Positions 1 through 46,436 of a stretch of 46,436 nt of DNA are shown here, piece by piece (within the stretch, counting starts at the first letter, position 1; each line of letters starts with the position of its first letter). The stretch comes from Candidatus Hydrogenedentota bacterium. Lineage in GTDB: Bacteria > Hydrogenedentota > Hydrogenedentia > Hydrogenedentales > SLHB01. The notes below the pieces were generated by a model. The model had not been told where the DNA came from and did not search any database. It saw nothing but the letters and a program-made list of their open reading frames with translations. The stretch covers positions 1 through 46,436 of the forward strand of contig JAWXCN010000194.1 of NCBI GenBank assembly GCA_034408725.1. The letters are read 5' to 3'. The translations under genes and the position numbers were made by a program.

Positions 1-1
1 A

Positions 2-739
2 CCCGAAGCGAAGGAAGTCGGAGAACTTGCGGACTGCGACATAATCGTGCGGCAGAACGATTTGTTGGTTGATCCCGCCAGCCAGACAGAACTCGATGAT
101 CCTGAAAATCACCAGGCGCAAAAGAATATGGCATTACTGCGCGGGTTCGCAGACAGGACGCACGCCGGCCGAAACAAGCGGTATGAATTTCATTTCCTGA
201 AAAGCCCCGTCGAGTTGCGCGGCGCAAATCAGGTGCAATCAATTGTTCTCGAACGCAATCGCCTGTCGGGCCCCGCGCACCAAACGCGCGCCGAGGGGAG
301 CGGAGAATTCGAGGAGCTGGCTTGCGGCCTCGTCTTCCGCAGTGTCGGCTACCGCGGCATCCCAATTCCGGGGCTTCCATTCGACGAGAAGCGCGGCATA
401 TTGCCCAATACGAATGGTCGCATTCTCAATGAAGGCGAAGTTGTTCCCGGAATATATTCGGTGGGATGGATCAAACGTGGTCCGAGCGGCGTGATTGGCA
501 CGAACAAACCCGATAGCCAACAGTCGGTCGCCGCGCTCATCTCGGACGCGCCCACGCTTGCGCCATGTGTCATGCCGGATACCGGTGCGTTGAAGTCGTT
601 GCTAACAGACCGCGGCGTGCGCATTGTGTCCTTCGAGGATTGGCAGAAGATCGATGCCGCGGAAATTGAACGCGGGAAACCGAAAGGCAAACCCCGTGAA
701 AAATTTACACGGATCGAGGAGATGACCGCAGTCCTCTAA
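2..739 (+). CDS. Ferredoxin-NADP+ reductase / adrenodoxin-reductase-like flavoprotein (FprA family), 5'-truncated by window edge
   Basis: Frame is open from position 2. C-terminal motifs GLVFRSVGYRG, YSVGWIKRGPSGVIGTNK and W.KIDAAE..RG...GKPREK are typical of FprA/adrenodoxin reductases. Confidence 0.85.
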   Translation, partial: PEAKEVGELADCDIIVRQNDLLVDPASQTELDDPENHQAQKNMALLRGFADRTHAGRNKRYEFHFLKSPVELRGANQVQSIVLERNRLSGPAHQTRAEGSGEFEELACGLVFRSVGYRGIPIPGLPFDEKRGILPNTNGRILNEGEVVPGIYSVGWIKRGPSGVIGTNKPDSQQSVAALISDAPTLAPCVMPDTGALKSLLTDRGVRIVSFEDWQKIDAAEIERGKPKGKPREKFTRIEEMTAVL

Positions 740-749
740 GCAGTGCGCG

Positions 750-1805
750 TCACCACGTCAACCACTCGATCCCATTCGCCGTTGCTTTGAACTTTCGAGC
801 GCGGATGCTGGAGCCTTCGCCTTCTTCGTAGTAGACAATCAGGATAGACCCGTCATTTAGTGTCACCATGCTCGGATATGCGCCGCCGACGGAATCGACG
901 GGGATGTTTGCGCTCCACGTTGCGCCTTCATCAAGCGAGAAATGCAGGCTCGTCTCCGGTACGCGGTGCGCCACGATAATGATGCCCTCGGGCGTGCGGT
1001 GCAGGTATGGGCAATGGCCGGGGAAACCCATCGGCTCCGACACGCTCCAGGTTACGCCGCCATCCGCTGATTTTGAAAACCGCATGTTTTCTTTCTCGGT
1101 CCGTTGCGCGGCGTATATCGAGCCGTCCTTGAGCGCGATCACATCGGTTTCCGCGTCGAGACGAAGCCCGCCGTTGGGAATGTCGACGGGCTGCGACCAC
1201 GTCAGGCCCTTGTCAGATGAAATCGTCACCGCGCCCCAGGCATCGCCTTCGGCTTCGTTGTACAGGCCGAGGATCAGCTTGCCATCGGCCAGTTCGCGGA
1301 CGGGCGCGCTGCAATAATACGGACTGACCATACGCAGCCCGACCCATGTTTTTCCCGCGTCGGCGGATTCGACCATCCACGCGCCGAGGCCACGATACCC
1401 GCCATCGGCCTTTTTGCGCAGCGAAAAGAAATTGCAGAGCAAACGCCCATCGCTGAGTTGGACAATTGACGGATCACGGTCATCGTCTGCGCCGTCGAAC
1501 AATGTCTCCGCGGGGGCCCATGTGCGGCCTTCGTCGGAGGAGAAACACATGCTTACGCGCCCGCCTTTGGGCAGTGCTTCATTCGGAAGCGCGACGTGGC
1601 CGTAGCCGGCGTAAAACACCGCCATCAGGCGTCCGTCCTTCAACCGGCACACATCCGGAAATGCCTCGTACGCGCCCGCGCCCGCATCGCGGCAAACGTA
1701 GACAAATTCCTTGTCCGCGATCAACGGCGCTGTGGGCTGCGCCGGCGCAGGTTCCTGGCCGTGAGCGACGCAAGCGAAGGCACATAGCAACGAGATCATG
1801 CGCAT
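750..1805 (-). CDS. Secreted sialidase-like BNR/Asp-box beta-propeller protein
   Basis: Signal peptide MRMISLLCAFACVAHG; five Asp boxes (SSDEGRTW, SADAGKTW, SSDKGLTW, SADGGVTW, SLDEGATW); C-terminal AYPSMV motif. Confidence 0.8.
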   Translation of the reverse strand: MRMISLLCAFACVAHGQEPAPAQPTAPLIADKEFVYVCRDAGAGAYEAFPDVCRLKDGRLMAVFYAGYGHVALPNEALPKGGRVSMCFSSDEGRTWAPAETLFDGADDDRDPSIVQLSDGRLLCNFFSLRKKADGGYRGLGAWMVESADAGKTWVGLRMVSPYYCSAPVRELADGKLILGLYNEAEGDAWGAVTISSDKGLTWSQPVDIPNGGLRLDAETDVIALKDGSIYAAQRTEKENMRFSKSADGGVTWSVSEPMGFPGHCPYLHRTPEGIIIVAHRVPETSLHFSLDEGATWSANIPVDSVGGAYPSMVTLNDGSILIVYYEEGEGSSIRARKFKATANGIEWLTW

Positions 1806-1852
1806 AATATCGGAACTCCGTTTGTTTTAACGTGCTGCCTTAAGAGCTGGGC

Positions 1853-2959
1853 TTACGCATACGGTTCAAATTCGTGACGATCGCTCATGAGCAATTCGTA
1901 GAGCTTGGAATGAAAAAATAGTTTGTCCCTTCCACGCTTCCGCTCAAACAACACACCGGCCCGCACGAGTTTTTTCAGATACAATGACGCTGTATCCCGG
2001 CTCGCGATTCCGCTCTCGATCACGTTGCCGATTCTCACGTAAGGTTGAATAAATAATAGTTCAAGCAGTTCGCGAGAGTATATGCCGCTCTCCTCGCGCA
2101 GCATGAATTCACGGGTGTGTTCCATGAGCCTTTGAATCGCGCTAATCCGTTGCAAGGTCCATCGGGCAGTCTCTTCCATTGCGTCCAGGACATAAAGTAT
2201 CCACGGCTCCCATGCCGCATTCTCTGTTACTCCACGCAGCAGGCCATAGTAATCAGAGCGCCGTTCGAGAATGTATCGGCTGAGATACAAGACAGGCACT
2301 TCCAGTAGCCCTTCCTGCAGCAGGTAGAGGATGTTGAGGATACGTCCCGTCCGCCCGTTTCCGTCTGTAAACGGGTGGATCGCCTCAAATTGATAGTGCA
2401 GCAGCGCCACTTTAATGAGCGGATCGACTTCGTCGCGACGATTCAAATACTCCTCCCAATTTCGCAACAGTGCGTCCAATCGATCAGGAGCGTCTGGAGG
2501 CGTATAGATCACGCGGCGAGACATCGAGTCGGCAATCCGCGTTCCGCTCATAGTCCGAACTTGGACTTCCGCGTTCCGAATCGTCTGGCAAATTTCCAGT
2601 GCCGAACGGACGCCCAGAGGCCGCCTTTGGAGCAGAACAGAACCTTCGCGCAATGCCTGGCTGTACCGATACGCTTCCTTGGTGCTCGCATCGGTTTCGC
2701 TGTCCGTAGACGCCGCCAATTGAAACAGCTTGTCAGAAGTAGTGACAGTATTCTCGATCTCCGAACTGACCTGAGCCTCCAAAAGCAGTATGGAACCCAC
2801 AAGCAGTTGCTGATTGGGAATCATTGCCCCAACTGATTTAAGTTCGCATAGGGCGCGCGCGGCCGCAGTGGTTTTCCGTAAAATTGCCTTCGTTTCGATA
2901 TCCACCTGTGGAGGCAGATACGGAAGATCGTTGTAGGGCTGTTCAGGATTGAAAGACAT
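1853..2959 (-). CDS. fic: Fic family protein (class II, N-terminal inhibitory helix, C-terminal winged HTH)
   Basis: Canonical Fic motif HPFTDGNGRTGR; inhibitory (S/T)xxxE(G/N) motif SSEIEN; N-terminal PYNDLPYLPP; C-terminal SRDTASLYLKKLVRAGVL helix-turn-helix. Start placed at MSFNPEQ. Confidence 0.92.
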   Translation of the reverse strand: MSFNPEQPYNDLPYLPPQVDIETKAILRKTTAAARALCELKSVGAMIPNQQLLVGSILLLEAQVSSEIENTVTTSDKLFQLAASTDSETDASTKEAYRYSQALREGSVLLQRRPLGVRSALEICQTIRNAEVQVRTMSGTRIADSMSRRVIYTPPDAPDRLDALLRNWEEYLNRRDEVDPLIKVALLHYQFEAIHPFTDGNGRTGRILNILYLLQEGLLEVPVLYLSRYILERRSDYYGLLRGVTENAAWEPWILYVLDAMEETARWTLQRISAIQRLMEHTREFMLREESGIYSRELLELLFIQPYVRIGNVIESGIASRDTASLYLKKLVRAGVLFERKRGRDKLFFHSKLYELLMSDRHEFEPYA

Positions 2960-2991
2960 GATAATGTTCACGAGATTAACACGTTATAACA

Positions 2992-3104
2992 ATATGCGCA
3001 ATAAGTGGCTTTTTTTAGACACATAAACATTATATGCCTAATTTTTGACAAAATATATGTATAATCCTTCTATATGCCCAAACTTATCTTCTTTGTGGGT
3101 GCAT
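2992..3104. promoter_or_regulatory. AT-rich divergent promoter region with three ATATGC-N2-AA boxes phased exactly 40 bp apart
   Basis: atatgcgcaa at 2992, atatgcctaa at 3032, atatgcccaa at 3072. TTGACA (3045) and TATAAT (3060) hexamers lie within the array. Confidence 0.5.
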
Positions 3105-3137
3105 TTAAGGACAGGTCTTTTTAGTAAGGAGCCAACT

Positions 3138-4991
3138 GTGGAAAAGCTCGTGATCCTTGCAATGCTCCTGGCCGCCGGTTGCCTCACTCCCGTCGCTCTG
3201 AAAGAGGTGCAGCCCGACGTGGCGTTCCGGTTGATGCAGAGCAACGCGATCACGACGGAGTCGATGAGTCCGCATACGGCCCAAGTATTGCGCCTATATA
3301 ATCTTACAGAGCAATTTGAAGACGATCCGGCGGAAACCATGCGAGACCTTCGGCGACGGGCGTGCAGCGACCCAAATCGGCATTTGCTGTTCGGCATGTC
3401 GGAACTAAGCTATCTGACCGCAATAGGTTATGAGAAGAAAGCCCCAGCCGATGCGTTAGGCTACTTTCTGTCATCCGCGCGGTTTGCGTATTCCTTTCTC
3501 TTTGACAATGACTTGGGCGCCGCGCCAAATGTCTACGATCCCCGTTTCCGGTTGGGATGTGAACTGTACAACCATTCCCTCGCGCACGCGCTTCGGTTGA
3601 TCGAAGCGGCTCCGTCGGCCGAAACGGTCGAAAACGGACCTCTTCGCATTGACACCTGGGACGGCCCCCTGCTCATTCGCGTGTTCATGCACGGGTTCCC
3701 GCCAGAAGCCGCCGATTTTTCCGAATTGCTGCTCGCGACGAATTACGAAGTCACGGGGATACACAACCAATATCGCACCTACGGCCTCGGTATTCCGTTG
3801 ATTGCGGTCGCCGAGCAAGACCCGTCCAACCCGAATATGCCGCCGCGTGCGAGCTATCCCGCGACCGGGCTGTTGCGGTTCAACCGGCTTGCGTGCGTAG
3901 ATTTCGATCAACCGTTGGAAGCGACACTGGATCTCTACGATCCCCTTCACATCAGCGCCACTGAAATCGATGGGGCAGATACACCCCTCGAATCCGACAT
4001 GACGACGCCACTGGCCTACGTGTTGTCGGACCCAGCACTGCAAAAGAACCAATTTATTGGGCTATTTCGCGCTGAACGAATGGAAGATGACACGGGTCTG
4101 TACATGATCGAGCCCTACGACCCGGAACGGATACCGGTGGTATTCGTACATGGGCTTGTGTCGAGTCCCCTAACCTGGGCACAAATGTTGAACGATCTCC
4201 GGGGCGACCCGGTCCTGCGCGAGCGGTACCAATTCTGGTTTTACCAGTACCCCACGGGCCTTCCATTCATATTTTCCGCGGGCCAATTCCGCAACGCGCT
4301 GATCGAGGCGCAGGAGCGATACAATCCCGGCCACGACCATCCCGCCTTCGATCAAATGGTGCTGGTTGGTCACAGCATGGGTGGCCTGCTGTCAAAAATG
4401 ATGGTGCAGGACAGCGGCGACGCACTATGGGCAACCGTGAGTAAAAGATCGCTGGATGAAACCCGCGCATCCGATAAGGACAAGGAAATTCTGCGCAGTA
4501 CGTTCTTTTACAAACCGCTGCCATGCGTCAAGCGGGTGGTATTTATCGCGACCCCACACGCAGGTTCCGAACTCAGCGACTTACGTGTTGCCAACCTCAT
4601 CGCGCGGCTGATTGCTGTACCCAAATTCATAGCGACGACGGCATTTGACGTACTTACGCTGGATATCGCCACACCCGGCGCCAAACTTACCGAACGCGAT
4701 CTGACCAGCGTGAAGAATCTCTCGCCCAACAACCGGTTTATTCGTGCAACACATGCCCAACCCATCGCGGATGGTGTCCACTACCATTCCCTCATTGGCA
4801 ATATTCGCGAAGGTAATGTGGAGCACGGAAGCGACGGCGCCGTCGCCTACACGAGTTCACATCTTGATGGCGCAGTCTCCGAATTCATTGTGCCGGCCAA
4901 CCATTCGTGCCACTATCATCCATTGGCGATTCTGGAAGTACGGCGCATTCTGAAAGAACACCTGGATTCGTGGAAGACGGTTGATAGCTGA
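3138..4991 (+). CDS. Alpha/beta-hydrolase (lipase/esterase-like) lipoprotein
   Basis: GTG start at 3138 after SD AAGGAG; lipobox LAAGC; PVVFVHGL oxyanion region; GHSMGG nucleophile elbow; FIATPHAGS; SDGAV...H catalytic tail. Confidence 0.85.
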   Translation: MEKLVILAMLLAAGCLTPVALKEVQPDVAFRLMQSNAITTESMSPHTAQVLRLYNLTEQFEDDPAETMRDLRRRACSDPNRHLLFGMSELSYLTAIGYEKKAPADALGYFLSSARFAYSFLFDNDLGAAPNVYDPRFRLGCELYNHSLAHALRLIEAAPSAETVENGPLRIDTWDGPLLIRVFMHGFPPEAADFSELLLATNYEVTGIHNQYRTYGLGIPLIAVAEQDPSNPNMPPRASYPATGLLRFNRLACVDFDQPLEATLDLYDPLHISATEIDGADTPLESDMTTPLAYVLSDPALQKNQFIGLFRAERMEDDTGLYMIEPYDPERIPVVFVHGLVSSPLTWAQMLNDLRGDPVLRERYQFWFYQYPTGLPFIFSAGQFRNALIEAQERYNPGHDHPAFDQMVLVGHSMGGLLSKMMVQDSGDALWATVSKRSLDETRASDKDKEILRSTFFYKPLPCVKRVVFIATPHAGSELSDLRVANLIARLIAVPKFIATTAFDVLTLDIATPGAKLTERDLTSVKNLSPNNRFIRATHAQPIADGVHYHSLIGNIREGNVEHGSDGAVAYTSSHLDGAVSEFIVPANHSCHYHPLAILEVRRILKEHLDSWKTVDS

Positions 4992-5039
4992 CAACGCTGC
5001 GAAACCCGCACTTTTAGCCCACAATCTACCGCCTTTCCG

Positions 5040-5068
5040 TTGACTACTCTTCTGCACCCTGTTATCCT
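5040..5068 (+). promoter_or_regulatory. Putative sigma70 promoter for exeAB
   Basis: TTGACT-17 nt-TATCCT with extended -10 TG, about 60 nt upstream of the exeA ATG. Confidence 0.5.
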
Positions 5069-5125
5069 CATTGACCAGCAACGCGGTGTTGTGCGCAGTT
5101 TCTTGCAGCGCGGGGTGATGTCACT

Positions 5126-7336
5126 ATGTATGAGGGTTACTACGGACTTCGGGAGAGACCTTTCAATCTCACGCCCGACCCGAAATACCTCTATCTGAGC
5201 GAAAAGCACAAAGAAGCATTCGCACATCTGCTCTTTGGTATCAAGAACCGCAGTGGGTTTGTGATGGTCACCGGTGAAATCGGGACAGGAAAAACGACCA
5301 TCTGCCGGACGCTGCTCGGCCAGCTCGACGAACACACCGAAGTCGCCTTTATTTTCAATCCCTGCCTCTCGCCCGAGGAATTGTTGCGCAAGATTAACGA
5401 AGACTTCGGGATCAAGACTGTCGCGACAACGGTGCGCGGTCTGATTGATGAGTTGAATGCCTACCTGCTTGAAAAGAACACCAAGGGCAAGAATTGCGTG
5501 CTTGTCATCGATGAAGCGCAGAACCTTACGCCAAGCGTGCTCGAACAGATCCGGCTGTTGTCGAACCTTGAGACCGAAACCCAGAAGCTGCTTCAAATTG
5601 TGCTGATAGGGCAGCCGGAACTCATGCAGGTGCTAGCGTTGCACGAGCTTCGCCAACTGAACCAGCGCATTACGGCGCGGTACCATCTGCATCCGCTTAG
5701 CCGAAGCGAGACGATGCAATATGTCGCGTATCGAATGCGGGTGGCAGGCGCCCGCCGGCGGATTTACTTCACGCCCGTAGCGGTCAAACAAGTCTACAAA
5801 TCGTCCAACGGTACGCCTCGCGTCATCAATGCGTTATGCGATCGGGCATTGCTGATTGGGTACACCAAGGAAGCGCGTGACATTACGCCGGCGATCGTGC
5901 GGCAGGCGGCCAAAGAAATCCGCGGCGAGCAACCGAAGCGAAGCATCTGGCCGCGGTTCCGCGCATGGTTGCCGAATCCAGCCGTGATTACGGCGGGCGT
6001 TGCAGTGTTGTTGCTGGCGTTGTTCCTGCGTGATCGCAACCTGTTCGCGCCCGGGCCGGGAGTTCCCGCAACAAACAATGGCGCGGCTGCTTCCACCGTT
6101 TCACATCCAGCCGCTGCAAGCTCGAGAGAGATAGCGTTTGCCGCACCCGTACCTGCGGAGAAATCCGTCCAGGTGTCGTCTCCGCCAGTGTCGGGTCCAA
6201 GTGACACCTCGTTCGCGGGGTTGATAGACCGGCAAGACCAGGTTGCAAGCCGGAACTCGGCAGTGCAAAGCCTTTTGCGCGCGTGGAACCTGGCGCTGCT
6301 CACGAACCTTCCCAAGGATGATTCCGTTCAATCGCTCACAACGTTTGCTGACGATAATCGGCTGGACTGTGAAATCTTGTCAGTGACGCTTGAACAACTC
6401 GAGGCGATAAACCTGCCTGCGTTGATCAAACTGCATGGACACAGCCGATCCATTTGGACTGCCCTCGTAGGAGCGCAAGGCGACGATCTGAAGATTGCGA
6501 TGGCGTCGACCGAAGCGACGCTTGTGCCGCGTGACCGTGTCGCCGAGTCGTACTTAAACGAGGCAATCGTGCTGTGGAGGGACACGTCTCCCGAAACCGC
6601 GGTCTTAAAGAACGGAATGAACGGAGAGGACGTGCGCGTGTTGCAGGTGCAATTGCGCGCACTTGGCCGGCTTGAACGCGCTCCGACGGGTACCTTCGAT
6701 GGCGCGACGGCGGAAGCGATTCGAACGATTCAACGCGAGACCGGCCAGAATGCCGATGGTGTGGCCGGAAAACGCACGCGGATGGTGTTGAGCAGTTGGT
6801 TGCCGGGATTCAATACGCCGGGCCTGCGCGCAATGCCCGCGGTGTTATTGGATAACGACGATGGGGCCGACACCGTGCCTCGGGGCGGCGAAGCGCCGGA
6901 CGCGAAAGCGGCCACGGCAAAACCGGACGCCGCGACAGGAGAACCCGCGCGCAAAAAAGAAGCGCGGACCGCACCCAAACGTAACAGCGAAAAGAAATTG
7001 GCCGCCGAAACCAAAGCTACCAGACCAGCCACACCCTCCGCTGCGAAGGCAGAACCGGAGACTGTGAATCCGCCGGCTTCCCCGCTTGCGCAATTAGAAT
7101 CCGCTTCACCACCCGGTCCGGCGCCGCCAATTGCCACCGAGGAATTGCCAAAGCCTGGCGAGCCACAGGTTATTCAGGCGCAACAATCACCTGCGGCAGG
7201 TCCAGTCGTTGCGGTAGAAGCGCCCGCAATAACTCCAGTTCCCGTCGGCGGGCAAACGCAGGACAGCTCACCGGCATGGACCGGCGGGCTGCTGTTGGTA
7301 CCCGATGACGCGGCCGCCGCCGGCGCCACGCCATGA
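5126..7336 (+). CDS. exeA: ExeA/GspA-family AAA ATPase with TM helix, C39-like domain, peptidoglycan-binding domain and Pro/Ala-rich tail
   Basis: MYEGYYGLRERPFNLTPDP start; Walker A GEIGTGKTT; Walker B VIDEAQNL; LRLLSN, GQPEL, GTPRVINALCDRALL motifs; TM segment; PG-binding GEDVRVLQ...DGVAGKRT. Confidence 0.9.
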   Translation: MYEGYYGLRERPFNLTPDPKYLYLSEKHKEAFAHLLFGIKNRSGFVMVTGEIGTGKTTICRTLLGQLDEHTEVAFIFNPCLSPEELLRKINEDFGIKTVATTVRGLIDELNAYLLEKNTKGKNCVLVIDEAQNLTPSVLEQIRLLSNLETETQKLLQIVLIGQPELMQVLALHELRQLNQRITARYHLHPLSRSETMQYVAYRMRVAGARRRIYFTPVAVKQVYKSSNGTPRVINALCDRALLIGYTKEARDITPAIVRQAAKEIRGEQPKRSIWPRFRAWLPNPAVITAGVAVLLLALFLRDRNLFAPGPGVPATNNGAAASTVSHPAAASSREIAFAAPVPAEKSVQVSSPPVSGPSDTSFAGLIDRQDQVASRNSAVQSLLRAWNLALLTNLPKDDSVQSLTTFADDNRLDCEILSVTLEQLEAINLPALIKLHGHSRSIWTALVGAQGDDLKIAMASTEATLVPRDRVAESYLNEAIVLWRDTSPETAVLKNGMNGEDVRVLQVQLRALGRLERAPTGTFDGATAEAIRTIQRETGQNADGVAGKRTRMVLSSWLPGFNTPGLRAMPAVLLDNDDGADTVPRGGEAPDAKAATAKPDAATGEPARKKEARTAPKRNSEKKLAAETKATRPATPSAAKAEPETVNPPASPLAQLESASPPGPAPPIATEELPKPGEPQVIQAQQSPAAGPVVAVEAPAITPVPVGGQTQDSSPAWTGGLLLVPDDAAAAGATP

Positions 7337-8121
7337 GTTCGATTCTCGATGCACTGCGGAAGCTGGAGAAGGAGAAATCTTCCCGGGAAGAACCGCAGGC
7401 CGCAACTCTCCGCGAGCTGACGCTGGAGCCGGACTTTGAGGCGCCGGCAGGTGGTGGCGCCGGGAGCGCCGGGAGCACCATCGGATTTATCATCGCCGGC
7501 GCGCTGATACTCGCGGGAATTGCAGCGGGCACGGTAACGACCGCGGTAATGCTCGCGGACAACAATTCGGAGCCGCTGCCCGTGGCTTCCGCATCGGCTC
7601 CCACACCGAGCGTGCAGCGGGCAAGCGTGCAAACTATTATAACACCTGTACCGGTACTCGACGACGAGTTGCCCGAAGAATCGGACCCGCCATCCAAACC
7701 GTTGCAGACGGCGCGAGCGGCCGTGCCCAAGTTGGAAAAAATAAAAGCGAAACCGAAACTCGAAGCGGTCACCGCGGCAACCGTGGAGAAAAGCGCGGTA
7801 GTACCGCTGCCTTCCTTGCCAATCTCCGCGCCAGAGCCTCCCGCGGCCCCGCCCGCGCAAGCGCCACTTGGGAAAATTAATTTCGACACCTTGCCGATAC
7901 TTACCGAATCGGATCGCGTGCGGCTTGGCTTGCCCCCCTTGAAAATCAATATCGTGGGAATTCCGAACACCCGCAATCCACGCGCGTCGGCGCTTATCAA
8001 CATGCAAAAAGTCTACGTCGGAGAAAACATTCCGAGCACACAGGCACGGCTGGTCGATGTGGATTTGCGCGGGGTAGCCATCGAGATCAGCGGAAACCGT
8101 TATATGGTATCGAGGCGCTAG
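7333..8121 (+). CDS. exeB: ExeB/GspB-like general secretion pathway protein B
   Basis: MSSILDALRKLEKE N-terminus typical of GspB; one TM helix; Pro-rich linker; C-terminal LKIN...ALINMQKVYVGENI domain; ATGA overlap with exeA. Confidence 0.8.
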   Translation: MSSILDALRKLEKEKSSREEPQAATLRELTLEPDFEAPAGGGAGSAGSTIGFIIAGALILAGIAAGTVTTAVMLADNNSEPLPVASASAPTPSVQRASVQTIITPVPVLDDELPEESDPPSKPLQTARAAVPKLEKIKAKPKLEAVTAATVEKSAVVPLPSLPISAPEPPAAPPAQAPLGKINFDTLPILTESDRVRLGLPPLKINIVGIPNTRNPRASALINMQKVYVGENIPSTQARLVDVDLRGVAIEISGNRYMVSRR

Positions 8122-8124
8122 CAA

Positions 8125-8568
8125 ATGTCTACTCAATCCGCGAATTCGTGTATCTGGTTTTCGACCTATAACCTGGCCCACCTCAACGCACTCGCCGTTG
8201 GCACCATCCACGAAGTGCTCGATATTCAATTTACGGACATTGGCCATGACTCTTTATCGGCGAAAATGCCGGTAGACCGCCGGACTGCGCAGCCCGCTGG
8301 ATTGCTGCACGGTGGCGCAAGCGTCGTGCTGGCGGAATCGCTCGGCAGCATGGCATCGTCACTCGTGATCGATCCCGAGAAATGCCGGTGTGTAGGCCTA
8401 GACGTGAATGCGAACCATGTCCGCTCCGCGCGCGAAGGCTATGTCACAGGGACCGCGAAACCTCTCCATCTCGGAAAATCGACGCATGTTTGGGAAATAC
8501 GCATCAATAACGATGCCGGTGACTTGGTGTGCATCAGCCGGCTGACGATGTCGATTCGCTTCGCGTAG
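8125..8568 (+). CDS. Hotdog-fold thioesterase (MenI/YdiI-like DHNA-CoA hydrolase)
   Basis: MPVDRRTAQPAGLLHGGASVVLAESLGS; VGLDVNANH; PLHLGKSTHVWEI. Confidence 0.88.
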   Translation: MSTQSANSCIWFSTYNLAHLNALAVGTIHEVLDIQFTDIGHDSLSAKMPVDRRTAQPAGLLHGGASVVLAESLGSMASSLVIDPEKCRCVGLDVNANHVRSAREGYVTGTAKPLHLGKSTHVWEIRINNDAGDLVCISRLTMSIRFA

Positions 8569-8587
8569 TTAAACACTGCGAGGTGGA

Positions 8588-11278
8588 TTACGGTAGCGCG
8601 CGTTGCAGTTCGACGATGGCGCGCGCAATGGCTTCACGCTTTGCGAACAGGACGTTTGGATCGCGGGGATAAGTCACGAGATCGGGCACCAAGTCTTTCA
8701 GATTGTACACAGGCTGAATCTTCGCGAGCAGGGCGGTGTTTTTCGCCTGTTCCGCTTTTTTTATCAGCGCGCGAAACATCACCAGATAATCATAATCATC
8801 GATCCCGTCGCGAATAATTTCCCACCGGATCGAGTTGACGGGGCCTTGTGGACCGGGATACACAAGAAATCCATCGCCATTCGCGGGCGTGACATCTAGT
8901 TGGCTGAGCATCGGGTTGACGCCGCCTTCGCTGTAGTTCACGTTCCAATAGTGGACCCCCTTGATGCCAAGCGCCCAAGTCTGCCAAAACAGAATACGGT
9001 GCTCGATGCCCGCGAGATCGATGAAGAAATTCGCATAGGGACGCGGCGGTGTATGGTTCACGTACCACCAGGCTTCGCCGTTTGCCGTGATGTGATCAAG
9101 TACGGCCTTGTTATTCAACGTATCCATCAGCGGCGTGTGAATCGCCCAAATCGGCGCCGCTTCGTGGAAAAATGGTTGCATGCCATACGTAGTTAGCATG
9201 AGCGGAATGTCCGGCGCTTCCGCGCGCCATTTCGTCATCGTGTCGAACAGGCGTTGCCACGCGGGGCGCTCAGGTTCATCCGCGATCTGGCAAAAGACAC
9301 GTCCCGCCAGCTTGTGTTTCGCGACGAATGCATTGGCGAGCCGCAACTGCTCGGGCGCATCCAGTAACGACGCCGGCACACTGACCGTTGTAGCGCCATC
9401 GGCAAGCGCCTTCGCGAGTCTCGGTTCAAACGCGCGCAGACTGGCGGCGTAGTCCGCGCTTTCCGCGGGAAACTGCACGAGTGAGCGCAACGTAACGCGA
9501 TGGTCCGCGGCGTTCTCGAGATAGGCCACGTTCAATTCCGATTCTGTGCCTTCATATCCGAACCTTTTCGACATGGACAACGCGTTCTCAGGCCAGAATC
9601 CGAAATCTGTTTTTAGGGCAGGCGTAGTGGGGAGTGCGAAGTCGAAAACCTCGACGCGCAAAGTGAACTGCATCGGATCGGAGCCCGGCGACGTCGCACT
9701 GATGGCGCCGTCGTACACACCGGCCGGCGTGCCCGCGGGCGCGTACACGGTTACCCAAATTGGCGTGGAGCGTCCCGCCTCAATGCGCACGGGGGCAAAC
9801 GGTGGCAATGGATCGGGCCAGAGTCCGGTGGGCCCTTCGTAATGCGTGGGCACGCGGACCGGATAGAACAGCGCGCGGTGCAGCGTAACATTGTTTGCGC
9901 GCAACACGTCGCCAGTTGATTCGTTTGTGAGATCGCTGACATCAAGCGTGAGCAACTCCAACGCAACGTCGTCCGGGCGAAACACGATTTGGAACGATTC
10001 GCGTTCGTTCTTTGCGAGCGCGACGCGCGCCACCGATTGGACCGCGCCCACGGGTTCGGGGTCATCTTCTGGAAAGACTTTTTCGAGAGAACTTTCAAAC
10101 CACGCTCGCGTCGGGCCGTTCGCGGCCATCGCGCGGCGTAAAGCGCGCTTACCGCGGTCCAGCGCAAATGGCGCGTCTGACCACGCGGCAAACTCGACCG
10201 TTGCGGGTTCTCCGGTAATGAATTGAGTATCAATGCCGCCGTGCGGCGAGCCGGTATCCGCGCCGAGCATCACGGCCTTGCCGTCCTGCGTCAGTTTCGC
10301 GAGAAAATCGTACGCCCCGTCTCCGGGAGATTGCCATTCGTAAGTACACCGGACATTCTTGCCCGGCTCGAGTGAAAAGGTTTGCGCGGGCAACCGCCAC
10401 ACGCGATCATTGGATGCGAGCACACTCGCCTGAAAGGAAACGTTCGGCATCGCGCGCGTGGGCGCAATGATGAGCGTCAGCGCGCCGTCGGCGTAATCCA
10501 GTTGGGCGGCGAGTTCATCCGTGGCGAAGCTCACGTGCGACAGGCCGCGGACCGCGTTCACGCGGTAGACGGTTTCCCACGCATCGCCCTTTTTCATCAC
10601 GTGCGGCACATACGCCGTCTGGAATCCGCAATACGTCTCCATTTCTTCGCGCAACGCAAGAAATGAATGCGTCTGATCGCAATTGAACACGGCATATACC
10701 GTTTCCTTCGACACGGTGTCCGTAGCGGCGATCCAATTTCGCGAAGCAGGGTAGTATGCGCTGCGCTGGGCTTGAACGATGCCGTCCAGCGTGGGAACGT
10801 CGATGCGATCATTGGCGTCAAATTTTCCGCCGGGGGCGAGCTCATTGCGCACCCACGGAGCGACCCATTGATCTTCCGTGCCTCGATTTTCGACACGCAG
10901 TTTTACGCGAACCGATGCCTCGTCGAGCAGGGGCTCCATGGTGCGGGTCACGCGCAACCCGCGGATGTTCGGTCCGTCGCATTCGTAGGTGTATTGCAGG
11001 ACGGGCCGGTCCGTAACGGATTCGAGCACCTCGAGCGATTCGTTCAGCCGCCGGTTTGGCACATAGAAATTGCCAATGCCGAATCCTTCCATGAGTAGAC
11101 CGTCGTGCGCCGCCTGGTTCAGTTTGGATGAATTCAACCGAAACAATTCCGCGCCCGCGCCTCCCTGCGGCGCAATCCGCAGGACGTAGTGCGATGTTGG
11201 AATTTCGACGTCTTCGGTGACTGGCGCGGCGGCACAATGGAACACGGCGGCAAACGCCGTGAACAGCGCAAATCGCAT
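8588..11278 (-). CDS. Large secreted glycoside hydrolase-like protein (DUF4091 / GH123-like C-terminus)
   Basis: ATG at 11278 with SD AGGAG; signal peptide; AKNERESFQI and WPDPLPP; DEP catalytic-type motif; WWY; GDGFLVYPG...SIRWEIIRDGIDDYDY. Confidence 0.75.
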   Translation of the reverse strand: MRFALFTAFAAVFHCAAAPVTEDVEIPTSHYVLRIAPQGGAGAELFRLNSSKLNQAAHDGLLMEGFGIGNFYVPNRRLNESLEVLESVTDRPVLQYTYECDGPNIRGLRVTRTMEPLLDEASVRVKLRVENRGTEDQWVAPWVRNELAPGGKFDANDRIDVPTLDGIVQAQRSAYYPASRNWIAATDTVSKETVYAVFNCDQTHSFLALREEMETYCGFQTAYVPHVMKKGDAWETVYRVNAVRGLSHVSFATDELAAQLDYADGALTLIIAPTRAMPNVSFQASVLASNDRVWRLPAQTFSLEPGKNVRCTYEWQSPGDGAYDFLAKLTQDGKAVMLGADTGSPHGGIDTQFITGEPATVEFAAWSDAPFALDRGKRALRRAMAANGPTRAWFESSLEKVFPEDDPEPVGAVQSVARVALAKNERESFQIVFRPDDVALELLTLDVSDLTNESTGDVLRANNVTLHRALFYPVRVPTHYEGPTGLWPDPLPPFAPVRIEAGRSTPIWVTVYAPAGTPAGVYDGAISATSPGSDPMQFTLRVEVFDFALPTTPALKTDFGFWPENALSMSKRFGYEGTESELNVAYLENAADHRVTLRSLVQFPAESADYAASLRAFEPRLAKALADGATTVSVPASLLDAPEQLRLANAFVAKHKLAGRVFCQIADEPERPAWQRLFDTMTKWRAEAPDIPLMLTTYGMQPFFHEAAPIWAIHTPLMDTLNNKAVLDHITANGEAWWYVNHTPPRPYANFFIDLAGIEHRILFWQTWALGIKGVHYWNVNYSEGGVNPMLSQLDVTPANGDGFLVYPGPQGPVNSIRWEIIRDGIDDYDYLVMFRALIKKAEQAKNTALLAKIQPVYNLKDLVPDLVTYPRDPNVLFAKREAIARAIVELQRALP

Positions 11279-11354
11279 GGATACGGTGCTCCTGTCTCGT
11301 GGGGGGAAACCGGAATTGTACCCGATGGCGGCGCGGGGAAAAAGAAGCGCGCCC

Positions 11355-11488
11355 TGGAGTGCGGTAGCGGTAGCTGCCGCTTTTACTTCGGACACCCGGT
11401 CACCTCAACCTAAACCCGGTCGCCTGGCATACTCGAAGTGAGAGCGGTCGCTGCGTCCGAAGCGGACTCCGCTACTGCAGTCCAAAAA
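11355..11488. repeat. REPIN-like doublet (GGAG/GGAC-tagged palindromic repeats in inverted orientation), copy A
   Basis: tggagt-gcggtagc-ggta-gctgccgc-tttt ... gcggtcgc...gctactgc-agtccaaaa; same family as 14979-15113 and 27485-27886. Confidence 0.7.
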
Positions 11489-11497
11489 CTCGCCCGA

Positions 11498-13045
11498 TTA
11501 AAAGCGAAGCCGCGATTCGACTGCGAAATAATCCAAATCGTCGTCGCTCGATCCGCCCATAAACTCGAGGCCGTTCGCGAATACAAAATTGCCCTCGTCC
11601 ACGTCGTCATCCACGAACATATGGTTCCATGTCACGCGGAACATCAGTTGGTCCGAGTACTGGTATTCAATGTCCAGACCGGTGACGATGCCGACGTCGT
11701 CTCCGGATTCCTCTGTGAGAAATGAGAGCGCGGGCGCGACTGGCACGCGCCAGCCCCCCAACCCTATCGTTAGCGGCGTGTCGAACGTATCGTTCACACC
11801 CAGCTTCGACACTTCAAGCGAAGCGAAGATTTTTTCGGTGGGATGCACTTCGACACCACCTCGGATTTGGTAAAAGTTGGTTCCATTGCGGCCTTCGTCA
11901 AAGAACTCGTAATACCGCTTCGATGAGAACAGCCGATTGAACGAAACGCTGGCTTCGGGGCGATCGAAGGGATTCAGCCATTCGAGAAACGTAATATCCC
12001 GATTATCTTCTCCGCCGAAATACGCTCCGCCAAGGTAAACGCGAGGCGTCCACACCATCTCTTCAAAGGAATAGCCAATCTCCGCGTCTCCGCCCCACGC
12101 GCTGAATTCGGCCGAATCGTCTCCGTACACGAATCCGTTGTTCTTGAACAGCGAACCTACGCTGTCGGCATCGCCGAATTGATACGCTGCTTCCGCGACG
12201 TAGTCGAACGAGCCAAGCCCACCCGCGGCGCGCGCCCCCACGGTGTGCAGGTTTGTTGCGCCGTAATCGTCGAGATCGAAAATGTCTTCGAGGCGTTCGA
12301 TCGGCGCGACGAAGTTGGTGTCATTGAGCGAAGCGGCATCGCGCAGGTACAGCCAGTACACCAGAAACTCCTGTCCTTCCACCGCCGTGCACGACGCGCT
12401 CAATCCATAAAAATCGACATCCCCATCCTGCTCGCTTGCTCCGCGTTCCGCGAGTTTCGTGTACCAGCCGTCAATGGCGTAACCATCGCCGCAATACGTC
12501 AGGCGTAATCCGTCAAACGCAATTTCGATCTGCGATTGGGTTTCACCGACCAGCCAGCCGCTGCCAAGTTTAATCTGCTGCCGGCCCACGCGCATGCGTA
12601 GCGGCATTCCGAAAGTTTCGTTGGTTTCGATATAGGATTGAAGCAGTTCGACGTCGTTGCTCGAATTCGACCTTATGTCGGCCCCGGTAAGATAGTCCGA
12701 TCGGAAATCCTCGCCCCAGATTTCGAAATCGTCGAGCTCGATTACCGCGTTCACGTAATTGGTGAAGTCCGCCGATATCCGAAGTTTCGTGGTCTGTTCT
12801 ACCCACGTGCGCGTGTTGCCTTTCTCGTCGAATCCGTAGCGGCTGGAAACACCGAACGGTCCAATGGGCCGGTTGGGAAGAAAAAAGTCCGGGATGCGGG
12901 TTTCCCGTCCGGAATCCGTGTAGACATTGCTCCAGTAGCGTCCCCGGATGCGGAGCTGGCCGCCGATGGAGACGTTTTGCAACTCCGCGCCGGCTTCGGC
13001 GCATAGAATGAGTGTGGTGATTGCGATGACCAGGTGCTTATACAT
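11498..13045 (-). CDS. Alginate-export-family outer-membrane beta-barrel protein
   Basis: ATG at 13045 after a purine-rich SD; signal peptide; GGQLRIR, VGRQQIKLGSGWLVG and FDGLRL motifs; alternating beta-strand pattern; terminal Phe (SRLRF). Confidence 0.75.
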   Translation of the reverse strand: MYKHLVIAITTLILCAEAGAELQNVSIGGQLRIRGRYWSNVYTDSGRETRIPDFFLPNRPIGPFGVSSRYGFDEKGNTRTWVEQTTKLRISADFTNYVNAVIELDDFEIWGEDFRSDYLTGADIRSNSSNDVELLQSYIETNETFGMPLRMRVGRQQIKLGSGWLVGETQSQIEIAFDGLRLTYCGDGYAIDGWYTKLAERGASEQDGDVDFYGLSASCTAVEGQEFLVYWLYLRDAASLNDTNFVAPIERLEDIFDLDDYGATNLHTVGARAAGGLGSFDYVAEAAYQFGDADSVGSLFKNNGFVYGDDSAEFSAWGGDAEIGYSFEEMVWTPRVYLGGAYFGGEDNRDITFLEWLNPFDRPEASVSFNRLFSSKRYYEFFDEGRNGTNFYQIRGGVEVHPTEKIFASLEVSKLGVNDTFDTPLTIGLGGWRVPVAPALSFLTEESGDDVGIVTGLDIEYQYSDQLMFRVTWNHMFVDDDVDEGNFVFANGLEFMGGSSDDDLDYFAVESRLRF

Positions 13046-13179
13046 GGATTCCCCCTTCCCGCCGGGACGACGCCGCAGCCTTCTGTCCATGGTGATGCTA
13101 CGCAGTGTATTCGGCGCACGGGCGACGATCAAACAACACGCCACCTCTGCTATGCTGTTCGCGAGGAGGATCCGAAATC

Positions 13180-14313
13180 GTGCCGACATATGATGTTATC
13201 GTGCTGGGGCTCGGCGGCATGGGCAGCGCAACGCTATACCATCTGGCCAAACGCGGGGTCCGTGTATGCGGGGTCGAGCAGTTTGGAATTGCGCACGATA
13301 AAGGCAGTTCGCACGGCGCGACACGAATGATTCGAAAGGCGTACTTCGAACACCCGGACTATGTCCCCCTTGTCGAAAAGGCATACGGCCTGTGGCGCGA
13401 ACTCGAATTGGAATCCGGCGCGGAATTGCTCGTGCAATCCGGCCTGCTGCTTTCGGGCAAGCCCGGATCGGGATTCATTCGCGGGCTGGAAACCTGCTAC
13501 CGCGTGCATCCGCTGCCGCACGAACGGATCGATGCGGCGGAGGCCATGAATCGTCATCCGCAATTTCGTTTGCCGGACGACCACGCAGTTTACTGGGATC
13601 CAGACGGCGGGTATCTCCGCGTCGAAGGGTGTGTCGACAAGCATGTACAAATGGCGCAAAAACACGGTGCCGACGTGCTGATCCATGAGGACGTGCTGGG
13701 GTGGCGATCAGATGCAAATGGCGTTTCCATTACGACAACAAAGCGCGAGTTACACGCGGCGAAGCTGGTATTGACAGCGGGCGCGTGGACGACGCCGTCG
13801 TTTGTCGAATTGCTCGTGCCGCTTCGCGTGTTGCGGAAAGTTCAGTTTTGGTATACGTCGCCGAACATCACGGAGTTCCGCAGAGGCGCGTGTCCCGGAT
13901 ATTTTATCGAGACGGACTACGGCTCGTTTTACGGGTTTCCGACTATCAACGATCAAGGAATGAAAGTTTCAGAACACAGCGGGGGGGAACCTGTCGAAGA
14001 CCCGGACGAACTGGATCGCGGGTTGCACGCGCATGACGAAGACGGCGTGCTCCGGTTCATCACCGACGTATTTCCGTCCGTGCAACCTTCGCGGACGCGC
14101 TTTAGTGTTTGCATGTATTCAATGACCGCTGACGAACATTTTATTATTGATAGGCACCCGCGGCATCCGAATGTCGTTATTGCCGGAGGCTTCTCGGGGC
14201 ATGGGTTCAAATTTGCATCGGTGATAGGCGAAATTCTCGCGGACCTTACGATGCAAGGGAGTACGCCGCATCCAATCGGGTTCCTCGGGCTGGGAAGGTT
14301 CACGTCGTTTTAA
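13180..14313 (+). CDS. solA: N-methyl-L-tryptophan oxidase / monomeric sarcosine oxidase family
   Basis: GTG start after SD GAGGAG; YDVIVLGLGGMGSA FAD-binding; GSSHGATRMIRKAYFE; CMYSMTADEHFIID (covalent-flavin Cys region); GFSGHGFKF. Confidence 0.88.
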   Translation: MPTYDVIVLGLGGMGSATLYHLAKRGVRVCGVEQFGIAHDKGSSHGATRMIRKAYFEHPDYVPLVEKAYGLWRELELESGAELLVQSGLLLSGKPGSGFIRGLETCYRVHPLPHERIDAAEAMNRHPQFRLPDDHAVYWDPDGGYLRVEGCVDKHVQMAQKHGADVLIHEDVLGWRSDANGVSITTTKRELHAAKLVLTAGAWTTPSFVELLVPLRVLRKVQFWYTSPNITEFRRGACPGYFIETDYGSFYGFPTINDQGMKVSEHSGGEPVEDPDELDRGLHAHDEDGVLRFITDVFPSVQPSRTRFSVCMYSMTADEHFIIDRHPRHPNVVIAGGFSGHGFKFASVIGEILADLTMQGSTPHPIGFLGLGRFTSF

Positions 14314-14894
14314 TGGACACACAAAATCATTACTCATCGCGTGTCGCCGACGCATTCGCGTTCGCGCACCGCATCCATCGCGAACAGACGCGCAAAGGTT
14401 CCGGCGCGCCATATATCACGCACATCATGGCGGTGGCCGGGATCGTCGGGGAACACGGCGCGAGTGAGGACACGTTTATCGCCGCGCTGCTGCATGACGC
14501 CGCGGAAGACGGCGACGGCGAAGCGACGATCGAGGAAATTCGCAGGTTGTTTGGCGAGCGTGTAGCGGATTGGGTCCGCTCATGTTCAGACACGATGGTG
14601 AAACCCAAACCCGAATGGCGCCCGAGAAAGGAACAATTCATTGAATCAATCCGTCGCGCCCCGCACGAAGTGCGCCTTATCGTAGCCGCCGACAAACTGC
14701 ACAACGTTTGCGCGACTATAAGCGACTACCACATGCACGGCGACGCCGTGTGGGAACGGTTCAACGGCGGCCGGGAAGGCACCCTCTGGTATTATGTCGC
14801 GATTGCGACCGCGCTCGCGGAAGGTTGGGAACACGATCTCATCGAAGAACTCGCCGCGGCCGTCGAGGAATTGCACGAAACCGCGGCGGGGTAA
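14313..14894 (+). CDS. Stand-alone HD-domain (p)ppGpp hydrolase-like protein (small alarmone hydrolase / Mesh1-like)
   Basis: FAHRIHREQTRKG..PYITH, AALLHDAAED and ADKLHN motifs of the RelA/SpoT hydrolase domain; TAATG overlap with solA. Confidence 0.85.
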   Translation: MDTQNHYSSRVADAFAFAHRIHREQTRKGSGAPYITHIMAVAGIVGEHGASEDTFIAALLHDAAEDGDGEATIEEIRRLFGERVADWVRSCSDTMVKPKPEWRPRKEQFIESIRRAPHEVRLIVAADKLHNVCATISDYHMHGDAVWERFNGGREGTLWYYVAIATALAEGWEHDLIEELAAAVEELHETAAG

Positions 14895-14978
14895 TGCGGC
14901 GCTTGTGTTTCAGCCAATTCTCTCTGGGTAGTCAATACCGTACTCCCAAAAGAGCCCGTTCAATACGCGGCGTAATGA

Positions 14979-15113
14979 GAAGAAGACTATTTGGACTGCG
15001 GCGGCCCCTAAGGCGCCGCTTTGGCTGTTTGTCACAATCAACCTACCCCGTGCGCGCACAAAGCCGTCACCCATAAACAGCCAAAGCGGTAGCTACCGCT
15101 ACCGCATTCCAAA
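14979..15113. repeat. REPIN/MITE-like element, copy B, between convergent genes
   Basis: gaagaagactatttggactgcggcggcccctaaggcgccgctttggctgttt ... aaacagccaaagcggtagctaccgctaccgcattccaaa; the interior also aligns with 27615-27776. Confidence 0.85.
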
Positions 15114-15139
15114 AAGCGCACTCGATGTCCTTCTGCGCT

Positions 15140-16864
15140 TTAACTAAAACTAAGTTGATCATCCGTAACCGCGCCTTCGGAGGCGGAGCTGACGTGGCTC
15201 GCGTATTTTGCGAGAACGCCCCGCGTGTATCGAGGCTTGGGTGCTTTCCACGCCTTTAACCGTTTCGCAATCTCGGTCTTTGGTAAATCCAGATTCAACA
15301 CGCGCTTTATCGCATCAATCGTAATAGGATCACCGTTCTTGATGATCGCAATTGCCCCGCCCATCTGTGCTTCAGGCGTGATATGGCCCACAACAAATCC
15401 GTGGCTTCCGCCGGAGAACCGGCCATCCGTAATCAGCGCGACATCTTTTCCCAAACCCTTGCCCATGACCGCGGAGGTGGGGGCCAACATTTCGCGCATG
15501 CCTGGTCCGCCCTTCGGCCCTTCGTAACGAATGACGATGACATCGCCCTTTTTAACTGTGCCATCAAGAATTGCCTTGAGCGCAGTTTCTTCGCTGTTGT
15601 ACACGCGGGCCTTGCCAGAAAACTTCATGCCTTCCTTGCCGCTGATTTTCGCAACCGCGCCCTTGGGCGCGAGATTGCCGTAGAGCACGACAAGGTTGCC
15701 TTCTTTTTTTATGGGATCAGAGAGTGGACGAATCACTGTTTGGCCCGCGGGATAAGGCTTGACGTTCGCCAAATTTTCCTTGAGCGCCTTACCGGTGACT
15801 GTCAGGCAATCGCCGTGAAGGATGCCTGCGTCGAGCAATGTTTTCATCAGCGGGGTGACTCCGCCAATCGCGACAAGTTCCGCCATAACGTGCGCGCCGC
15901 TGGGTTTGAGATCTGCCAGAAGTGGCGTGCGTTTGCCCACGCGGGTGAAATCGTCGAGCGACAGTTTCACGTTCATGGCGTGGGCGATGCCAAGCAGGTG
16001 CAACACGGCGTTGGTGGAACCGCCAAGCGCGTTGACGACTGCAATGGCGTTCTCGAATGCTTTACGCGTCATGATATCGCTCGGACGGATTCCGCGCTTG
16101 ATGAGTTCGAGCACAGCCGCGCCTGCGTTTCGGCAATCCTGCGCTTTTTCCTCCGAGATGGCGGCCTGTGCTGAGCTGTTTGGCAGGCTCATGCCCAGCG
16201 CTTCGATTGCCGACGCCATGGTATTTGCGGTGTACATGCCGCCACACGAACCCGCGCCGGGAATCGCGGTCGCTTCGATTTGTTTCAATTCCTTGTCGCC
16301 GATGTCTCCGCGCGCGTGCGCACCCACTGCCTCGAATACCGAAACGATATCGACATTCTTTCCACGATGTTTTCCCGGCATAATCGTTCCGCCATAGACA
16401 AACACGGAGGGACGGTTCAGCCGCGCCATCGCAATGAGGCATCCCGGCATGTTCTTGTCGCATCCGCCGATGGTCACGAGTCCGTCGAACCATTCACAAC
16501 CGACGACGGTTTCGATGGAGTCCGCGATGACCTCGCGCGACACCAGCGAATACTTCATGCCCTCGGTGCCCATCGAGATGCCATCGGAAATGGTGATCGT
16601 GTTGAACTCGACCGCTTTACCGCCGGCCGCGTTGACGCCATCCGCGGAAATGGCGGCGAGCTTGTTGATGTGCATGTTGCACGGCGTGACCATGCTCCAG
16701 GTCGATGCGATTCCGACCTGGGATTTTTTGAAGTCCTTATCCGAAAACCCTACGGCGTGCAGCATGGCGCGACTGGGCGCGCGCTCGACGGTCTCGGTGA
16801 TTTGCGATGAATACGCGCGGTGAAGCGACGCGCGTTTGTTGCCGTTCGGGGTCTTGGTTTTCAT
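15140..16864 (-). CDS. ilvD: Dihydroxy-acid dehydratase
   Basis: [81 protein letters not shown]. Confidence 0.97.
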
Positions 16865-16917
16865 TAAGATACTCCGGATATAAAGGGGTCACGCATCAGT
16901 GAAAGTGGGTAGCAGAC

Positions 16918-16945
16918 ATTATAGTCCTCTACAACGTGAATTCAA
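16918..16945 (-). promoter_or_regulatory. Putative sigma70 promoter for ilvD
   Basis: On the minus strand TTGAAT-16 nt-TATAAT, about 55 nt upstream of the ATG, which has SD GGAG. Confidence 0.55.
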
Positions 16946-16964
16946 TGCGCATTGGCAGGAAACT

Positions 16965-17708
16965 TTAGAGCGTTTGCGCCGGCATGGCCAGCTTACCTGA
17001 TTTTTTGACCAGGAAACGCATCAGAATAGCATTCTCGATCGCATCGGACTCATAGGGGTACCACGTGGAAAACCAAGAGTTGCCGTCGTCGAAATCGATT
17101 GCGAACACAAACTGCGACTGGCCAGGCAACCAACCGCCTACCGGTCCGGTAAGCGATGCGCGAAGTCCTTTAATGTCCGAATAGGAATACGATGTGACGC
17201 CGATGCCGAACACGGGATTGATGTGTACGGCATCGTGCGCAAACTCGACGCTGGATTTCACAACCATAAAGAACGGCGCGCATGCGGCGAGAATCAACAA
17301 TGCGGACTCACCAATAGCGCGAATCGGGGGCAGTAGCTTGCCGGGGTCTTGGAGTCGCAATACGTAAAACCACGCTGCCACGAGTCCGATGGCGATTGCT
17401 GGGGGGATTGCGCACAAGATATACATATGGCTTGCCGGACGCAGTACGTGCTCGGCAACGCCGACACCGGGATTTATCAACATTGGGGCCAATGCTCTCA
17501 TGCCGAGCGCAAGGAGAGCGAACGACAAGACGGCGCTTCCCAGAAAGACACCCGCGCCAAGACCTAACGCGGCAAAGCGGCCGATGTCTTTTTGCGCGGG
17601 AAGGGCTTCTGGTAGCGCGTCCAATACGCGCACCGTCGCCTTTTGGCCGACGCCTCCCGGCAGTGGAGGTGGCGGCGAAAATATGAATCTAAGCACTTCG
17701 CGAAGCAT
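16965..17708 (-). CDS. Hypothetical membrane protein (3 TM helices plus a possible PH-like beta C-terminal domain)
   Basis: Long ORF filling the gap; three hydrophobic segments; C-terminal SYSYSDIKGL...FAIDFDDG pattern. Start could be 17732. Confidence 0.55.
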   Translation of the reverse strand: MLREVLRFIFSPPPPLPGGVGQKATVRVLDALPEALPAQKDIGRFAALGLGAGVFLGSAVLSFALLALGMRALAPMLINPGVGVAEHVLRPASHMYILCAIPPAIAIGLVAAWFYVLRLQDPGKLLPPIRAIGESALLILAACAPFFMVVKSSVEFAHDAVHINPVFGIGVTSYSYSDIKGLRASLTGPVGGWLPGQSQFVFAIDFDDGNSWFSTWYPYESDAIENAILMRFLVKKSGKLAMPAQTL

Positions 17709-17815
17709 AAGCCCTCGAAGAATTCTTCCCAACCGCCTGCATTGGTAGCGTGTTGGAGGTAACGGACTCCATTGTTGCGCAAGCGGCGATTTGCGTCAAG
17801 GTTTCTTCATTCGGC

Positions 17816-19147
17816 CTACAAAACCCAACCCTCGCGGTACGGCATATCCACAAATCGATTCGCTTCGGGAACATTGGTCACCTGTTTCGACGCGGTATTC
17901 CATTCGATGGGTTGCTGTGCGCGTATCGCGATATTTCCGAGCAGCACGACCTCCGTGAACGGGGCTGCATACTCGAAGTTGGACAACGACGGCTCCCCGC
18001 CCTTGCAGGCCTCTATCCAGGATCGGTGATGGCCAGTGGCGGTGGGGCGTTCCGGCGCATTGGCTTCCCATTCCTGCTGCTGGGCTGGATCGAGGAAGCG
18101 CGGGCCGTTTCCGTAGGTGCCTACCGTGATGGAGCCTTTCTCGCCAATGAGGATTGAGCCGCCGTCCTTGTCGCCAAGCTTGTAATCTGGGGCAAGCCCC
18201 TCTGGGCGCGGCGGCAACTTTCCGCCGTCAAACCAGGTCAGTTTTACGGGCGGCATATCGCCGCGGGCGGGAAACTCGAACGTGATAATCGACCACAACG
18301 GGCCGGTTTCATCATTGACCCCCGAAGTCTCCGTGCTGAGCCGGACAGGCGCGCCCAATTTCAGCGAAGTGTAGGGCGGGTCGAGGATGTGGCACCCCAT
18401 GTCGCCCATGGCGCAGCAGCCAAAATCCCACCATCCACGCCACTTGTGCGGCGCATAGGCGGGATGATACGGCCGATCCAGCGCACCGCCTAGCCAAACC
18501 TCCCAGTTCAGGGTATCGGGAATCGGCGGCGTATCCGTTGGACGTTCGAGACCCTGGGGCCATGTCGGGCGATTGGTCCAGCTATGCACTTCATGAACTG
18601 GACCTATCATGCCCGAATCGATCATTTGGCATAGCGCCCACACGCCCGGCATTGAATGCCCCTGGTTGCCCATTTGGGTTGCGACTTTGTATTCATTCGC
18701 GGTCGTGGCGAGTTTGTGGACTTCAGCGATGCTATGCGCCATGGGTTTTTCTACGTAGACGTGTTTGCCAAGCTGCATCGCCGCGGTCGCGACAAATGCG
18801 TGCATGTGATCGGGAATAGCGATCACGACTGCGTCGATGTCTTTTTGCTTCTCGAGCATGACGCGGTAGTCGTTGTACTTGGGAATGTCAGGGAGATTCT
18901 TATACGTCACCGCGGCGCGTTCGGAATCGACATCGCAGAGCGCGACGACGTTTTCGTGCATCACGGATCGCAGATCGGCCTGGCCTTGGCCCCCAACGCC
19001 CACACAGGCGATGTTTAGTTTCTCGTTCGCGGAGACCTTGGGCCCCGCGGCAAGCGCCGTGGATTTGGGGGTTCCGGTCCCCGTCGCGCAACCTGCGAGG
19101 GCCGCGGCGGATAGACCAAGCATGGATCTGCGGGTAATCAATGGCAT
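17816..19147 (-). CDS. Tat-exported Gfo/Idh/MocA family oxidoreductase (probable lipoprotein)
   Basis: ATG with SD AAGGAG; ITRRSML twin-arginine motif followed by LAGC; NIACVGVGGQG; PDHMH; VYVEKPM; WRGWWDFGCCAMGDMGCHILD. Confidence 0.9.
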   Translation of the reverse strand: MPLITRRSMLGLSAAALAGCATGTGTPKSTALAAGPKVSANEKLNIACVGVGGQGQADLRSVMHENVVALCDVDSERAAVTYKNLPDIPKYNDYRVMLEKQKDIDAVVIAIPDHMHAFVATAAMQLGKHVYVEKPMAHSIAEVHKLATTANEYKVATQMGNQGHSMPGVWALCQMIDSGMIGPVHEVHSWTNRPTWPQGLERPTDTPPIPDTLNWEVWLGGALDRPYHPAYAPHKWRGWWDFGCCAMGDMGCHILDPPYTSLKLGAPVRLSTETSGVNDETGPLWSIITFEFPARGDMPPVKLTWFDGGKLPPRPEGLAPDYKLGDKDGGSILIGEKGSITVGTYGNGPRFLDPAQQQEWEANAPERPTATGHHRSWIEACKGGEPSLSNFEYAAPFTEVVLLGNIAIRAQQPIEWNTASKQVTNVPEANRFVDMPYREGWVL

Positions 19148-19243
19148 GGGTGACTCCTTAAGATCAATCTGAAAAAAGAATGCATACGGACATGGAGCAA
19201 CATTGACGGACACCGACAACTATGTGCTTCCCGCGCCATTTTC

Positions 19244-20599
19244 TCAATTCGCATACAGGGCGTAAATGCGTTTGTCGCCACGGAGGACAATGCTGGTTTT
19301 GCCGCTGCTGGAAATTTCGGTAATGTGCTCAATACCCGTGATGCTTTCGGGAAACGCGTGTTTCTCGTCGGGGTTTGGCCGGAACCCGTCATCGAAAAGC
19401 CATACCCCGAATTCGTCTTCTTCAGTACACATGCCGAGATCGGTTTTGCCGTCACCATTAAAATCGGCCAAAACCTGATGCCGCAGAGGGCCGTCACCGG
19501 CGAGAAACCAGGTTACGGGAATGCGGAACTCGAACGACGCCGCGACGGCGGGTTCGTATCGGCCCTTGTCGGGCGAATAGAGATGCGCCGTAAGTGTGAT
19601 AGGCCAATTTCTGCCTGTCACCGCGCGCAGCAACGAATCCACTGAAATGCCTGGGCGCGGCGCATTCCACAATAGAATATCCGTGAACCCGTCGCCATTG
19701 AAGTCCGCCGGGGGCTCTCCAGTGTTTACAAGTGCTCCGGCATAACGGCGCTCTGGTCCTGGGACGATAGCGCCGTTGGCGACGCCGTCTTGTGTCGTAG
19801 GCACGTCGGCGATACGGATCACCGTATTCATTATTTCGTCAACGTACCAATAGGCCCGCGTAGTCTGAGAGTCCATTCGGTTGACCATAAACCAAAGCAG
19901 ATAGTCTGGTGCGCCGTCGCCGATGGCCGCAACTCCACTAAAGTTGCGTTCCAGCGCCACATCATCGGGTGATGCCGCGTCTGGAACGAGTTCCGTGTGC
20001 GAATAATATTGAATGCTCAGACCAGTCGCAGCCAATTTGGATTCGATCGGATTCGATATTGAAGAGAATACTGTAGAAGTGGATCCATAGGGAACTTCAT
20101 TGACGAGGCTGCCATCTAAATTCCGGTACTCGATGCCGCTGGCTGTCGGAAGCGCGATCTGTTTCGCGCCGCCCGCATGCGCTTCCACGACGAGCACGCT
20201 GGGCATTGGCCCGTTGTACGCGCTCGCATAAAGCGTGTCGGCGTCGAATAGCCGGCTAGCTTCGATCGTGGCGCCTTGCAATGCCAAGGGAATGCGAAAT
20301 ATTGCGCGGCGTTGCACGGCAATAACCTCACTTGTGCCGTCGCCGTCAATATCCGCCACATCGAATACGGAAACGCCGTGCGGAAGCACTGTTTCATGAA
20401 TAGAACCATTGCGCGACACGACGGTAAGCAAGGTGCCTTCAAGTACAAACAGGTCGGCGATTGCGTCACTATCGGCATGCGCAAAAAATGTAAGCGCGGG
20501 AGAAGGACCTTCTCCCGGGGCGGCTGCCTCAAGTGGAATAGAATGGAGCTCAAAGATCGCTCCGAGCGTAATCCCCGCCATAACAAGAACTGTTGTCAT
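19244..20599 (-). CDS. FG-GAP/VCBS-repeat protein
   Basis: DIDGDGTSEV, DFNGDGFTDI and DFNGDGKTDL Ca-binding loops; hydrophobic N-terminus; ATGA overlap with the upstream gene. Confidence 0.75.
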   Translation of the reverse strand: MTTVLVMAGITLGAIFELHSIPLEAAAPGEGPSPALTFFAHADSDAIADLFVLEGTLLTVVSRNGSIHETVLPHGVSVFDVADIDGDGTSEVIAVQRRAIFRIPLALQGATIEASRLFDADTLYASAYNGPMPSVLVVEAHAGGAKQIALPTASGIEYRNLDGSLVNEVPYGSTSTVFSSISNPIESKLAATGLSIQYYSHTELVPDAASPDDVALERNFSGVAAIGDGAPDYLLWFMVNRMDSQTTRAYWYVDEIMNTVIRIADVPTTQDGVANGAIVPGPERRYAGALVNTGEPPADFNGDGFTDILLWNAPRPGISVDSLLRAVTGRNWPITLTAHLYSPDKGRYEPAVAASFEFRIPVTWFLAGDGPLRHQVLADFNGDGKTDLGMCTEEDEFGVWLFDDGFRPNPDEKHAFPESITGIEHITEISSSGKTSIVLRGDKRIYALYAN

Positions 20600-22050
20600 G
20601 GCGCGGACTCCCGCGACAAATGGATCACCGTTTCGAATAATCCGTCGCGGTTAACCCGCGTGACAACCAAATCGTCCCGGCCGTCACCGTCAATATCCGC
20701 CGCGAAGAATCCGCTTTCTTCGGCTACCGTAAGCGACGCCAGCACTCCGGACGCAATGTCGGAAGGTTGGCCTTTGTGTACGGCAAGCCGGTTTGGACGA
20801 TCGCGGATAGCGGCATCGGAGATGCCATCGCCGTCGAAATCGCCTTTCAGCGAAAAAAGGTTTCCCCGCAAAAACTGGTTAAACATCACCGAACGGCTTG
20901 CGGGGGGTTTGTCGAGTTCAATGCTGAATTTATGCGAGATGGACGGTTTGGCCGTAAACGCCCCAACGCTGTCCTGGAACCGCACCTCGACCTGCAAATC
21001 CACCTCTTTCCGGGTAAGCCCGCGCACCAGCGTTTCCCGGATACCGCCTTCCACGAGTCGCTTTGTTTCAGACAGTATGTCGATTCTACCGTCGTGGTTG
21101 TAATCCACGAGTACACTTCTCGGGGCGGGCCCGTAACTGCGCACGGTGAACATCGTCATTCCCGCGTCGGTCGAAACGTTGGTTTCAACAATGGGCGTGG
21201 TGAGTGGCGGTGGGGTTTCACCGGCAACGCGCACGCGCACGAGATCCATCGTCTCGTCATCGTTGAGCCTTCGTGGGTCGAACCCTGAATCGACCGTGTT
21301 GCTCGTATTGACGCGCACCGGCTTGTCGGTCAACGCGAAACTGTTCTCGGTGTCATAGGTGTAGACGTACTGCCGGACGCGGTGGTGACGGCTGTCCAGC
21401 GCTTCCACGCGAACGACCTGCACTGCGTCGCGCAACAAGTGTACGGCGCCAATGGCGTCCAATTGCGGCGCGCGCACCTCGCGCGCTTCGGCGGGCCAAA
21501 GTTCGTTTGGCAGCGCACGGGCCAAAGGCCGTTGAAATACCCGCCAGACGGTCCGCAGCTCGTAAAACAAGTCGGCCTTCGCATAGATATGCAAGCCGTC
21601 TTGCGCGGACCGAATGATTTCGGGTTTCCCATCCCCGTCGAGATCGCGTAAAAACCGTTCGAACCGGATCGCGTTTGAATTCGCGGACAAATCTGCGTTC
21701 TGCCCGGAAGCCGCGGGCCATTCGATGGGCTGGCTTAAGGTGCGCTGCCATTCCGGCTCGAACCACCGCACCACTTCTATCCGGTTGTCGAGTAGGACAT
21801 AAAGCTCGTCTTCCCAGACATCGCCAATCGGCCGCGCGCCCAACACGGGTAGGGGCGTCTGTTCGCTCTTTGGAAAATTTCCGCTCCGCTGGAAAGCCGC
21901 AACCAGCGGCGTGATGATATCGTTCGCCCCGTCGCCATCCAGATCTGCATGGCGCGTATTCAACAGGCCAGAACCTACGGTCAGCCCGTCGATGGGTTGT
22001 TCAACAAATACAAGGCTGACGGCAGCCATCAATGACACCAGCGCAATCAT
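20596..22050 (-). CDS. FG-GAP/VCBS-repeat protein
   Basis: Start MIALVSLMAAVSLVF in ATGA overlap with the permease; DLDGDGANDI, DLDGDGKPEI, DYNHDGRIDI, DFDGDGISD, DIDGDGRDDL loops. Confidence 0.78.
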   Translation of the reverse strand: MIALVSLMAAVSLVFVEQPIDGLTVGSGLLNTRHADLDGDGANDIITPLVAAFQRSGNFPKSEQTPLPVLGARPIGDVWEDELYVLLDNRIEVVRWFEPEWQRTLSQPIEWPAASGQNADLSANSNAIRFERFLRDLDGDGKPEIIRSAQDGLHIYAKADLFYELRTVWRVFQRPLARALPNELWPAEAREVRAPQLDAIGAVHLLRDAVQVVRVEALDSRHHRVRQYVYTYDTENSFALTDKPVRVNTSNTVDSGFDPRRLNDDETMDLVRVRVAGETPPPLTTPIVETNVSTDAGMTMFTVRSYGPAPRSVLVDYNHDGRIDILSETKRLVEGGIRETLVRGLTRKEVDLQVEVRFQDSVGAFTAKPSISHKFSIELDKPPASRSVMFNQFLRGNLFSLKGDFDGDGISDAAIRDRPNRLAVHKGQPSDIASGVLASLTVAEESGFFAADIDGDGRDDLVVTRVNRDGLFETVIHLSRESAP

Positions 22051-22841
22051 CCGTTGAAATTGCGCCGGCGAAGGCCGATGAGCGCCACGGCGCCGAAAAC
22101 CGCCGCGGCGACCGCCGATGTGCCGAGGCACCAGTACGTTTTTTCCGAAATCCATGCCACCGTCAGCCCCTCGGCCTGGCTTCGGAACACCTCCCACGGC
22201 GTATCGACATAGGACCCAAACAAATACTTCGCAATTCCCAGCGGATACTTCACCGCATCCACAACGATCCAGGTTCCAATCGCCGTGATCACAGCCGCGC
22301 CGGTATTCCGCACGTAGGTCGAAACCATGACCGCGTATGCGACGAAAGCAAACTGCGGGGCAAGCGCAATCAGAAAACCGAGCGCGTAGACGCGGACCAT
22401 GCTCCCGCTCGTATGGACGACTTCGCCCCCGTATTCGACGCCGCTGATGTTTCCGAATACCAGCGCAACGGTCCATGAGGTAATCGCCGCCGCGGCGCTG
22501 AGGGTGAAAGCATACGTCGCGCCCGCCAACAACTTTGCGAGCACAAATTCGTGGCGGAAAAGGGGGCGCGTGAGGATGAGCCGGATCGTGCCGCTCGAAA
22601 TCTCCGAGGAAACAAGGCCCGCGCAGTAGCTAATCAGAATAAACAGGCCCAGTAAGTTTAGCGCGGTCGACGTTGCCACCCCGACGAAGATAAAGGGATT
22701 TTGACCCTCACCCGCAACAGGGTACAGCAAAGGCGCGAGACCCACCATCGCAATGATGAGCAGTGGCCCTAGGTAGGTGAATTTCCAGCGAAGCGCCTTC
22801 AATAGTTCCGCGAGATAGGCTGTAAATACGCGGTCGATCAT
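22047..22841 (-). CDS. ABC-2 type transporter permease
   Basis: Start MIDRVF in ATGA overlap; AELLK motif; EISSGTIRLILTRPLFRHEFVLAK signature; six TM segments. Confidence 0.88.
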   Translation of the reverse strand: MIDRVFTAYLAELLKALRWKFTYLGPLLIIAMVGLAPLLYPVAGEGQNPFIFVGVATSTALNLLGLFILISYCAGLVSSEISSGTIRLILTRPLFRHEFVLAKLLAGATYAFTLSAAAAITSWTVALVFGNISGVEYGGEVVHTSGSMVRVYALGFLIALAPQFAFVAYAVMVSTYVRNTGAAVITAIGTWIVVDAVKYPLGIAKYLFGSYVDTPWEVFRSQAEGLTVAWISEKTYWCLGTSAVAAAVFGAVALIGLRRRNFNG

Positions 22842-23737
22842 CGGCTCAGCACCTTGAGAAAATACTCCTGTAACGTGCGCTGACGCGGCATGACGCCCGC
22901 CACTTTGAACCCTGAACTCACTAAAAACGCCGTGAGCTGGTGTACCGTGCCGCCATTGAGATGTACGCGAAGCCTTCCCTTTTTGGTTTCGACGGACTTC
23001 ACCCAGGCCTGTTCGGAAAGGCGTTTGCCGGCGGCTTCGAGAGAATCGACCAGGACGTCCACTTGGGCAGGGTCGTAGGAAAGGAGGTTTTCGATTTCCT
23101 CGCAAGCCACCAATTTGCCTTGGTTGATGACCCCGACACGATCACAGAGATACTCGACTTCCTGGAGCTGATGACTCGAGAAAATGACCGTGACCTTTGC
23201 TTCGTCCGCCAGAAACCGGAGTAGTTGGAGGATTTCCTGGGTCGATTCCGGGTCCAGGCCGGCCGTTGGCTCGTCAAGTATGACCAGTTCCGGCTCGGAC
23301 AGGAGGGCTTGGGCAAGACCCAAACGCTGGCGCATGCCGTGGGACAAGGCGCCGACGCGGCGCTGGGACACATTCAGCAATCCGACTCGATCCAGCGCCC
23401 GATCGATATTCACGTCTTTCTGGCCCAACATGGCGAGAATCTGCATATTGCGCCGGATCGATAAATGGTTATAAAAGGCGGGCCGTTCCGTAAGGATACC
23501 GAACCTGGAAATCACGGAGAGAAAATTGTCGTGAAGGTCACGGCCGAACAGCGTGACGCTGCCGCTCGAGGGCGTGACGAGGCCACACAGCATATACAGG
23601 GTCGTGCTTTTGCCGGCGCCGTTAGGTCCGAGGAGGCCGAATACCTCCCCCTCGTTGACCGTCAACGAGAGACCACTCACCGCCGTTACCGACCCGTACC
23701 GCTTCATAAGATTTTCAGTCTGTAGGCAGACTGGCAT
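22838..23737 (-). CDS. ABC transporter ATP-binding protein (BcrA/multidrug-exporter type)
   Basis: Walker A GPNGAGKST; signature LSHGMRQRLG; Walker B ILDEPTAGLDP; SSH switch. Start at MPVCLQTENL. Confidence 0.92.
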   Translation of the reverse strand: MPVCLQTENLMKRYGSVTAVSGLSLTVNEGEVFGLLGPNGAGKSTTLYMLCGLVTPSSGSVTLFGRDLHDNFLSVISRFGILTERPAFYNHLSIRRNMQILAMLGQKDVNIDRALDRVGLLNVSQRRVGALSHGMRQRLGLAQALLSEPELVILDEPTAGLDPESTQEILQLLRFLADEAKVTVIFSSHQLQEVEYLCDRVGVINQGKLVACEEIENLLSYDPAQVDVLVDSLEAAGKRLSEQAWVKSVETKKGRLRVHLNGGTVHQLTAFLVSSGFKVAGVMPRQRTLQEYFLKVLSR

Positions 23738-23885
23738 AGCGGAAATGGTAACAGTAACGGTACGTAAGGATGCAAACCAGTTCGCAGGGTCCCGGTAGAC
23801 CGCCCTTGACGCGGTCTTTCCCGGAGTGCGAAACTGACGCGGTTTGCGGTGTGTTTGCCAAGAATTAGCTGGAGGAGAAGGTAGC

Positions 23886-24875
23886 ATGGGGGCCGAAGCA
23901 AAAGGGCGGCGCGGACTGCGGATGCGGGAGATTCTGGCCATTCTGGTGCTGATCGCGGTGGCAGCCCTGCTGGCATTGCCGGTAGTGCGCACGACACGCA
24001 CCGCCGTATTGGACCGTACCTGCGTCGGGAACCTGAAGCAGTGGGGCAGCATTTTCGCCCAATATCGCGCCGAACACCACGCTATGAATCCCATGCCGCA
24101 CGGGTTCGAGCGATTCGGCCCGGCATCCAACGCCGAGGGCTGCACCAATATCGACGATGCGTTTGATTACGCGCCGCAGGTGGACTCCATTTTCCCCGAA
24201 TATTCCAACGACACCGCGATACTTGCGTGCCCGGACACCTCTGGCGTCGTACCGGCTGTGACGGCGGGGCCGGTTGTGTTTAAGGCCCCACGTTTGGACA
24301 CGAACATTTTCAAGATTGCGGAAGGCACTTGCGGATTCGAGGGATCAATTACCCGGCCCGCTACCTCGTATACCTATCTCGGCTTCGAAATTCATCGGGC
24401 AAATGACAGTGACCCCCAGATTTCGCTGGAACAGGCGCGGAAATTCGGGTTGCCCGCTTCGGGTCCCGCGACTATCGTCGCCCTGCTCGCACACCTGCAA
24501 GTCAGCCCCAACAAAGGATGGGAAGAAGTCCAGCGGTTGCGTAATTACGGCTTCATGGCAACCGAATACGTACAGCGCCTTGGATATCCTTATACGGAAA
24601 CCATGAAGCTTGCCGTGACCCCTCTCAGCGAAACGGCGAAGAGTTCAAACCTCAATGACCTCGGTATAGACCGATCGGCCGAAGTTTTGTTGTACCCCAC
24701 GATGGCTGTGATGTGGGACGCGATTCATCAGGATGCGGCAGGCGAACCGGTGTTCAACCATTCCGCGCCCGCCGGCTGCAATGTCCTGTACATGGATGGG
24801 CACGTGGAATTCAAATCGTTTCCCGGTGACTTTCCGGTGAGCAAAGGCTTCGCCAACATGAAGGCCGTACGGTAG
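23886..24875 (+). CDS. Prepilin-like N-terminus / H-X9-DG C-terminal domain protein (DUF1559-like)
   Basis: SD GGAGGAG; RRG-LRMRE followed by a hydrophobic helix; C..NLKQWG motif; C-terminal FNHSAPAGCNVLYMDGHVEF. Confidence 0.82.
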   Translation: MGAEAKGRRGLRMREILAILVLIAVAALLALPVVRTTRTAVLDRTCVGNLKQWGSIFAQYRAEHHAMNPMPHGFERFGPASNAEGCTNIDDAFDYAPQVDSIFPEYSNDTAILACPDTSGVVPAVTAGPVVFKAPRLDTNIFKIAEGTCGFEGSITRPATSYTYLGFEIHRANDSDPQISLEQARKFGLPASGPATIVALLAHLQVSPNKGWEEVQRLRNYGFMATEYVQRLGYPYTETMKLAVTPLSETAKSSNLNDLGIDRSAEVLLYPTMAVMWDAIHQDAAGEPVFNHSAPAGCNVLYMDGHVEFKSFPGDFPVSKGFANMKAVR

Positions 24876-24876
24876 C

Positions 24877-25683
24877 GTGGAAGACGACATCCGCGCGTTG
24901 CGAGGGGTCCGCCACTTTCTTCTCGACCTTGATGGCACAATTTATCTTGGAGCGAATCTCATTCCGGGCGCGGCCGAATTCATTCAATACCTGCGCGAAA
25001 CCGATCGAAAATATCTCTTCTTCACCAATAACAGCTCGAAGAATGCCGAGGAATACGCAGAAAAACTTGCACGGCTAGGAATTCCCGCGACCCCGGCGGA
25101 CATCCTGACTTCTGGTGAGGCCACAGTCCGGTATCTCCTCGAGCAGACGACGCATCGCAAATTGTTCGTCGTCGGGATGCCGTCGTTTGAAGAGGAACTG
25201 ACGCGGGCTGGATTTACCTTGACTGAGAAGGGGGTGGACGCTGTCGTGTTGGCGTTTGATCGGTCGTTGACGTATGGGAAACTCGAACGCGCGTGCCTGC
25301 TGCTGCGCGAAAACCTACCCTATTTTGCAACGAATCCGGATAAAGTTTGCCCGACCGATTACGGTTATATCCCCGACTGCGGATCGATTGCCGCCCTCTT
25401 GCATGAAGCCTCCGGGCGAACACCCATTTATATCGGCAAACCGAATCCGGAAATGGTCCGCATCGGCATGGAAAAACTCGGTGGCGCCATTGATTCTACC
25501 GCAATGATCGGCGACAGACTATATACGGACATGCAGATGGCGTATACGGCCGGAATCGTTTCCGTGTTGGTGTTGAGCGGCGAGACGAAGCGGGAGAATC
25601 TGGGGGCATCTGCGCAGCAGCCTCACTTCGTCTTTGATTCCGTGAAAGGGCTGCGCGACGCGCTTGCCGGTTCCACGCCGTAG
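24877..25683 (+). CDS. HAD-superfamily subfamily IIA hydrolase (NagD-like)
   Basis: DLDGT motif I; TNNS; ATNPD; IGKP; MIGDRLYTD; LVLSGET. Confidence 0.92.
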   Translation: MEDDIRALRGVRHFLLDLDGTIYLGANLIPGAAEFIQYLRETDRKYLFFTNNSSKNAEEYAEKLARLGIPATPADILTSGEATVRYLLEQTTHRKLFVVGMPSFEEELTRAGFTLTEKGVDAVVLAFDRSLTYGKLERACLLLRENLPYFATNPDKVCPTDYGYIPDCGSIAALLHEASGRTPIYIGKPNPEMVRIGMEKLGGAIDSTAMIGDRLYTDMQMAYTAGIVSVLVLSGETKRENLGASAQQPHFVFDSVKGLRDALAGSTP

Positions 25684-25690
25684 TTGGAAA

Positions 25691-27505
25691 ATGAGCGTGA
25701 CACAACGCACACAGTCGCTCATCCAGCTCGCACTGCCGTATGCCGTACTCGCGGCAATTACGCTCATCGCCTTCAGCCCGGTCCTCACGCACGACTTTAT
25801 CCGCTATGACGATACGGTCTACATCACCGATAACCCCGGCGTAAAGCAAGGCCTTTCCCTCGCCGGACTTCGCTACGCCGCGACGAAAATTGTCTCGTCC
25901 AACTGGCATCCGCTGACAATTCTCTCCCATCAGCTCGACGTCACACTGTTCGGTTTGCGCGCGCCGGGACACCACGCCGTCAACCTGGTCTTTCACATCA
26001 CGAATGCATATTTGCTGTTTCGTCTCCTGCGCAAAATGACCGGGCAAACAAAACGCTGTCTTCTGATCGCCGCGCTTTTCGCGGTGCATCCGCTGCACGT
26101 CGAATCAGTGGCGTGGGTATCTGAACGTAAAGACGTGCTGAGCACGTTCTGCATGTTCATGGCGTTGGGCGCGTACGTGAACTTCTCCAAACGCCGGCGC
26201 GCCGGGTCGTATGCGTCGATGTTGGTCTGGTACGCACTAGCGCTCCTGGCTAAACCCATGCCCGTGACCATGCCGTTCCTCTTGTTGTTGCTGGACTACT
26301 GGCCACTGCGAAACCCGGGCGACCCGGTGCGGCAATACGCACGACTGTTTCCACGACTCGCCGTGGAGAAACTGCCACTTTTTGCGCTGAGCGCAGCGTC
26401 TTGTATTGTCACCTACGTCGTCCAACAACGCACAGGCGCAACGCGTGATCTTGACGCTGTTAGTCTCGGCCATCGCATCGAAACCGCGGCAGTCGCTTAC
26501 GCCGGATACCTCGCGAAAATGATCGCGCCCGTGCATCTCGCTCCGCATTATCCCCTTAGTAGCCCGGCTTCCATCACATTGCTTGCCAGCGTAGCGCTCC
26601 TCATCGCGATCACGATAACGGCGCTGGCGTTGGTCCGCGCACGGCCCTATCTAGCGGTCGGATGGTTTTGGTATCTAGGAACGCTCGTTCCCGTGATCGG
26701 TCTCATACAAATCGGAAACCAGGCGATGGCGGACCGTTATACCTACGTGCCCTTGATCGGAATTTTTATCACAATCGTGTGGGCAGCCGCGGACATGCTT
26801 TCGACCAATCGCTCACGTCGCGCGGTAACCGTGACGGCCATCGTTGTCCTTGCCACGCTATCGATGATGGCATTCAAACAAGCGCGTTATTGGAAAGACA
26901 GCGAAACCTTGTTCATCCACACACTTGCGGTATCCCCGCGTAGCGCGGTCGCGCATACCGTGCTCGGCCTGGTGTATGCCAAAGACAAAAAACATGACCA
27001 GGCGTTAACACATTTTCAGCGCGCGCAGGAACTCGACCCGCGACCGCGGGACGCCGCGTTCAACCTCGGCACTGCGTTGCTCAACGCGAACCGGCCAAGC
27101 GACGCAATTCCGTGGTTAACTGCCGCGACCACTGCGTACGACAAGCCCGCGGACGCGCGCGCGAACCTGGGGATGGCGTTGCTTCAACTCAATTTCGCGC
27201 AAAACGCCATGGCGGAATTTGCGAAAGCGTTGGCGATCGACGAAAACCACATACCCGCCCGCATGAACCTCGGAATCGCCGCGGGCATGCTCGGCGACAC
27301 GGCGACGGCAATCGCAACGCTGGCCGAAGTGGTGCGCCGCGCCCCCAACGACGCAGACGCACACTACAACTACGGAATCGCGCTTCTTAACGGTGGCCGC
27401 ACAGCGGACGCCATCACGCATTTCGAAGAAGCCCTGCGCCTCCGCCCCGGATTCGCGGAAGCCAAAACCTCCCTCGACCAACTTTTTGGAGTGCGGCCGC
27501 GGTAG
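25691..27505 (+). CDS. TMTC-like membrane glycosyltransferase (GT-C fold) with C-terminal TPR repeats
   Basis: FIRYDD..YI.DN; WHPLTILS; HPLHVESVAWVSERKDVL; KPM; MADRYTYVP; W.DSETLF followed by about 5 TPRs. Confidence 0.85.
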   Translation: MSVTQRTQSLIQLALPYAVLAAITLIAFSPVLTHDFIRYDDTVYITDNPGVKQGLSLAGLRYAATKIVSSNWHPLTILSHQLDVTLFGLRAPGHHAVNLVFHITNAYLLFRLLRKMTGQTKRCLLIAALFAVHPLHVESVAWVSERKDVLSTFCMFMALGAYVNFSKRRRAGSYASMLVWYALALLAKPMPVTMPFLLLLLDYWPLRNPGDPVRQYARLFPRLAVEKLPLFALSAASCIVTYVVQQRTGATRDLDAVSLGHRIETAAVAYAGYLAKMIAPVHLAPHYPLSSPASITLLASVALLIAITITALALVRARPYLAVGWFWYLGTLVPVIGLIQIGNQAMADRYTYVPLIGIFITIVWAAADMLSTNRSRRAVTVTAIVVLATLSMMAFKQARYWKDSETLFIHTLAVSPRSAVAHTVLGLVYAKDKKHDQALTHFQRAQELDPRPRDAAFNLGTALLNANRPSDAIPWLTAATTAYDKPADARANLGMALLQLNFAQNAMAEFAKALAIDENHIPARMNLGIAAGMLGDTATAIATLAEVVRRAPNDADAHYNYGIALLNGGRTADAITHFEEALRLRPGFAEAKTSLDQLFGVRPR

Positions 27506-27886
27506 CTGCCGATTTCCATTCGGAAACCTACAGCCCCGCGAAACTCTTCCATTCCAAGTTCTACGAAGAATCCTATTTGGACCGGTGGGCCACATTCCAA
27601 ACGCGACGTTTCGGGAAGAAGCCTATTTGGACTGCGGCGGCCCCCAGGGCGCCGCTTTGACTGTTTATCACAGATGGCCTACCCCGTGCTGTGCGCGCAC
27701 GACGCCGTCGCCCCTAAACAGCCAAAGCGGTGTCTGCTCTACCCGCTTCGCCACCGCAGTCCAAATAGTCCTTCTCCCCAAACCTCCTCCTAACAAGAAG
27801 CCTATTTGGACTGCGGCGGCCCCCAAGGCGCCGCTTTGGCTGTTTATCACCGAAGACGATGGACAGCGATTGCATTTCCAATAGTC
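27485..27886. repeat. Tandem array of about four REPIN/MITE-like units (same family as copies A and B)
   Basis: Units at about 27485 (degenerate, overlaps the TPR gene stop), 27565-27602 (collapsed), 27615-27776 (complete, inverted ends ctatttggactgcgg/ccgcagtccaaatag) and 27795-27886 (right half deleted). Confidence 0.85.
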
Positions 27887-27894
27887 GCGCGATT

Positions 27895-28326
27895 TTATAC
27901 GTGTCCTCGGCAAGCCGTCGCATTACAAGAGCACTTCATTCCATCAATATGCGGCGTTTCACCATAATCAATCGTCAATTCAGCACCCGCCGGAATGTCC
28001 ACAAGCGCGTACATCTCCACGCGCATCCGGATGATCCGCAAATAACAATTCGGCTCACAACTATGATTGATGTGGCCAAGCTCATTTCCCCGCGAACAAT
28101 CCAGCGCCCACTGGTGAGTCAATTCGACCATATAAATCCGCTTCGTCCGCTCGACCGCCCTGCGCGCCTGCGGCAACCGAACCAGCGTTCCCGTGATCTC
28201 GCCGATTTTTCTACGCGCAGGTAGATTCGACAGCGTGAATACGCCGTGCCCCTGAATTGCGCTTTTGCGCAGGGTGAACGAATAACTTTCAAGACCGTTG
28301 GTATGTGTCCCTTTTCGCACGTGCAT
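27895..28326 (-). CDS. SET-domain protein-lysine methyltransferase with post-SET Cys motif
   Basis: SAIQGHGVF; INHSCEPN; GAELTIDYG; post-SET CSCNATACRG. Start uncertain (28320-28401). Confidence 0.88.
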   Translation of the reverse strand: MHVRKGTHTNGLESYSFTLRKSAIQGHGVFTLSNLPARRKIGEITGTLVRLPQARRAVERTKRIYMVELTHQWALDCSRGNELGHINHSCEPNCYLRIIRMRVEMYALVDIPAGAELTIDYGETPHIDGMKCSCNATACRGHV

Positions 28327-28437
28327 CCTTACTTGTTGAAAACGTTCTCGATACCGTTCACAGACTGAATACTTAACACCAACTCGGCTTCCGAATTCCA
28401 ACGTTTTTATAAGAGCGGACTGCGCGTAAATTCAATT

Positions 28438-28467
28438 CGACTACGATTACGATAACGATTACGATTA
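28438..28467. repeat. Hexamer tandem repeat, about 5 x CGATTA
   Basis: cgacta cgatta cgataa cgatta cgatta in the divergent SET/glmU intergenic region. Confidence 0.8.
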
Positions 28468-28501
28468 AGCGTTACCGAACATCGAGGGGGAGAGGTGACC
28501 A

Positions 28502-29776
28502 ATGCAAGCAATCATCATGGCAGCGGGACAAAGCACGCGGACGCATCCGCTGACCCTCACACGCCCGAAGCCTTTGCTCAAGGTTGCGAATAAACCCATT
28601 CTCGAACACCAGCTCGACGCGCTCAGCGGATTGGTGGACGAGGCCGTCCTGATCGTCTGGTACCGGAAGGACATGATCGAGCATCACTTTGGCGCGTCAT
28701 ACAACGGCATGCCGATCAAATATGTCTACCAGACCGAACAACTCGGCACGGGCCACGCCATTCTCCAGTGCAAAGACGTTGTAACCGGTCCCTTCATCGC
28801 CATGAACGGCGACGACCTGTACGACGGTGCGGACCTTTCGCGCCTGGCGACGGTGCCGCAGGGGGCGCTCGCGAAGCACGTAGATGATCCCCGCATGTAC
28901 GGCATATACGAAGTCACCGACGACGGGTTCGCCAAGCGCATCGTCGAAAAGCCCGCCGATGTATTTTCGAATCTCGCAAACGCCGGCGTGTACAAGTTTC
29001 AACCGGAAATATTCGACATTCTCGCCGAAACCCCAAAATCCGAACGGGGCGAAATCGAAATCACGTCCGCGGTGCAGGTGCTTGCGGAACGCGGGTCGTT
29101 CCGCGTGATCGAAATGAACGGGTTCTGGTTGCCAATCGGATATCCCTGGCACCTGTTATCTGCGAACGAATACTGGCTGGAAAATTTTCTGGCGCACGAA
29201 ATCCTCGGCGAGGTCAGTCCCCACGCGCATATCAACGGCCGTGTGTACGTCGCGAAAGACGCCATCGTCCGCAGCGGCGCGGTCATCGACGGTCCCGCAT
29301 ACATCGGCGCAGGCGCGAGCATCGGCCCGAATTGCTTCATCCGCCCATGCACCACGATTGGAAATCACTGCAAGGTGGGCCACTCGGTCGAAATCAAAAA
29401 TTCCATCCTCTTTGACCGCGCCGCCGTGCCGCACCTCAGTTACGTCGGCGACAGCGTTATCGGTGAACGCGCGAACCTCGGCGCGGGCACCATCACGGCG
29501 AATTTCCGGCATGACGGCAAAAACATCGCCGCAACGGTGAAGGGTGTCCGCGTCGATTCTGGCCGCCGCAAATTCGGCGCGATCATCGGGGACGACGTGC
29601 ATACCGGCATCAACACTTCGATCTACCCAGGCCGAATGCTCTATCCGCACACGGTCACGTTTCCCGGCGAGGCCATTCGCAAGGACGTACCGAGGTGCGC
29701 CGCACGCCGCAATCCTGATTGCGCTTTTACCAATAAACTTTCATACTGGATGCTGCGTCCTACTTGGGCAATGTAA
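28502..29776 (+). CDS. glmU: Archaeal-type bifunctional sugar-1-phosphate nucleotidyltransferase / acetyltransferase (GlmU-like)
   Basis: MQAIIMAAGQSTRTHPLTLTRPKPLL; QLGTGHA; NGDD; SERGEIEITSA; GYPWHLL.ANE; hexapeptide repeats; HLSYVGDSVIG; ANFRHDG; GRRKFGAIIGD; SD GAGG. Confidence 0.85.
   Translation: MQAIIMAAGQSTRTHPLTLTRPKPLLKVANKPILEHQLDALSGLVDEAVLIVWYRKDMIEHHFGASYNGMPIKYVYQTEQLGTGHAILQCKDVVTGPFIAMNGDDLYDGADLSRLATVPQGALAKHVDDPRMYGIYEVTDDGFAKRIVEKPADVFSNLANAGVYKFQPEIFDILAETPKSERGEIEITSAVQVLAERGSFRVIEMNGFWLPIGYPWHLLSANEYWLENFLAHEILGEVSPHAHINGRVYVAKDAIVRSGAVIDGPAYIGAGASIGPNCFIRPCTTIGNHCKVGHSVEIKNSILFDRAAVPHLSYVGDSVIGERANLGAGTITANFRHDGKNIAATVKGVRVDSGRRKFGAIIGDDVHTGINTSIYPGRMLYPHTVTFPGEAIRKDVPRCAARRNPDCAFTNKLSYWMLRPTWAM
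29719..29747 (+). promoter_or_regulatory. Putative sigma70 promoter for the DUF2147 gene, inside the glmU 3' end
   Basis: TTGCGC-17 nt-CATACT, about 50 nt upstream of ATG 29799. Confidence 0.4.
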
Positions 29777-29798
29777 AATAACAGGGAGTGGTGGAGCC

Positions 29799-30344
29799 AT
29801 GAAACAACTGTGCGTATTGGCGGCGATGGTCATATTGGCAATGGGAGCGGCCTATGCCGAAACCAAGGAAGGTGACGTAGCGGGCACCTGGTACACGGAA
29901 GGCGGCGGCTCAAAGGTCGAAATCGTGAAAGACGGCGACACGTATAACGGCAAACTTACCTGGCTGAAAGAGCCAAACTACGGCAAGGACCACGCTGAGG
30001 CCGGCAAACCCAAGCGCGACGTCGAAAACCCAGAGGCGGCAAAACAGAACGATCCAATCGTTGGCCTGAAACTGCTGAACGGCTTCAAATGGGACGGCGC
30101 GGGCGCGTGGAGCGGCGGCACGATCTATAACCCCGAAGATGGCAAGACCTACAAGTGCGTCCTGAAAATGCCGGTCGATAACAACACGCTCGACGTGCGC
30201 GGTTACGTCGGCATTCCCGCGCTCGGTCAAACCCAGACCTGGAAGAGGATGACGGAAGAGGAAAAGAAGAAGGAAGCGGAAGCTGCTGCGGCGCTCCCTG
30301 CTCCGGCGCCCGCTGCCGCGACCAACAAGAAATCCGGCGAGTAA
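29799..30344 (+). CDS. DUF2147 family secreted protein
   Basis: Signal peptide MKQLCVLAAMVILAMGAAYA; GTWYT; W.GGTIYNPEDGKTY; L.VRGYVG; SD GGAG. Confidence 0.88.
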   Translation: MKQLCVLAAMVILAMGAAYAETKEGDVAGTWYTEGGGSKVEIVKDGDTYNGKLTWLKEPNYGKDHAEAGKPKRDVENPEAAKQNDPIVGLKLLNGFKWDGAGAWSGGTIYNPEDGKTYKCVLKMPVDNNTLDVRGYVGIPALGQTQTWKRMTEEEKKKEAEAAAALPAPAPAAATNKKSGE

Positions 30345-30357
30345 TCGAGGTTCAATG

Positions 30358-30398
30358 AATCACCGGCGTCCCACCCATAGGGACGCCGGTGATTTTTT
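30358..30398 (+). terminator. Intrinsic terminator between convergent genes
   Basis: 15-bp perfect stem aatcaccggcgtccc / gggacgccggtgatt with a 7-nt loop, followed by a T tract. Confidence 0.85.
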
Positions 30399-32118
30399 AC
30401 TTTTCGACTACGACGTGGTCTTTCACGACCCCATCGGGATCGTGCGAAGTGTACTCCAGCCGATTGCCCTTGATGTCTATCGTTTGATAAAAGCCCGGCG
30501 CGGATACAACGTAGTAAGTTCCGTCTTTCGCCGATGTAACTTCCTTGCCATTTCGAATCGGGTTGGTTCGGTTGTAACGATGCGTATGCCCCGTCAACAT
30601 GAAATCCAAATGGTACTTGTCGAACAGCGCGCCCCATTTCTCACGCTGTTGATCGTAGTCGTTCTGGTATCGCGCGGCGTTCGTGTACACCGGGAAATGA
30701 TAGAGCGCAAACTTCCAGGTCGCGTCGGTTGCCGACAATTCCTTTTCCATCCAGTCGCGCAATGAATCAATCGATATGCCAATCGGCAACACAAGAAACA
30801 GCGCGTTGGCATACCGCACGGAATACGCCCGTTCCGTTGGTATACCGTCGAAGTTGATATCCGGCAACGCAAACTGCTTCAGAAACGTGCCCGGTCCGAG
30901 TCCGTCCTGATCATCGTGATTGCCGATGGCCGGCAGCGTGGGATACCGCGCCAGCGGTTCGCCCATGTACGCGAATAATTTATCCCACGTATCACGATGA
31001 AGCCCGAAATCAACGAGGTCGCCGGAGATCAACGTGAACGCCGGCCTTGGAGTGCGCGCATACGCGGCGGCAAGCGCCTTGCCCGCGGTCTCGCGGTTGT
31101 GCGTGTCCGTCAAAAATGCGAAAGAGAACGTGTCGCCATTCTCCGGCGCGGTCGTAAACTCGTACACGTCGCTCCATACATCGCGCGAAGCTTCGCCAAC
31201 CTGATAGACATAGGTTGTCCCCGGTTTTAGTCCTGACAGCACCGCGGTGAACCGGTGCGACGTGCGATCATTCGCGAGCATGCGGTCGTCGATGGTCTCC
31301 AAGGTAGCATCCACCATCTGCCGCGCATCCGATCCCTTTTCGCTAAAACGCGCCGCGCCCGTCTTCACTGCGGTGTTCGTGCGCCACAACACCGCCTGCG
31401 ACGTTTTCGGATCGCCGTTCCACGTCAACGTGATCTGATCGGGTTTGTCGGACGCCGGAAACAACGTCTCGCGAAACCCGCCGCCGGTGAGATGCGTTTC
31501 CCGCGCGCGACCGCGGAACGTCGTCAGCAGCGCATGTCCACGCAGCGACTCAGGCGCCTCCGTCAATACCAATTCCGTCCAGTCGATATACGTCATCGCG
31601 CCGGGTTCCATCGTCAGCATCGGCGGATGGGCCGGAACGAGATTGGTAATCTTGACCACGTCTCCCGCGTTCTGCGGGCCCACCGAAGCGAAATAACTGA
31701 ACCGGTGCCCATCGAACCCGTTCATCCCAAGCCCGACATGGCCCGCATCGAACTTCTTCTGCCACACCGCGTAGTTGTTCGACTCGTTCTTCACGACAAG
31801 ATCGGTCTTCGCAAAACCGGACTCCTCGAGCCAGAACGGAACCTGCGCCTGATCCATGTGCCGCATCACCGAAACCACCACCGGCACGTCCACGTCAAAC
31901 GTCCAATACGCCGATGCCAAAGCCGCGCGATCCCCGGGTGTGATGTACTCCGCCAACTTCGCTTCGTCCAGCGCCTGCAACTGCTCCAGGTTGTTCGACG
32001 CATACAACCGTGTGACGATTGCGTCCATTGCCGCATCGAGCCGCGCATCAGCGTGCGCGCACGTTGCGAGAAACAGAACGGCAACGAAAGTCCACGTAGC
32101 CTTTGCCAATGAGCGCAT
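30397..32118 (-). CDS. Secreted purple-acid-phosphatase-like metallophosphoesterase with FN3 domain and extra N-terminal domain
   Basis: Signal peptide; PDQITLTW...LSGLKPGTTYVYQVG FN3 region; DTH, SGDLVD, GNHD and GHTH metallophosphoesterase motifs. Confidence 0.87.
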   Translation of the reverse strand: MRSLAKATWTFVAVLFLATCAHADARLDAAMDAIVTRLYASNNLEQLQALDEAKLAEYITPGDRAALASAYWTFDVDVPVVVSVMRHMDQAQVPFWLEESGFAKTDLVVKNESNNYAVWQKKFDAGHVGLGMNGFDGHRFSYFASVGPQNAGDVVKITNLVPAHPPMLTMEPGAMTYIDWTELVLTEAPESLRGHALLTTFRGRARETHLTGGGFRETLFPASDKPDQITLTWNGDPKTSQAVLWRTNTAVKTGAARFSEKGSDARQMVDATLETIDDRMLANDRTSHRFTAVLSGLKPGTTYVYQVGEASRDVWSDVYEFTTAPENGDTFSFAFLTDTHNRETAGKALAAAYARTPRPAFTLISGDLVDFGLHRDTWDKLFAYMGEPLARYPTLPAIGNHDDQDGLGPGTFLKQFALPDINFDGIPTERAYSVRYANALFLVLPIGISIDSLRDWMEKELSATDATWKFALYHFPVYTNAARYQNDYDQQREKWGALFDKYHLDFMLTGHTHRYNRTNPIRNGKEVTSAKDGTYYVVSAPGFYQTIDIKGNRLEYTSHDPDGVVKDHVVVEK

Positions 32119-32210
32119 GTTGCCCCTTTGCGACGGTCCGATTTGCGATAGAAAATTGTGAGGCATGATAGTATGCCTCGAAACAATGCGGACCACGTAG
32201 AACTATCAGG

Positions 32211-33680
32211 TCACGTGCCGGCCTTTTCGTAAAACCTTGATCCAGCCTCGTTCTCCGTACGCGAAACCGTGACAAATACGATCACCTGTTCGCCGGTCTT
32301 TTCATTCACGAAGGTAAATCCATTCCAGGCACCAAGTTTAGCGTCGATCTCCGTGACGAACCCATCTTCATAATAACTTGGCATCATTACTTCGCTGCGG
32401 TGGAGGTCTGGACCGGTTCGCCCCTCGATGCGAAACTGTCCTGATGGCTGATCATTGCGCTTAAAGCGTTGTACAAATCCAAACCCAAGATGTACGGAAT
32501 CACCTGAATTGTGACTCACGAGTCGCGCAGGAATCGCATATCCGGTTACCTCTCGTCGAAAGGCTGAGGGCTCTGATTCATCGTGTACCATTTCCTCGAA
32601 GATATCCGCGACGACACCCGATTTTGCTTTACCTTTTGCCAACAATGCTGAAACAATTGGTGAAGTCATCGGCCAGGTGGACGAAACGTTCGGTCGTGGA
32701 AGTGAAGGTTTGTTTTCGCTGGGTTGCGAATTATTGTGGGCAGAGGCAAAAACACCCCCAAAAATAATGCGCGGCGCCGTCACCAGCTCGACGCCGTCCA
32801 AGGACTGAAGCCATTTCTGTACTGCGTCCCAATCCCGTGCCGGGTCATCTTGTGGTTCGGGACGAATTGCGTCGAACCGCGAAACAATCGGTGGGGTTGC
32901 GTTCGCATCAATTCTGGTAATTAATCCGTCGTGCATTTTTTTCGCCGTCGCATTGTTACCGGCCGCAAGCGTGTAGACGTGAAACTGGCAGGTGTGTAAC
33001 GCTTCGGTCTCGATTGGTTCGCGGTTAGACTCTGCTGTTGATGTGTCATGCATTCGCGCGAATACAAACACCCGTCCCGATTCCGGGTTTTGTCGACCCA
33101 TTACGGCCCATGCGTTCCACACATCCGGCACGTTCTTCATGACGGCAAAATTCACGCGGGCGCCTTTCAGCGGCTTGCCGACATCCAGCGGAACACCTTC
33201 CAGCTTTTCGCGCGTCGCTCCAAAACGTTCGCTGTACCCGACCATCGAAATAGCGGCATCTTTATATACAATCGAGAACACAAATCCCGCCGCCTCTTCA
33301 GTTTCCTTCAAAACAAACCGATTCTCTTCGTCCTTCTCGATGTATTGAAGCGGGTCGCCGGTCTCGATGGCGATAACCCATCCGTCCGCCAGGCCATCTT
33401 CTGATACAAGCCTTGAAACTCCCTCGGGATTTCGGGACAAATCACCATCCCAAAACAGCGCCGTTCCTTCGTTTAATTGGAGCCCCGACTCGGGCATTGC
33501 GCTTAGTTGCGCGAGAGCGATTTCCTTCAGAAACGGTTGATCGCCGCCCGGATCGAGCGCATCCCCGAATGTGGGGCCAGCGACGTGAAACACCCGAACG
33601 TCGTACGTCACCCCGGTAACTTGCGCCCATGCAGCAGCGCAGCACAACAGTGTCAGGGCGAATATTCCGCGTACCATCAT
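32211..33680 (-). CDS. Exported protein with two tandem secretin-core-like domains (hypothetical)
   Basis: Signal peptide; ATGA overlap with the upstream gene; N-terminal half aligns with the 33677-34402 protein; second half has LVTAPRII...TEIDAKLG..VIVFVTVSR. Confidence 0.6.
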   Translation of the reverse strand: MMVRGIFALTLLCCAAAWAQVTGVTYDVRVFHVAGPTFGDALDPGGDQPFLKEIALAQLSAMPESGLQLNEGTALFWDGDLSRNPEGVSRLVSEDGLADGWVIAIETGDPLQYIEKDEENRFVLKETEEAAGFVFSIVYKDAAISMVGYSERFGATREKLEGVPLDVGKPLKGARVNFAVMKNVPDVWNAWAVMGRQNPESGRVFVFARMHDTSTAESNREPIETEALHTCQFHVYTLAAGNNATAKKMHDGLITRIDANATPPIVSRFDAIRPEPQDDPARDWDAVQKWLQSLDGVELVTAPRIIFGGVFASAHNNSQPSENKPSLPRPNVSSTWPMTSPIVSALLAKGKAKSGVVADIFEEMVHDESEPSAFRREVTGYAIPARLVSHNSGDSVHLGFGFVQRFKRNDQPSGQFRIEGRTGPDLHRSEVMMPSYYEDGFVTEIDAKLGAWNGFTFVNEKTGEQVIVFVTVSRTENEAGSRFYEKAGT

Positions 33681-34402
33681 TTTCCCTCTCCTGTTTCCGT
33701 GTGACGCATTACGCGGACCAGCGCAATCACATGTCCGCCGTCACCTGCCATATGAACAATCGCCGACCACGTCCCGAGTTTCACGACCATCCGCTGCTCC
33801 GTGCTGGCGGTCGCAAAGACAGGCTCTCCAATTTCCAGCCGTACGCCTTCCATGGCTTTCCGCGACGCAACCCGCTGCATCACGCTCTTCCAATCGACAG
33901 AGACCGAATCTTCATCCGGCGTTTGCGACACAATGCATTCGAAACGAACAGCGGCATCGGTCGCTTTCAAAACAAAGGTGCCGTCATTGTTGCGCACAAA
34001 GTACGGAACGCTTTGGACAACTTTTATCTCCGCTGGTTCATCCAGGAGCGTGATAATGTTCGGCGTGACCAACGCGGAGGGTTCGCTGATGGTGGTCGCG
34101 CCAGTGTCTCGTGAATTCCAAGTTACCTCGCCATCCTTGATCTCCACAGTGAGTCCGGTCAGTTCGAGCTTTCCGCTCTCAATCGATGCGATTACGGGCG
34201 CAGTCACTATTTTCGGAATTTCGCGAAATGAAACTCCTGGATCGGTCACCCGGAGAGTGTTGACCTCTGGCGCCGACAACGGTTTCGCATAGAAAAGTTT
34301 CGCATCTACCCGCACCTTTTGCGGTGGGTCCCCAATGGCGGAGAACGCGCAGGCAATACCAAATGCGAGTATCGCGAAACCTGGGCATCTTGAAGGCAAC
34401 AT
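33677..34402 (-). CDS. Exported stand-alone secretin-core-like protein (hypothetical)
   Basis: Signal peptide; QKVRVDAKLFY, LVTPNIITLLDEPAEIKVVQSVPY, PVFATASTEQRMVVKLG and VIALVRV resemble the ordered conserved blocks of the secretin (GspD/PilQ) C-domain. Confidence 0.6.
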   Translation of the reverse strand: MLPSRCPGFAILAFGIACAFSAIGDPPQKVRVDAKLFYAKPLSAPEVNTLRVTDPGVSFREIPKIVTAPVIASIESGKLELTGLTVEIKDGEVTWNSRDTGATTISEPSALVTPNIITLLDEPAEIKVVQSVPYFVRNNDGTFVLKATDAAVRFECIVSQTPDEDSVSVDWKSVMQRVASRKAMEGVRLEIGEPVFATASTEQRMVVKLGTWSAIVHMAGDGGHVIALVRVMRHTETGEGK

Positions 34403-34780
34403 TTATATCTCCCTTTCGAGAGTAGGTGCGTCATTCGCTGATAGCACGCGCACACGCACCCGGCCCGGATCGAAAGCAGGGATATTCTGTCGCGCTGATG
34501 CATCGAAAATGCCGCGCAATGCCGGGTCCGGTGGGATGACGTACACCGTGCTCGTGGGTAAGCTTGCCGCGGGCGGGGGCTCGACATATGCGTGCAGCAA
34601 ATATCCAAATGCCAGACACGCGCAACAAGCCGCTGCCGTCTGCCACAGCGCCACGTTCGCAGACCAGAATCGCGGACGGTGAAGCGGGGCCTCCGCAAAG
34701 ACACGCCGCATTGCCGCATCGTGTGCGGCGGACGGTTTGGCCAAGGGGACCTTTTGCAGGCGGTCATCGAGATTATCCAT
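34403..34780 (-). CDS. Putative single-TM anti-sigma factor
   Basis: Start MDNLDDRLQ in TAATG overlap with the sigma gene, SD GGAGG; short cytoplasmic N-terminus, one TM (VALWQTAAACCACLAFGYLL), short outer tail. Confidence 0.65.
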   Translation of the reverse strand: MDNLDDRLQKVPLAKPSAAHDAAMRRVFAEAPLHRPRFWSANVALWQTAAACCACLAFGYLLHAYVEPPPAASLPTSTVYVIPPDPALRGIFDASARQNIPAFDPGRVRVRVLSANDAPTLEREI

Positions 34781-35268
34781 TACACATCCTCCTTCATCAA
34801 CGCGCGGAGTTTTTCGATGCCGCGCCGGTACCACGAAGCCGCGGTGTTCATCGAAACGCCGCACACGTCTCCGATCTCGGCAAACGTGAGACCGTTGTAC
34901 GTCTTCAACACAATGCACTCGCGTTCCTGTTCATTGAGTTGTTGCAACAGCGCATCGAGTTCCTGGGCAACAGCCGGATCGTGACCGTTGTTGCGGTGGC
35001 CTGGCAGGTCAAAGATCGATTCCAATGCGGCAATGCGCGCCTGCGCGCGGTGTTCATCCACTGCAGCGTTCCGGATCGCGCGAAACACGTACGGTCGCAA
35101 GTCGCCGGGAAGCCTGGGCCGGTTCAACACGTTGCGGAACACGTTCTGCACCACGTCCTCCGCGGCCTCGCGGGATCTTGTGAGCGCCAGCGCGTACGTG
35201 AACAATTCTTGCCGGTTCAGTTCATAGAACAACCGGACAATATCAATCGTCTTACCGCGCATGCCCAA
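34780..35268 (-). CDS. ECF (sigma-70 group 4) RNA polymerase sigma factor
   Basis: Region 2 AEDVVQNVF...YVFRAIRNAAVD; region 4 LNEQERECIVLKTYNGLTFAEIG...NTAASWYRRGIEKLR. Confidence 0.92.
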   Translation of the reverse strand: MGMRGKTIDIVRLFYELNRQELFTYALALTRSREAAEDVVQNVFRNVLNRPRLPGDLRPYVFRAIRNAAVDEHRAQARIAALESIFDLPGHRNNGHDPAVAQELDALLQQLNEQERECIVLKTYNGLTFAEIGDVCGVSMNTAASWYRRGIEKLRALMKEDV

Positions 35269-35392
35269 ATTGCGCCCCCATTCTCATCCAGTTCGCACTA
35301 TACCACGCGCAGATCGATTCGATTTGTGCATCGCGCTCGACTATTGAGCCGAATGCGTATACGATCCTCGGCACTCCCGAAAGGAAAACCGG

Positions 35393-35800
35393 TTGAAACC
35401 CAAACGAAAATCACGCCCGTCGCCGCAACGCGAACCCGCAAAACTCGAAGGCGTCGGCGATATCCTTGCGTCCCTCACCAAAAAAACCACGCTGGGCAAG
35501 CGGTTGAAGGAAGCGCAGATTTGGCAACAATGGCCGAGCCTCGCCGGCCAGCGATTGTGTACGCATGGCCATCCCGTCACCGTGAAGGACCAAACCTTGC
35601 ACGTGGAAGCCTATAGCTCCGTGTGGGTGAACAAGTTTGCGTATCACAAATGGGAGATCATCGGCCGCGTAAACCGCATGGCGGGGCAGGAGCTCATCCA
35701 CGATATTTTCGTGACGCTGCAACAAGACGAGGGGGAACCGGAAAACGATGAAGTGAGGAAGGCAGGAAGGCAGGAAGGCAGGAAGACAAAAAGCGAGTAG
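35393..35800 (+). CDS. dciA: DUF721 / DciA family replicative-helicase loader
   Basis: IWQQWPSLAG...HPVTVKDQTLHVEAYSSVW...II.RVN pattern; directly upstream of gyrB; SD AAGGA before TTG. Confidence 0.8.
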   Translation: MKPKRKSRPSPQREPAKLEGVGDILASLTKKTTLGKRLKEAQIWQQWPSLAGQRLCTHGHPVTVKDQTLHVEAYSSVWVNKFAYHKWEIIGRVNRMAGQELIHDIFVTLQQDEGEPENDEVRKAGRQEGRKTKSE

Positions 35801-35932
35801 CGAACGGCGTAAGACGAGGAAACGGCCGCTTGGAGTTCCGCCGCGCTCTCTCCGGCACGCGCCGCCCTCGGCGATGGAGCCGCTACTTCCTGCCTTCCTC
35901 ACTTCCTGCCTTCCTGCCTTGTTCCCTGCCTC
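35750..35932. repeat. Inverted pair of (AGGAAGGC)n octamer tandem arrays
   Basis: gaagtgaggaaggcaggaag (35750-35769) is the exact reverse complement of cttcctgccttcctcacttc (35886-35905); both arms continue as further octamer copies. Confidence 0.85.
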
Positions 35933-35963
35933 AAAAAATTCCCGCATTTTCCCCTCTTTCCAG

Positions 35964-35993
35964 TTGTGCTTAACCCCGCGAATTTGCTATACT
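35964..35993 (+). promoter_or_regulatory. Putative sigma70 promoter for gyrB
   Basis: TTGTGC-18 nt-TATACT with extended -10 TG. Confidence 0.5.
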
Positions 35994-36004
35994 TGGGTAC
36001 TTAG

Positions 36005-38494
<2,490 letters not shown>

Positions 38495-38569
38495 CGTTTT
38501 TACGGAATCGTTTTTTGGATAAATATCGCTATTGAAGTGCATGTGTTCTGAAACGGCGCGGAGAACGAT

Positions 38570-39073
38570 GTGCGGATTCCCAAATTCTTCAGAAAAAGGG
38601 CAGATCTGCTTTTCGAGAATGCTAAGTTATTGGTACCCGCAGCGCACGCGTCGGCAGTCACGATGTTTGTCCCGATGCTAGATAGATTTCCTGCATTGGA
38701 GTCTGTCGACCCTAAACATTGGGATTTCATTCTCACTGTGGCAGCAGTGTTTCTTGCCGCGACGAGGCTTAGTGGCTCCCGGATCGGAAGTGTTCGCGAG
38801 GAAAAGTTAATGGAAATAGTTGCTCAACAACTTAACGTCTGGGATGCAGATGGGATTTTAGCGTTCGAAGACTGTAAAACGTTCTTCGAAATCGAGTTCG
38901 ACCGATTATCAAGTACGCAGCACCCACAAGAATTTGTGGCAGTAGACGCTCTGGGCCTCTGGATTGTATGGAACGCAATGGAACGTCAACCCGACGTTCA
39001 AAAAGATATGATTTTGGTACGCACGGTCGGCACAATAGTGGTAAATGGATTCTTCAATTGGTGGAAAACCTAA
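38570..39073 (+). CDS. Hypothetical protein (AT-rich insert between gyrB and gyrA)
   Basis: 167-aa ORF, GTG start with SD GGAG; helical, Trp-rich; no recognised motif. Confidence 0.65.
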   Translation: MRIPKFFRKRADLLFENAKLLVPAAHASAVTMFVPMLDRFPALESVDPKHWDFILTVAAVFLAATRLSGSRIGSVREEKLMEIVAQQLNVWDADGILAFEDCKTFFEIEFDRLSSTQHPQEFVAVDALGLWIVWNAMERQPDVQKDMILVRTVGTIVVNGFFNWWKT

Positions 39074-39119
39074 TGCCAATAAGCATTGTGCTTTCTCTTG
39101 CCGAACTGGAGTAGGTCGA

Positions 39120-39422
39120 ATGGAATGGAACTTAGATACGATGAATGCCTTGCGCGCGTGGTTGGGCCTCGAAAACTGGTTCAAAGAAAGTCCACATGAG
39201 GATGCACGATTTTACAAATTCGTAAATTGTGTTTGGCAGGAAAGTCAACAACTTTGGGACGAGTCCGATACACGAGACACCATAATGCGTGAAGCTTCGA
39301 AACTACACCCTGGGTTCTCTGATTTGGCTAATATTGTGGCCGACCGCGTAGCCGAAGGAACGACGATTTTGGATTTTCTGACTCACATAAAACAACAAAA
39401 AATACCAGTCACATTCGATTAG
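39120..39422 (+). CDS. Hypothetical protein (AT-rich insert between gyrB and gyrA)
   Basis: 100-aa ORF from ATG 39120 with upstream GGAG/AGG; W..W...P.ED.RFYKFV segment; no recognised family. Confidence 0.6.
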   Translation: MEWNLDTMNALRAWLGLENWFKESPHEDARFYKFVNCVWQESQQLWDESDTRDTIMREASKLHPGFSDLANIVADRVAEGTTILDFLTHIKQQKIPVTFD

Positions 39423-39483
39423 CGGTAACCCGCGTCATCAGATGAGAAACTATGCCGTACAATTGCCCTAGGAAAATTGCCGA

Positions 39484-41994
<2,511 letters not shown>

Positions 41995-42001
41995 CCTGCC
42001 C

Positions 42002-43390
42002 ATGAACTATCGCATCGAAAGCGACACGATGGGCGAGATGCAAGTGCCCGCGGATCGGTATTACGGCTGCCAGACCGCACGGTCACTCGTTCATTTTGCG
42101 ATCGGCATCGAAAAGATGCCGCGCGAACTGATCCGCGCGCTCGGCATTTTGAAGAAGGCCGCGGCGCTCACAAATCTCGATATGGGACTGCTCAAACCGG
42201 ACTTGTGCAAAATCATTTGCGCCGCCGCGGATGAAGTGATCGACGGAAGACTCGACGATCACTTTCCGTTATCAGTATGGCAGACCGGCAGCGGCACGCA
42301 GACGAACATGAACGCGAACGAGGTCATCTCGAACCGCGCCATCGAAATGGCCGGCGGCGAAATGGGCAGCAAGCAACCAGTACACCCGAACGACCACGTG
42401 AACATGTCGCAATCCTCGAATGACACGTTTCCGACCGCCATGAGCATCGCCGCATGCGAACAGATTTATCATTACCTGCTGCCCTCGTTGCGCGCGTTAC
42501 GCGACACGCTCGATCAAAAGGCCAAAGCATTTGACGGCATCATCAAGATTGGCCGCACGCATCTCATGGACGCGACGCCGCTCACACTCGGCCAGGAATT
42601 CTCCGGCTACGCGCAACAGCTCACCAACGGCATCGATCGCATCGAGTCCACCATGCCGCGCCTGTACGAACTCGCGCTGGGCGGTACCGCAGTCGGCACG
42701 GGGCTCAACACGAAGATGGGCTACGACGTAAAAGTTGCGGCGAAGATCGCGGAGCTAAGCGGCCTGCCGTTCGTCACGGCGCCGAACAAATTTGAATCGC
42801 TCGCCGCGCACGACGCGCTGGTGAGGACGCATGGCGCGCTGAAAACCGTCGCGTGCAGCCTGATGAAAATCGCAAACGACGTGCGCTGGCTCGCCAGCGG
42901 ACCGCGCTGCGGCCTCGGCGAAATCACCATTCCCGAAAACGAACCTGGGTCGTCCATCATGCCCGGCAAGGTCAACCCCACGCAGAGTGAAGCGATAACC
43001 ATGATCGCCGCGCAAGTTATCGGCAACGACGTCGCAGTGAATGTCGGCGGGGCGTCGGGCAATTTCGAGTTGAACGTGTTCAAACCCGTCATCATCTACA
43101 ACATGCTGCAATCCATCCGGCTGCTCGCCGACGGCACCCGGTCCTTCAACGAACATTGCGCCGAGGGGATTGAACCCGATACGGCGCGCATTGATGAACT
43201 GCTGCACAAATCGCTCATGCTCGTCACCGCGCTCAACAGCAAAATCGGCTACGACAACGCCGCAAAAATCGCCAAAACCGCGCACAAAAACGGCACTACG
43301 CTGAAGGAAGAAGCCGTGAAACTCGGCTTGCTCACGGCGGAAGAATTTGACGCAACGGTGGATCCGACGAGGATGATCGGTCCGTCTTAG
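42002..43390 (+). CDS. fumC: Class II fumarate hydratase
   Basis: [63 protein letters not shown]. Confidence 0.97.
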
Positions 43391-43397
43391 CGCGGCT

Positions 43398-44150
43398 TTA
43401 TTCGATCTTTATCGCGACGGGTTCCTTGGCGCCCAAATCTTTCTCGCCAAATATCACCGCCGCCGTATTTTTGTCCGATGACGCTATCGACACATTGCCC
43501 GCGGCCTTTAAAGCGCCGTGCGGTTGTTGCACGCGCAACATATACTTTCCCTGCGGCACGTTCTTCATCGCAAATTGGCCGTTCGCATCCGAAACGGCAA
43601 ACAAGTCATGGTCACACACAAAAATCCAGCCGATCATCCACGGATGGATATCGCACAACAGTTGAATCGGCCGGCCAAGCCGTTCGGGTTGGATGACATG
43701 TTCGTACGCGTCATCAAATGCGGTCATGACATTGAACTGGTTTTCACCGACCACCGTTACACTTCGCACGTTATGATTGGCTGGCTCGCTGTTAGTAACG
43801 GCAATTCTCTGTCCTGAACGAACCGCCACCACGCGCGGAACGAACTCGCCGTTATCCTGTGTGATTTCAACCGGCTTGTCGGTCGCGGTCCCGCGAGACA
43901 ATACAACGTCGCCAATTGGATCGAGATACACGACCGCGTTGCCGAGCCCGCCACCCCTGTCCACGTCAAGCCTCGGACGGTACTTGCCTTCGTTGTCCGG
44001 AATATCTCGCCTTGGCACACCGCCTTCATACCGGACAATACCCGATACCGTCGCAAAGGTATCCTGGGCTAACGCGACTGGGGTCAAATTGAAAGCGCAC
44101 AAAGCGCCAGCGCCAAAATTGACGACACGATTGAATAGTTTCAATTTCAC
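43398..44150 (-). CDS. Exported cupredoxin-like / carboxypeptidase-regulatory-like domain protein
   Basis: Signal peptide; NAVVYL; Q..GEFVPRV; N.EP..HNV; CDIHPWM (type-1 copper-like H...C-x2-H-x2-M); GQFAMKNVPQGKY. Confidence 0.78.
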   Translation of the reverse strand: MKLKLFNRVVNFGAGALCAFNLTPVALAQDTFATVSGIVRYEGGVPRRDIPDNEGKYRPRLDVDRGGGLGNAVVYLDPIGDVVLSRGTATDKPVEITQDNGEFVPRVVAVRSGQRIAVTNSEPANHNVRSVTVVGENQFNVMTAFDDAYEHVIQPERLGRPIQLLCDIHPWMIGWIFVCDHDLFAVSDANGQFAMKNVPQGKYMLRVQQPHGALKAAGNVSIASSDKNTAAVIFGEKDLGAKEPVAIKIE

Positions 44151-44177
44151 AATCGATATCCACCTGTTGAAGCGTCA

Positions 44178-44207
44178 TCATAGCAGTATTTCGCCGTACT
44201 GCGCTGA
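44178..44207. promoter_or_regulatory. Imperfect inverted repeat in the nikR / cupredoxin divergent region (candidate operator)
   Basis: tcatagcagta-N8-tactgcgctga (9 of 11 positions pair; core GCAGTA/TACTGC). Confidence 0.35.
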
Positions 44208-44241
44208 TTGCGATATCATTAGCTCGAAACGGAGGCCTGCC

Positions 44242-44658
44242 ATGTCCGATCTCGAACGCTTGAGCATATCGATCGAAAAATCGTTGCAATCGCGCTTGGA
44301 AAAACTGGTGAAGGACTCCCACTACACCAATCGCTCCGAATACATCCGCGATCTCATTCGCAACAAAATCGTCGAGCAGGAATGGGAACATGACGAAGAA
44401 GCGCTCGGCACCGTCACCCTGCTCTACGATCACCACACCCGCGGGCTCAGCGATCGTCTCACGCACATCCAACACGATCACCACAGCAATATCCTTGCGA
44501 CCACGCACGTGCATCTCACGCACGATCTTTGCGCCGAGATGATCATGATCAAAGGGAAGGCAATGTTGATCCGCGCCATGTGCGACGCCATGTCGCGAGA
44601 AAAAGGTGTGTTACACGCCACCCTGGCGCTCAGTACGATAGGAAAAAAGCTGATCTGA
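44242..44658 (+). CDS. nikR: Nickel-responsive transcriptional regulator
   Basis: SD GGAGG; ribbon-helix-helix ERLSISI...YTNRSEYIRDLIR; GTVTLLYDHH; QHDHH; THVHLTHDLC nickel ligands. Confidence 0.95.
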   Translation: MSDLERLSISIEKSLQSRLEKLVKDSHYTNRSEYIRDLIRNKIVEQEWEHDEEALGTVTLLYDHHTRGLSDRLTHIQHDHHSNILATTHVHLTHDLCAEMIMIKGKAMLIRAMCDAMSREKGVLHATLALSTIGKKLI

Positions 44659-44673
44659 CGATCGGACTGATCC

Positions 44674-44747
44674 GTTGTGGCCGGTCTCGCAAAAATACAG
44701 TTGTGGCCGGTCTCCCAACCGCGCCACGCCGACGACCGCTGGTCTCC
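44674..44747. repeat. REP-like palindromic repeat with partial direct duplication
   Basis: gttgtggccggtctc occurs at 44674 and 44700; the second copy forms gtggc-cggt...accg-cgccac hairpin and is followed by gaccgctggtctcc. Confidence 0.55.
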
Positions 44748-44752
44748 AAGCG

Positions 44753-46237
44753 CTACGCAATCATCCGGTTCACAACCTTCCCCGCGACGTCCGTCAACCG
44801 GAAGTCGCGGCCCTGGTAGCGGTACGTGAGTTGCTCATGGTTCATTCCGAAGAGGTGCAATAACGTTGCGTGCAGATCGTTGATATGTACCGGGTCTTTC
44901 GTGATGTTCCAGCCGATTTCGTCCGTCTCGCCGATGACCTGTCCGCCCTTGATGCCGCCGCCCGCGCACCAGATGGTGAACGCGCTGGGATGGTGGTCCC
45001 GGCCCGTGTTCGGTTTGCGGAACCCCGCGCGATTTTCGCCCAGGGGAGTGCGCCCGAATTCCGACGCCCACACGACGAGCGTGGATTCGAACAGACCGCG
45101 TTGCTTGAGGTCCTTGATGAGCGCGGTAATGGGCTGATCGCACATCATGCAATTAAACGGCAATCGTTCGCTGATCCCTTCGTGATGGTCCCACGTCTCG
45201 TGGTAGATGCTGATGAACCGCACACCCCGCTCGACCATGCGCCGCGCGAGCAGGCAGTTGAATCCGTATGTCTGAAATTCGTCCGGCCCGCCGCTGCGAT
45301 ACTGTTTCCATTCCTCGGGTTCGCGCCGGTTGATGCCGTAGGCCTCGATGGTCGCGGGGGTTTCATTCGAGATGTCGATAAGGTCCGGCGCTTCCGCCTG
45401 CATGCGCCCGGAAAGTTCGTAAGACGCAATGCGCGACAAAATTTCCGGATCGTTGACGTAGTCGTAGCGCATCTGGTTCAAATCGCGGATCGCGTCAAGA
45501 CCAAGCCGCTGGCAATCGTGCGGCAACCCGCCGGGGTTGCTGAGGTTTAAAATTGCGTCCCCCTGGTTGCGCAACAGCACGCCCTGAAACGTCGATGGGA
45601 GAAACCCGCTCGACCAGTTCGACGCGCCACCGCTCGTGCCGCGGCCCGCGGTGAGCACGACATAGCCAGGAAGATTGTTACACTCCGACCCAAGCCCATA
45701 ATTGATCCACGATCCCATCACGGGACGTCCAAACGTCTGCACGCCGGTGTTCATCATGAGCTGGCCGGGGTGGTGGTTGAACGCGTCGGTGTGCATCGAC
45801 CGCACCCAGCAAATATCATCCGCAATAGTCGAGAGGTGCGGCAGCAGATCGCTCAGGTCAATCCCGCAATCGCCATACTTCTTGAACTGCCGCGCCGTAC
45901 CCTTGAGCACCGCCGTATCCTTCTGGATAAATGCGAACCGCACGTTCTCCGTCATTGATTCCGGCAACGGCTGCCCATCGAGCTCATTCAGCTTAGGTTT
46001 CGGGTCCCACAAATCAAGCTGGCTCGGCGCGCCCGCCTGGAAGAGAAAAATGCACGCCTTCGCCTTCGGCGCAAAGTGCGGCGCCTTCGGCGACAGCGGA
46101 TTAATCACATCATCAGCGTGCGCCAGCACGCCTTCCTGCATCAGCATCGACGTCAACGCCAGTCCGCCCAAACCGCTCGCAGCAGTATTCAAAAACTCCC
46201 GCCGGGATTGCACCACTTTTTCTACACGCGGATCCAT
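44753..46237 (-). CDS. DUF1501 family Tat-exported protein
   Basis: SRREFL twin-arginine motif; PHFAPKAKACIFLFQAGAPSQLDLWDPKP; GSWINYGLGSE; CLLARRMVERGVRF; WDHH; SEFGRTP; GRDHHP; YRYQGRDFRLTDV.G. Confidence 0.95.
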   Translation of the reverse strand: MDPRVEKVVQSRREFLNTAASGLGGLALTSMLMQEGVLAHADDVINPLSPKAPHFAPKAKACIFLFQAGAPSQLDLWDPKPKLNELDGQPLPESMTENVRFAFIQKDTAVLKGTARQFKKYGDCGIDLSDLLPHLSTIADDICWVRSMHTDAFNHHPGQLMMNTGVQTFGRPVMGSWINYGLGSECNNLPGYVVLTAGRGTSGGASNWSSGFLPSTFQGVLLRNQGDAILNLSNPGGLPHDCQRLGLDAIRDLNQMRYDYVNDPEILSRIASYELSGRMQAEAPDLIDISNETPATIEAYGINRREPEEWKQYRSGGPDEFQTYGFNCLLARRMVERGVRFISIYHETWDHHEGISERLPFNCMMCDQPITALIKDLKQRGLFESTLVVWASEFGRTPLGENRAGFRKPNTGRDHHPSAFTIWCAGGGIKGGQVIGETDEIGWNITKDPVHINDLHATLLHLFGMNHEQLTYRYQGRDFRLTDVAGKVVNRMIA

Positions 46238-46392
46238 GTCTAAACCCTCAAGTGAGAATGACTAACGGCTTTCGCCACTAACGATTCATCCTACTGTAAA
46301 TGACCAAACAGCACAAATCCTGGCGATACGATGAAGCCTAGTGTCATGAATCCCAAATCCTTGGCAAAAGTCACACGCATAATCCGATCTTC

Positions 46393-46427
46393 AAAGTCCC
46401 CCTTTGAAGGGGGATTTAGGGGGATGT
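46393..46427. repeat. CCCCCTT-N-AAGGGGG hairpin repeat
   Basis: aaagtccccctttgaagggggatttagggggatgt: tcccccttt/aaggggga hairpin followed by a second aggggga unit; context cut by the window end. Confidence 0.6.
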
Positions 46428-46436
46428 AAGGTCTGA

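Follow-up and report, generated by a model that had tools for sequence, protein, structure and literature searches.

Secretin-core proteins encoded with an ECF sigma factor and a candidate anti-sigma factor suggest a machine-independent ring or sensor of the secretin type

Secretins are viewed as the terminal part, in the outer membrane, of large machines, namely the T2SS, the T3SS, the type IV and Tad pili and the filamentous phages, and their N-domains are seen as required both for the assembly and for the coupling to the machine. They are also known envelope stressors, with the Psp system responding to secretins that are mislocalised. On the side of regulation, it is known that the tail of an anti-sigma factor can be bound or shielded by a partner protein, as RseB acts on RseA, CnrX on CnrY and the TonB-dependent transducer on the FecR-type anti-sigma factor, and that the cell-surface signalling of this last type has a cut-down variant in VreA-VreR-VreI.

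Here we analyse a window, that is, a whole stretch of 46,436 nucleotides from a Hydrogenedentota genome, of which the minus strand carries four consecutive genes, for an ECF sigma factor, a 125-aa candidate anti-sigma factor and two further proteins, of 241 and 489 aa. The features, in the direction of transcription, are as follows.

35301..35329, minus strand: promoter-like bipartite motif ahead of the sigma gene, GCAyAA-N16/17-CGTGG(T/A)A, from a pattern search
34780..35268, minus strand: sigma factor of the ECF type (group IV), 160-162 aa, probably starting at the ATG of 35262, from Pfam and NCBIfam
34403..34780, minus strand: putative anti-sigma factor, 125 aa, from its position and conserved homologues
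33677..34402, minus strand: single secretin-core protein, 241 aa, a signal peptide and a bare secretin domain
32211..33680, minus strand: 489-aa protein, tandem of two cores, from profile and model evidence
33039..33617, minus strand: secretin-like core at the N-terminal end of the 489-aa protein, spanning about residues 22-214 and paralogous to the 241-aa family, limits taken from the model
32223..33008, minus strand: secretin-like core at the C-terminal end of the 489-aa protein, spanning about residues 225-486, with the ELVTAPRI motif in it
32160..32179, minus strand: terminator-like hairpin just past the 489-aa gene, from a consensus scan, with a 7-pair stem and a weak T tail

Compared with the canonical secretins (GspD/PulD, PilQ, InvG/YscC, RcpA/CpaC and phage pIV), the module proteins have a homologous C-domain with the same predicted fold, but they lack the N0-N3 domains, the S domain and the GGL...VPxLGxLF segment, they have a motif of their own and tandem or triple cores in one chain, and they come with a dedicated sigma/anti-sigma pair and with no T2SS, T3SS, T4P, Tad or phage genes nearby. 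A precedent for a reduced secretin is the mitochondrial GspD, which, according to the excerpted part of PMC8134430, is likewise reduced to the C-domain or part of it, without N- and S-domains, forms pores and has a divergent C-domain paralogue, GspDL. In the same excerpt the mitochondrial proteins still have other Gsp components and separate N-domain proteins beside them, of which the module has none, whereas the module is found in bacteria, is putatively sigma-controlled and has tandem cores that are fused; the two are likened here by description.

With FecA-FecR-FecI the module has in common the three-part logic in which a beta protein of the envelope is encoded together with a single-pass anti-sigma factor and an ECF sigma factor, but the operon proteins give no match to TonB_dep_Rec, STN or FecR and the anti-sigma candidate has just 125 aa. 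In a further system, which is reported as restricted to Bacteroidota, an ECF/anti-sigma pair is also physically linked to an element of the outer membrane and governs an envelope process; there, however, one polypeptide runs across both membranes, while the beta proteins of the module are separate and have the predicted secretin fold. As with RseA-RseB and CnrY-CnrX, the short anti-sigma candidate may rely on a co-encoded periplasmic partner, although the folds of those partners are unrelated to the secretin cores. In the literature searched, no earlier description of a sigma-linked stand-alone secretin-core module was found, and the word secretin occurs 0 times in the text and one supplement of the ECF re-classification paper, the other supplements of which might describe the group.

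The arrangement of the four genes agrees with the original prediction of a run without gaps, since all the open reading frames lie on the minus strand at the coordinates given above and the three predicted junctions read exactly so in the sequence: the TAA of the sigma gene and the ATG of the anti-sigma gene have one base in common (TAATG), the ATG of the 241-aa gene abuts the anti-sigma TAA, and the ATG of the 489-aa gene overlaps the TGA of the 241-aa gene (ATGA). The hairpin at 32160..32179 is the probable end of the operon; as evidence for a terminator it is weak, because the whole region has 7 such sites while 8.5 are expected from shuffles. The downstream phosphatase gene was considered as a part of the module and rejected, a homologue of it adjoining just one other module (L086). 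Secretion-machine genes of the T2SS, T3SS, T4P or Tad type, the neighbourhood of which had been denied at the outset, were found in none of the 28 further open reading frames scanned in the 46-kb window. The sequencing-run search for the locus listed no RNA run as carrying the sequence.

The sigma factor matches Sigma70_r2 (E 1.2e-9) and Sigma70_r4_2 (E 2.9e-13) of Pfam without region 3, and it reaches 70.1 bits against the NCBIfam model TIGR02937, the cut-off of which is 42.9, with no equivalog-level NCBIfam model being reached. Having regions 2 and 4 only, a length in the range of about 160-200 aa and a score above the cut-off, it belongs to the ECF (group IV) factors, and its orthologues are 39-55% identical to it. 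The gene that follows it holds its place across the homologues, which is the position of a membrane anti-sigma factor, and the binding of its product to the sigma factor is putative. As read from its sequence, this product would have a cytoplasmic part of about 42 residues, a single membrane helix at about 43-65 and, in the periplasm, a tail of 60 aa in which a TVYxIP strand is conserved. Homologues stand at the equivalent position in 25 other distinct sequences. No anti-sigma or sensor domain was found in the family, with 0 of 25 members giving a meaningful E against Pfam; the match of the candidate to the NCBIfam model CU044_5270 is weak (E 3e-4, below the cut-off), and the HxxxCxxC motif is absent from its sequence.

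We now turn to the 241-aa protein. The five blocks that had been likened to the secretin C-domain, from QKVRVDAKLFY through VIALVRV, are all present in its translation in the proposed order. Against the Pfam family PF00263 the protein gives E 7e-4 and 19.7 bits, below the gathering cut-off of 27.5, with residues 110-211 falling on positions 10-115 of the 169 of the model, and the 489-aa protein gives no match to this family. Among the relatives of the 241-aa protein, however, 42 of 60 reach E <= 0.01 against PF00263, with 1.7e-14 as the best value. When the family profile is compared with the PDB sequences, all the 19 matches at E <= 1 are secretins (best E 1.7e-7), and when it is compared, profile to profile, with the seven secretins of the genome itself, a probability of 96.8% and E 2.2e-10 are obtained. 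The order of the conserved blocks, including the (L)S-x-P-x-I-x-T strand, is the same in the family as in the canonical secretins; P114, R181, G192 and P194 are invariant, and the motif R-x-x-I-x-G-V-x-L-D-V-G-x-P is specific to the family. Judged by these comparisons of sequence, the 241-aa protein resembles the secretin C-domain more closely than chance would explain.

The alignment of the family to the seven secretins of the genome ends at the position of DGQTLVxGG. The consensus of these seven continues with a GGL...(V/I)PxLGxxPxLGxLF segment, and VPxLGxLPVLGxLF has no counterpart in the alignment of the 241-aa family, in line with the loss that had been claimed for the GGL...IPxLGxLF segment. 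Equally, there is no room for N0-N3, as had been expected, since the secretin-like part begins at residue 25, directly past the signal peptide, and neither the 241-aa nor the 489-aa protein gives a match to Secretin_N, STN or a further Pfam domain. It is noted that the 241-aa protein, the 489-aa protein and an alignment, when used in word-index searches of proteins, returned only the query and one relative, that tblastn of the 241-aa protein against plasmids gave no match, and that the ten family members that were looked up are all unnamed or called hypothetical protein.

The predicted fold leads to the same assignment. The AlphaFold2 monomer model of the 241-aa protein has a pLDDT of 83.8 and a pTM of 0.77, and in the comparison with 48,161 chains the top 12 are all secretins, with Z 9.3-12.2, while the next chain, which is not a secretin, has Z 5.3. 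With Foldseek and VIA the model matches whole secretin-domain spans (InvG 299-526, pIV 174-403 and Vibrio GspD 315-593), so that the predicted match to the solved secretin domains runs from the first to the last strand and goes beyond a fragment; the ESM Atlas structure rows for the protein are secretin clusters throughout, the nearest being clusters of roughly 215 aa with 732 members, most commonly from Pseudomonadota. The reading of this protein as a mini-secretin thus stands, with the predicted fold extending over the whole secretin domain and with the N-domains absent. It should also be noted that, because the monomer fold is confident (pTM 0.77) and the model superposes on secretin protomers with an rmsd of 4-6 A over about 140 residues, a compact form of the 241-aa protein outside a ring is possible.

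For the 489-aa protein, the N-terminal half aligns with the 241-aa family in hhalign with 98.2% and E 3.2e-14 over residues 64-212, and in a six-frame search the 241-aa protein likewise hit this core (E 0.0024); on this profile evidence the half is a paralogue of the 241-aa family. In VIA-align, the 27 best chains for residues 225-486 of the model are all secretins with Z 7.9-10.8, and whole domains are matched, for example residues 173-403 of pIV. A profile of 12 C-halves gives 97.3% and E 2.4e-11 against the 241-aa family over the last ~100 residues, while the C-half as a single sequence gives only 14.7% against that family and the profile only 29.7% against the canonical secretins; with the PDB sequences the profile has no match, and with Pfam 0 of the 12 C-halves match. 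No Pfam family is matched by the whole protein either, its model is moderate (pLDDT 63.8, pTM 0.49), and the whole-chain Foldseek search is weak, the sole match at E <= 1e-3 being a TbpB chain with a probability of 0.28. The description of the protein as a tandem double core is upheld by the paralogous N-half and the predicted secretin fold of the C-half, and for both proteins the structural check that had been named beforehand has come out in favour of the secretin fold. In the same gene slot of other genomes there are single-core, two-core and three-core (815-820 aa) proteins, which fits units that stand side by side in one assembly.

The sigma gene, the anti-sigma gene and a secretin-core gene occur together at 25 of the 30 loci found from the secretin side, at 21 of the 24 found from the sigma side and at 5 of 5 in a further, smaller comparison; the co-conservation with the ECF/anti-sigma pair, which had been set beforehand as a test, is thereby borne out by the first two counts. 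The module is found in Hydrogenedentota genomes and in records that their depositors labelled Acidobacteriota and Verrucomicrobiota, and its distribution is patchy: within the phylum 35 of 135 genomes have it, but none of the 4 from the window's own genus. The locus is a self-contained module that moves as a unit; besides an ECF sigma factor and a single-pass candidate anti-sigma factor, it encodes secreted proteins made of secretin cores only.

Upstream of the sigma gene, the motif at 35301..35329 recurs at a similar distance in 12 of the 14 distinct upstream regions of orthologues, where the pattern was derived from these same 14 sequences and shuffled sets give 0.03 matches per 14. The motif is bipartite with a CGT core, and its dependence on the sigma factor is assumed. 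In the own genome it occurs 2 times against 3 for the reversed control pattern, and in five relatives together 13 times against 11. As these counts are at about the level of the control, no further target emerges and the only output that can be seen is the operon itself, for a pattern that was drawn up post hoc and may be too strict to catch other targets. An extra match in the own genome lies upstream of an OmpA/Pal-like gene and is not claimed, because away from the operon the pattern is about as frequent as its reversed control.

What the module suggests, taken together, is a ring or sensor of the secretin type that needs no secretion machine. In the mechanism that we propose, the sigma factor, once released from the anti-sigma factor, would transcribe its own operon from the motif at 35301-35329, and the secretin-core proteins themselves would be the main output. 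Exported by their signal peptides, the cores would pack side by side, either alone or as a mixture of single and tandem forms, into a secretin-like outer-membrane ring or channel that lacks an N-domain vestibule and has no machine as its partner. The 60-aa tail of the anti-sigma candidate, which is too short for a sensor domain and carries the conserved TVYxIP strand, would read the state of the core proteins (free, assembled or mislocalised) and so close a feedback loop. A complex prediction for the 241-aa protein (residues 25-241) with the tail (residues 66-125) scored 0.03 against a mark of 0.32, with no controls folded, and speaks neither way. We hold the proposal as a whole, an autoregulated, machine-free ring the state of which is read by the anti-sigma tail, tentatively, as something that may well be the case. 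Its more specific versions are doubtful, namely a self-assembling, sigma-controlled ring of one-, two- and three-core subunits that opens a large regulated outer-membrane channel on demand, or a sentinel secretin the assembly state of which is read by the anti-sigma tail, making a dedicated monitor of secretin and outer-membrane biogenesis. Against a ring it must be said that both proteins lack N3, which, in the excerpted part of PMC8134430, GspD requires for pore assembly, and that they lack the GGL...VPxLGxLF segment that all the seven secretins of the genome have kept.

The same absence of the two assembly elements favours a reading in which there is no channel and the cores are regulatory partners only, that is, periplasmic or membrane-associated co-sensors that bind or shield the anti-sigma tail while the regulon lies elsewhere. 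This reading is also favoured by the translational coupling of the core genes to the sigma and anti-sigma genes, by the anti-sigma candidate having no recognisable sensor domain and yet a conserved tail strand, by the sigma and anti-sigma factors being far better conserved than the secretin-like proteins, and by the protection of anti-sigma factors from proteolysis by transducers, as given in the excerpted part of PMC11637429. But no separate regulon came to light, with no other copy of the motif rising above the control in six genomes, the full secretin-domain fold is predicted to have been kept, and the duplication into two and three cores exceeds the need of a simple binding partner. We consider this reading unlikely, though it deserves to be taken seriously.

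Since seven secretin genes of the genome score above the cut-off of PF00263 and the cores retain the strands of which the barrel wall is built in solved secretins, the cores might instead be accessory subunits that co-assemble with, cap or poison ordinary secretin rings and thus tune secretion or piliation under the control of the sigma factor. This is considerably harder to accept, because no secretin or machine gene stands beside the module in the window, the promoter pattern has 0 matches in the 47,794 bases of the seven secretin loci, and the module is in 0 of the 4 genomes of the same genus. Finally, the Pfam score of the 241-aa protein under the gathering cut-off and the want of a Pfam family for the 489-aa protein would be expected if the likeness to secretins were due to chance or if the genes were decaying relics of a lost secretion system. 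We regard this as highly improbable, in view of the intact homologues in 83 cluster representatives and in 35 of 135 genomes, the keeping of the four invariant residues, the profile E-values of 1e-10 to 1e-14 and a fold match that lies 4 Z units over the next fold.

What is at hand is a conserved family that has the barrel core only, as a single, a fused double or a fused triple form, and that is tied to its own ECF/anti-sigma pair rather than to a machine. If the cores form rings, they would define a minimal self-sufficient secretin and a new kind of regulated outer-membrane channel, and would offer a small, tractable model for the assembly and gating of secretins; if they are partners of the anti-sigma tail instead, a new type of envelope sensor would be at hand. 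Either way, a fold assignment and a genomic context are provided for two unannotated protein families.

In addition, we note that one genome has a second full module, and that a search of BFVD gave a single match, to an unnamed 409-aa viral protein.

It is noted that four minus-strand genes, which together span window positions 32211-35268, encode a sigma factor, an anti-sigma candidate, a 241-aa protein made up of a bare secretin domain and a 489-aa protein with two secretin-type cores in tandem. The three gene junctions are those described originally, namely TAATG (the TAA of the sigma gene and the next ATG having one base in common), TAA abutting ATG, and ATGA. The operon lies between a purple-acid-phosphatase-like gene and dciA-gyrB-gyrA, with the features arranged as follows.

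30397-32196, minus: purple-acid-phosphatase-like metallophosphatase (Pur_ac_phosph_N + Metallophos), directly 3' of the operon, beyond the hairpin
32160-32179, minus: weak terminator-like hairpin, 3' of the 489-aa gene, the last of the operon
32211-33680, minus: large tandem-core protein, 489 aa
33677-34402, minus: small secretin-core protein, 241 aa
34403-34780, minus: anti-sigma candidate, 125 aa
34780-35268, minus: sigma factor, 160-162 aa (likelier ATG at 35262)
35301-35329, minus: promoter-like motif GCAyAA-N16/17-CGTGG(T/A)A, upstream of the sigma gene
35393-41994, plus: dciA, gyrB and gyrA in a row, divergent from the operon promoter region

For the 241-aa protein, the Pfam secretin family PF00263 gives E 7e-4 and 19.7 bits, below the cut-off of 27.5, with residues 110-211 aligned to model positions 10-115 of 169. 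An exhaustive phmmer search of 1.84 billion cluster representatives returned 83 proteins at E <= 1e-3 (10 of them, the query counted, at E <= 1e-10), mostly 210-290 aa long, and 60 of the 83 form the family alignment A1, the 23 rows left out being for the most part under 200 aa or over about 275 aa. PF00263 is matched at E <= 0.01 by 42 of these 60 members (top E 1.7e-14), and the 19 PDB sequences matched by the A1 profile at E <= 1 are all secretins, headed by Vibrio PilQ (1.7e-7). Moreover, hhalign aligns A1 with the domains of the seven canonical secretins of the same genome at 96.8% (E 2.2e-10), the alignment stopping at the 'DGQTLVxGG' position; while all seven canonical secretins keep the segment VPxLGxLPVLGxLF, the 241-aa family has no counterpart of it, as had been noted.

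The predicted structure is consistent with this assignment. The AlphaFold2 model computed on A1 is all-beta (pLDDT 83.8, pTM 0.77), and Foldseek against the PDB gives 38 matches at E <= 1e-3, those listed being all secretins. With VIA-align, 28 secretin entries are found at Z 9.4-12.2, the next row being at Z 6.8, and model residues 25-241 lie on whole secretin domains (InvG 299-526, pIV 174-403, Vibrio GspD 315-593). In a search of 48,161 chains, which is independent of Foldseek, the best 12 are secretins at Z 9.3-12.2, followed by a drop to 5.3, and the ESM Atlas rows for structure are secretin clusters throughout (TM 0.57-0.67). The secretin-spanning part of the model begins at residue 25, and the protein has no N-domains, again as noted.

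For the 489-aa protein, Pfam has no match in the protein or in 15 relatives (0/16). Its N-half (residues 64-212) aligns with A1 at 98.2% (E 3.2e-14). The C-half as a single sequence aligns weakly (14.7%), and A4, a profile of 12 C-halves, aligns over the final ~100 residues at 97.3% (E 2.4e-11); the C-halves in A4 bear an ELLSAPRVT motif resembling the (L)SxPxIxT strand of secretins. The AlphaFold2 model from 16 sequences is moderate (pLDDT 63.8, pTM 0.49), and Foldseek of the entire chain is weak. With VIA-align, residues 225-486 cover whole secretin domains, pIV 173-403 being first, and the 27 top chains for the second core are all secretins at Z 7.9-10.8, in agreement with the double core proposed originally.

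Pfam detects only regions 2 and 4 in the sigma factor, which scores above the cut-off of the NCBIfam ECF superfamily model (70.1 bits versus 42.9). The 125-aa protein has no family match; its topology, as read from the sequence, is ~42 residues in the cytoplasm, then one hydrophobic helix and a tail of 60 aa bearing a conserved TVYxIP strand. The sigma, anti-sigma and small genes are consecutive in all five loci from relatives found via the small protein, with the large gene next in two of them. A profile of the large family has matches in 35 of the 135 genomes of the phylum (24 of 66 genera) and in none of the four genomes of the window's own genus, and the trio of sigma, anti-sigma and A1-type genes is present in 25 of the 30 loci that it returned; two of the other five lie at contig ends, a third is a 121-aa fragment, a fourth has the anti-sigma gene at the edge of the locus and the last is a true orphan. 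An independent search with the sigma factor gave 24 loci in named genome records, 21 of them with the anti-sigma gene and an A1-type gene downstream, the exceptions being one locus that stops at the sigma gene, one with no A1 match in the 700 bases to the contig end and one 28%-identical non-orthologue. The observation behind the original prediction is borne out and its structural and syntenic reading upheld, including the co-conservation with the ECF/anti-sigma pair.

Module-bearing records are mostly labelled Candidatus Hydrogenedentota by their depositors, other labels on the sigma-side records being Acidobacteriota, Verrucomicrobia, Lacunisphaera, Opitutales and 'uncultured Nitrospiraceae'. 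Several near-identical modules (loci L067, L071, L081, L086 and L087) are labelled 'uncultured Nitrospiraceae' or 'Nitrospirales', and their closest counterparts carry the Hydrogenedentota label; the labelling of these third-party assemblies seems unreliable. A homologue of the phosphatase adjoins only one other module, that of L086, in which it lies 5' of the sigma gene. The gene slot is occupied by small only, small and large, large only, large then small, or a three-core protein of 815-820 aa, the last being directly 3' of the anti-sigma gene in L041 and L072. Among the variants L039, L102 and L103 are the large-then-small order, two complete modules within one genome, and a 506-aa A1-type gene that is an orphan, lacking a sigma gene within 2.5 kb. 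Extra A1-type genes occur in four genomes: one full trio, one sigma gene with an A1-type gene, one orphan and one not assessable.

Of 14 distinct orthologous upstream regions, which otherwise have no common sequence, 12 contain the promoter-like motif at a comparable distance; shuffled sets give 0.03 matches per 14, a flattering figure as the pattern was derived from these same sequences. Elsewhere in six genomes its frequency is about that of a reversed control pattern, and it is absent from the seven canonical secretin loci, so that the operon itself is the only visible target. The sole other exact match in the same genome (contig C146, 13243-13269, minus) has an OmpA/Pal-like lipoprotein gene ~160 bases downstream and, after it, a TPR (CpoB-like) gene, both labels coming from reading the translations rather than from a family scan; as the pattern is about as frequent as its reversed control, this match may be due to chance.

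We regard the fold, homology, architecture, synteny and motif of the module as established. Based on these, we propose an autoregulated ECF module whose output would be its own secretin cores. The cores would assemble into a ring or channel without N-domains, and the anti-sigma tail, with its TVYxIP strand, would sense their state. Against the ring stand the absence of N3 and of the GGL...LF segment and the compactness of the monomer model, and the main rival is that the secretin cores serve solely as partners of the anti-sigma tail. In the literature searched, neither such core-only proteins nor an ECF group linked to secretins is described, and the word 'secretin' is absent from the text and one supplement of the ECF re-classification paper. 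The nearest precedents are the mitochondrial GspD, which like the core-only proteins here is C-domain-only and has a paralogue, GspDL (PMC8134430), and Dma1, a dual-membrane anti-sigma factor (PMC10927553).

Note also that no secretion machine adjoins the operon, as stated originally: none of the 28 other window ORFs scanned belongs to T2SS, T3SS, T4P or Tad. The seven canonical PF00263 genes of this genome, all above cut-off, are on contigs C129, C176, C39, C180, C240 and C273, two of them adjoining each other on C273. At 5126-8121 (plus) the window encodes a 736-aa protein with AAA_22 and PG_binding_1, which is the architecture of the secretin-assembly factor ExeA/GspA, followed by a 262-aa ORF without a Pfam family; as this pair is 25 kb apart from the operon, we do not connect the two. 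The window also encodes a Fic/DOC family protein with a SoFic-like C-domain (1853-2971, minus) and an Alginate_exp-type outer-membrane beta-barrel (11498-13189, minus).
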